DNA of 63,598 bases, the filler included, from Reticulomyxa filosa (taxonomy: Eukaryota > Protista > Foraminifera), in NCBI GenBank assembly GCA_000512085.1. It is 14 parts of 14 records of this genome, joined end to end, with 100 filler letters (N's around TTAATTAATTAA, not from the genome) between each part and the next. Parts side by side here need not be neighbours in the genome. Positions count along the whole stretch, not along the records: positions 1 to 5,861 come from ASPP01007625.1; 13 more parts are not named here. One strand, 5' to 3'. Positions within the stretch are counted from its first letter, which is position 1, and each line of letters opens with the position of its first letter. This document shows positions 1 to 63,598 of the stretch, one piece after another. Made by a program: the position numbers and the translations under genes. The notes under the pieces are model-generated. The model saw only the letters and a program-made list of their open reading frames with translations. It searched no databases and had not been told where the DNA came from.

Positions 1-22
1 TTTTTTAAAAAAAACATATTAC

Positions 23-651
23 TTGTTTTAATTCTTCAATCACCTCCACGACAGCTTTGAGGAATCTTAAATTATTTTTTTTTGTCCCGTCTTTTTTTTT
101 TTTTTTGCTTAAAAAAAAAAAAAAAAGAAAGGGGGAGAGATTCATTGAGGAACTTGGAAAATTTTTTTTTAACTGTTCTGCTTGTTGGTGCCCCGAATCA
201 GATTTATTGAACCCCAAGCCAAATCGCTTGCCACCGTCGTCAGTGAAACTATGGAAGTTTTTTGATTTTTGTTTGTATACGCATTCGCGGGTGCAGTTTG
301 CATTCAACAACACTTGCTGTGCTTTTACTGTCCATGCCAGCAGTCGATAGGAATTGTCAGAACTGTCACAACACAAATGGACCTATGCACACATTATGTT
401 ACATCAATATTCGTACAAAAAAAACCAACAACAAAAAAAAAGGGGTTACCACAACCGTATGTACTTTGCATCCCAAACCGGATCACATACATATTCAATG
501 ATTAACTTCTGACCACCCGCCTTCTCCTGACACTGACCATGTTCGATCTTCTAAATGGTATACCACTGCGTAACACGATTGGACTGATTTCTCTGTTGTT
601 TCCGAAGTACCGATCGTCGCTCTTCCTCGTGGGGCTTCAGAGGGATGCTCG
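23..651 (-). CDS. EVH1/WH1-domain protein (Ena/VASP-like), partial, spliced
   Basis: Splicing GT-AG introns (e.g. 383..506) gives EKSVQSCYAVVYHLEDRTWSVSGEGGWSE|VHLCCDSSDNSYRLLAWTVKAQQVLLNANCTRECVYKQKSKNFHSFTDDGGKRFGLGFNKSDSGHQQAEQ|FLKAVVEVIEELKQ. This follows the EVH1 pattern (W..GFSRV, FHQW, YGLNF, C-terminal helix). Start codon not resolved; the gene runs off the window edge. Confidence 0.75.
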
Positions 652-2410
652 CTTATTTGTATATATTCACACAAATGAATTCCAGAAAAAAGATGACAGA
701 CAGAGAGCGTGTAATCACCTCATCATTTTAATATTCGTTTGTTAATAAATGTAGATTTTTTCTTTTACGTACTTTGTGAAACGCTGACAGCATAGTGTTG
801 AGACACAAAATCGAATAATATATTCATTCTTGGAAAATGATTTGCGTTTTAGTGTTTACATCTTTTAGATATTGGGAAATAATAAACTGTTGCAATAGAC
901 CAATATATTTATTACATTTTGAAAGCATTACGAAATTAGGCAAAAATTCTTAATAAAAAAACGAGAACACTTGTGAATAGTTGTTATCATGTTAAACACG
1001 TTGATTTTTTTAAAAGATGGTGATAAGTAAGTTTACGATAATTAGTAAAATAACTTTTTAAATTAAAAGTATGGCAATTATTTTTTTAAAAAGTGTTGTT
1101 CATGTGCTGATTTCTCGGAATCCCGTATATATTTATATTTCAAAATACTGTATTGTTGATTTGGAAAAATTGTTGTAGCTGTCAAGTGGCATTTGATTTT
1201 GATTATTTTTTTGTTTTTTTATTTTTCAAACTAGCGTACATAGAAACGAAATAAGCATATATCATTGTTACTTTATATGAATCACACTTTTTATTTTGAA
1301 ATAAATTATTTTTGGTTTTCTAGAATAACAACATTCTAGTTGTTTGTTGGACAAAAATGTGGAAAACAATTTTACAGTATAACTTTGATGTAATTTTGTT
1401 GTAAACTTGTAGAGTTGCAACATAACAAACGATACAGTCAATGTGATATCAAAACATAAATGCATTGAATTTGTAGCACAGATTTATGTTGTTCACAATC
1501 TGTGCGGTTATTTAGAAAAGAGAAAAAGTTTATTTTGGCCAATTATGGCAAATAATTAAACATGCACTTTAATGTTGTGTTCATTGACAAATAGATAAGC
1601 ATAATGCATACAATACAATGATCTGTCGTGCGTTCGAATTAATACTTGTAATCTTTTCCAAAAAAAAATTGGAAAAATCTGTTGCTTTTTAGTTTTTATT
1701 CATTTGTGGTCCGTCACTTCAAATTTGACATGAAATAAAGTGACAACAGCTGCACCAACTTTTTTGTTGAAGCTGCTCGAAAGAACACTTTTTTATATTA
1801 CATTAATCCTTAAAAGCAGATCTTTTAACAATTATAAATTTATTCAAATTTCTTTATTTCAATCACACATCTATTATATTGGAAATACAAAATTAAAATC
1901 ATAATGTGGAGAAATACACAAAAAAGTTTTAAACCAACTCAACTTTCATGTGGACAAAACAATCATGTACAATGAAGTTAAATCTTTTCCCATCTTTTTA
2001 AAGAAAAAAGAAATGAAAAAGTTTGCACAAATTGAAAAAATATCGAATAACGCAATACAACTATATCACACATAACATTAATGGTAACGGATTTAAAAGC
2101 TAAAAATATTGACAAACACAGTCTGAAAGACACATTCAGCATTACCAAAGTCGAGTGGAACAAGCTCCATCTTATTGTTGTCGCTGTTTTTATTTTTGTT
2201 AGTTGATCTATTCCAAACAAAAATAAAGGTATTTGTTAAAAAAAATGTTATTCAACTTACGACGTCTATTCAACTTTTTAATTGAAAAATTTATAAACAA
2301 GGCCGTTACTAGTTTAAAAATTGAATATAACACCCGAACACACTTGATTTGCTCTCATTTATATTGGAAACAAGCAAAGTAGTGTGGAACAAAAACAAAG
2401 AGAAAAAGCT

Positions 2411-5400
2411 TTAAGATTGCGTGCCTTGGCACCACTCTGCAAATTTTGAGTACCAAAACAATGATTTGTTGTCAGTTTGAATCTTTGCCTGAACACACAG
2501 CGATTGATCAATGGGCGGTTTGTCAACTTGCTCTTCTTGTTTATTCTTCTGGCTTCTGCTCAAAAACCATTCCAACAGACGGTTTTCATCGACAGACTGA
2601 ACCCCCTCTAATGGAGTCCTTCCTTTCTGTGCAAAGAAGAATCATTTCATCGTTTTAGCTTAAATAAGAAATGGACAGAGAAAAAAAGGTTTACATCACA
2701 CCTCATCTTTCAAGGTCCATAATTCCCCGAGAATTTCTTTTGGGATGGAATCTAAAATGAATTGTGCAGCGAGTAAATTTGGCTGACATCGGATGAGTTG
2801 ATGAAAAGGCGTTCGTTTGGACTGTTTTTAAAAAAGATTTTACAAGCATCGAATTGTCTAATTTATATGTCCACTTATTCGTGGACTCTATCTTTTTTTT
2901 TTTTTTTGTAGTGTTTACCTTATTGGTCGCTCTCCATAGTCGTGGCATCATATCTTTTGAAACGAATTTGAGCATGACTTCAACCACCTTAAAATTTTGT
3001 TGAAAGCTGACAAGATAGTGGAACGGTGTTTCTTCGAACTTTTTTGTTTTGTTTTTGTTTCATTTAGTTAAGCACTTGTTTTTCAGACCTTCTTTTTTTT
3101 TTTTTTTTTATTAAAAAGAAAACTCACTTGGTTTGTAGTTGCCCAAAGAGTATCTAAAAAAGAGTGAGGGATCAAATCCAAAATGAACTGTGCATCGCAA
3201 CCTTTTGTCAAGCGCTGTGCTAAATAGTGGAATGGCGTATCTTGCTCCTGATGTAATAAAAACAGAATAAGACAAAAGCTTGCAGCAAGTATGGATGGCA
3301 ACACAAAAAAAAGAGATATACGTTATTTCTTGCAGTAAGCAATGATTGAAAAAGGGTGTCATTACTTTGAACTAATCCGAAGATATATTTTAAAACCTCA
3401 ATTTTGGAATACCGAACAAGATCATGACATAAAGTATTGCGCTATAGATTTGAAGATTTTTTTTATTTTTTTTTTATTTTAACATTACGTATAAATATGT
3501 ATAAATATATGTACATATATATATGTATGTATATGTATATGTATATATATGTATATGCATGTATAAAAAGAAAACTCCAGGTCGCTGTTGCAATAACACA
3601 TTTCGATGGTTTTGAATGAAGTGGAACGGGAAATGAATAAGCAATTGCAGTAACATATCCTCATTCATCCCGGCAATCATAAGCTTATGTTCAAAGGAAA
3701 GTTTGTGTTTGGATTGAAGACATTCCTGGTAAAACTCATCTGCTCGGATGATTTCATACAAAGGATGGACTTTGTCCTTAAAGGTAAGCATGGGTTGAAT
3801 AATGAACTCGATCTCTCCGACAATGGCAATCCATTCCCCGGAAGGGGACTCTTTTTTGTTCAAAATGATGTTGATTTTGATGTCCTTGTAGGAACGGAAT
3901 TGGACCTGTTCGGAGGTAAGATTGGCAAACTCAGCGAATCCGTTTTTCAATCGCATGATTTCGAGGCGAATGTCGGGATGGTTTCGATTGGCATCGCTGT
4001 GGACAAAGCGCAAGAAGGCTTGAATCGCGCGAAGATAATCACGAACGTGATGGAGGGTCAAGGAGCATCGTAGCAGATCAATGATCTGAGCACTGGTCGG
4101 GAACTGATATCCGGACATTTGATTATATTCCAATTGCGCCTTTTCAACACAGCGAGAGATATGTTTGACACGTGCAATTTGTAAATGTTGTCGATCTTCT
4201 TTGAAGATGCGCTGCATTAGATCGGTGAAGCATTCGTTCATCAGATGAGCTCGAGTTATCAGCTGCGACAAATACGTAGTCAAATCATACATCTCCACGG
4301 GATGGAACGAGGCATCAGTCGAAAATACGTGCATGTATTTCAGCTGTGACTCGTTCATCACAGACTTGACTCCAAAGTCGATTCGATCCTGTCGCCAATA
4401 TGCCTCGTTCGGATAACGCTCATTCGTATACTTCAATTGACACAGCTGTCGAAACGTATCCGTATCCTTGTCAAACATGGAGGCTCGAATGCGCTGCTCT
4501 TCTTTCAACAGACCTTGCACTTCTTCCTTCTTTGCTTTGTGTCTTATTGCATCGAACAAAATGGACTCGGTCTTTGTCTTTGTCTTTGTCTTTGTATTTG
4601 TATTTGTATTTGTATTTGTATTTGTATTTGTCGTGCCTTCCAAATCACGTCGAGTCCATTTCATTAGCATTATCTCGCTTTCCAAAAACGTCTTCTGAAG
4701 GTACGTCCAATCTTTTTTATTTTCGTGCGCATGCTCAAAATCGATTACTTTGTCGATCGTGTCCACAATCATATCTTCTATGGTTTTTGTCGTTGCTTGC
4801 TGTTTTTCCTCCAATTTCAACTCCGAGTCCTTTTTTTCAGAGTCTTCTTTCGGCTGACTGGCTCTTTGCTCGTGCCACAATGTGAAGAATAACAGCTCGT
4901 TTAATAGTGGCATCTTGTCTTGAATCAGCTGTCGCATCGTCTCGCACCACAGCGTCATCACTTGTTCCTCCGATATCTTCATTTCATTGTCCTTCAACAC
5001 CTTCCCAAGATATCGAAACAGCACCTCACATTTCGATTCCAATTGGTTGTATTTTTCTCCAAACGCTTCGCTTCTTTCTGCCACTTTTGTGCGTCTTTTT
5101 TTTTTTGCCAAGTGCACAAATAAACGTATACATTATATACATTATATATATATATATATATATGTAATATATATATATATATATAATGTATACGTTTATT
5201 TGTTTTTTTTTTCACTGTTGGCAATTTGTTAATGTTTTCCCTACTTTGTGATTGAGCAGCGCAGCAATGATATCTGCGTTTTGAAAGAGCAAGGCGCGAT
5301 CGAGCACTGTTTCTCCAGTTGGTGCACAAATATGTAAGTCCACGTTGGGGTAGTTTGCCAACACGTAACGTAAAGCCTCTACATTTTCACTTTCGACGAT

Positions 5401-5861
5401 TTCAAACAATATCGTTGGCTTTTTTTTTTTTTTTTTTGGAAAAAAAAAAAAAAGGGGGGGTTTATTCGTGCAATAAACCTATGTAACAACCAGAGAACAA
5501 ACACATATGCATACACACAAAACGAAACATTAATAAGGTCTTTGCTGTAATAGTTGATATAATACTTTTCTCCAAACAATTGCAACAAAGCCAATGCTTT
5601 ATTCGGCCTGCGTTCTCCGACGTATTGTTTAAATTGCTGAAAAAACCATTTCTGTTGTTTTCATAACATATGCATGCAAACAATGAGTTCATTGCATGTT
5701 TCAAAAGTCTTTTTTTTTTTTTTTTTTTTTTGAAGATGTTTGTAACATTAAATTGCGGATCCAATTGATTGACTTGTTTTTGCAATAACGCAATTTCTTG
5801 CGTCGACATATACTTTTTCAAGTCTTCCATTTTGTTCACTTGCTTTGAGCCTTTTTTTTTT
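2411..5861 (-). CDS. Ankyrin repeats + RelA/SpoT-like nucleotidyltransferase domain + ankyrin repeats; multi-exon, probably 5'-truncated
   Basis: N-terminal ANK exon (PTILFEIVESENVEALRYVL...PTGETVLDRALLFQNADIIAALL). The large exon within ORF 3474..5117 has ARVKHISRCVEK / IIDLLRCSL / RLKNGF / SYKDIKINI / VGEIEF / HPLYEIIR. Exons 3322..3441, 3128..3247, 2919..3038, 2702..2821 and 2411..2626 follow, with TLCH/TPFH/TPLE ankyrin motifs and in-frame GT-AG junctions; stop at 2411. Confidence 0.75.
4570..4631 (-). repeat. In-frame hexanucleotide microsatellite (ACAAAT/ACAAAG)n encoding TNTNTN...TKTKTK
   Basis: Tandem tttgta/tttgtc units on the + strand inside ORF 3474..5117. Confidence 0.9.
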
Positions 5862-5961
5862 NNNNNNNNNNNNNNNNNNNNNNNNNNNNNNNNNNNNNNN
5901 NNNNNTTAATTAATTAANNNNNNNNNNNNNNNNNNNNNNNNNNNNNNNNNNNNNNNNNNNN
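5862..5961. other. Artificial contig linker
   Basis: 44 N + TTAATTAATTAA (stops in six frames) + 44 N. Confidence 0.98.
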
Positions 5962-5963
5962 AA

Positions 5964-7184
5964 AGTGATGACTTAGGTATTGAATTTATTCCATCAAATC
6001 AAAAACCTAAATTCAATCCATTATTATATGAATGTGATTTGCACAAACTTAAAATTATTGAAGATACAGTAAATATAAAAATGACAAGAAATAATCATTT
6101 GCAGAAACTGTTTCATGAGATGATAAAAAATGATTATTTATGTGATTTATTTACTACTAGACCATTGACATCTCATAAAAAAATCAAAGAACAAATAAAT
6201 TATAATAAAAAGAATGAAGGAGATGAATTGATATTAAATGATAAAATATTAACAATATTAAATGAATTGAAGATATTGTATCATGATGATATTCATAAAC
6301 AAATGGGATATCCACTTCAATTACATCAAATTTGTGCAATTTTATTGTATTGTGGTAAATCATGTAATGCTACATTCAGTTATGATCAAATACAATTTAG
6401 ACATCATAATTGGCCTTATTTAGATTGGCATTTGGGAGAGGCTATAAATATTTTACATAAACATGAAAGAAGAGAAGAAAGTGAAACGGAATTATATTGT
6501 GGATTGAAAAATGTTCGATTAGAGAATATTAAAGAAATAAAATCAGGGTTTTTCATAAGCCATGTAAGTACTTCAGATGATATTGAAGTTGCACAAGTGT
6601 ATAGAAGTCATCAAGGATGTATTTTACATTTTCATACTTCTATGAGCAGAGCACTTCAAATAAAAAATTGTGATGTATCATGGATATCTCCATTCAAACA
6701 TGAACGTGAAATTTTGTTTGCAAGATCTTATATATGCCATTCTAAAGATGAGAAAATACATAAAGAGCAATATGCATGGAATGCAAAAGTAGAGGGTGAA
6801 GATAAATATACACAAACGATATTATTGACATGGGCAAAATATGATCAGTGTATCCAACGAACTATGCAAATAAGTGCAATGTGGAATCATTCCATCGATT
6901 TCAATCTTATTTATGTTGCACTTACTTATGCTTGTAAAGAAAATATTAATGAAACATTAGGATTGTTATTCAAATTTGAACAATGGAAATTTCGAAATAA
7001 CAATGAACAAAAATACAAAAAAAGAATGAACGAGTTTTTGGAAGGGCGTTGTTGCAATCACGATGTCAATTTATTTTGCGTTTTTCTTTCTAAAATATGT
7101 AAACCTCGAACTGCTATTGAAAATGCAAAAATAAATACTATTCACAATCGTTTCCCATTTGTTGCAAAAGATAAAAAGCATTGA
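5964..7184 (+). CDS. ADP-ribosyltransferase-like protein (R-S-E clade), 5'-truncated
   Basis: Frame is open from the contig edge. AILLYC helix, ELYCG (canonical LYRG), SHVSTS and DVSWISPFKHEREILF (E-x-E) occur in the order typical of arginine-type mono-ARTs. Confidence 0.75.
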   Translation, partial: SDDLGIEFIPSNQKPKFNPLLYECDLHKLKIIEDTVNIKMTRNNHLQKLFHEMIKNDYLCDLFTTRPLTSHKKIKEQINYNKKNEGDELILNDKILTILNELKILYHDDIHKQMGYPLQLHQICAILLYCGKSCNATFSYDQIQFRHHNWPYLDWHLGEAINILHKHERREESETELYCGLKNVRLENIKEIKSGFFISHVSTSDDIEVAQVYRSHQGCILHFHTSMSRALQIKNCDVSWISPFKHEREILFARSYICHSKDEKIHKEQYAWNAKVEGEDKYTQTILLTWAKYDQCIQRTMQISAMWNHSIDFNLIYVALTYACKENINETLGLLFKFEQWKFRNNNEQKYKKRMNEFLEGRCCNHDVNLFCVFLSKICKPRTAIENAKINTIHNRFPFVAKDKKH

Positions 7185-7293
7185 TAAAAAAAATTAAGTT
7201 AGAAAAATATGATGTTGTTCAATCTGTAAAAAAAATAAATTTAATGTATTGAAAACAAAGATTAAAAAATGAAGCTTACAAATGATTGTTGTA

Positions 7294-7901
7294 TTAAAGT
7301 TTGTTTTCACTGATAAAAGTTGTGGCATCATATGATCCAGAACATATCATATTTGAATTATTACCAACTTCGATATTATTTACTACAAATGGTAAATATT
7401 CAACAGTATATACACAATCATTATGACTATTAAACTTGAATTTGTTGACTAGATCGAATATCACATAAACAAACACTTTTATCATATGATCCAGATAACA
7501 TTGTATTTAATAATTCATTTGATCCATATTTTACACTCAACACATTACTTTTATGTCCTTTAAAAATAATTAATTGTTTAGTTGTTTCAATATCCCATAC
7601 ACGAACAGTTTTATCATTTGACTCAGAGCAAAGAAATTGACAATTATTAAATGCTAATAATCAATACCTTTCACCAAATTTGTATGACCACGAAATATTG
7701 TGAGTAATTTTGATGATAAACGAAACGTTTCAAACATAAAAACAGTTGCCTATGTTAAATAGTGAATATGAAAATAACAACATATAAATAAACACGAACA
7801 AATGATTGACAACAAGTTTGTCAAAGTCATGAATCCATCCTAATTTAATTTTTAATACTCGGATCCAATATTGAATAATTGTTTGTATATTTTCTTCTGA
7901 C
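7294..7901 (-). pseudogene. WD40-repeat pseudogene
   Basis: Leader SEENIQTIIQYWIRVLKIKLGWIHDFDKLVVN, then FRGHTNLVKGIDY* (stop/frameshift), SNDKTVRVWDIETTKQLIIFKGH, SGSYDKSV, and a further frameshift. Confidence 0.8.
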
Positions 7902-8019
7902 TAATTCAAATCATAAATACAATAGAATCAATCTTGAAAACTTAAAATGAAGTTTACCAATGCTGATTAAACACATAAATGAATTTATTGTATAAGACTA
8001 ATTGAAAAACAACTAACAG

Positions 8020-8836
8020 CCAAAAAATGAAATAAAATTTGTTATTCAACATTGGATTCGAATTTTAAAGATAAGATTATGATCGATGACTTTGATAAAA
8101 TTATTATTAAATATGTTAAGTATATTTCTTTTTACATATGAATAACTGATAATTATGTAATTCATTTTTTCAAATAGGTAAGAGGTTTTCAATTATCAAT
8201 TGTTTTTTGCGAGGACATAACAATACAGTAAACAGTCTAAGATTTTCAGCGGATGGTAGCAAGATTGTTTCGACACTATATGATCGCACTGTTCGAATAT
8301 GGGATGTTGCGTCAGGAAAACAGCTTCAAACTTTCAGAGGACATACTGATCGAGTATTTGCTGTAAGGTTTTTATCAGATGGACATGCTGTTGTTTCATG
8401 TTTAGGTGATGGGACAATTCGATTATGGGATATACATTCTGGAATAGAGAAAAACAATTATTAGGACATTCAAGAGATATTAATTGCATAATTTTCATCA
8501 GATGGTAAAATGATTGTATCATCAAGTGATAAAATAATTAATTTGTGGAATATATAATCTGGTGAAATATTGAAACAGTTCAAAGGGCACTCTAATCGTG
8601 TAGTGCGTGCAAAATTTTCTCCAGATAATACATTTATTTCCTGTTCATTGAATAATACAATTCGAATATGGAACATTAAAACAGTAATGGAATGTGGCAT
8701 ATTGAAAGAACACTCAAATCTTGTGAATGATATAAAATATCTTCCAGATGATCAAACAATTGTACCATGTTCAAGTAATAATATAATTCGATTGTGGAGC
8801 GTAAAATCAAGGAAGAGATTACAAATATTGGGATGA
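8020..8836 (+). pseudogene. WD40-repeat pseudogene
   Basis: Damaged leader VIQHWIRILKIRL*..DDFDKII. GH...WD repeats (RGHNNTV..RIWD, RGHTDRV..RLWD, KGHSNRV..RIWN) are split across frames by indels and stops. Confidence 0.85.
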
Positions 8837-8925
8837 TTAAGGTTTACACAAATAAATAAAATTTTTCTTTTCAATTTATGTTATTATCTTTGAAATTTAA
8901 TGTCTTAACATTTTCTTGATTTAAC

Positions 8926-9025
8926 NNNNNNNNNNNNNNNNNNNNNNNNNNNNNNNNNNNNNNNNNNNNTTAATTAATTAANNNNNNNNNNNNNNNNNNN
9001 NNNNNNNNNNNNNNNNNNNNNNNNN
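8926..9025. other. Artificial contig linker
   Basis: 44 N + TTAATTAATTAA + 44 N. Confidence 0.98.
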
Positions 9026-10029
9026 ACACACACACACAAAACAATGTCACATAAGCGAGTTCGTGCAATGAGAAGTATCGATAATGCGTCAATACGAAAA
9101 AAAGAAAGATAAATGAAATGAAAGTCTGACATGCTTCTCTTGCGCTTCGTTCAATTGTTGTTGTAGTTGATGAGAATGGATAGTTCGTTTTGAATGGCAG
9201 CGTACTGTTGTTGCAAATGTGTATATTGCTGTTGAATGGAACGGTGTTCATTTTGCAATGTAGTGTGATTCGCTTTGAGTTGTGAGTATTGTGTTTCAAA
9301 TTCATGTTTGAGAGTTTGCTCGTGTTTTAATTTGGAGGTCATTTGTTCGAAATCATTTCGCCACTTTTCTTTTTCTTTTTTCGTATTTTGCAATTCGTTT
9401 TTCAATTGATCGATCCCTTCGGCCTTTGTTTTCCATTGTTGCAATTCTTCGAGTAATGTGTTATAATTATCACTTTGTTTATTCGTCTGTGTCTTCAACA
9501 AATCTTTGAGATGGTTGACCTCTTCTTCTTTTTGTTGTAAGTTGTTCTGTGTCATTTTTTTTTTCAAGTGTGTTGCAGTGTGTCTAACATGTCTATGATT
9601 TCACACAAACATTGTACCTCAAATGATGCTATACGCTGTTGCAAAGCTATATTCTCACTTTTCAGCTGCTCGGAGTGGGGTTTTGACTCTTTTAGTTGCG
9701 TTATTTCCTTCTTTTTTTAACAAAATAAAACAAAACAAAAAATTACTACCAATTAATACTTCAAACAAAATATAATATTTGTTTGCCTGCAAAGTCTCGT
9801 TTTGTTCTTTTTGTTTTATTGCTTCTTTCTGAATTTGTTGCAAATGTTGCAATCTAGCAGATGAATCTTTCCAGTATTGCTGCAATTCTGTCACTTTGGA
9901 CGTAAGTCTCTTTCTTTCTTCTTGCGAGTCGTTCAGCTGTTTCGACAGTCGACTCACTTCTTTTATCAAAGAGTCCGTTCGCTCTTTGTTTCTTACGTTC
10001 TCTTGTGCGACTTTTTCATACTGTGCCAC
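9026..10029 (-). CDS. Coiled-coil protein, partial, spliced
   Basis: ORFs 9655..10029 and 9151..9567 are Q/E/K/L-rich heptad sequences separated by intron-like AT-rich DNA. Ends not resolved. Confidence 0.55.
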
Positions 10030-11390
10030 TTTTTCCTTTTTGTGTTATTTTTCCCCTCTTTCATCGACATTACCTCCGATAATCAACGTTGTGTGCATGT
10101 GTATCCCTCTTATCTTCTATCTTAAACTTTGCCAACAATAAAAAACAAACACACATACATCAATACGACTCCACACTGGATCATTCAATCCCGGGGTTGA
10201 GGTTGAGGTTGGGGTTGAAGTCGAATATAATGTGAGGTCAGTCTGTTCATAAAAAACAATCGAGATTTCATTGTAAGACTTTTATTTATCAAAATTATTT
10301 CAAAACAATGCAAGTGACACTTCATTTCGAACACTCACGTCTTTGGTCAATGGCTGCACTGATTCCTGCCAATATTCAAGTTTTATTTAAACAATTCCAC
10401 ATTTACATTCAGAAAAAGTTTGTGCGAAAAAAACAAAATTTCATTGTTTTTTTTTACTGTTCGGAAGGCAGTTCCAACAACTCTTGTTGCAAAAATGTGT
10501 CGAAATCTTCAAAAAATTTGGAGGATGGATTTTGCTGAGTTGATGGTACTATATCAACTTCAGCACCTCCAAATTTTGCAAGATCATTCATCTCAACTTA
10601 AATTTTTCAATGAGAATTGAACGGCTGAGCTGGCCTAAATTATGCAACCTTGACTAAGCATCCCTTTTCTTTAGCAAATACATTGTCAACCAGATCTATT
10701 TACGAATAATGCAGATTTGACTAAAAACGTCGAAAAATGGTGAATAAAAAATAATCACTCACAAATTATGCTATACAAACGAAAATACGATTTTCAACGA
10801 CGCGGGCATGATAAATCAAGTCTTAATGAAAAGTTGCTATAAGATCGTGAATGACGAGTAAATGAACTTTATTTGGCATTTTTGTTTGTTGTCTTGCTCT
10901 CTTTTGTTTTTTCCTTCTTTCTTATTTCATGTCTTATTAAAACTTCAGTTTGGAGTGTGATTATATGCAATCTATTAAATTAAACAGGGGATCATCAAAA
11001 GAAAACATTCTAAAAAAGTTGTCATTCATACCAACATTTTGCTGCTTTTTTAAGACAAGTGAAATTATTTCACTGCGTTTCTATGTATTTTACCTCCACG
11101 TAAAATATCATATTCATTGTAATTCCTAATAGGCAATATTTTTTCATCATTTATCAACCAAAATATTGTATTTTAGTAGTTCATCCTCTATCTTTAAAAA
11201 TCTTTAAGTCCTCTTTGTGTATATTAAAATGCAAAATAATATTTTGCGAGATAAAAAACAGTCAAATTCCGAACAACAAACAACTTAAAGACCAAATAGA
11301 GTTAATGGATCACTTTATCTATTATTTACAGTTTATCACGTTTTCAAAAAATGTCGAATAAAACGAAAAACAGGGCGAAGAATTAAGATC

Positions 11391-14168
11391 ATGGTCTGTT
11401 GTAATTGCGATTGTTGCAAAAGAATATGCAAATGTTTCGGAAACTTGCTTGGAGTGGAATGTTGCGGGAGAGCACTGGATAAAGAGCCTTTAGCTCATGT
11501 GGTACCTTCTAAGGACCGCTTTTGCACGGACGTACCGTTTTTAATATTGTTTGTGATGATGCTATGCTCTCAAGTATTTTTAATAAGTTATTCGGTTTCT
11601 CGAGGCGCAGATCCTTCTTGGTTTGTACACAAACACCATAGTTCATCACAGTATTTTTTTTTATATATCCAAGACAGACAAATTAATAATAAACCTCAAA
11701 AATAAAAAGGCTATTTCATGGTGTAGACATCAACGGCACTGTTTGCGATCATAACCACCTTGGTGATAAGTACTTGGCCATGTGGCCTGACGCAACTTAT
11801 TACAACCTACTGCTATGTACCGATCAGTGTAACCGGACAGCCACTGATTCCAGGATTTATCGAACATACAAGTCGGAAGAATGTAAGATTACATTTGTTG
11901 TGTTAAAAAGAATTTTTTAGTAGAAAAAAAATGATCCACCTTTTTTTTGGAATTAAAACGAAAAAGAAAGAAACAGTAAGTATCAAAGAAGTGTTCATTT
12001 GGCCTTTCAGTGGTTGTTTGTTTTGATTGATAAAGGGCTTGGTGCGTGGTGTTTACCCGTGGACATTACGAATCTGACATTATGGGATTCTCCTAAACAC
12101 TCAGCAAATCGAGCCATGGGTGATGTTGTAATTGCTCGTTGGATGATTGCCGCAAGGTAAACAAGAGTAAAGAATTTATTTTTTCAAACAAAAAAATTTT
12201 TTTTGGTTAATTTGGATTGACCGATATGAATAAATTACATATGCCAAATGTACGCATCCTTTTTTATTTTTTTTTTTTGCGTGTTGAACTCACATAGCGC
12301 AGGAATTGCATTGATTTTATGTTTCATGTATATGTCGTGCATTGGAACATGTGGTTGGGTGATAGTATGGATGACAATTACACTCTCCATTGTTGGAGGA
12401 TTTTTATTAGGTTACGCAATGATACAAAAAGGTCAAGAACTAAAATCTGTTGGCTGGTATTACACCGGAAATTTTATGTATGGCTCTGGGATCACTTTGT
12501 GTAGCTTAGACGCTGTTTTCACTTTGGGAATCATATTTATGAGGTTATAACGCATATGTTATACATACATATGTACTTATACGTACCGAAATATGTATAA
12601 CTTGAATATAAATGGGTACTTTTATACTATATGTATTGTCGATTATAATTAATCACATACGCATTCTGCACTTTTTTTTTTTTTTTTTTGTATGTGTTGC
12701 GAATATTACAGGAACCGAATTCGATTGGCAACACGAGTAATTCGTGAAGCATCCAAAGCAATGGAAGATGTGCCAACTATAGTGTTCTTTCCTTTGGTCT
12801 GCTTTCTTCTCGCTTGTGGCTACATGTGCTTTTGGATCGCAACTGCAGTTTATATTTACAGTGTTTCAGTTGTGGTGGAGTACCCTCTACCAGATTATTT
12901 GCAACAAACTATTGGCCAAGAATTTTACAAGGTAAGGTTTTTATTTTGTGTATTTAAAAAAAAAAAAGACAATTGAAAAGAGTGCCCCCTTTTGTTTTGG
13001 AAAATGATATAGTCATCTCAGTTTGATCCTTCAATGCAAAAAGTGCTGTGGTACCATTTCTTTGGAATGATCTGGGCGTTGCAATTCATAATATACTTTA
13101 CATACACAGTCATTGCTCACGTATTTGCTACATGGTATTTTAGTCGATGGGATGACAATGAAAAAAAAGTGCGTGGGAAAAATCCAAATGAATTACCTCC
13201 ACATCCTATTTGGAACGCGTTTTGGGTCACCACCAAATTTCACCTGGGTACATTAGCTTTGGGCTCTTTAATCATTGCCATCATTAAATCCGTTCGTTAT
13301 ATGCTAACTTATATCCAATCCAAAGCTCACGGCAAACATAACCCAATTGCTGTCACTTTATATGCCTGTGCCAACTGCATTTTGAAGGTTTTTATGTATT
13401 TATTTTAACAAAATATCTGTGTGCGTACACAACAAAAGCAAACGTCATTTGCTACTATGCTTTTTTTTTTTGTTTGGTATGTACTGTGAAAGTGTATCGA
13501 GTGTTGCGTTGATGCGTTGAACAAGAATGCATTCATATTCACTGCAGTTTATGGTACACCCTTTTGCTATTCCGCACGATCTGCTTTCAAATTATTATTT
13601 GATAACTTAGCCAGAGTTGCTGCTATTTCAATTGTTTCCACTTATTTGGAATTTTTAGGCAAAGTCGCCATTACTGTTCTAACTACTGGAATTTGTATAT
13701 TTGTGATGGATCAATACTCGTTGTATGCAAGACAAATGTCAAGCTACCTCTTTCCTGGTGTTGTTAAGTCGCATTATTATCTGTTTTTCCTAAAATAAAA
13801 ACATTGAAACAAGGTGGGGTGTGTTCATTAACAAACAGGCGATATTGGTATTGTCTTTTGCAGTAGGCAGCATTTTTATGATTGTATTTGAAGTAGCAAT
13901 TGATAGTATTTTCTTTTGTTTTTTGATCGATGAGTATTGCAATCGTTCAAAAGGAACAATGTTTGCCAGCAAAAAACTTTTAGAAGTCATTGATTATCAG
14001 GCCGCTGCATCAATCCAAGAAGCTTATCACATGAAACAAAGTGAATTTGCACATCAATTGCAAGAGAGAGAACTTACTGAACTAGAGAAAAGGGGCACCA
14101 TTGTGGCATTGGAAAGACTAGACGATGATAAATATAATAAAGATATGGAAGATATGCGACCATTTTAG
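11391..14168 (+). CDS. SLC44A: Choline transporter-like protein (CTL/SLC44 family), multi-exon
   Basis: N-terminal RFCTDVPFLILF, multiple TM exons, RIRLATRVIREASKA, HLGTLALGSLI, NKNAFIFTAVYGTPFCYSAR and DSIFFCFLID are SLC44/PNS1 family motifs. Confidence 0.9.
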
Positions 14169-14585
14169 GTCAAATGTTTGTGTACGTGTCATTTTTATTT
14201 TTTTATGTGCTGTTTTTGCGTGACATAACTGGACAGCCCGAGTAGTCGTTCATTTTTACTATCTTTTTTGTGCAGTTTTTTTTTTCATTATGTCGTCACA
14301 AGGTTCTCCTATATTAAGTCTGTTACTACGAATCTCCATTTTTTACACTTTTATGTATCATTTCTTAACCATTCAATAGCTCACTATATATTTTTCGCTT
14401 CACATATACATCTCAGATTACTCATAAAAGAAAAAGTGTTTCATACAAATAAATTTTGCAACCCGAAATGATTGATAAAGCACAAAAAATATATTCATTT
14501 TTTTATTATATCTTTATTTGTGACTTTTTTTATTATTAAAAAAAAACTATAAATAAATTTTCATGTAACACTAGTTGGACTATAC

Positions 14586-14685
14586 NNNNNNNNNNNNNNN
14601 NNNNNNNNNNNNNNNNNNNNNNNNNNNNNTTAATTAATTAANNNNNNNNNNNNNNNNNNNNNNNNNNNNNNNNNNNNNNNNNNNN
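14586..14685. other. Artificial contig linker
   Basis: 44 N + TTAATTAATTAA + 44 N. Confidence 0.98.
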
Positions 14686-16308
14686 TTTTTTTTTTTCTCT
14701 CTCTTGCGCCCCATTATTATTGTTACTATAGTTTGTATAATAATTCTAATGTTCAAATTGTTAATTCTCTAACCGTACATAATATACACATATACATAGG
14801 TACGTATATATGCATATACATATACATATATATATATATTATACCTATATATACCCCTCTGTAAAACAAAAAAGAAAGTGTAACGGTTAGCAGAAAGCCA
14901 TTGCTGGTCTGTTGGCCATGCATCCATGACGACAATGTATTTCAAGCTAGGACAATGGGCCTTGGCTTCGACAATGACGGGAACAACGTCGACGTCACAA
15001 ATGACAAGCTGTATTCCGGCGTGTCCGATGATGTATTCCACTGCATTTTTTCCCAAACTCGTGTACAATGGCACTGTCACAAAGCCTTGCGTTTGATTGG
15101 CAAAATCTGTCAACAGCCACTCTGGTCGATTTTGAGAGCAAATGCCAATTTTTGTTTCATTGCCCTATTTTTTTTTTTGAGAAGGGGGGGGAGGGGGGAA
15201 AAAAGGACAGAAAGGAGGGGGAGTTTTGCTGTGGGTTAAAAAAAAATAAAATAAAAATCAGTTGGCGCTTAACAGGGTTCAATTGCAAGGCACGTAATCC
15301 CGCAGCAATGTTCGAAATACGAGTGTTAACTTGATCAAATGTGATAAATTCATATTCTCCACGACTTCCATCCGCATTGAATTTTCGGACCCCTTTTTTT
15401 TTTTTTTTGGTTTTTTTTTTTGTACATTATACGTGCGAAGGGTATTGTGTTTTTTTCTTATTTTGAAAAAAGAAACATAAAAACCTAAGAATGGTAATTT
15501 GGAATGCTTTTTGCAGCAATTTCGAATGAAGTAACCAAGATTGGGCTCACTTGGGTCGTACGTCACCAATTCCACGGTAGAACGAATGATCACATTATGC
15601 GGGTTTTCATCATCTCCGGGCAATTCTAACCAATACGAACAAGTTGTGTTTGTGCTCGTATTATCCACTAAGCCCAATGATTGAACACTTGCACTTTTTT
15701 GTTTATTGTTGTTTTTTTTTTTTTTTAAAAAAAAAAGGATTAAAAAAAAAAAAAAAGCACCTGTTCAATAACAGCCGTTCCGACCAATTCTTAAGTAATT
15801 GGATATTCTCTGGTAACGTCTTCAATGATTCAGACAATAAAAATTTCAGGTCCTATTTTTTTTTTTTGTCTATGCTTTTCATAACAGGCTCAAAAAAAAA
15901 TAAAAATAAAAAACATAATGCCCCAAAGCTTTGTGTTCCCATCTAAAAATGTGACACTTTTTTTTTTTTGAAACTGACCAGCAAGGTGTCGTTGGGGTCC
16001 ACTTTCAGATTATGGGTATCTTCTCGCTTCCCTTTGACTTGGACAATACCGGTCGGCTTTCTCACACGTGATACACACTGAACGTCTGGAAAAATTAATG
16101 AGGAAACGTCTTGTGACGCCGAGTTTAATATTATCAATTGCTGGTCAAGTGGCTGAATGTTGTGCGTTTTATGGATCTTGCGCTTTAGCTCACATAATAA
16201 TCTTGTCGAAAACCGATGTTGCTGTATAAATGAAAGTTGGGTGGTTGGACGTTCGGCCAGCTCGTACACAACTTTCTCTCCATTGCCAAAATGCACTTGT
16301 ACTTTCAT
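14686..16308 (-). CDS. Long-chain acyl-CoA synthetase with two N-terminal ubiquitin-like domains, 3'-truncated
   Basis: ATG at 16308. Introns 15853..15978 and 15694..15760 join LKRKIHKTHNIQPLDQQLI (UBL1) and LKVDPNDTLL|DLKFLLSESLKTLPENIQLL..LLLN|SASVQSLGL (UBL2) in frame to PFLG|VRK..GEYEFITFDQV..IAAGL and IGICSQNRPEWLLTDFA..VTVPLYTSLGKNAVEYIIGHA (ACSL/LACS N-terminal motifs). Confidence 0.8.
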
Positions 16309-16711
16309 TTCTTCGAATCTGCCGCGGGTTTACTCCAAACATTACATTCTGAAAAAACTTTTCTCTGCCGTTTGTGCTCATTTGATTGTATTTTCAAAAC
16401 ATTTAGTGTTCTTTTGTAAGTGAAAATAACTAACTTTTAAGCGTTATATATACCTCGTCTGCTTCCTTTGCTTGTAAAAAAAAGTATTAAATCATCATAG
16501 GATCGTGTGGGTTTTGGACTGTCCTTTTCGGATGTTGGTTAAAATGTTAATTATGATAACAAAAAAAAAAATAGCCGGCAAGGTTTCCGAGCAAAAATTG
16601 ACATTAACAAAGAAAATATTATGACAAATGGAAACGTGTAGGACAGAAGAAGAGAAGAGCGAATGATTCATAATAGATCAGTCAATTCGATTTAACTTAT
16701 CAGGAGTGGAA

Positions 16712-19125
16712 TTAATTTCCGTGCGATGAAATTGCAAAAAGTCCTTTTTTCTTTTTCTTTTTACCATTTGTTTCAGAAGAAGGGGACTCATTGTTAGGTG
16801 TGTGCGTATTCGCATTCAAAGCGAAAAAGGATTTATCTTCTCCAATGTTGTTGACAGCAGTCCACAGGTTTGTGGCCTCAATACTGACCAGGAGCTCACC
16901 TTTAGTTCCGGTCAAGGCATCATTTTGTCGATCAAACAAAGGTAGCCATGTTTCTTGGATATGATCTTTGCGCGGTTTCAAATTCATTGTGACTTGATGT
17001 TGTCCCATAAAGTCGTCATTGGAGATTGGATTCCAATCCATTAATTCAAATGTAATTACAAATTGTCCTATTTTATTTTTATTTTATTTTTTTTTTTTTT
17101 TAAGGGGAAGAAAAAAAAAAACACATACGCACATACAAAACCCAAACACAAAGCAATTGCATCAAGTATTTGACTGTCCAAATTGACAAAACCATAAAAC
17201 AATACAACAAACCTGTTTTTCGAATCGCACGTAAAGTGTTATCATCCAAGTCAAAGTCTAAGGGTTGCTGCCATGCCGGGTTTAATGTCCGACGAATGAC
17301 TCGTGTAGAATTTGTGACAGAACTAACTGTCACTTTCACATCTTATTTTTCCAAAATACACGCACACAAATTAAATAAAATCAAAACAATAAATTTGTAA
17401 AATAAAAAAATGTATGTATTAACAAGGATCCGATGTTCCCGTTAAGTCCATGATCGGGACATTTTTAGCTGCATGAACAATGACTCTTAAAATGCCGTGC
17501 ATATCGCAAAAATCCAACAACTATGTATATTCGATAAAAAAAAATAATTAAATACACACATATACATATATCCCCCCCCCCCTTCTTTCTCTATCTCAAT
17601 GCTCTCATTAATTAACTAAAGGTTGATTTTTGTCTCGAAATTGGACAAAGTTTTCTACATAGGTTTGAGCTTCTTCGTCCATGCGATGTGCTAAGACATG
17701 GAGCACAGGATGATCGTGAATTCGTTTCAATCGGTTTCTTTGGCGAGAGACTTTGTCGGCGACATTGACCAGCGAAGGCATGTGAGAAATAGCGTTATTG
17801 GCAGCTCTTGCTTTCGCTCTTTCTTCTTTTTCTTTTTGTTCTTTTAACTCTTGCTCTTTTTCAAGTTTTTTTTCGTAATCGGATCTCTCAGCCATAATTA
17901 ACACATGTTTCAAAATGAGGTCTTTGGTGGTATGTTTCATCAATTCGACGACGTCGTTATACGAAAACAAAGGATGTTCGGCATCGGCCAATGGGTGTCT
18001 TTGCTTGTCGAAATCAGTTTCGTTGAAGCTGTGGAACATTTCCAAGATTTCTTCAAAGTCTTGCACAATGACAATGTTATCGGATGTCTCATCTTCTGCC
18101 CATTCAAACAACCTCGGCGTGCGACCAATGAGCACGTCTGACATACGTTTGCTAACCACATTGGCGATGTAAATGGTCAACATGCGCAAGTCTTTATACC
18201 GAAGGTACTCGTCGCATTGGCACAAGTATTCATGGATCCTGCTTATCAGTCGCAATTTGAGTGCCGTCGTCGATTTCACTTTTCTTTGCTCGTACAACTC
18301 AAATGAAAAGTAGTGTTGATTTTGGACATCGATCAGCTGACACGACATCTGGCAAACGGCGTGACGAAGGGCCGCTTCAACACACGTTTTGCTGTCATTC
18401 AAAAATCGTTGCGCCGATTGGATTAATTGTTCATGAAAGCAATTGAATTTATCTTTTAAATGCTGTAAATAGTATAAGATAGACCACATAATATATACAT
18501 ATATGCATATATGTTATTATGTGATCTCAATATACACCAAAACATAAATCAAACAAGACGAAACTGGCTCTTTTGGAGCTTCAATTTTTTCGATATGTTC
18601 CAAAAGACGCTTACCGACGTCAACAATGATCTCTTGAATGCGTGAAATGCTGGACAGTTTTACGCACACGTATTTCAGCTCTTTCTTGAATTGGTCCTCT
18701 TCTAACAGATGTCTGTATTGACAAAAAAAAAAAAAAAAAAAAAAAAAAATAGTGTTTATTTCTATTTCTATTCACATTTATTGAAACTTACACTTCTCTC
18801 ATATTTTCAGTGACCAAATCAATATTTTTGATCATTATGTTGGGACTTGAAGGCGACGTCGGAGAGGAGATTTGCAAGGCTTTGTTGATTTCTCTCGCGC
18901 CATCCATGACATGTTCTTGCATGGTATCAAAGGTAGAATAGATCAAGCCAAAGGCTTTTCGATTGGCTTTGCCAATTTCGTCAATCCCTTTGGCAAAGTT
19001 TTTCAAAACACGAGCTGCAACATGTTTGCGCCCTTTTTTGCTCACAGCAGTTTCAGCTGTTTTGGTTTTTCTTGTTTGGTTGTCTTTTAGCGCTTCGTTA
19101 TCAAAAGCTGTAATTTCCCCCCTAA

Positions 19126-19156
<31 letters not shown>

Positions 19157-20091
19157 GTATATGTACATACATGTATTAATAAACAAAATAAATAAATATA
19201 TTTATTAATTGAAAAAAAAAAAGACATACAGCAAAGTCAGCAAATGAGCCATTGATAATTTTGACAACGTATTCAATTAAGAAATACAATTGTTGGAAAA
19301 ACTGGGACGCAGTGGCCATGGCTTCGATAGGGAAGCCTTGAATGTTGCCAAAGAAGGCATTGATTTCATTATCCAAAAAGACAAAGGAATCAGTGGCAAA
19401 GTTGGCCCAAGCGATTTTGTTATCATTGAATTGCCATTCGTCAGAGGTCTTTCTACGCCGAGCGGTTATGGTGGAATCGGCATCCGATTGCTTTTTGTTC
19501 TGTTCTTTTTTTTTTGTTCGAGTTCTTTGGTCACATGTGACTCCCACGTTTCGTCTTCGGCGGCCCGCATGATGGCATTGGACGTGCGATGCAACGACTG
19601 TTCCATCCAATTCTGCACACGCATCGTTACTTCGAACTGCACGAAATTGAAGATTTCATTCACGCGTTGATGTGCCGCCGACTGTCCCAGCTCATGGAAT
19701 GCCTTTGCGGATATCCTTTCTCCAAACATTTCCGTTATTATGCTGTCGCGATGTGTGTGCCAATGTTCCTGTTCCAAAGGCAGGTCATCTACATCATCAC
19801 GATTGTGTTGATGTTGATGATGATGTTGGTGATCGTGGTGATGCTGGTCATGAGTCTGCTCTTTGGTCAGTTTGGTCTGTTCCTGTTGTTCCAACAGCAC
19901 GTAGTTGTAGCACAATGTCTGTAGACGCACTTGCAATCGATAGGCCCCGGCGAGCAGAGTGCGATAGGTGATGTCCAAACTCTCTGGATTCGATGCGAGC
20001 AGATTGATTATGTCACTTACAAATTTTAACGCCAATGCTTCCAATCCATTCTATATAACAACAACAACAAATACATTTTATGTTTAAAAAA
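16712..20091 (-). CDS. Helical (MUN/CATCHR-like) region + C-terminal C2 domain; Unc13/Munc13-like, 5'-truncated
   Basis: The C2 domain is clear across exons (GILRVIVHAAKNVPIMDLTGTSDP, TRVIRRTLNPAW, MDWNPISNDDFMG). Upstream helical exons include WMEQSLHRTSNAIMRAAEDETWE and VLHVLAHRMDEEAQTYV, reminiscent of MHD1/MHD2. The MUN assignment is inference. Confidence 0.6.
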
Positions 20092-20191
20092 NNNNNNNNN
20101 NNNNNNNNNNNNNNNNNNNNNNNNNNNNNNNNNNNTTAATTAATTAANNNNNNNNNNNNNNNNNNNNNNNNNNNNNNNNNNNNNNNNNNNN
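20092..20191. other. Artificial contig linker
   Basis: 44 N + TTAATTAATTAA + 44 N. Confidence 0.98.
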
Positions 20192-20226
<35 letters not shown>

Positions 20227-21049
20227 GAAACCACACAGTCTCCATTATTGCAATGGATCGAACAAGCAAAGTTGTCGACAGTATTGCAATTGATTGTTTG
20301 ATCGATTATTGCATTATCTTCATTTGATTCCAACTCACACGATGCAACATTCCCTTTTTTTTTTTAAGTCAAATAATGGAATACAACAAAATACACAACT
20401 GTTTTTATTCACTTTGGATATTTTCAATTTTATATGTATGTATATGCTATTCATTGTTGCGTGGTGTTGGTGTCGCTTGATTTGAGTGAGGGGAGAGAAA
20501 AAAAAAACATTTGAAATTGAAGATTCATTTGTATGGACCGACCATAGCATCCAAAGACCCCATTTCGACACGCTTCGGCATTGCTGCATTGCTGACGACA
20601 AAAAATGTGGCTTGAAAATCCCCAAGTCTGCTTGTTGTGTCCTGGTCCGACATGAGATCCGCAATGCACGTGCACTTGTTCACATGCTCCATCCGCGCCC
20701 ACACACAATGTGCTTATATTCTTCCCACTATACACATTTACATTCCTACATGCACCCTTTCCTAAGCATTCCAATTGTACTCCTAGCGCTGATGTTGAGG
20801 CAGGGCATATTATGTTCATGTTGTTGCATGGGAAACTTTCTGTTTGGTTATTTATTTTTTTATTTTTTTTTTTGCGCAACTCTATTTTCCTTCTCTTCAA
20901 AGTTCAAAAAATATTTATTATTTTGTCTCTTTACGGTTGCAGAACACTTTGTAAATGGAGTTGCCATCGCAATTGAGATTTCTTGTTTGTATTAAAGCAA
21001 TCCCTGATATCGATAAAATTGATATGCAAAATAAAATTAGTTTAGCCAT
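20192..21049 (-). CDS. Secreted/surface cysteine-rich repeat protein, 3'-truncated
   Basis: ATG at 21049 gives the signal-peptide-like MAKLILFCISILSISGIALIQT, followed by short Cys-spaced units (CLGKGACRNVNV, CVGADGACEQVHVHC, CSNAEACRNGVFGC). Confidence 0.65.
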
Positions 21050-21466
21050 TTCAGAGGATATAGCGTTTTGCTCCCCAACGGTTTTCTTCTGCGTCCCTCA
21101 AAAGGTTACAAACGCGCTTTGTGGTTGTGTGTTTTGAAAGCAAACCAAACTTTTGTTATTCAAATAAAATAAAAAAACTGTAGTGATAAGGAAGACAATA
21201 TTTATCCCATCGAATACAAAAGAATTCATTTGAAAACTGCACGTCTATCGGTTCTATTTTTTTTTTTGCAACAACCAACAAAAAAGACAACAATTATGCT
21301 TAGTCCTCCATCAAGCATTTTTTCATGTACAGAATTACCAAAAGTTGTTTGTATATTGTAGTGTTACACCAAAGTGTACTTGGCGTGCTTTTTGGTCAAG
21401 AAATAATTTGATTAAAAAAAACTCGTTTTTTCGATTAATAATCTGAAATTGTGAAAAAGAGTGAAG

Positions 21467-23770
21467 ATGTCCAGCTGGCATGGCAGGATAGTCAGCAAAT
21501 TGAGTAGTCGGACCTTGGTGCAAAAGAGCTATGGTCATAGACATTTCTCTCTGCGCACGATTCCCAACGTGGTGAGAACGCAAGATGGGGCACACATCCC
21601 AGATGCAGTGTTGCCATTTAATTTTGACTTTGTAGACGACAGGTTGAGAAAAGCATTAGTTCGTCGCAAAATAAATGTAGATGAAGTGGAACGGTTATAC
21701 AACAGCCAAGTCCGCAATGACTATGAGTTCAACAGCCCGGCATTGCCGCAACAGGATTCACCATTATGGGGCTACGTGTACGGTGAGCATTTGGTGCGAT
21801 CAAAGGTCCGCTTAGAAACACTTTCGAAAGAGGAAGAATTTTTACGTAAATACTTACAATGCACCGTGGACGAATTGACCACTCGAATGAAGCGATATTA
21901 CCCTCAATTGGACTGGCAAAGTCGCTTTGAATACGAAATCGCGCAAGTCAAATTGCCCATTAACGAAGAGCTAGAAGATTGCTACGCCGACGCAACCGCC
22001 GAAGTGATCAGCCGATCTCCCAGCGCTTACATTTCTTTCCATAAAAACAATGCCTTCATTCAAAAGTATGACGACAATGACGAATTCAAAGACCATGTTA
22101 ACTAAAAAAAAAAAACAAAAAACCACATACTTTCATGATGTTCATTGTGGGGGTCCTTAAGAAACCAACGTTCACTTGTAACTATAATTTTTTCAAAATT
22201 TCTTCTCTTACCCCCTTTTGCTTTTTAGACATACGTATTACTTTACTTTTTCTTTTTTTACGTTTTTTTTTTTTGTTTGTTTGTTTAAAAAAAAAATCTT
22301 TCAATTTTGTTGAATTGGATTGGTGATGTGTAAACAGCTTCCACAACAATTGGAAAAGAAACTTCTCGCATATTATGAATTTTTGTGGGACCATTCCTCC
22401 TCAGTTTATTTTTTAAATTTTTTGCTTATTGTCTTTGATTGATATTTTTATTTTTTGTGTTTTTTTTTTAAGCTTTCTATACACACATACTGCACAACAT
22501 TTATATTGTGTATCCTACATATAAGCATACATTAAAAAAAAAAAAAATTAAAAATAAATAAAAACAGAAAGTAGACAAAAGCAAATATTTTGGAAAAATG
22601 AAAGCTGTTGACAAAGCATTGAGCCCATTGGAAGCCTTGTCATCGCAATTTCGAAAGAGCTGGGACGGATTTGTTGAGGAAAGCTTTGCTCAATCGGATA
22701 TTGCAGCCGTTTCGTCAGTGATAAGTATTGTGCAAGATTCAACAAGCGTGGTGGACGTCAAGACAGGGAAGTCAGCGAAGGAGTTGGTTGATGAAATTTG
22801 GAATATTTTGGACTTTGGTTCGCGTTCGTTGAGCCCCGCGCAAGCTACACTGTGTGGAAATTTATTTTTCGGAAAGGGTTGCACTGACAACTTGGTGGAT
22901 AAAGATAGTCACAAGGTGAAGAATATTCTCGTTAACACCGATTTGGAACGATTGAAAGTGTTGCGACAGGCCGTTGAAGTCAAAGAGTATTTAAAGAATC
23001 ACTCGATAAGTCGTTTATTGATAGGAGTGTTGATTCATCAATTCCCAGTTAAATTTGCCCCATTATTTACTCAAGAATCAGCTTTGCAATCCTTTGTGAC
23101 TCAAAACCAAACCTCGTTTGAAACGTATGCTTCTCAATTAAAGACATTGTACGGTGCCCAAGAAACCTTTGCAGAGTCGTTGCGACAATTTAAAGATTCC
23201 ATTCGCGAAAGCACAAATCTCAAATGCTGTGCTATTTTTAATTCTTTCAATGTATTGAAAGCACATGTGAAATTGACGGATCAGTGTCCTTTGACCATAT
23301 CTTTAGAGAGTGCAGCAAAACGTGCACAAGAAAAAGGTGATATTCATGCAGAATTGAAGCTGAGAAGTACTTCCAAATATTTGAAAACTTCCAAGAATGT
23401 ACCTTGGTATAAATTATTCCGTACTATTAACGCACCTCGAAGAGGTGAATTTTGTGGTGATGGATTGGAAGCCATAAGCACGTATGCAGCAACTAATGGA
23501 AATGAAGCCTTTGAAACTTTATTTAAGAGTATTGTGGAATCACTTAAGTCGAATGCTTTGTTGTCTTCTGAAGTTAATACAATCAAATCCAGTTTAGCCA
23601 AACAATGGGAACAAGTGCAGAAAAATGCAGTCAAAGTCAATGAAGCAAGAATCAACGCAAACAATGCGCTTTATCAAATCCAACTTCAACATGATGATTT
23701 GAACTTTAACCGAATCAGAGATAATTACAATCCTTTGGATATTTACTTGTCCAACTATAATTATCTTTGA
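21467..23770 (+). CDS. ~632-aa putative mitochondrial protein with ATP synthase subunit d-like N-terminal region (3 exons)
   Basis: Exons 21467..22096, 22338..22403 and 22568..23770 join in phase 0 via GT-AG introns, merging ORFs 21461 and 22598. R/S-rich, acid-free presequence; subunit d-like segments (see findings). Confidence 0.6.
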
Positions 23771-24578
23771 AAAAATAAATAAAGATGAAATTTGCTGTCT
23801 TTGTTCATCTTCAAACTTTTTTTGATTTTGATGGATTGATTATTGTCAATAAATTGACCCAAAAAATGCAAGCAACAATATCTTAATATCAATCTATTTT
23901 AATCAAACACGAACCAATTCTTTTTTAAAAATATTTCAATTCTGCAAGATATTGCTAGATGTCATTTTAGCAATTCAAAAGCGAAAATCAAACACTTTAA
24001 ATATATAATTACATTTATAAGAAACAAATGCAAAACTGACTACGAGTAAAACTATTGAAGATTTGCATTGAAGTGATTGTAAAATTGGTTGATCTCCTAG
24101 TGATGGTAATAAAAGTTACGATTTAGGTGATTGTGACTTCTGGAACAATTTTGCATAACAGTTGCAGTGTTTAATATTGGAATACCTCTTGTTAATGTAT
24201 ATCTCACATGAATAAAGTATGAATTCAATTTTTTGTGAATTTTTTGATCATTTCACAAAACAAAACCTTTTCTGTGGTCAAAATGTATTTGTTTGAACAC
24301 TTTTTTGAAAACCACTGAAATTTTACCCCAAAAAAATTGTTATATTGTTTGGGCAGGTTGCAAATAGTGTTTGATATTTTAACAAATATTTGTGGGTTGG
24401 TCGTAGCCAACTTGCATTGACAACCGCAAAAAAAACAAGCTAAGAAGAAAAAAAGAGTTGAAGCCTGGCAAAATTTGAAGTTTCGACAAGATTAGAATTA
24501 GATAGTTGTTTGTACTGCAAAAAGTTTGAAAAAAAATCCTTTTTTTCAGTTTCAAAGTTTTTAAATCTTTTGAGAATA

Positions 24579-25702
24579 ATGACTGAGGCTCTACCTCAAG
24601 CTAGCACAAACCCTTGTACTGAGTTCCATCTTGCCGATGGGGAAGCTCTTCGTAATTTGGTAAGCAAAGAAGGTGAAAAAGAAAAAGAAAAAGAAAAAGA
24701 AGAAGAAAGCTCCGGCACTGCAGATGAAAGCAGTACGGAAAATGCACCTGATGAAGAAAAGGAGGAAAATGAATCAAGTGTGTTAAATACGATGGGAAGA
24801 CTAAAGTCAATGGCAGTAAATGGACTGGAACATGCAGATAAAATGATGACAGTGCCAATGAAAATGATGGATGAACTATTTGACTCCAGTTTTTTTTTTT
24901 GTTTTTTTTAAAAAAAAGAAATTATTTTATTAATAATATGTGTGTGGGAAAAAAAAAGTGATAGGAAAAGAAGAGTGTAAAATCGATCCAAGAACAGTAA
25001 TGCCAGTGATAAAATTAAATCTAAAACCCCAAGGATCACCTCATGAATCGACATGTAAGATAAAGGGAAAAATATGGACGAGTATTATCTCCTCTTGTAA
25101 AGAAGATGATGAAATTTTTGTAATTCATGATTCCAATGCAATGGTATACAATGAATATTGTAAAAGAGACAGAGTTTTTTAAAAAAGATTAAATTAAATA
25201 ATAAAAATAAAAATAAAATGATAGGAGTCAGCAGTGACATATGATACGGATGTAAGTATTGTCAATCAGACAAGTGGAATAACTGGAGGAACATTACAGA
25301 TTGTTTCTGGATTGGTAGTTAATCCATTAAAAGGAGCAAGTGATTTATTTGTAGAACCATATCAACACGTTAAAGCAGATCCAAGTTTAGAATCAGCTGG
25401 AAAAGGATTATTAAAGGGAACAAAGTCATTATTAATGGCTCCATTGAATATTATTGCAGATACATTAGGAGGGACGAAAAAAATTGTTGATGGAATTTTG
25501 GATGCTCCACAAGCAATATCTAATTTGACTAATGGACTTAAATTTAATATATTTTGTGGTTGGACTATGGCTTATTCAGTTTCTGAATTAAATGAATTTC
25601 CTGGAAATATTGGAGATATTATTGTTATTGATTATCATGTATCTACATATTACATGATTAAACTTGATTCTTTAACGTTATGTAATTTATATATATATAT
25701 AT
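24579..25702 (+). CDS. Hypothetical protein with ATG_C/VPS13-C-like glycine-rich amphipathic segment, 3'-truncated
   Basis: Acidic N-terminus, then GITGGTLQIVSGLVVNPLKGASDLFVEPY..AGKGLLKGTKSLLMAPLNIIADTLGG. Confidence 0.5.
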
Positions 25703-25802
25703 NNNNNNNNNNNNNNNNNNNNNNNNNNNNNNNNNNNNNNNNNNNNTTAATTAATTAANNNNNNNNNNNNNNNNNNNNNNNNNNNNNNNNNNNNNNNNNN
25801 NN
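25703..25802. other. Artificial contig linker
   Basis: 44 N + TTAATTAATTAA + 44 N. Confidence 0.98.
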
Positions 25803-25913
25803 GAAACAAACTTGTAAAAATAAAGGGTTAGTAATAATCATGTTATAGTAATTGTTTTTTTTTTTTAATGAAAAGGTTTCTTTTTTTTTTAAAAAAAAAA
25901 TCATATAATCATA

Positions 25914-27399
25914 ATGGCTCTCAACACTAAAAATAATCCACCAACGAGTGCGTTGATATTTACCATACGTTCACATTTAGCAGAAAATTACAATGTGAAT
26001 AAGTTTACGTATGAGAACTTTGGAACTTTTTTGGGGAAGTTTAATATGAGCGATATGATGGGAAGCGAAAAGAGTAGTCTGCGAGCGTTTTACGACGAGC
26101 ACATAAAAGAATCTGGAAACAGATTAGTGGAGTACTTGAGCGAAAGAGCAAAAGAGAAGAAGGTGTTGAACAAGAAGATGACAGAAAAGGATAAGAAAGT
26201 GAGTGACAAAGAAGTGTCGACATTTGTGAGAAGTGTATTGAGCGATTACATTCAAAAAAAGAAGAAAGAGAAGAAGAAAGTGTTGCCAACAGTAACAGCA
26301 ACAACAGCAACACCAAAGACAGCATCAACACCAAAAACGACGCCGACACCAAGAACGATACCAACGCCTAAAACGACGACTACCCCCAAAGATAAGGGAA
26401 AAGAAAAAGAGAAGGAAAAAGAAAAGGAAAAAGAAAAAGAAAAAGAAAAAGAAAAAGACGAAAGCAAAGAAAATGGACTCTTGCAAGAAGTGAAAAACAA
26501 GTTGAAGTCGCGGACGCAAATAAGCGAAAGTGACTTTTGCAACGAGGTTCTGACAAGCGACGCGAAGCCAGACACTGCCGCGACAGCCGCGAGAACGAGG
26601 ACAACGGAATTGGAGGCCAAATGCGTATTCGAGTATATGCTGCATGAGCAGTCGCTGCGCAACGGACACACAAGCAGTAGCCCCAATACGCTTGCCGTCC
26701 AAGTCTTACTCGACCTTCTACAAGCCAATCGAGCCAAAAATTTCCAAATGCTTGTCATCGCTTTGTTGCCTTTGGCAAAACATTATGCTGTTTTGTTTTG
26801 TTATATACATATACACATACATACATATATATATAATTTTTTTTTTTTGAAGTGATAAATATACTTTTTTTTTTTTTTTTTGTGGTTTCTTTTTTTTTCG
26901 CATTGTTTTTTTTTTGTTTTTTTTTTTTTTTAAAAAGTGCAAAGCAATGCTGCAAAGGATCGAGGATACATTGAAACATGCTTCGAACAACGAAAAAAAC
27001 AATGATGGATATTTGACATTGGACGAGTTTGGAAAGGCAATGAAACAGCTATCGATTGGTCGCAACGACTTGAAAGAAAGAGAAAAAGAAAAAGAAAAAG
27101 AAAAAGAAAGAGATGCAACAATCATTGGCATTGACCGATGTGACAATCAAGAAAATGTTTCAAAACCACATCAGTGGCACTTCGCAATTGCTTTGCATTT
27201 CCGATTTCATGTACAACTTGCAAACCTCCACTTTTGCCATAGTGAACAACTCCAGTGAACACTTTCCGCTCATTTATCGCCCGGCGCAATGGATTTTGCT
27301 TACATGCTTGCCTGTTGTCAAATCCTTTGACCCGCCCCACAATTTGCATTTAGCCCTAAGTTTTTTTTTTTTTTTTTTTAATTTTTTAAACTAAAAAAA
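25914..27399 (+). CDS. EF-hand-like, low-complexity (T/P- and EK-rich) protein, partial
   Basis: ORF 25914..26855 plus a downstream exon with EKNNDGYLTLDEFGKAMKQL (EF-hand loop pattern); (EK)n tracts. Ends uncertain. Confidence 0.5.
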
Positions 27400-27499
27400 N
27401 NNNNNNNNNNNNNNNNNNNNNNNNNNNNNNNNNNNNNNNNNNNTTAATTAATTAANNNNNNNNNNNNNNNNNNNNNNNNNNNNNNNNNNNNNNNNNNNN
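27400..27499. other. Artificial contig linker
   Basis: 44 N + TTAATTAATTAA + 44 N. Confidence 0.98.
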
Positions 27500-27512
27500 A
27501 CATTGTGGTTGT

Positions 27513-27543
<31 letters not shown>

Positions 27544-27653
27544 CTAAATAACTTTTTTTTAAAAAAAAAAAAAAAAAGGCTAACTTTGACTTTTCTTTTC
27601 TTAACATTGTCATTGTTGTTGTTATTGTGTCTCTGTATATGATATACCTACAG

Positions 27654-29173
27654 CACCAAGCTCATAAATCACTAGCGTTTCCAGAAGAATATGTTTTGGA
27701 ACCAATTCCAGAAGGTTCACCTGGAGCTGTTGCTTCAGAGCCCCTGTTGATTGAAAGCAATCCCTTACGAGACCCAAATGAACATGATAATGTAAAGTTG
27801 TTGGTACCCCCCCCCCCCCTCCTCCTCTGAGTATACTTTTTTTTTTTCCACCCCCCCCACCCTCCCTTCATCGTGTGTATGGATGCATTGTCTCAAATGG
27901 TCTGGTCGACCAATCTGACTAGGACAAAAAAGTCGCACCCATTGCTGCTCCGACTCAAGAAGCAAAGCAAACAGAACCACCGAAGACAGAAGCAATTGCA
28001 AAGGTAGAAGAACCAGTTCAACCCAAGGAAAGGGAGGAGGAAAAAACCAAAACTGAACCTGTGCCAAAGGAGGACGTAAAACCAGTGACGCAGGAATACG
28101 TCAAAACCGAAGAGGTCATTAAGGCTGAAGAGCCGCCAAAAACAGTGGAACAGCCCATTGCCAACATAGAAGAGCTGATCAAGATTGAAGAGCCTCCGAA
28201 AGTGGACAACTCGACTCAAATCGAGATACCATACGAACGTGAAGAGCCCGCGCTCAAGAACGAACAAAGCCAGCCCTTGCAAGTGGAAATTCCAACGGAG
28301 CCAAAGCAGGCCGAACCGCGGTCGCCAATGACACCGAAAAAAAACTTGTATGTAATATATGAAAATGACAATGGGAAGAAGCGCACGTGGATATTGTCGA
28401 ATAAAAGGACCAATTGGAGGGAATGCGAGGTTGTTGATGAAACTGATACTCAACTTAAGGTGCATTATATTTCGTATCATCCCAAATTTGATGAATGGAT
28501 TGACAAAGATAGTGACAGAATTCAAGGTAGTTGTTTTTTTTGTTTTTGATTGTAATGTATTACTTTTTTTTTTTTTAAAAAAATGTCATTGATGATAAGA
28601 AAAAGGGGGGATGCGTGTGGGAATATATAGCATCCAGAGATATAAACAGCTTGCGTAAAGGCGATAATCTGTCCGCATGGTATCCAAAAATACAGGCATG
28701 GACAGAAGCCGAAATTGAACTAATCGACACGAAAGAAAATAAAGTAAAAATAGCTTATATCGGAACTCACGATGGAGCTTATTTGCCACTGAATTCTGCA
28801 AAATTGTCGATTGTGCATAAAAAACTGGTTTATTTTTTTTGTTATATCTTTAAAAAAAAAGCCTCGAGTCTCTCTCCTTATAAAGGATGATAATTAAGAT
28901 TATCATTAACTTTGTTTAACATAATCATAGAACGATCCTTTCACTGGTCCCGAGAACGAACAGTTTGAATATGTGAACATAAAGGTAACATATACCTCCA
29001 AAGTTAACAGTCAATCTCCTGTTGTTGAAGAAGCCAGCGCTGAGGCTGCTAAGCCAACAAAGGTAGAAAGCGAACCCAATGTCAAGGAAGAAAAACTTGA
29101 TAAGACACAGGAAGAAATTCAAAAAGAAAAACCGAACGCTGCTCAACGGGGAGGGTGTTGTCAGATTTTGTGA
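27654..29173 (+). CDS. E/P/K-rich protein with two Tudor/chromo-barrel-like domains and C-terminal CaaX box, 5'-truncated
   Basis: WRECEVVDETDTQLKVHYISYHPKFDEWIDKDSDRI and LRKGDNLSAWYPKIQAWTEAEIELIDTKENKVKIAY; last exon ends GGCCQIL*. Confidence 0.65.
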
Positions 29174-30087
29174 GTGCAATTAGATATTAGTTTGGTTTGC
29201 GAGAACATACAACAAAAAGGATAAATACCTTTTTAATGTGCTGAATTGTGCTAGTAACAAATTTGCAGCATATCATTGTACATTATTTGACAGTAAAGGT
29301 GAAAAGTAAAGAAAATTTGTTAAATCGGTCTACTTTGACAAACCAATCCTATTGTCAATAGTGCTATTAGCTAAGTTTCAAAATATTGCTTTCTTATAGC
29401 TGATAACTATTTTTAATAGTTTCTAACATTTAAAAATTTATTAAGTATTAGCGTTCTTTCCATATCCCAAAAACAATTGACATATTGTCATCACAATTTT
29501 ATATGCACTCTTACCTGAATGCGTCATAATGTCGTACAGTGTTTACTTGACAACTTTTGTAGATTATATTGTCAGATACTAAAAATTTGTTGGGCCAATC
29601 ATTGCGTGACCCTTTTCAAAAGAAACTATCGACATGAAGTGCAAAAGTCAGAACAATAGCAATTTTAATCGAAAAAATATGATCACTAGAAAAACATTAA
29701 TTTGTGTGTATTGAATAGTACGTAGTAATATTTTACATGCATAAATTTTAAATTTGAAGTGAACTGTTTCATTGTACGTTTTAATATTATGAAGTAAGAT
29801 GAAAATAAAATTTTACAATATTTCAAAGTCAAACATTTATATTTTTGACTAGAATTACAATTTGAAGGACGATAACAAATTTTATATTTATTCATTACTT
29901 GACTGTAAGGCGAGTCAACAAAAATATCAAAGGCATTTTTCTTGTGAATATCGTTCAATTAAAGAAAAGTTGAAAGATATTGACAACATATAAAAACAAA
30001 ACAAAAAAAGTTAAATGAAATACATGATCCCCCCCCTTGGCAGGAAGAGAAACGCATTCTGTTTTTTTGTTGAGCAGACATGGTATT

Positions 30088-32323
30088 TTAGTCCAAAGAA
30101 GAAATAAATTCAACATCTTGAGTCGGACACAAAACGTCGGAAAACTTACAATGACTCATGTGTTGCATTGTCCCTTCTGTGTGTCGTTTGAAGCAAGTCT
30201 TGCCAACCCATTGATAAACAAGCCTGGGATCATCTCCACCCATCCAATGGCGGAAAAGTTTCCGACACAAAGGTAGATCCGAAGAGAGATCTGCGTTGAA
30301 GACACAAAGATCGGCAAGATGTGCATCCAAGTGAGTGTCACTTATTCTAACAGAGCCATCAGAAATGGTGGAATAAGCATTAAAACTAAAGAAAATATTT
30401 TTGGGACGAGATCCCAAATATGTTCGGACTTTTTCAACAGAACAATCCTTTTTCAATGATAATGACACTACTGACTCAAAATTCGAAATTTCTTTTTCTT
30501 CTTGTTTGTCTTCTTGGTCATCGTTTGCACACACCTTGGCAACACCGTCCATCCATATTTTTGCGGTGTCATGTTGCACATCCACCACAAACAATATGTG
30601 ACGCCACGTGTCTGACGACAACGACGCGTTTTGTAATAAGCTCATCTGTTTATTGTCTTCGTCCTCGGTTTTTGTGCTACATCCGCAATAGCCCAACGTA
30701 CTCCCTTCTTTCCCGTGGCATAAGAATAGGCCAAAAAAAAAATTGGTTATTATGCATTGGTTTTTGGTATTATCTTTTTTTGTTTTGTTTTGTTTGTTTG
30801 TTTTAACCGTGCATGTGTGCACGAACATGGTAGATACATGCACGACGTATACATACACATAAATCATGTTATACGTAGTTTGCGTGTATATACGTATATA
30901 TGTTTAAATAATAAAAAAAAGAGAGGGGGGGGGAGGAGAGAGAACGGGAAGAAAAGAAGATATTCACTAATTTTTTTTTTTTTTTAATAATTAAAAAAAA
31001 TGAACCTAATTTAGGGTGTAATTTAATCCAAAAAGAAAGGGGTATATTGGAGTGGCGGCAAGGTGCGAATGTCGTAATAAGCAAGTGTGTACTTGGGGAT
31101 TAATGGAATAGGTGCAAGATATTCGCTGAGGATAGTACATATCTGCAAGTCCATCGGGTTGCCACAATTCCAATGAATCTTTAGCCAGTATTTCGATCTT
31201 GGTCGTATACCCTCGAATATTTTATCATGGACTGTTGCGACGTCGTAAACGCCGTTAAATATAGCCAATGTCAACTCTAACAAGTTTCGGCTAGGTTGTT
31301 ACTATCTTGCTTTGCATTGTCGCTCTTCTGTGGAGGAACAACAGCTAGCTCAACGTTATTTCCAAGCAACATTTTCGACACTATTATTGCTGTGTCATAA
31401 ATTTCCAATTGCGGAATTATGTGTAACAAATGATTCGGCCCATATGGCACTGTTGCGCGTACAATGTACAAAAACAACTGTGATGTTGACACCTTTCCCG
31501 ACAGTATATGCGTTATTACTTGGAACAATACTTGTTCAGCCTCAAGTTTATCTGTCATTTTTCTTTTTTTTTTTTTAAAAAAAGGGTTCCTTACGTTTAA
31601 TTGTGTCTCCGCAACAAGAAGTACGCTACGTTGTTATAATCCTCTTTTAGATTACATATGGACACATGATATCTATACATATTTTGCCTTCATCTTGTTG
31701 CTTTTTAAAAATAAATAATAATCAATCGTTTCAAAAGTTGTAGAATTTTTCTGCAGCAAAGGAAAAGCTAACAAATAATGAAGTACTTGGAGAAAAAAAA
31801 AAATAAGACAAAATAAAACAAAAGATATTTTAAAAATGACTCATCCAATGATTCAAGCCTTCTCTCTTTTCTTGTTTTTTAATTGTTTTGAGTTGTTTTC
31901 CCCAAAAAGTCTTGTAACCACCTGTTTTCTTGTTTTTATTGTTGTCATAAGCGAAAATATAAGCCGGCTGAGCACTTCGAGAAGAGACGAGTTGGTTGAG
32001 ACTTTGTCTGGGCTTGCGTTCAAGAGTGGCATGTTTCAAGCGAATGGCCCTTCGGATGGCCTGTTGAAACATCTCTTTCTTTCGATACACGCCATCCAAC
32101 TCGATTTCAAATCCGTCCACAATTATTTTGTCATATTTGCTAAGTCTGGGTCTCTTTTTGTTATAGAGATTCCCTGCCTTGGAATATCGTAAAAGTTCTT
32201 TCCACGAACTGTGCAGCTCTTCGGTCGTTTTACTTTGAGTCAGTGCTTTTTCAAACTCTCGTAACACTTCTATTGGTATGTCTTCACTCAACTCAAAAAT
32301 TGCGCCTTTGTCATTGTCATTAT
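30088..32323 (-). pseudogene. Frameshifted gene with C-terminal LamG/ConA-like jelly-roll domain
   Basis: SFWIK, TWRHILFVVD..AKIWMDG and LADLCVFN fit LamG. Coding-like segments switch frame near 31290 and 31050 with no intron-like sequence. Could also be assembly error. Confidence 0.4.
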
Positions 32324-32423
32324 NNNNNNNNNNNNNNNNNNNNNNNNNNNNNNNNNNNNNNNNNNNNTTAATTAATTAANNNNNNNNNNNNNNNNNNNNN
32401 NNNNNNNNNNNNNNNNNNNNNNN
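32324..32423. other. Artificial contig linker
   Basis: 44 N + TTAATTAATTAA + 44 N. Confidence 0.98.
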
Positions 32424-33522
32424 ATGTCTATTTTTGATTGGTTTGAAAAAAAAAAAAAAAAAAAAAGTGTAAACTTGTCTCGCAAATGAGTATCGTGCTT
32501 GTCATGGACCAAAATGAAGATTTTGTAAATATCCTTGGAATAAATACCATTGCGAAACTTGGAAGGCAGATTGTCCGGCTGAGACATCCATTTCAGTCGT
32601 TTTACACAATCCTCATCACGTGAGGAAGCAACGTATATTGCTGCGATTGGTGCGTCAATAAACTCAAATTGAGAGTACCGAAGCGTTTCCAAAAACTGGG
32701 CTTGGTACAAAGAAAACCAGGGGGTCGGATCTGGGTTTTCTGTTATTTATTTTTTTTTTTCAACATAAAAATACATAGCATACATTCATTGGTTTAACGC
32801 TCATGCAAGACTCACAGAGAATAATATGCATAATGGTGTATATTATTGTTATTGCAATTGTTATCATTCGCATTATTAATGTGATTAGTATTGTAAATGT
32901 GTATATGCAAATGCATATTGTATTTGTATGGGTGTGCACAAGATTTTTGATTTTTTGGATTAAAAACAAATGTGCGCTTATTACGCTCAAAGAAGCGATC
33001 CACGTCGTCTACGCTGCAAATCCTCAATGCTTGCGGTATGGTCGAACGTCTTCGCATTAGTTTATGGCTTTCCTCATTCGCATCGCTTTTGTTGTCTCCA
33101 CTCTTTTCATCCGCTACTCCATAGGAGTTGGCGATAGAGGCGTGGTAGGAGGACAATCCATAGTGTGATTGGTTTTGAAATGTGCAGTTACGCAAATGCG
33201 TCAATTGAACTGGTGGATGTGGTGCTAAGTTCTTACAATAGTCACTCAAATATTTGTCACTGTTTGTGTCGTTCATTACGTTCACTTCTGCAAATGAAAC
33301 AAAGCGAATGGACATACTTTGGATACGCTTTCCTGATGGCCCGCCTTCCACTTTCACTGGGTTCATTTTCAAGTTGTCAAAATTTTCAAATGGTTTCAAC
33401 AGTTGCACAAAATTTAAATTGTTCTTTCCACATATATCTTCCACTGTTGGTGTTGTGGATACCATTATAACCGGGCGGTGGCAATTTCTTACCCATTGCC
33501 TCAAATCAAAAGTTGACTGCAT
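32424..33522 (-). CDS. TRAPPC8: TRAPP complex subunit 8 (Trs85), N-terminal part, 3'-truncated
   Basis: PVIMVSTTPTVEDICGKNNLNFVQLLKPF and PTPWFSLYQAQFLETLRYSQFEFIDAPIAAIYVASSRD..IFILVHD match TRAPPC8 N-terminal motifs. Confidence 0.8.
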
Positions 33523-33862
33523 GTCGATAATCTTTTATTAACTTTTCTGTTGTCTACCCTCGCTGTTTTGTGCAATATATTCCACTGCCACCATGAAAAA
33601 CAAATCACACTTTATAAAAATTTTCAATTTTTACATATCTTAAATTAAATCAACAATTGATGAAATCTAAAAATTAATTATTGCTAGAGTCACGAAACAT
33701 TTTTTGGCGATTATCTTTTATTTTTTCTGTGTAAACTAAAAATATAGAGTAAGACGCTGACCTTAAATTAAAAAATTTATTATACGCTCTTAACTTGGCA
33801 AAAGACCTTCTTTTCTTTGTCAAAGTTCTTAAACACTCTTTTAAAAAACGCTATAGATCATA
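33523..33862. promoter_or_regulatory. Probable bidirectional promoter between divergent TRAPPC8 and Maf genes
   Basis: 340-bp AT-rich spacer between two divergent ATGs; inferred from geometry only. Confidence 0.35.
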
Positions 33863-34713
33863 ATGCTCCTAGATAAATTACGTTTTTTGCATCAATTGCG
33901 AATCATTTTGGCCTCAGGATCACCCCGTCGTAAAGAGATATTGGAAACAATAGTTAAGCACTCTTTGCAGAGGTTGTTGGGCCTCAGTCACAGAAACAAC
34001 ACGACAAAATAGAAACTAAAATTTGAAGTAATACCATCAACCTTCCCAGAAAATTTGGACAAAAGTAAATATACCCCAATACAATATGTAATCGAAAATG
34101 CAAGACTAAAAGCACTGGATGTATACAAAGGAGAGGTTTCAAAATGGAAATTGTCATCCGATAAAAAAGCGAAAATAGACTTAGTGATAGGCTGTGACAC
34201 CGTGGTGGTATTCAGAGATCAAATATTAGAAAAACCAAAGACACAAAAAGAAGCAAAACAAATGCTATCTCAATTGAGTGGCAGTACTCATTATGTCACC
34301 TCTGGTGTTGCATTGATTCGACCAAATGACGATTCACTAGAGCATCCTATTGTTGAAACCTTTTCACAACAAACCCAAGTGGTTTTTGCACCATTGACAA
34401 CACAATTGATTGATGCTTACGTGGAAACAATGGAGCCCATGTATGTAGCATCTGAGTCCATTCACTCCTACAAACATAAGGGACAACATTATTAATAAAT
34501 TGATTTTATGCACTTTGCTTGGGTTGGTATAGGGACAAAGCCGGAGGATATGGCATGCAAGGAATTGCGAGTCAATTTGTCACAAAAATTGATGGATGCT
34601 ATTTTAATGTTGTTGGATTTCCAGTCCAATTGTTTTGTGAAAAATTGACTACCTTTTTGAATTTGGACGATAATGTCTCTGACAAAGAGAAGGAGCAAAA
34701 GGAAAATATTTAA
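33863..34713 (+). CDS. maf: Maf-family nucleoside-triphosphate pyrophosphatase (ASMTL N-domain/YhdE-like), 3 exons
   Basis: [37 protein letters not shown] and [10 protein letters not shown]. Confidence 0.92.
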
Positions 34714-34948
34714 CTTCTCAACCTTTAGCTTTGTATCAATTAAACTATTACTAGCTTCGACCAGTCTCAGCCTAAGATACTTTATTTTCAAATCAATTGA
34801 CATGTTAGTTGCAAGTTATATCGTAACCAATTTATGTTATTGCAAACATTTGCTTGACTTCTCGCAAAGTTTGCACACTCAGAAAGTGAAAGTTCAGATA
34901 GGGAACGCAAAAAAAAATCTTAATCGAAAAGAGAAAGTTAGTAGCAGG

Positions 34949-37817
34949 ATGAATATAAGGAAACAATGGACTCAGGTCTCAAATGCATGGTTGATAATAG
35001 GCCCAAGTATTTGGTACAATCCTTTACTTGATGATATGGATGTAGGAGCACTTGCTAAAGTTGTTCAAGCAATAAAACAGCTTAAAAGCCAAAAACTAAA
35101 AGTGAAGTTGTTGATTGAAACACCATTTATTGAAAATGAAGAGTTGCGTGATAAAGTTCCGTCTGAAAGTCGTTTGTTGAGTGGAGTAGATATGATCGTG
35201 AAACATTATAATCTTAGTTAAGTATGTTAGACAACAAATAAATAAAACTCCAAAGAAATTTCCCCAAAAAAAGTGAAAGAAATTTCTACAAAAAAAAAAT
35301 GGAGGCGGGACAGTGGAAGTGAAGCTAACAACAGCTGACTTTGACGAGTTAGTGAATAGTGACAAGACATTTTGTGACGTGGATTGTATTGGAGTACTAA
35401 GACGTTGGAATGGATTGCAATTGAAGTCGCATGAAAATGGAGGAAGTAAGCCGTATGATGCATCGTATGTGCAGCTGTCAAATTTTATCGCGAGACAAGA
35501 TATCGAAAGCAAAGAAGAAAAAAAAGACAAACAAAAGGAAAGCATCCCAAAGAAACAGGAATCGGAAAGTGTGGAATATGAAAGTGTAGTAAATGGAAAG
35601 AAGGAAATATTGGTAATTCCCGACTTAAAGCAAAAGCATGGTAATATTTGCGCTCAAAGTGCAGAGCAATGTTGGCGATTTCTACACTGTTGCGAGGCCG
35701 TGTTAGAAAAGTTTGGAGTGAAAATACCAATTGTTTTACTCAATGGCTACGATTGTGTCGACGTCCAGATTGCCAAACTGTTCAAAGGAGAGGCAGTCGG
35801 CACCCTATTGCTTCCGTCGGATCGGATGCTATCGCACAATAAAACCGAGTTAGGTAATTGCCTCCAAACAACAAACAAACAAAAAAAAGAGTGTGTGTGT
35901 GTTTAAATATCATAAATAACAAGTGGATGAATATATCTTGATTGCACAATAAAAATGAAACAAAAAGAGATGACAAGCGATATTCGTGCACGCGCATCTC
36001 AAACGAGAGAGGCGAGCCAAAAGCTGATAAAGTTGTCATCAGAAGAGAGAGCCAACATTCTTGAAACAATGGCGAAGTCGTTGATCGCAAATCAAAAGCA
36101 AATTGTAACGGAAAATGCCAAAGACATGGCTTTGGCCCAAAAACAAAACATTGTTCCGTCTTTAATCAAGCGGTTAGCATTGACTCCAAAAAAATTGCAA
36201 GAGTTAGCCAATGTAAGCAATATATATATACTTTCCTTCCCTCTTATTGTGTAGCTGCTTTGCTCGTAATATTCCATATCACACGAAATGCAATAGCTTA
36301 AACAAACAAATAACAAAACAGGGGATACGTGCAATTGCAAAGGACAAAGAGCCAATTGGAAAGATATTGCGACGTACTCAAATCGCAGAAGACTTGATCG
36401 TCAGACAAGAAACAGTGCCTTTTGGCGTACTACTTGTCATCTTCGAGTCGAGACCTGATTGCCTACCCCAAGTTCCTTGCCTTTTCTTGGTAGCGATATT
36501 TCACCACGAGAAACAACGCCCTTTGTGTTTTGTTTGTATCGAAAAAAAGATAGCCTCGCTGGCCGTCCGCTCTGGCAATGGCTTGCTTTTGAAAGGTGGC
36601 TCCGAAGCTTATCATTCCAATCACATTTTGCATCAACTCCTTTCTGATGCTATCTTTGAAGCCTCCGAGGGTCGAGTGCCAGTTTCGCTTCTATTTGTGT
36701 TTATACGTGCGAATATTTTTGTATTTTGAATCCATTCTCCGCTTAATACGATACATGTACAAACAGAAATCATTACTGGGATTAATTGAAAATCGCGAGG
36801 AAATCAGTCAAGTGTTGAAGTTGGAGGATGCAATTGATCTGATAATCCCTCGCGGATCTTCGAGCTTGGTGAAGTACATTCAGAACAACACAAAGATACC
36901 AGTGCTGGGACATGCCGAAGGGATTTGCCATTTGTTTGTCGATGAATGTGTCGGAAACACAGTCACAATCGACGACGTTATTGACATCGTGTTGGATGCC
37001 AAACTCAATTATCCCGCTGCGTGCAATGCTGTAGAAACCCTTCTTTTGCACGAAAACTTGTTTTGCCAACATAACAATTCATCCAACAAACATGGACAAA
37101 GCGAAAACAATTTCACAGTTGCACCTGCCATGAAAATAATTGCCACTTTGCGAATGGTATTCGTTTTTCTCAAAACGACAGAGGGATTTTTTTTTTGGAA
37201 ATTGCAATACGTATGTTTGTTTGGGTTGACTTGTCTTTGAAGAAAGGGGTTAAACTTTTCGGCGACGAAAGTATTCGAAGGATTGTGATTTCGCCTGAAA
37301 TTCCGCCTCTTCTTCATGGATATCACCACGAATACAGTGATGAAAGCTTAAGCGTGGTGGTCGTACGGTCGTTGCAAGAAGCCATTCTTCACATCAATCG
37401 CTATGGCAGTGGACACACCGAAACCATTGTCACCGAAAACCTCGATCACGCACGCGAGTTTGCTCAACAGGTCGACAGCGCATGTGTGTTTCATAATGCT
37501 TCCACTAGATTTGCGGATGGGTTTCGTTTGGGATTGGGTGCGGAGGTGGGTATCAGCACTGGGAAGTTGCATTGTCGAGGACCTATGGGAGTTGATGGAT
37601 TGCTTACCACCAGATGGATCATGTCATCTCAAAGGGCGCAGGGACATTGTGTCGGGTTTGTTTGCTTCTTCGTTTTTGGTCTCTCTGTGCTGTTACGAGA
37701 AGGGCTGTTGATGATTTTTCTTGAAATAGAGATTTCGATGAACAGAATGCAAATACGAAACGTGCTGCTACTTATATTCACAAAGACTTGATGTCTGTTT
37801 TGTCACGCAATGACTGA
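34949..37817 (+). CDS. ALDH18A1: P5CS-like protein: degenerate glutamate 5-kinase domain + intact gamma-glutamyl-phosphate reductase, multi-exon
   Basis: GPR motifs: [82 protein letters not shown]. The N-terminal region joins in frame through intron 35854..35967 and keeps GEAVGT. Confidence 0.88.
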
Positions 37818-38809
37818 CAAAGAAATCAAGCGGTTCTTTTTTCTTTGATTAAATCTAGAATTTTTATGCGTTTTTAGTTGGAATAACTAAAAATTAAGGA
37901 ATCCGAATATCGCTTTTATACTGTTTCTTCACTATTCGGGTACATTCATCGCAAGTTTATTTTAGGATTGCATAATTCAAACTTTTCGTTTCTCTCAGTC
38001 AACTTCATACTACTGATCACTTTGTTTTGAAATTATTAGATATTTTTAAAAATGGTTAAAAAAGTGAAACGTTACAACAATTTCAATGAAGATAACAAGG
38101 AAATAATCGAAATCTCAGAAACAGAGCAAACAATGATAGAAATATTTATATATCCGTTAAATTCAATTGTTATTTGTTGTGATGCACCTGAGCAATTTTT
38201 TTTTGCTTTATTTGTTTTATGAGCGTTATACTATAGTCAAGATTTGGACAAATTTTATGTTATGTTAGGGTATATAGAGCTTTGCATTTTTAAAAAGAAA
38301 ATCTTCTTTTTTTTGATTGCCTGATTTAGTGTGATCAAATTTTTGCAGTTGAAATAAATTGGAGCATGTATTCTCAAATGTAATGTCTGTATGAAATGAT
38401 AAATCAGTATCGTTGTGAATTACTGCTGAATATATTTCATTTTCGTAAAAATCATCAAGTAGTTACATTTTAGTGCAAAGCTAAGACATTGATGCGCCAT
38501 TTGCAGTCTTTTTTTTTTATCTTTTTAATCTGGTGAATTGCTAGAAATTTCTCCTGAAAAAATAAGAGATAAAATGATATGTTTGTGCTCTTAAGAGAAG
38601 AGAAGTGGAAAAACTATCCTATTATAACGAATTAGGCACAATAAGGATTTGCGGAAAGTACACGAGATTGTTTAAAAGCAAAAATAACTAACAAGGGTTA
38701 TTGTTTTTTTTAGTTGTTGAACAGCTTAAGGATTATATAATATCCTTGTTTTTATTGGATTTCCTTTTTTTTCCTTTGAATTGGTGTTTAACTTCAAATT
38801 CAAGAATAA

Positions 38810-41102
38810 ATGACGTCTGAAAAATTTGGAACATATATTCCACCACACAAACGAAACCAACAGGTATAAGAAAAATCGAACTGCGAACGGATAGAAACAT
38901 TTTGTGAATAAGCTTGTGTTTTGTGAATAGAGCGACACGAACAAAGCGTATCCGACCTCAGATTCGAAGACATATCACGAAAAGTTGCGAAGGAGTAATG
39001 AGAGACGCGATTTGTTTATCCAAGAGCGATAGAGAGGAAAGGGGGGGAGGGGGAAGGGAAGGAGAGGAGGGAGAAAAAGAAGACATTGCATTGGTGCGCA
39101 CATGTGTATGTGTGTTTGTATTGTGTGTGGCAGACAACCGTGGTCAAATCCAACAAGAGAAAGAGAGCGTTATGGAAACGATTATAACGAACAGCCAATG
39201 GAAAGTGACAAAGCCCCCTCGAATTACAATGAGTACAATAGCACCTCCGGTGGTAAATTTGAAATGGAATCCGAGACGGGAAAGTCAAATTTGAATCGCA
39301 ACATGGATTCGACAGGATACAGTGACCATTATCCACAAGCGTCGAAAGGCCGAACGGGCAATGCGTCGACGTTGAATTCCAGTCCGAGTCGAGCGCGAGA
39401 GTCGAATCGCTTTCAGTTTATGGACCGCCGTAGTCGGATGACAGAGGAGGAGATGGAGAGTCAGCTTTTCGACAATGCCAACGAAATGACACAAGGAATA
39501 AACTTTGACGTGTACGATAAAATCCCAGTGGAATTGAGCGGAAACAATCCGCCTGAAGGATTGGTGTCATTCGACGATTCCAAATTGCACGAGCAGCTGT
39601 TATACAACGTGGCTCGATGCAAGTACAGTAAACCGACGCCGGTACAAAAGTACGCCGTTCCTTGTATAATGACGGGCAAAGACCTTATGGCCTGCGCGCA
39701 AACGGGATCAGGCAAAACTGCGGCATTTTTGTTGCCCATTATCCATCGAATGATGACGTCGTCCCCCCCAAATAAACGCAATGATCGACCGTTTTATCAT
39801 CGTGGCAAGGCCACGCCTCGAGCCGTCATTCTATCGCCGACGCGCGAGTTGGCGATCCAAATCGAAGAGCAAGCGCGTAAATTCCTTTGGAAGACCGGAA
39901 TGCGATCCGTAGTCGTGTATGGAGGCGCCGATGCGGGTTCGCAGTTGAAGAACTTGAGTCGAGGTTGCGAACTCATCGTTGCGACGCCTGGTCGATTACT
40001 GGACTTTATGGAAACCGGAAAAGTCAGTGTGGAGGCCGTCCAATTTTGTGTATTAGACGAAGGCGATCGTATGTTAGACATGGGGTTCATGCCACAAATT
40101 CAAGATATCATTCGCGAGATGCCTCGCAAAGGGTCACGTCAGACGCTTATGTTTTCCGCCACATTCCCCCGCGAAATCCAAGAATTGGCCCAAGAATTCT
40201 TGGAAGACTATCTCTTTCTGGCCGTCGGTCGTGTGGGATCAACCAACACTTTCATTCGCCAAAAAATGGTGTTTGTCGAAGACAGAGACAAACTCAAGCA
40301 ACTCATGGGTACACTGCCTTCATGCGAGGGACTCACTTTAATATTTGTCGAGACAAGACGCGACGCAAACACTGTCGAGGACGAACTTATCCGAGAAGGG
40401 TTCAATGCCATCTCCATTCACGGAGATCGCACACAAAAAGAACGCGAGCATGCCCTGTCCATGTTTCGAAGTGGCAAATGTCCCGTATTGGTTGCCACTG
40501 ATGTCGCTGCACGCGGATTAGACATTCCAAATGTATTGTGGGTCATCAATTACGATCTGCCCAACAACATTGAGGCCTATGTTCACAGGATCGGTCGTAC
40601 GGGGAGATGTGGCCACGATGGAACTGCCATTGCATTTGTAAATGACAAAAATAAACCCGTATTACAGGATTTAATACATCTGCTGCGAGAAACCAAACAG
40701 GACGTGCCGCAATGGTTTTCGGAAATGGTGTATCAAAATCGCAAAGCGTCTGCGGACAAAAGACAGCAGCGACGAAGCTATCGACCTGAATACAGTACTC
40801 GAGATTACCGACGCTCACAACAAACTAACAGAGGTTCTACTTTTACTTCACGTCGTTATGAGGAAGGCAAAGCTTATGGAAGGGGCAGAGAACAAGGCAG
40901 AGAACAAAGCAGAGAACAAGGCAGAGAACAAAGCAGAGAACAAAGCAAACGAGAAGAAAACAAGGATTGGAGACGTGAATATAAATGGGAAGGTGATGAA
41001 ATGAGCTCATTTAACAACCCAAAACCGCTTGAGGACCGCGCAGAACGAACCACTGAACCCTACTCAAAGTGGAATTTTGGAATAAAGAATGATTCGTGGT
41101 AA
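38810..41102 (+). CDS. DDX3: DEAD-box RNA helicase, DDX3/Ded1/Vasa family
   Basis: First exon MTSEKFGTYIPPHKRNQQ (38810..38863, YIPPH motif). Also GINFDVYD, DLMACAQTGSGKT, PTRELA, LDEGDRMLDMGF, FSAT, HGDRTQKERE, VAARGLD, HRIGRTGR; ends DSW. Confidence 0.92.
40885..40948 (+). repeat. In-frame 12-bp tandem repeat (GCAGAGAACAAR) encoding G/S-R-E-Q units
   Basis: About five consecutive units in the helicase C-terminal tail. Confidence 0.85.
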
Positions 41103-41899
41103 ACATCAAACATCCACAATCTCGAGAACATAGAACCAACCCTGACTTTGTTTGCTTTGTTGAGTTTTCATCACGTGGGTCTGGGAGTCTGTATATGTCC
41201 AATTTTTAATGTTTAGACTGTATAGACTTCAACATCGCCAAATGTTTGGGTGGATAATGTCTTGTGTTTTCGCCTGGGGGAGGTTTTGTTTTTAATTAAA
41301 TTTCGCCGTGACCGCGAAATGAATTTGAACTGATCCATGAGATATTGTTTTTGAAAACATCAAACTCCATAATATGGGCCCTTTACAATTTGCTGTATGT
41401 TTAAGAGAATAAAATCACTGCTGCTTGCAAAAAAAGAAAAAATTTAAAATCAAGTCAAAGAACGAAGTCAACAACTCAGCATAAGCTTACTCCTGTTATT
41501 TTGTATACAACAAGATTGATGATATTTCTTATCCTGGCATGGTTTTGCATTTGTTGCTGATTTCTAAATTAAATCCATCAAAAAAAATTTTTTTGAGTAA
41601 ATCAAACCATTTTGAAGAAAATTTTTAAAAATAATACAAATGGATGCTAATTTAATCATAACACTTTTTCGATCTTTGAATCTTTACCAATTTGTATCTC
41701 GCAAATTCTATATAATTATGACTTTGTTTACACTCTATCTTACCAAAGACGTCACGTTCATTGTTTATTAATCATTGCTATTTATTTTTAATGCGTATCT
41801 TTTAACACAGTTAACTCGTAGACAGTTTTTTTTTTTGGCAGTGTTATTTTTTTTTACTATATATCCTGTCACATTCTTTGGTGACATAGTATCAACTAT

Positions 41900-44225
41900 A
41901 TGGCGCATGCCGAAAATGCTCATATACAAAGCCTTCAACACATACCTGGCATCATTCATGTATCCGAGGAACGGAAACATTGGTGTGTGAAGCTGAACGC
42001 GCAAGGTGTTCCATACGATTTGAATATGTTACGTATCTATTATTTTTATTGTTTGTGGATTGTTATTTGGTTTAAGGTCACACAAAATATTGCATATACG
42101 CATAATTAGTCACCTCGTGCGTGGTTTTCCACACATGGCCCCAGTTCTTCGGCTAATGGCCGGATGGGAACATCAAATAGTTGATTCGCAAACGGGTGAG
42201 ATTATATTCCCGTACTTGGAAGAGTGGAAGGGAAGTATGTTAATCGGTGATATAGTGAAAGATATCATCCAAGAACTTAGCAACGTCCCTCCAATCCCAC
42301 CAGTTTTTACTAATTGTTTTTACTTGATCAGTTTTGTGGAAAGTGTGGATATTAATATTTTTTTGAACATAGAAAAAATTCAAAAATACGTTGGATGAGA
42401 TGAAAGAGTTGCACACACAATTGGAGATGAAAAACAACGAAATCAAAGAATTGAAATTGACAGTGTCGAAATTAAATGTATGCGCATTTGTATTTTTTTT
42501 TTCCTTGGCTCTGGAAAAATACTCTGTTTATGTCGTCGAAATATATGAATCAATCCAAAAAATGTGGTTTGTCCGACTTATTGAAATCAAATAAAAGACA
42601 CAAATCTTTCAAGACAAACGACAGAACTTAACAGAATTTCGAGAAATTCAACAAGCATTGGTACGTTTTGATTGTTTGAACACAATAACAAAGTTGTAAT
42701 ATTTGGAACGTGTGTATTGTCAACACATATACGTATATACATAAAAAGAATTTATCGGAGAAAAACAGAAAGAAAGTGGAGCAGATGCTCAAAGAGGTAT
42801 TGGAGAGACATAACCATTGCCAAGAGAACGCAAAAGTGAATGCAAATAAAGACGAGAGTGGACATGAGAAGGAACACGAAAATGAAAAAAAGGAAAGAAG
42901 AAAAAAATAGCAGTGGAAATATCAATGAGGAAGAAGCAGAAAATGAACACAAAAGCGATGACAGTAGTGATGATGATCTTCGAAAAGAGCTCCAAAAGAT
43001 TCAAGATATGATGGCGCGGATGAACAAGGAGATGGAAAAAGCGAACCAAAATATGAATAGCATGAGCGAGTTCATGAAACAATTGAACGACGAGCGTACG
43101 GCAACGAGACAGTCGATAGAAAGGATGTTGCAACACACGTCAGATATAAACGTGAGAGCGTCTCAACAAATCACAGACAAGATCGATAAAGAGATATTCT
43201 ATTACGTAGTTACAAAGGTATCCATGAACTTTTTTGATTGCAAGATCGTGAAATCCGATTACGTGGATACCAAGGTCGTGTTCGAGAGCACCGTGCTAAA
43301 TTTTGCACTTGGCTCAATGCAAATTGCTAAAGACTTGCTAAACAACGTTCCAGTGTTTGGAATTGTAGTTACTATTGTAGACAGTCTCATTGGCACATGT
43401 GGAGATTGGTATCTCGGCAAATTATTTGAAAATGTTTTAAATTTTGAAATCAAGATTGGACCAGAAAACGCTACCCTCTTTGCAAAGGTTTTCGGATTGC
43501 AATTGATTGCAGACGAAAAGTTTCAAGCTCAAAAACGCCAAGCTATTGCAAAATCGCAAGACTCAAACTTGCCTCTGTCCAATCTCTCTCCTCGACAGAT
43601 CGATCAGAAGCCATTCATCGAAGTCGCTGACCTCTATTGCGATCGACTCTTTGCAATTCTAACCACTGGTGCTTTATGCTCGTTATGGGAACGAAAAAGC
43701 ACCACCGTGGGCCACAGTTCCACCAAAATGATGGAGGACTTGATCATCGAAATTTTTCCTACATTGGCACTCGGTGAGAGTGACTTGGACATTTTTAAGA
43801 AAAACCTCTCTCTCTTAAACGATAAATTGCTAATGAAAACAGAGATTGCTCGAAAAAATTCCAATTCCTTGGACAAGACCGAAAGGAAGTCGTCAATAAC
43901 CAAACTTCCGCCGACTGTCATCAAACGAGGAAACATGAAAAAAGATGGTCCCAATGTGTACAGCCAGTGGAAGAAGAGACACTTTATCCTCTTTAGCGAT
44001 GGTATAATGCATTATCAAGATAGTGCACAACAAGATCAATCATCGAACTCTCCCTCAAAAATCATCCGCGTGAAAGACGCTAAGCGTATTTCATTGTCCA
44101 ATCAGCACCAATTTTGTATCGAAATTGACACTTATGATAGAGTCTGGAAGCTCATGTGTTCGTCTACAGAAGATGTCAACAATTGGATTGAAGCAATTAA
44201 CAAGGTTAGGAACGTTAAAAGTTAA
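41900..44225 (+). CDS. UEV (E2-variant) + coiled coil + helical region + C-terminal PH domain; one frameshift near 42890
   Basis: Spliced N-terminus IHLVRGFPHMAPVL..HQIVDSQTGEIIFPYLEEW..IVKDIIQELSNVPP (UEV). PH domain KRGNMKKDG..WKKRHFILF..WIEAINKV. The frame changes in an A-rich tract at 42881..42910. Confidence 0.7.
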
Positions 44226-45488
44226 ATTTGAAAGAAATAGAAAACAAAGGTTAAATTGTGATGAAAAGTCATATAGCATCATTTACGCATCAATTGAATC
44301 TTTGTTTTTATAGTATTTGCATTGTGTTCAATTCCTTCACTTCAAATATTTTTAGTATTCGAAGACTTTCTAAACTCGTATCCACATACTTTTTCAACTG
44401 TTTCAGACAGTGGGAATTTTGCTCCCTTATAGTTTTCTTTTTTCTGTTTGACAAATTTTAACTTGCGCATCTCGTTTTTCTATTATCAACAAAGGCCTAT
44501 TGGAAAAAATTCTATGCACAATGACGTGATGCTTTTTTATTTTACAAAAGGATAAATTAGAGCGATCCAGCACACCATCAAGCCCAAACGTAAGAGAACG
44601 ACTGTTTTACGTAAATATGTAACATTTTTTTACGTACAGTTAGTATTTTTAAATGACAGCATTAGATGTACAAGACACCAAACTAATCCAACGACAACAC
44701 TTGTGGATATTTGAAAAAAGGTTTTAATTAAATTCTGAGAATCAATTATACATTTTACTTTATAAATCATTTATCAATTTAAGAAAAATAGACAAACTGT
44801 GAATAACATTAGTTTTTGCATAGAAATAATCTAGCTATGTGTTATTTGAAGTGGTTTGCGCTTTTTATATCCTTTATCCAAAAATTGTGGGCACTTTTTA
44901 TTGTAAATTTTTTAATTGTAAAGTTTAGTTTATCACTTAGAGGAATTCTTGTGATAGCAATGCATTGATAAACGACATCGCAGATGCATTAACCAATGGC
45001 TTAGCCTAGTGGATTCCATTCGGGTCAAAGCATCCCAGTTCTATGAAATGACAATCTCGATAAATGCAAAATTGCAACAAATTTATTTATTTTATTTGAA
45101 ATACGACAGTTACGTTGTTATTTGCTTAATTTTTATTTGTTGTAAATTAGTATCCAGTTACAACGCTCCAACGGTCAGCAGAACATCTTCGTGTGTCATG
45201 TTATATTTTAATGCCATAGTGCATTCGTGTCTATTTGTAACATTTCCAGGATAAGATTTCTTAATTCAACTAGGCTCTGTACAGTACACTATCATTATTT
45301 TTTGTTTTCCATGTTGGCTCCCTTTTATGTAAATTTAATTAAAGTTCTTACCGCTTCTAGACAGTCAAAAAGAAAATTTTAATAAATATTCAACAAAGAA
45401 AAGGTGGGTATTTTCCAAGACAAATTTTTTTGATTTAGAGAAAACTTTATAAAAAAGCTCAGCCCCTGAAAAAGTGATAATAGGAGAG

Positions 45489-46292
45489 ATGGAAGCAAAA
45501 GACGACAAAGAAACACAAGAAACAAAATCTTCTATGAAGCGTAGTTTGATTTGGATATGTTTTGCTGGAATAATAAGTTTGTGGCAGCGGTTCCAACAAA
45601 CACTATCGCCGTGTGCTCGGTGGACGAATAGATTTTTATTGTTCCACGTGTTGCTTTCAATGCTGGGGTTATACAAATACTTAGGTTTATCAATGGATTC
45701 CATACTACTACACCACCAAATATGGCGTATCTTAACATGTGTATTGGCCGATACAAGTGTATTGTATGCACTGTTATCTTCTGTCATATTTTGTGATCTA
45801 ATCAATCGATTGGAAACACATGTCGGAACAATGGAATGTTTATATCTAATATCGTTACATTTGATAATACACTTGGGCTTGGTAATCTTATTCGTTGTGT
45901 CTTTATGGTGGTATTATCCGATTGCAAAGTTGATTCCAAATGAATGGAGCGTAGGTTTGTATCCGTTGATTATTGGTTTGCTGACAATTGAAGCTCATCT
46001 TTCACAAATTCCTTATCAAATCTTTCCTTGGTTTTTCATTGCTCATCATAAACTTTATCTTGGCTTTCTCTACCATCCGTTTGTCTATGCTCTGTTTTAC
46101 TCTGTCTTTTTACGTTTTGATGTTACTGTGTGGTCGTCCATCGTCGCTGCCTTCCTTGTTCTTAAACTCACTCCCTCTAAACAAACATTACTTCAATGGG
46201 AACATTCGAAACATTTGGCCTGCTTTCTTCGAGAATCCCATTTTGTGCACTTGGAAGAATCTTGGCTTCATTCTACAAATACAGTCTATTGA
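45489..46292 (+). CDS. Rhomboid-superfamily membrane protein, probably an inactive pseudoprotease; intronless
   Basis: QIWRILT (WR motif), RLETHVGT and several TM helices. The GxS position reads GLY and no HxxG motif is present. Confidence 0.65.
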   Translation: MEAKDDKETQETKSSMKRSLIWICFAGIISLWQRFQQTLSPCARWTNRFLLFHVLLSMLGLYKYLGLSMDSILLHHQIWRILTCVLADTSVLYALLSSVIFCDLINRLETHVGTMECLYLISLHLIIHLGLVILFVVSLWWYYPIAKLIPNEWSVGLYPLIIGLLTIEAHLSQIPYQIFPWFFIAHHKLYLGFLYHPFVYALFYSVFLRFDVTVWSSIVAAFLVLKLTPSKQTLLQWEHSKHLACFLRESHFVHLEESWLHSTNTVY

Positions 46293-47434
46293 GCTTGTTT
46301 CTTTTTTTGTTATATTTTTTGATTTTTTCTCAATCTTTTTAAATCTCTTCATACTGTTCCGCATACACGTTCACCATTTTGAATTTTTTTGAAAGAAAAA
46401 AGCGAATGAATCAATGATATTTCGTCCCATATACAGAACGGCTCGAATATTATCTATCAGTTTTTCTGACTTATTTCTTATCCAAAAACTAGTTAGATTA
46501 AAGTAGGAGAAATAAGTGCGAAAAATGCGGCTATGGCATAAAAGGTTTCGAGATTGAATTCAACATTTCAAAAATGATTGTGTAATTATCAAAATCAGCA
46601 TTTCTTCAGCGGCAATTTTACTTAAGCACAAACGGGTTGATCAACATTACAATCGAAAAATATATCATTTATTGCAAATAAGCGATCTACAGGCTTGACA
46701 ACTTGAAATTGCTCATATATTTGTATTGAAATCGATTGCAAAATTGATCACTGGAATAAAATTCAGAACATATAATTATATAATAGCGAATATTGAAGAT
46801 AATGAAAGACTTGTGATAGAATGGAGCTATTGAAATAGATTTATCTAATATACAGTAGAATGCAAAGTAAAGTTGACCTAAAACGGCACCTTATAGAGAT
46901 GATTTATTTTCTACATGAAAAAACAACATCCAGACATGATTTTTTTAAATATCTACAAATCGTGTACTTTTTAGATATCATTTTGGTTTTTTATTAAATA
47001 TTTACTAATTGTTTAAAAAATTTGAAATTTTATTCATTTTTTAAAATTTTGAGAAAAAGTTGACAATCGTGACTACGTCGCAACCATGAAACTTGACAGC
47101 TTTTTTTAAAGCATTTTCAACGTGTAGATATTTGTAAAAAAAAGATTAGTCTTCTACGTTGCGTAGTTTTTGAGAAAACTCAATTTTTTGTTAAAAAAAA
47201 TTTTTTTTTTAATGTTATTTTGCAAAGTTTGTACATTGTGAAGGTATGACGATTTTTGACTACTTTTTGCTTTGTATTTACTTATTATTTGTTTTTTTTG
47301 CTTTTTTGTCTAATGCCAATTAAGTCAAGTTAATTCAAAAGCATTAGAACTGGACTTTTTTTTGTGGTAATACAGTATATCGCAAAAAAAAAAGCCATAC
47401 CTAAATGGCACTATATGAAGAGAATCGATTTTCT

Positions 47435-47534
47435 NNNNNNNNNNNNNNNNNNNNNNNNNNNNNNNNNNNNNNNNNNNNTTAATTAATTAANNNNNNNNNN
47501 NNNNNNNNNNNNNNNNNNNNNNNNNNNNNNNNNN
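47435..47534. other. Artificial contig linker
   Basis: 44 N + TTAATTAATTAA + 44 N. Confidence 0.98.
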
Positions 47535-49860
47535 ATACAATAGGCAATTTCTTTTTTTAATAGCTTTCAACATGCTTCGTATGTTGCTTCCTTTGTCTAA
47601 TTGTTATTTATAATCCAAATTTTTTAATTTGCTTCAAAAAACTTTTTCATTATTGGATTTTTTTTTTGCAAATTTCAAGTATTGCTATCAATTCTACTTT
47701 TTCATTCAATAAACTTTTACAAAACCGTGTTGCCATGTTTATCGTAAAAAAAAGTTTACTAAAGGAAAATCGAAAAGCTTGTGAAATATGCAAAAAGTAA
47801 CATAACAAGTTTATCTTTCAATAAACTCCAAATAACTTAAGTTACTAAATCGTAATAATTCAAGTGGTATCACCAATGATACATTAAAAAGTAATTAATG
47901 TTTAATCAACATAAAGCAAGTCAAAAAACAAAATTAATTCCTTAAAGTTATATATGTCTTAATTGGATAATATTTCTATCATGTAATCACACGTACTTTG
48001 AAAGTGATAAATGTTAGAGATAGAGTGTCATTTGGAGCGTAAGCTAGTGTTCAATTACTTTTTTTGGCATAATTAATAAATGAAAATGTCAACGAAGCGA
48101 CGGACCGCAAGCCAAAGAAACAATTTTTTGAAACTCTCCTCCTAGGATTGAGAGTAACGGAGCTATATTAGATCTTATTATTAGGTTTTTTTGCTTTGCG
48201 CTGCTCGACAACATGATGCAGGGCCTAGATTCACTGAACTTAAGTGCTTTAGACGGTACTGTGAGAACAGCAGTATTGTTTGTTGGTTGCAGTGCCTGTC
48301 GTTAAACGTCTCAAAAATAACAAACTCACGAAAGGACTAGACAGTTCTGACACGTTACTTCCGGAACCGCTTATATCTGTTGACATAATGAATAAGACTC
48401 CCAACAACACTGAAAATGTGACGATTACGCAAAAACCAGCAGCTGGAACTGGCGTCACGAATCAACTTCAACAAGCGGGCACGTTCGATAATCACTTACA
48501 AGCAAACCTGCCTCCAAACAAAAACAAAGACAGCGAAAAAAAAATGACAGCACTTCCATTGGTCCAATTGGCAACACTGGCAATAAGGCATCAGAAGAAG
48601 AAAGTATTTTTTTTTTTGTAAAAAAAAATGGGGGTGAAACCTTTTCGGAAAAGCAGCAGAAACGGGTAACGAGCAAAATGGTTACTATATCGACAATTGC
48701 ATATTTATTTAAAATACAAAAAAGAAAAAACTAATTTTGTTGGTTGTTTTGTTTAAGCTTAATCTTACTTTTAATACCAATAAAATCGAAATCCAACAAA
48801 AATTTGCTTAACTTTAGCATTTTAAAATAATTTTATTAAAGAAAAAATTACGATTAATAAAATATAACAATTTCAAGCATAGTTTTCTTTTAAAATGCAA
48901 ATTGAAATATTCCTATAAATTGCGAAGATTGTCTTTTTATTTGTATCAAACAAATGATAGTCGATTTTTTTGAAAAAATCAAAAATATCATACATTTTCT
49001 TTGTACCAACTTAGAACAACATAAATTTGTTGGAAATTCAATGATGTTTATTTCTCAATTGTTATGCCGCAACTCTACAAATGTACAACAATAAAGTATC
49101 TCAAAATTGTCATCAAATGTTGTCTTTTTTATCCAACAAACAATTAGAAATGATTTCATATTATTTACTCTAGTAACAAAAAACCTTACTACAAAACTAA
49201 AAGAATTTTTTCGATAAAAAGTGTGGCAATATTATGTATGTAATCAATCAAAAAAATGTTAAACTATATTATTAACTACGAGAAATTTTGATGGAAAAGG
49301 AATATATTTAAGATTTTCCAAATTCAGAAACGTTATCAAACAGTTTTGTTGTCAGTACTTAAGGACCAACAAAAATCTCCTTTTTCTTTTTCAAAGAAAA
49401 ATGTCAAAAATAAGATCCGGTCGTCCATACAATTTTTAAGTTTCCAAACCTCAGAAGAAGGAGAAGAAGCATTTTCAAAATCTTATTTGTAGAGTGTATC
49501 TCCTCTTTGATCCCTTGTTCTAAAAGTAAAGACGACATAGTGAGAATGAGCCAGAGCAAACACACTCTGAAGTATGTCCAGGAATACTTGCGAATGGCCC
49601 GTGAGGTAACAATAGATAAGAAGAATTTGGACTATCTGAATCATCACGAAATGTTTTACATATGCGACATGACGGACAATCTCCAGTATTGGATGATTGT
49701 TGTTGAAAAGAAGTCATTTGTTGTATGTTGTGAAAACGGCGGATTGCCGTCACATGACACTTTGTCGTCGCTTCAGCTTTTCAAAATTATATATCACAAC
49801 ATCGCATCAATTTATTTGAACAATGCCAAGTCGATGATGGTTCATACAACAGAGCCAATA

Positions 49861-52565
49861 AGCTGCAGAAAAACGATAATAGTGTCATTCATTACGATGT
49901 GTACGTCCACCATTGTTGATACTGTTCGGGCTGTGGCAATACTTCAAAAGCGTTGGTGAAAGTGAATTGAAACTTGCATTTGGAGGTCCCAAAGTTCATG
50001 AATGTTAAAAAAAAAATAGCAACGAAAAAAAACAGTTACACAGTGTTCATAAGCCCATGCCACCACAAACACCTGGGCCACAACATACAAAAGTAATATC
50101 GATGACTTTAATCTTTTAATGTTTATCAATTTTTTCAATTGTTTTCTAAAATACTTTTCTTTTTTTTTTCAAACTAACTTGAACAACTGTAGTTACAGTG
50201 AAGCCTTTGAAGAAATCAAAAAAAGTCGAACATGGAGGAAAACACATATTCTCTTACATTAATTATGATGCAAAAACGCTATAATTGGATAAGAAATCAG
50301 GTGAGCTGGCGGTAAGGCATTGAAATTATCGTTAAAAGGAATATCAAAAGAACCACAATCCACACAAAGACGAACTTTTCCAATCAAAAATTTGAGGCAA
50401 GTATCCAATACTTGCGATTAAATATGCGACAAATTTGGCATTGTTTGAACTTCGCTTCGACCTTGTTTACTGGCACCACAACTACAACAACCACTTTCCA
50501 CTTTCTCGACCGACAGGTATTGTATTCTTTGGAGACCTATGTTATATACGTGTGTATTGACCATATATATTTCAATCACATCATAAAAAAACATTATAAC
50601 TTGGAATATAGGCTGCGCATATAATCACGATAATAACTAGCCCAATGCTTTCAATATATCATGAGCCGCAGTACACGATATGGACCTTTAATTTTTTTTC
50701 CAAATTGCACACGTCATTCAAAACGCAAACAATGACCAATATTTGAAGCACGCCGTCACTATAGATACTCGTTCAATAATGAACAAATAAATGAATTGGA
50801 GAAATGACGCGCGCGCGCGTTGTAGTGCGGCTTCCATGATTCGACAGCGAATTTGATTTCCATCAGCAACATTCGACCATGAAGTTGTCAGTGCTACTTT
50901 CATCCAATGCAACAATCGATATTGCTGTGATTGCTGTCACAATTGCAATTTCCCTGGGAACTCGCTGCAGCACCAATGACAACGTAAACAGCAAAACATG
51001 TCCATTTGCATTCCAATATTTTATTGACCTTTAAATGTCTAATCAAAAATTTCAAGCAACACATATTATACACATAAATAAATAATCAATGTACGTATAA
51101 AGATGCTGTGTTGTTAGTTATTGAATATGTACAATTTTAAAAAAAAAATGTATATAGAAAAAACTTTTTCAAGCAATGGACCGAAGTACGATTATAACGT
51201 CAGGTAGCTGGAAAGAAAATACAGGCGCACAAACGATCAACCAAATAATAGCAACGAGGTCTTGCGAATGCGCGCTTCTATTCAATGGCCACTGTTCCAA
51301 TCAATTATTCCGTTATTTTAGGACGGCTAACGGACTTGATAGAAATTGGTATCATTGAACAGCTCGGTCTTGGCAATGGTACAACCTTCCACTTTTCAAA
51401 TCCGAGTGCTTCGGCTTTTGGTGATCGAACAATTCGTATCCACAGCGACTACGTTCATGAGATGAGAGAAAAGGGGAAGGGAGTGCTCGACTGCAAGCAT
51501 AAATGTTGTCCACGCATCCATCCAGCAGGGCCCAGCGCCACCGACACATTGCCAATATCCAAGCTTTTTTTCTTGATTTGATAAAGAATGGAGCGACTTT
51601 TGAATCGTCGATTAAATTATCGACTGGCACAACGTTGTTACTTTTTGTAACAAATGACAACAGCATTAGCTCCAGCGCACACCGAATCAAATCGTGGAAT
51701 ACAGCAGCGGCACCTAAATATTGGCGTACACAACACAGAGCAATGATTTAAACAATTGACAATGAGTAAAAGATTGAACGGACTGCATTTAGTCGTTGTC
51801 GTCATTGTACTGCGCTTGACATTAACACCAGTGCAGCAACTTCTATTGGAAGGTGAAGTGGGCGCACTATGTGAAATTCGACCATGTTTGAGAATACGCA
51901 ATGCCCGATGTTGCCCGGGAGCTTACGATTCCTTACATCAGCACGCGCATGATTCAAAGCCCAAATTTGCGCATGTGCACATACACTACCGTTTCGACAC
52001 GAGTAACCAATCTTTGCATTCCGATTATTATCTTGTGTTTATAAAAAGACATTTCCATATCGACCGATTTCTCTTACTCATTGACGCCGGTGGGTCACAG
52101 TTGGACACAATATTTGCGGATAATTCTTAGCATGGCAAAGCGCCAGAGACTTGTGTCTGCCTACATTAATGGCAAACAACTCCTTTCAATACTTCGGGTA
52201 GCATTTGCTATATCCGTTCAACACTTTCCGTGGCGACTTTGCGCGTTCCCAGGCGTAAAAAAGGCAAGTCTATAAAACCAATTTCAATAAAGCCGTATAC
52301 TTGTTTTTTTTATTTTTGTTTTATTTTTTAAACAAATTTTAACACGTAAAATTTTGGAACGCTTTTTCTCTTCTTCTTCATTTTCTTGCTTGCTGGTGTC
52401 TTGTAGACTAAATTGAACCAATCTTACATGTGATGATTCTCTCGATGCAGTGGCTTGCTCGATGTCCATGTAAGTTTTTTTTGATAACTCCTTGCTATTT
52501 TCTTATTCGGCTTCTTCTTCGTCGCTCCAGTTGCTGCCATCGTCGCTATACCATAGTATCGACAT
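49861..52565. repeat. Decayed dispersed duplicate, copy 1 (collinear with 55534..57773)
   Basis: Shared blocks such as agctgcagaaa..gtgtcattcat..cgtccaccattgttga, ctgggaactcgctgcagcac and ccaatatccaagcttttt..aattatcgactggcac occur in the same order and orientation. Confidence 0.85.
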
Positions 52566-53910
52566 CGTTTCCAATTACAAGTCCATCTGCTATCTTCGAC
52601 GTTGTGATGAGGGACACATTTTTGGCCTGATCGAATTGATGTGAGCATTTGCAATAATAGCGCACTATTTGTATATTCTATTTTTTTATTAGACCTATTC
52701 GTTGTTGGTCTTTTTCATTGCTTACTTGATTGCCATCCAACAAATCGTCAGTATTACATAGTCGATCCCAGATGCAGTTCGGTAAAGATAATATATACTT
52801 GCTCGGCAAACAACTCTTGCGGCAATGAAGTCGAAAAATGCAACTATATATTTTATTTTTTCACCAATCAACAATGATCAACGTCGCACATGAGCTAACG
52901 TTCAAAATCCAAGTTGCGAATTTGCGCAAGTACACGACCAGTTTCGGCATGGCCTCTGCGTTAATAAAATTATGGCTATTTTAATAACGACCAAGTTTCC
53001 ATTGTCATTTGACGTTCGTTGCACAAATTTTGACGCCATCTTTGGTGCCATGACACGCTAAGAGTTATCCGCAGACTTTTTTGGACATACGTTGATTGCA
53101 AACAAATTCATTCTAACGTTTCGAGTTGACATTGCAATACTTCTTCAGCATTTTCCAGTGATCGTGACGTATATCTTATGTGGTGCCAATTTAGTACTGC
53201 GATACATATCAGCAATGTCCTGTGCGCTTTTGCGCCAAAGTTCGTGCATCAATTTTAACTTCAGCGTTTTCGCTCTGGAATTAATACTACTGTCTTCTCC
53301 ATCGCCTTTCGCTGCGCTGTTTGTGCGTTTTTTGCTGTCGACCAGCTACGGCAATGTGCTCGCCAATCATTTCGGCAAAGATTTTGACCAGAGAAGCCTG
53401 AATATGTAACTCCGATGTGCTTCTTCAAGTTTATAAACTCAATTGACTCGGAACATCTATCAATTTGAATACGTAAGGCAATGCATAGTTAGCATATTTA
53501 TCTTTTTCGTTTTTCCCTATTTCGTTGTTGGACAGGCGGATTTCCATACGCGCTAAAAATCGTCGCAATGTACTTTTCAATCATTGTGGCAATCTAGCGT
53601 TGAGGCTCCTTCGACAATCAAACAGTATGCCAACACAATCAATCTAGTTCATAGACAAGTATATACTTAAGCAATCCATACTTCGATTTGAACTTCATCT
53701 TCCAGCGACTCAGGTTTTTGCTCGAACAGGACGATCAAACACAGGACTATTCAACAGCTTGACGCAACGTTCTCGAATGGTCATCTTGTCTTTCACTGCG
53801 ATCAAAGTTCATCGGTCTTATGCTTGTTGAATCCACGACGTCGCCACTTCAACATCCAATTTGATAATGTTCGTGCTTGTGGCCATACGCACTTCTTCCA
53901 AGTTTCCGGG
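50600..53910 (-). pseudogene. Heavily decayed large-protein pseudogene, possibly RNF213-like C-terminal (RZ-finger/E3) region
   Basis: Coding-like composition with many stops. Relic GYSCRNG-SVCAHAQIWALNH resembles a deleted RZ finger and is followed by CSPFNLLLIVNCLNHCSVL. Family call is tentative. Confidence 0.35.
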
Positions 53911-53919
53911 AACAATATC

Positions 53920-54290
53920 CCGTTTTTTTACATATTTTTTACACTTTTTTTTTATCTTTTTTCTATCTTTTTTTCTTTTTTAAATCCTTTTTTACTTTTT
54001 CTGTTGTTTAATCTTTTTTTCTTTTTTGCACATTGTCTTTTTTTTCTTTTATTTTCTTTTCATTTTTCAACGTTTTTTTCATTTCATTTTTATTTTGCAT
54101 TCATTTTTTTATTTTTTTAAATTTTTATTAAATAAATTTTTTACCAGCCTTTTTTCTACTTTCTTTTTCCACCCTTTTTATTTTATTTTCAAATCTTTTT
54201 CCATTTATTTTCTTCAATCAATTTTTTTCCCTAAATTTTTTACATCCATTTTCCATAATATTTCTTTTCCCCCCAATGTTCCCCATTCAT
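53920..54290. repeat. T-rich low-complexity tract
   Basis: Almost G-free, T-dominated sequence producing spurious poly-Phe ORFs. Confidence 0.8.
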
Positions 54291-55083
54291 CTCAAATAAA
54301 AATAAAAAATAAACAAAGTTACAATCTTTTTTTTGAGTCTTGAACTCTATAAACAAATTTACAAATTGAAATAATTTTTTCAAAAAAAAAAATATATATT
54401 TGACTTGGAGCTTAAAGCTCTAATTTCAATCTATATACATATATATTTTCTTTTGCAACGGGAAGGTTGCACATATTTTTTTTTGATGGGTGCTTGCCTA
54501 TTGACAAACCACAAACATTTGATAAAAAAAATAAAAAATTTTTAAAAAAATACAAACTATTTTATTTTTTTTTGATGCAGGATGGCTTCAACCCCAACGT
54601 TTTCTTTGCAGAAGATGATAACAGTACGTATAAAAAATTTTTTTTTGAATAGACGGGTTGCGGCTGATAATGAAAAAACAAACAAAGTGAATTATATCAA
54701 AAAAAAATTTATAAATAAATAACAAACCTTTGTTACTCCTTGCGGAGACGGGGGGCCTTACCCCATATTCAATATATATATTTTTTCTTTTGTTGAAGGA
54801 TGCATTGCACCAACACACAAAAATTATCATTTTTTTATCAAAGTACGAAGTCTGTTCAAAACAAACACAACATTCTTTTAAGTTACAAAGTATTTTAAAG
54901 AAAAAGAAAAGACATACTATGCTTAGAGAGAGTGTGAATATCACCCTAATTACGGACTGTTACGAGAATAGATACAACCAAAGAAAAAAAAAGAAAAAAA
55001 AAAGACCTTTTTCTTAATTAAGACATAAATGCACAACTTATAAATGTTTATAAAAAAGATGAAAATTTGCAATTTTTTGGAAT

Positions 55084-55183
55084 NNNNNNNNNNNNNNNNN
55101 NNNNNNNNNNNNNNNNNNNNNNNNNNNTTAATTAATTAANNNNNNNNNNNNNNNNNNNNNNNNNNNNNNNNNNNNNNNNNNNN
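55084..55183. other. Artificial contig linker
   Basis: 44 N + TTAATTAATTAA + 44 N. Confidence 0.98.
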
Positions 55184-55533
55184 ATTTTTTAGAGATAGTT
55201 CGACCATATCATTAATTTTTTTTTTGATAAAAAAAAGATTAATAATCAATTTTTTTTTTTTTTTGATAAAAAAAAATAATAACAAAAATTTTTTTTTTTA
55301 AAAAAAAAAAAAAGGTAAATTAATGAACACTATTGTTGTGGTGCCATGATTCGCACCCAATTGCAAAAAATTTTTTTGCTAAATGGAACTTTCCGGAAAC
55401 CTTTTTTGCGCAAAGATCCCAGCGCATTTGAATTACACACAATCGACTTCAGCGCTGTGCTTGTATTGCCGATCAGACGAATATTGCACGTATACGACTT
55501 TTAAGGCATGTCTTACGCCAGGGTCATGGAATG

Positions 55534-57773
55534 AGCTGCAGAAAGATAATAACAGTGTCATTCATCACGATGCGTACGTCCACCATTGTTGAAGTTGTTC
55601 GGGCTTGTGGCAACACCTTCAAAAACGTTGGCAAAAGTGAACTGAAACTTGCATTTGGAGGCAAAGTTCATGAATGTAAAAAAAAAAGCAAAATTGTTTT
55701 AGAAAACAATTGAAAAGATTGATAGACATTAAAGATTTAAGTCCTTGACATTCTTTTGTATGTTATGGCCAGGTATTGTGGTGGCATGGGCTTAAATGTT
55801 TTTTCGTCACTATTTTTTTTAAAACTAACTTGAATAGCTGTTATTACAGTGAGCCTTTAAGAAATAAAAAAAAGTCTGGAGGAAAACACGTGTTCTCTTA
55901 CATGTTTATGATACAAAAACACTTCCAATCCTTGTTTTTCTTTCTCGATATTATCTTATCATCTTCTTGCTCCTTCTGTCATACGTATTCTTTCTTGTCA
56001 TCTACTCCTAATCGAAGTCTTTTTTTGTTACGAATAGTGGCAAACTCAATTTCCATTTCGCACAATCTTACGCGCTTTCTTTTAGACTTAAAATATTAAA
56101 GCTTAGAAATTTTTTACGACGAGAATAATTTAAAAGAAATCAAATGAGCTGGACGTAGGATATCAAAAAGAAATATCAAAAAGACTACAATTCACACAAA
56201 CAAATTTTTCCAATCAAAAAAAATTGAGGGCAAGTCAAGTGTTAAATACTTGCGACTATATGCCACAAATTTAGCTTTTTTTGCACTTTGCTTCATCATT
56301 GCTTACTGCACCGCAACCACCACAGCCACTTTCTAATTCTTGATAAGACAATTGCATTCTTTGAAAACCTATGTTATGTACATATTATTGATCATAAATA
56401 TTTCAATCACATTATAAAAAAAAATTAACTTGGATATAGGTTGCATATAATCACGACAACAGCCAGCTCACCACTTTCAAACCATCATGAGCCACATTAC
56501 ACGCTATGGACCTCCAATTTTTTTTTTCAAATTCTACGTCATTCAAAACGCAGACAATGATCAATACTTGATGCACGTCGTCAATTAGATACTTGTTCAA
56601 CAATGAACAAATAAATGCATTGAAGAAACGACAAGCGCATGTGTTGTAGTGCGACTTTAATGATTCAACAACATATTGGGTCCCCATCAGCAACAATTCG
56701 ACCATGAGATTGCCACTTTTGCATTCATGCATGAAACCATCGATACTGTTGCGATTGCTGTCACAATTGCCATTATTGCTGGGAACTCGCTGCAGCACAA
56801 ATGGCAATGCAAACAGCAAAAATGTATCCACATCACAAAACTTCATTGATATCCTTGAAATATCTAATCAAAAATTTGAAGCAACAAATATCACATACAC
56901 ACAATAAATAATCAATATACGTATAAAGATGTTGTTGAATATGTACATGTATATATAAAAAAAATGTATATATAAAAAACTTTTTTAAGCAATGGACCCA
57001 AACACAATTAAACAGGAACTTGGAACAGGCGCACATAAATGATCAACCGAAATGACAACAAGCCCGTGTGAAAAGGAGGGGGTCAGCGCCGCCGACACAT
57101 TTCCAATATCCAAGCTTTTTCTTGATTTGACAAATAATGGACTTTTTGAATCGTCGATCCAATTATCGACTGGCACGACGTTGATCCTTTTGTAACAAAT
57201 GCGCACAACAGTAACCCTTCCGTGCACAAGTCAAATCGTAAAATACAGCAGCAGTACCCAAATATTGGGGCGAACAACACCAGTCCGATGTGTTAAAACA
57301 ATTGACAACAGAGTAAAAGAGGATATGGACTGCATCTTGTCATCGTCATTATAAGCACCACTGGCGCTGCTCTTGTCATTGTCACACCTGGCAAGACTCT
57401 TCCATTGTAGGCGCATTAGTCCATGTACAAGTGCGCAAAGCCGCCACTCGCGGGCGTGAAAGGCGATTTCATAATTGAAGTTGCAGATGATTTTTTTCTT
57501 TTTTTAAAATAAATTCAACGCGGCATCCTCGGATTTATTTCTATTCATCATCACATCTTCCTCCTCCTGTTTTCATCTTCTTGTCTGCTGGTGATATCGG
57601 CTTGAGTTTCCCCACCAAATTGAGTCACGATATCGGAAGACGATTTTAATGCGAGAGTGTCTTACTCGACGGGTGATATGTGATTATTTATTTCCTACAA
57701 CATCGACGTGTTTTTCTTTCATTTCTTCTACCAAGCCAGTCGCTGCGATTATTGCGATACCACAATATCGATA
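55534..57773. repeat. Decayed dispersed duplicate, copy 2 (collinear with 49861..52565)
   Basis: Same shared blocks as copy 1, with independent indels and internal deletions. Confidence 0.85.
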
Positions 57774-57873
57774 NNNNNNNNNNNNNNNNNNNNNNNNNNN
57801 NNNNNNNNNNNNNNNNNTTAATTAATTAANNNNNNNNNNNNNNNNNNNNNNNNNNNNNNNNNNNNNNNNNNNN
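57774..57873. other. Artificial contig linker
   Basis: 44 N + TTAATTAATTAA + 44 N. Confidence 0.98.
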
Positions 57874-58409
57874 TTTTTACATTAAGAAGACATACAAGCT
57901 GGAAAAGAATAAAAACACAATTTCGATCTTTATTATAATGAAAATTACTGCATTGTTTGTTTTTCCAACGATTTTTTTTTAAATCGGAGTGACTCTTGAA
58001 AGTCATCGTGTAAGAGTATTTGTTAATCCTCAATTTCACACGATTTCTCTTTTTATTTACGATCGCTCTCTTGAACAAAGAATATAATTTATGGATAGTG
58101 TAGTGAGATAAAAAATTACATCCAACATGCTTCAGTCACTCACTCAAAAAAATCAAATCAGTCAAAAAATTTGTTCATGTTGTTGGAAAAATGATTCTGT
58201 ACAAAATATGCATACACAGATAAATACTACAACCACGACTATCATTGCTTTTGCTTTTATTTTCTTTCTTTCTTAATTGTATAAATTTCATGCACCATTT
58301 TGGTTTGAAACAATATTTTTTAAAAAACACAGTTAAATTTGTTTTAATACAATTGCAATTAAAATGATTTTTATTTCACTCTACCTGTCGTTAAAAAAAT
58401 TCTTCGTTT

Positions 58410-58520
58410 GTGTCGTCCCCATATTCGGAATTTTTTGTCGGTAGAGCTGATACAATTGCTATTATCATGAACTTAAATGCCCTTGGAACACTTTTAACTC
58501 TCGAAAATACTTGGCCTTTT
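58410..58520 (-). pseudogene. WD40 relic fragment
   Basis: AKYFRELKVFQGHLS, then stops and a frameshift, then STDKKFRIW. Confidence 0.5.
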
Positions 58521-58913
58521 TCATTTGGTCCAACAACAGGTTTTTTCTGCAGAAACTAGTGGTAATTCGAAAAAGCTTTGATTTGAAAATGTTAACATAA
58601 CATGTTTTACTATCATTTGATTAAATTCCTTAACTCAACCCCAATTCATGTTCATTTTACGAAGCCAATTTGCTGTAATAAATTTTTTTGGCGAAAATCA
58701 CTTAAAAATGCAAAGTTTCTCCTTTTTTTGACAAGCGGCCCTCTTTCACACAAACACAAACTGGAACCAAAATTTTATCCAAAAAACCAATAATTTAACC
58801 ATTTTTTGGGAAATTCAAAATGACAACTCCGTTTTGACAATTTTCTTTAGTCTTCTAGAGTTCTGCTAGGTGAATAAGTTCAAAAGTAAAAATTTTGTAG
58901 ACGGGAGAAAGAT

Positions 58914-59013
58914 NNNNNNNNNNNNNNNNNNNNNNNNNNNNNNNNNNNNNNNNNNNNTTAATTAATTAANNNNNNNNNNNNNNNNNNNNNNNNNNNNNNN
59001 NNNNNNNNNNNNN
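58914..59013. other. Artificial contig linker
   Basis: 44 N + TTAATTAATTAA + 44 N. Confidence 0.98.
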
Positions 59014-59172
59014 TTGTCAATATTTTTGTTTTTCTTTTACATAGTAATAAACAATTTTAAACACTGCTGAGTTGTCGTAGTGAAAAAAACATAACGCAGG
59101 GTTTACCACAAAAAATTCATTCACTATGCGCTGCTCTTCTAAACGAGTTTGACTTTTGGAAAAAAGAGAGAA

Positions 59173-60455
59173 ATGGCGGAGACCACCTCACCAAGTAATA
59201 ACGACACTATATTGCAAACGTATCACATTTTGGACGACACCCGAAAAAGTTGACTGCTCGTAAACAATTTTTCCCTCCTCTTTTTGTTTTTGAGTCGATT
59301 GCTACATACCATACATGTTTGCAAATATGTAAATATTCAGAGGGACCTAATTGCATGTCCAGCTTTATAACCGATGAAAACAATTGGTTCAATCAAACAC
59401 GAGCTGAAATATTAGCACCAAACGCTTGCATTCACGAGCGAGGCAAAAACATTTACTTCGAGTACACCAAAGCAGCAGCTGTGCCAGAGGCTGCAGTAAT
59501 TATAATAATAGCAGTTACATTTGTGATGTTGTTGCTGATTGCTATTGCCTGGCGTTCTAGGAACCCTTATCAAACAGACTGGTTTCGAATTGTTGGAATT
59601 TATGCCGCAGGTTCCACCACAACTTTCTTTTTTTAAAAAAAAATTGTTATTGTTGTATACGTGTCTTGAGAATTTTTCAGTCAACAAAAATTATTTTTTT
59701 TTGTGGAAGTTATCCAATGACATTATCATCACATGTTTGATTTTGTAAATAGCAACATTACTGTTTGTATTTATTTTACGTTTGGGCCCAATTACTCCTG
59801 GATTCAGCAGTTTGGATATTGCGATTACCTTATTTTATTTTTTTTGGGAAAAAAAGTGTTTTTTTATTAATAAAAAGTATACGTTCTTTTATATACATAT
59901 ATAAATAGGGTTTGTTGGGTTTGCCGTGGTGATTCATAATTTTGCTGAACTGTATTTGCTGCGAGTGGTGTGGTTTGGCAAAAAAGCCAATGCACTTGTT
60001 GGAAACGTGGTGATTGTATTATACGTATTTATAATGACAACATCACTTGCATTTTTGCCAATGAATGGTCTATACATTTTAGCAATGGTTCAAGGAGCAA
60101 CGATGGATTACCTGCTTTGTATTACATTTCCTGTTGTTGCTTTCAAGTTTAGGGCGTTCCGTCATAATCGATCCGATTTTATTTTGGCAGCAGTTGCAGC
60201 TTTTATTCATATCGGCTCCATACAACCCTTGTTTGTTGGCTTTGCTTTGGCCAACAATCGAATTACACAAATTACTGCTCTCGGACTATTTCCCACTTTT
60301 TTTTTGTATACGTACTTTGCAGGTCGAGAGCTCGGAAGACTTAGTCTCTTGGGCCCATCATTTCAAGAAATTTTGGTACATTTCTTTTTTTTTGTTAGTT
60401 GAAAAATAAACTACAATATTTTGTTGTTTGAAATAGAGATACTTTTGGGGAATTG
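59173..60455 (+). CDS. Multi-pass (about 7 TM) membrane protein of unknown family, 3'-truncated
   Basis: ATG at 59173; N-terminus with N-x-S/T sites; hydrophobic exons incl. VIIIIAVTFVMLLLIAIAW, AVVIHNFAELYLL, QGATMDYLL, AAVAAFIHIGSI. Confidence 0.6.
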
Positions 60456-60555
60456 NNNNNNNNNNNNNNNNNNNNNNNNNNNNNNNNNNNNNNNNNNNNT
60501 TAATTAATTAANNNNNNNNNNNNNNNNNNNNNNNNNNNNNNNNNNNNNNNNNNNN
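60456..60555. other. Artificial contig linker
   Basis: 44 N + TTAATTAATTAA + 44 N. Confidence 0.98.
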
Positions 60556-60584
60556 ACTGATGCAACAGCTCAACAGCACGTCTT

Positions 60585-61501
60585 TTGTTAAAATTCTCAG
60601 TTATATTAGATGGACACTGTGTAGTGAAACTGGCAGATAGCAACAGTAACAACGATAAAGATAACAATCAAATCATTTTGTTGTCTTTTGGTGGAGATAA
60701 ATATACAAAAAGACATACATTTGTGATGAAATATGTAAGTGTTTGGAGTGATGGCAACAATAATGATGATGAAAATAAAAATGAAAATGAAACGAATAAA
60801 TCAAAAAAATTAAATGAATTCAATCAATTCAATGAATTAAACAAATCAAACAATTACAATCAATGGCTTCCTTTCACAGATAACCACAATCATCCAATTA
60901 TCATTGGAAGAGAAAGAGATCATGATAATTATCGAGGAGCGCGTGCATTGATTGGTGGAATCAACAATCATTTGTTATTTATCACTTATTATATTAATAA
61001 TATTATTGTGTTTGATTTAAATAAATTTAAATTTATTAAATATGATACTTTACCAGCTGATAATTTCATATGTTATCATTGCTTTGTATCAAAATCAGAA
61101 AATGGACAAGTACAAGAAATGATGAAACAAAATTATCAAATGCTGTTGTTTTGTTGGGGTACAGGATTATCAATTGAATATAATGAAGATAATAACACTT
61201 TTCAATTTCAGAAACTACCTGTTTGTCATGATATTGCATTATTCAATTATTATGCATATGTGTGTATCAATGATGTCGTCTTATTCTTTGGTGGATATGG
61301 TAGAGGTGTTGTTTCAAAATTAATGCACAGTATTCAATTGGAGAAAACAATTGATGACATTTCAAAAAACTTTACCCAGTCCATTGAGAGATTGTGTTGC
61401 AATATTGAGTGAAGAGGACAATCATATATGTCATTGGAAGAATAGGTAATGAAAACATAACCATGAAGACAAACGTGCGTATATGGGATACTTCATACTT
61501 G
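60585..61501 (+). pseudogene. Kelch-like beta-propeller gene fragment, frameshifted
   Basis: GHCVV..LLSFGG, GARALIGG, YHCFV, VLFFGG and YVIG blades. The frame is lost near 61330 and again near 61410. Confidence 0.7.
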
Positions 61502-61556
61502 GTAAAGATTTTTTTATTTATTTATTTTGATGAAATACAAATATATTTTATAAAAC

Positions 61557-61656
61557 NNNNNNNNNNNNNNNNNNNNNNNNNNNNNNNNNNNNNNNNNNNN
61601 TTAATTAATTAANNNNNNNNNNNNNNNNNNNNNNNNNNNNNNNNNNNNNNNNNNNN
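61557..61656. other. Artificial contig linker
   Basis: 44 N + TTAATTAATTAA + 44 N. Confidence 0.98.
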
Positions 61657-62043
61657 TATTATTATTATTTTTTTTTTTTTTATTTATAAAAAAATTTACA
61701 CTTAACATTTCCATCTTTTGCAATCAAATGTTGCTTGTAACGATAATACTTATTTGATAATGCTCCTCCATTAAAACCATATATATGTTCTAATTCTAAT
61801 TTTGATTTTGGTTTTTCTTTTGCTTCTTCTTCACTTGGATAACCTTTACTTGGCTTATAATATATTATTTTTCCTTTTCCAAACGTATAATCGCCTCGTC
61901 TACATTTTTTTTTTTTCCGATTTTCCGTTGTTATTTATTTTTTTACTACTTTCATTTTTTTTTTTACTTTCTCTTTCAAAAAAAAAAAAACAACACCTTG
62001 TCTGATCCGTTGCAAACAATGAGTCACTTTTCTCTTCTGCCAT
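61657..62043 (-). CDS. EML/EMAP-like microtubule-associated protein, N-terminal HELP motif, 3'-truncated
   Basis: ATG at 62043; spliced MAEEKSDSLFATDQT|RRGDYTFGKGKIIYYKPSKGYPSEEEAKEKPKSKLELEHIYGFNGGALSN matches the HELP pattern P..LxLExVYGYxG. Not in the ORF track. Confidence 0.7.
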
Positions 62044-62748
62044 TTCTTTTCCAAAAGAGTATCTTCAATCGACTTTCACTTTTCAAAAAAAAACTTCTCA
62101 CTTTACCAAAACAAAAAAAAACTTTAGCCCCCTTAGTTCCACAGTTTTAACTTACGTGTTTTTCACACACACGAGGAAGGTAATTTTTGAATGTATCAAC
62201 AACTTTATAACCATTAAAGGCAATTCGTCTTGCCCTTGTAAACATTTACACGAAAGCTCAAATTCAGACTTGTGATTTTAAGAAAATTGCAACTATAATC
62301 TCAGCAATGGCATTACTTTAATTTAAAAAAACAAACTTAAGAGAAGTACTATAATAAATAGACAAAAAACTATCACATTTTTGTATTTTATTTTGCTTGA
62401 TTTGAAATTTTGTCCTTATTGTGATTTGTCTATGTTGTAAAAAGATTATTTTTTCTGCTTTGTTTACATTATGGGAAATTACTAATTCACTCGAGCCATA
62501 AATGCCCACAATTAAATTTTCGTTTTTTTTTGTGTTGAAGCCAGTTTGTTTAGTCAGTGACTACATTAGTTTGATAATGTAAAACAATGGTAAAAAAACA
62601 TGAACATTATTGGTTGATAACAAGGTGTAAATGATGTCTAGTTACTAATTTTTTCTAAAAAAAAAAAAAGCAGTCATCTGATAAAAAAAAACATTATAGA
62701 CAAACACTGTTTTGAGTGTTTTCCTTTTTTTTTTATAAATTAAAAATA

Positions 62749-63504
62749 ATGACATTGGCAGCAAAGGAATTCGAAGTGATTTATTTGGATAATAATTTTT
62801 GTGTAGTAAATAAGCCTGCAAATGTGTGCATTGACGGAGAGGAAGAAGTGACTCTAGAAAAGCTGACAAAGGCGTATTTAGATGAAAAGAAGATAAACTA
62901 TGGTAAGACCGATTAAAGTACAACAAACATTTGAACATTGGAACATTGAAAAAGAAAAACCAAAAACATGTGAACATGCTAAAATGTAGACAAAGCGCGT
63001 CACTGTCATCAATTGGACAAAGGAACGTCTGGAGTATTAATCTACGCATTGAACAAGCGATCGGCGGTGGCATGCAACCAGTCGTTCAGTCATCGGTCGG
63101 TGTCGAAGACGTACATGACGTTGGTGCTAAACCACATACCGCATTCGACGCAGCACTTTCTCATTGACTTGCCACTCGTCAATTGTCCAAACAATCCATT
63201 GCGCGAAATGGTCGCAAACACATGCATTGCAGGGAGATGTGCCGTCACCGAATTCTCCGTTTTGAAAAGGTATCTAAAAAAATATGCATATACATAATAT
63301 GCATATACATAATATACATATATATATGTGTTTATATTTAAATAATTAAAAAGAGGTTACAAAAGTGACAAAGACAAAGCTAAGCGATATCCTGTGACAC
63401 TGTTGAAGGTGACCTTGCACAGTGGACGTCGACATCAAATCCGAGTGCATTTAGCTCATTGTGGCTATCCTATTGTTGGAGATCCTATGTGTATCTATGC
63501 ATAT

Positions 63505-63535
<31 letters not shown>

Positions 63536-63598
63536 GTTATGCATGTGCGATAAACAAAAAGTGTGATACATGCATATGATGTATATACATATACATAT
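62749..63598 (+). CDS. RPUSD1: RluA-family pseudouridine synthase (RPUSD1-like), 3'-truncated
   Basis: VVNKPA, HCHQLDKGTSG (catalytic Asp; HQLD variant), KTY and SGRRHQIRVHLAHCGYPIVGD. Confidence 0.85.

What the first reader, a model, noticed from the sequence alone, without database searches (positions are those of the whole stretch)
2411..5861. Eukaryotic ankyrin-RelA/SpoT-like synthetase-ankyrin protein: candidate sensor-gated alarmone/toxSAS system
Seen: an intron-containing gene whose central exon (about 3740..4290) carries, in order, ARVKHISRCVEK, IIDLLRCSL, RLKNGF, SYKDIKINI, VGEIEF and HPLYEIIR, with ankyrin repeats on both sides. Known: RelA/SpoT synthetase domains have RxKxxxSxxxK, DxxxxR, a Y-bearing G-loop (GYxSxH), ExQxRT and HxxY motifs. 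They make (p)ppGpp, or in toxic small alarmone synthetases (p)ppApp or pyrophosphorylated tRNA; bacterial CapRel fuses such a toxin to a sensor. The well-characterised eukaryotic synthetases are plastid-targeted long RSHs. Here no HD hydrolase, TGS or ACT domain is visible in the assembled part, and ExQ reads ExE. Inference: a repeat-sensor-gated nucleotide-signalling or suicide enzyme in a protist, analogous to immune effectors with repeat sensor domains.
Basis: partly seen in the sequence, partly recalled or inferred. Interest (0 to 1): 0.88.

Follow-up and report, generated by a model that had tools for sequence, protein, structure and literature searches.

The report
Foraminiferal ankyrin-flanked alarmone-synthetase-like gene
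An intron-containing gene of a single-celled eukaryote, likely a foraminifer, places a domain predicted to fold like bacterial toxic alarmone synthetases between ankyrin-type repeats; it belongs to a large unannotated family that likely makes ppGpp- or ppApp-type nucleotides under control of those repeats, which nobody has tested.

Summary
The gene is real: minus strand, about ten exons, 5' end cut by the contig end. Relatives span every junction from exon 3 to 10, and four consecutive exons of exactly 120 nt each encode one 40-residue ankyrin-like repeat. Pfam misses the central domain, but a confident model (pLDDT 93) matches RelA/SpoT synthetase domains above all other nucleotidyltransferases (top ten rows, Z 11.8-7.4). 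Their spacing fits the Apk1/Tas1-EAS-RelV branch (PxKxxxRxxxK, DxxR, KNxF, YxD, ExQ with K twelve residues on), compared by eye. The search found 431 relatives; all 13 named ones among 30 looked up are foraminifers, and 97 of 128 complete rows keep all 21 consensus residues, so the family is probably catalytic. ExE is private to this copy (family: Q in 134 of 143), which may be impaired. Product, activity, expression of this gene and gating by the repeats are untested. The scan noted this family twice before on other DNA; the branch assignment is what this report adds. New variant of a known kind.

The parts
5747..5850 (-). Exon 1 of the visible part; gene is 5'-incomplete (contig ends at 5861)
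   Evidence: Sequence; junctions 1/2 and 2/3 were not tested with relatives
5682..5708 (-). Doubtful 27-nt micro-exon between 38- and 30-nt introns; skipping it also keeps the frame
   Evidence: Sequence only
5529..5651 (-). Exon 3, lead-in to the N-terminal ankyrin unit
   Evidence: 5 of 150 relatives span junction 3/4
5216..5418 (-). Exon 4, two ankyrin repeats
   Evidence: Ank_2 E 5.6e-5; aligns to P0003 and P0028
5095..5215 (-).
   Evidence: GT-AG, 16% GC, frame kept; 13 of 150 relatives span it
4461..5094 (-). Exon 5, linker (likely helical) with a Thr-Asn/Thr-Lys microsatellite at about 4570-4635
3730..4400 (-). Exon 5, RelA/SpoT-type synthetase domain with a conserved RQD lead-in
   Evidence: AlphaFold2 pLDDT 93; Foldseek; VIA-align; conservation
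4125..4172 (-). Syn1-like motif; family PxKxxxRxxxKxxxDY, here Arg in place of Pro
4068..4079 (-). DxxR: predicted Mg-binding Asp and adenine-stacking Arg, invariant in 147 of 147 rows
   Evidence: roles from PMC12691689 and PMC11782079
3936..3953 (-). RxKNGF strand motif; the Lys likely equals SaEAS K154 / Apk1 K353
   Evidence: correspondence made by eye
3870..3890 (-). Syn3-like loop YxDxKxN; Lys stands where Apk/EAS enzymes have Asn
3807..3815 (-). Syn4-like ExE; family ExQ, Glu private to this copy
   Evidence: Q in 134 of 143 rows, E in 0
3744..3779 (-). K (E+12) and HxxYxxxR motif, same spacing as in Tas1
3322..3441 (-). Exon 6, 120 nt, one 40-aa ankyrin-like repeat
3128..3247 (-). Exon 7, 120 nt, one repeat
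2919..3038 (-). Exon 8, 120 nt, one repeat
2702..2821 (-). Exon 9, 120 nt, one repeat
2411..2626 (-). Last exon with capping segment and TAA stop
   Evidence: 1 of 150 relatives (P0001) spans junction 9/10

Best explanation
The gene encodes an ankyrin-flanked protein whose central domain is predicted to fold like a RelA/SpoT synthetase of the Apk1/EAS branch and likely transfers pyrophosphate from ATP to the 3'-OH of a purine nucleotide, making (p)ppGpp or (p)ppApp inside the cell when the repeats would release it in response to a stress or intruder signal. Shown: gene structure, family, motif conservation. Predicted: fold. Inferred: chemistry (family-level odds of being an active pyrophosphotransferase about 0.8), cytosolic site, control by the repeats and a defence or growth-arrest role (about 0.45). 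This copy may be weakened by its private Gln-to-Glu change (about 0.25 that it is dead).
For: Model pLDDT 93, pTM 0.85 from a 100-row alignment. All 21 Foldseek PDB rows shown are RSH/SAS synthetases, best E 3e-5 (one entry is titled only smu.1046c, its identity is recalled). VIA-align over 48,161 chains: ranks 1-10 are RSH synthetases, best SaEAS 8vx3 Z 11.8, rmsd 3.5, 165 aligned; first other nucleotidyltransferase Z 7.3. Atlas features reach a cluster with RelA_SpoT in 34% of members at 0.92. The family profile picks out the Tas1 Syn1 stretch with exact spacing (E 0.9), and 1 of 45 members hits the C-terminal end of NCBIfam PRK09169 over its core (E 2.3e-4; that this model is XopAD-like is recalled). 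Of the residues PMC12691689 lists as shared by SaEAS and Apk1, the Asp, Arg, Lys, Glu and Gln have family counterparts conserved at 94-100%. 97 of 128 complete rows keep all 21 consensus residues. Ankyrin hits in 58 of 130 relatives scanned, HD/TGS/ACT hits in 0. Only 7 of 82 relatives with an apparent full N-terminus have a hydrophobic leader. Many paralogs per genome, differing repeat tails, degenerate copies and a contig of decayed tandem copies fit birth-and-death evolution. Apk1, SaEAS and VpEAS are lethal when unrestrained in bacterial cytoplasm (PMC12691689), so some brake is expected.
Against: No significant sequence link to canonical RSH: no RelA_SpoT hit for the gene or 130 relatives, hhalign to E. 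coli RelA 0.2%, family HMM misses RelA. The Tas1 hit is not significant (1 of 4 sequences at E up to 10; the other three are an unrelated glycosyltransferase). The four best structural hits are tied within 1 Z unit and include the housekeeping enzymes RelP and RelQ; Tas1 ranks seventh, so the branch rests on motifs compared by eye. The Syn3 Asn of Apk/EAS is Lys here (142 of 144) and the residue four after the Glu is Leu, not His or Arg, so the acceptor site differs from the characterised enzymes I compared. This copy has Glu at a Gln listed as ATP-binding. Motifs do not predict the product: SaEAS makes both alarmones, VpEAS only ppGpp, and motif swaps in Apk2 did not switch specificity (PMC12226406). 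No ligand, partner or immunity gene was identified.
Confidence: 0.45

Rival explanations
1. The family is a set of housekeeping second-messenger synthetases: the ankyrin repeats are scaffolds that place or tune a low-rate enzyme, and the nucleotide regulates metabolism, with no defence or suicide role.
For: RelP and RelQ tie with SaEAS as best structural matches. Strong conservation of catalytic residues across three foraminiferal genera. Pairwise identity of the four tail repeats is only 4-16 of 40 residues, so they are old, not freshly shuffled.
Against: Large paralog numbers, variable tails (WD40 in 1 and RCC1 in 2 of 130 scanned) and decayed copies; motif kinship to secreted or toxic bacterial enzymes.
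Confidence: 0.2
2. The domain uses ATP as pyrophosphate donor but a different acceptor, such as an RNA 3' end (tRNA-CCA) or a protein brought in by the ankyrin repeats.
For: The positions that differ from Apk/EAS lie in Syn3 and Syn4, the motifs tied to acceptor recognition in PMC12226406. CapRel aligns over model residues 31-245 at Z 10.0. Extra invariant RQD and RxKN elements have no assigned role.
Against: The tRNA-targeting FaRel2 keeps the canonical R-K-S-K Syn1 set (PMC11782079); the family has the Apk-type set. FaRel2 ranks low in both fold searches.
Confidence: 0.15
3. This particular copy is a catalytically impaired paralog (decoy, scaffold or early pseudogene) of an active family.
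For: Two of 21 consensus residues are changed, each to a residue seen in no other row; only 11 of 128 complete rows have two or more changes. Several nearby paralogs are clearly degenerate (P0008, P0015, P0018, P0038).
Against: The frame is intact over 889 codons, the Asp, Arg, both Lys, Tyr, Glu and His are kept, and the Pro-to-Arg change gives the residue RelA has at that place. Each change needs one base, and read data to exclude sequencing error were not available.
Confidence: 0.25
4. The enzyme is an exported weapon that poisons engulfed or neighbouring bacteria, as Apk1 does.
For: Closest motif relatives are exported bacterial enzymes (PMC12691689); foraminifers feed on bacteria (recalled).
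Against: 7 of 82 relatives have a hydrophobic leader; proteins of 800-1800 residues with ankyrin arrays have no evident route into a bacterial cytoplasm.
Confidence: 0.07

Closest known systems
Apk1/Tas1 (P. aeruginosa T6SS (p)ppApp synthetase, PDB 6ox6)
   Same: Fold (Z 9.7); spacing of PxKxxxRxxxKxxxDY, DxxR, ExQ with Met at +8 and Lys at +12, and HxxYxxxR
   Different: 15% identity; Syn3 YxGxN against YxDxKxN; bacterial secreted effector with an immunity protein; here an intron-rich eukaryotic gene with ankyrin arrays
Exported alarmone synthetases SaEAS (PDB 8vx3), VpEAS/RelV, XopAD-fused and MuF-fused Apk2 domains
   Same: SaEAS is the top structural row (Z 11.8); Vibrio members of the published Apk1-like set show VKNRF, YRD and EVQ with Lys at +12
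   Different: They carry signal peptides or secretion domains and keep Asn in Syn3 and His in Syn4 (in the sequences seen); that survey covered bacteria only
Small alarmone synthetases RelP/RelQ and long RSH (RelA, Rel, SpoT)
   Same: Synthetase fold (Z 11.2-7.4)
   Different: Canonical RxKxxxS, DxxxxR, YxSxH and ExQxR motifs absent; no HD, TGS or ACT domain
CapRel fused toxin-sensor (PDB 7ztb)
   Same: Synthetase fold joined in one chain to a possible regulatory part (Z 10.0)
   Different: CapRel modifies tRNA and uses a pseudo-zinc-finger sensor; here ankyrin repeats, with gating unshown
[quoted passage not shown]
   Same: Non-plastid synthetase-only RSH domains in eukaryotes, in the NLR case joined to repeat-bearing immune receptors
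   Different: Those were found with RSH or Pfam profiles, were sporadic, and NLRs have a NACHT or NB-ARC switch; this family escapes Pfam, has no such NTPase hit in 130 members and is widely expanded in foraminifers

Membership tests
RelA/SpoT synthetase (SYNTH) superfamily | SYNTH fold, ranked above other pol-beta nucleotidyltransferases | tested here: met
RelA/SpoT synthetase (SYNTH) superfamily | Pfam PF04607 match | tested here: not met
   No hit at E up to 1 for the gene; 0 of 130 relatives
RelA/SpoT synthetase (SYNTH) superfamily | Catalytic Asp, Glu and basic ATP-binding residues | tested here: met
   Family conservation 94-100%; mapped by eye to the list in PMC12691689
RelA/SpoT synthetase (SYNTH) superfamily | Pyrophosphokinase activity | not testable with these tools
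   Needs an assay
Canonical (p)ppGpp synthetases (RelA/Rel/RelP/RelQ) | RxKxxxSxxxK, YxSxH, ExQxR | tested here: not met
   Patterns occur anywhere in 5, 5 and 1 of 150 relatives; all three occur in E. coli RelA
Long RSH, including plastid RSH | HD hydrolase, TGS, ACT domains | tested here: not met
   No hits in the visible gene or 130 relatives; the 5' end of this gene is missing
Apk1/Apk2/EAS branch | Syn1 KxxxRxxxK and Syn2 DxxR(x)(T/S) | tested here: met
   Arg in 143 of 146 and 147 of 147 rows; Tas1 alignment
Apk1/Apk2/EAS branch | Syn3 Asn (GxN, or DxN in Vibrio members) | tested here: not met
   Lys in 142 of 144 rows, with Asn two residues later in 140 of 143
Apk1/Apk2/EAS branch | Syn4 ExQ followed by His (Asn in Tas1), not Arg | tested here: inconclusive
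   No Arg, but Leu in 121 of 141 rows; this copy has ExE
Apk1/Apk2/EAS branch | Phylogenetic placement with bacterial Apk/EAS sequences | not tested
   No bacterial members were held as usable sequences; the tree has family members only
Apk1/Apk2/EAS branch | Export signal or secretion domain; adjacent immunity gene | tested here: not met
   7 of 82 relatives with a hydrophobic leader; no immunity-like neighbour recognised on this contig
Fused toxSAS sensor (CapRel-like) | Autoinhibition in cis relieved by a ligand | not testable with these tools
   Only the architecture is suggestive
NLR-type receptor with enzymatic effector | Central NACHT or NB-ARC NTPase | tested here: not met
   No such Pfam hit in the gene or 130 relatives
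Ankyrin-repeat protein | Ankyrin repeats by profile | tested here: met
   Exon 4 E 5.6e-5, under the curated cut-off; tail repeats are 40 aa and recognised only through P0001

The most novel reading that the evidence does not exclude
Foraminifers took an Apk/EAS-type bacterial conflict enzyme and expanded it into a repertoire of ankyrin-sensor-gated receptors that make a 3'-pyrophosphorylated nucleotide in the eukaryotic cytosol: an NLR-like immune or stress system built on alarmone chemistry, possibly with a new product, given the family-specific Lys and Asn in the acceptor loop.
Probability: 0.3. Interest if true: 0.9.

Novelty: new variant of a known kind. Interest (0 to 1): 0.63.

Why it matters
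Alarmone synthesis is held to be bacterial and plastid chemistry. PMC3153485 lists only sporadic synthetase-only proteins outside plants, and a widespread eukaryotic hydrolase (Mesh1) with no matching synthetase in animals. A large, conserved, Pfam-invisible family in a non-plastid protist lineage gives concrete enzymes with which to test whether eukaryotic cytosols make (p)ppGpp or (p)ppApp, and whether protists use them for immunity. The test is cheap: express motif-intact cores and read the nucleotides.

Tried and rejected
No whole genome was held, so paralogs could not be counted genome-wide. No RNA holder was listed for the gene; this says nothing on expression. Single-sequence fold failed (pLDDT 36). 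Single-sequence PDB search gave only a viral coat protein at E 0.7, rejected as chance, as were the Methyltransf_11 hits (E 0.009-0.02, below cut-off). Word-index protein searches found nothing for the exon at near or longer lengths and 5 proteins for the alignment, so whether an annotated model of this gene exists is open. The full-length alignment A1 returned only ankyrin hits in the 60 rows shown. tblastn found nothing in phages or plasmids. Pattern-based locus scans found no relative in viral contigs or in prokaryotic genomes, none in metagenomes with the single protein and one locus with an alignment; these scans see close relatives only. PHROGs gave only single-member hits. My own ankyrin HMM was too weak to detect the repeats of this gene, so its counts (55 of 149) are only a lower bound. 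The tree (139 of 150 sequences, those under 190 residues dropped, midpoint root, FastTree) puts the gene with P0001 and P0015 (0.98), but most leaves lack a species label, so no order of events is claimed. No second copy of the domain lies in the window. No complex prediction was run. The 2019 Tas1 paper was not held. Literature searches listed no paper describing this family; subscription journals are mostly absent, and bioRxiv supplements are closed.
Full report
Setting. The window is a chain of short eukaryotic contigs joined by N-linkers. The finding lies at the right end of the first contig (1-5861), so the gene's 5' end is missing, and the ART-like and WD40 frames beyond 5961 are not real neighbours. 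No whole genome was held.

Gene structure. A ten-exon GT-AG model on the minus strand reads 889 residues to a stop at 2411-2413. Introns are 15-33% GC against 30-43% for exons. Exons 6-9 are each exactly 120 nt and phase 0, one 40-residue repeat per exon; 500 shuffles give a mean of 0.09 such exons and never four. BLAST segments of relatives span junctions 3/4 (5 of 150), 4/5 (13), 5/6 (25), 6/7 (9), 7/8 (4), 8/9 (3) and 9/10 (1), so ankyrin exons and core are one gene. The 27-nt exon 2 is doubtful and junctions 1/2 and 2/3 were not tested. Architecture: two ankyrin repeats, a linker of about 230 residues, the core, four to five ankyrin-like repeats, a cap.

Family. phmmer over 1.84 billion representatives gave 431 hits at E up to 1e-3 and 186 at 1e-10; I worked with the best 150. 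I looked up 30: 8 are Reticulomyxa filosa proteins, 3 Nonionella stella, 2 Bolivina argentea, 17 unnamed metagenomic. The best hit is 44% identical over the core. The two marine species are EukProt entries, which I recall as transcriptome-derived; if so, spliced ankyrin-core-ankyrin messages exist (P0020, P0022). Pfam on 130 of the 150 found ankyrin in 58, RCC1 in 2, WD40 in 1, and RelA_SpoT, HD, TGS, ACT, NACHT or NB-ARC in none. More distant look-alikes include diatom and bacterial hypothetical clusters (Atlas 0.94-0.95) and, by structure, phage RelA/SpoT proteins and one giant-virus protein (E 4e-4).

Fold. With a 100-row alignment AlphaFold2 gave pLDDT 93. Foldseek returned only RSH/SAS synthetases in the 21 rows shown (34 chains at E up to 1e-3), though TM-scores by query are low (0.24-0.41). 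VIA-align ranked ten RSH synthetases first: SaEAS Z 11.8, B. subtilis SAS2 11.2 and SAS1 11.0, RelP 10.9, CapRel 10.0, Rel 9.9, Tas1 9.7; the first other nucleotidyltransferase scored 7.3. Sequence methods do not bridge to canonical RSH.

Which branch. The family consensus is (G/A)P(V/I)KxxxRCxxKxxxDY, DxxRCS, RxKNGF, YxD(I/V)KxN, E(V/I)QFL, K at E+12, HxxYxxxR. The family profile aligns, weakly (E 0.9), to exactly this stretch of Tas1. The Tas1 sequence in the supplement of PMC12691689 shows the same spacing in Syn1, DxxR, ExQ with Met at +8 and Lys at +12, and HxxYxxxR. Vibrio members of that paper's Apk1-like set add VKNRF and YRD; KNRF occurs 168 times and YRD 347 times in the file of 1,369 sequences (raw text counts, not aligned). 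PMC12226406 names GxN, RYT and YH as the Apk signature against SxH, AVR and IR in RSH. One of 45 members hits the C-terminal end of PRK09169. This comparison was by eye and no joint tree was built, so I file the family as working like, and probably descended from, the Apk1/EAS/RelV branch, not as a formal member: its Syn3 has Lys where those enzymes have Asn, with a new Asn two residues on.

Activity. PMC12691689 lists Asp121, Arg124, Lys154, Asn169, Glu182 and Gln184 of SaEAS as catalytic or ATP-binding, the last five shared with Apk1. Five of the six have conserved counterparts here; 97 of 128 complete rows keep all 21 consensus residues and 20 more differ at one. That is the pattern of an enzyme under selection. 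The product cannot be read from motifs: SaEAS makes both alarmones, VpEAS only ppGpp, Apk1 ppApp.

How it likely works. Shown: structure of the gene and conservation. Predicted: fold. Inferred: ATP donates pyrophosphate to a purine nucleotide; the protein stays in the cytosol (7 of 82 leaders); since free enzymes of this branch kill bacterial cells, a eukaryote carrying many copies needs a brake, and the flanking repeats are the obvious candidate; one-repeat-per-exon tails of differing length (four here, more in P0001), swapped tails, degenerate paralogs and a 3.6-kb metagenome contig with several decayed tandem copies resemble immune-receptor families. None of this shows gating or a ligand, and the low identity among the tail repeats argues against recent shuffling.

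What is known. Sporadic synthetase-only proteins are reported in Dictyostelium, ascomycetes and diatoms (PMC3153485, passages). RelA_SpoT is listed among reported fungal NLR effector domains, though no cluster matched it well in that study (10.1101/2022.03.16.484565, passages), and alarmone synthetases among effectors of bacterial NLR-like proteins (10.1101/2022.07.19.500537, passage). RelA/SpoT-like toxin domains in polymorphic toxins, XopAD and MuF fusions are described in PMC3482391 (passages). The passages I read on diatom RSHs concern long enzymes with a chloroplast-targeting peptide, and the text does not mention foraminifers or ankyrin (PMC6881373). I saw passages of PMC11559606, PMC11782079, PMC10083569 and PMC12226406; parts 1-3, section 9 and supplement hits of PMC12691689; and only the search listing of PMC8153729. 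Nine searches listed no paper on a foraminiferal or ankyrin-fused family. The scan itself noted the family twice on other DNA, with RelP/RelQ as closest; those notes are not independent support.

Verdict. Observation confirmed, interpretation partly supported. A new variant of a known enzyme kind: an Apk/EAS-like synthetase domain domesticated and multiplied in foraminifers with ankyrin arrays. Interest 0.63; 0.9 if gated alarmone-type signalling in a eukaryotic cytosol is shown (probability about 0.3).

Noticed in passing
window 2627-5746, introns of this gene: Four of the nine modelled introns have 10-12 A in the 12 bases before the AG in place of a polypyrimidine tract; runs of A before AG are visible in other genes of the window too.
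   Followed up: partly
window 5964-7181 (+), separate contig: 406-residue intronless frame with a weak NAD:arginine ADP-ribosyltransferase match (E 0.0018, below cut-off), in 26% GC DNA beside decayed WD40 frames (7430-8836); looks like another expanded conflict-type family.
   Followed up: partly
L002 1-3596: Metagenome contig, 24% GC, with several tandem, stop- and frameshift-ridden copies of part of the core domain.
   Followed up: partly
target A0A3G5A8M0: A Hyperionvirus protein named glycosyltransferase matches the model at E 4e-4, suggesting a RelA/SpoT-like domain in a giant virus of protists.
   Followed up: no
P0017, P0106, P0118: Family members joined to a WD40 propeller or to RCC1 repeats; real fusions or gene-model artefacts, not checked.
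   Followed up: no
P0007 and P0153: Named 'Ras guanine nucleotide exchange factor' by their source but show only ankyrin hits and this core: probable misannotation.
   Followed up: partly
window 498-719 (-): Frame resembling an EVH1/WH1 domain start by eye (recalled); no Pfam hit.
   Followed up: partly
window N-runs, e.g. 5862-5961: Each gap is 44 N, a 12-base palindromic linker, 44 N: artificial joins, so order across gaps carries no information.
   Followed up: yes
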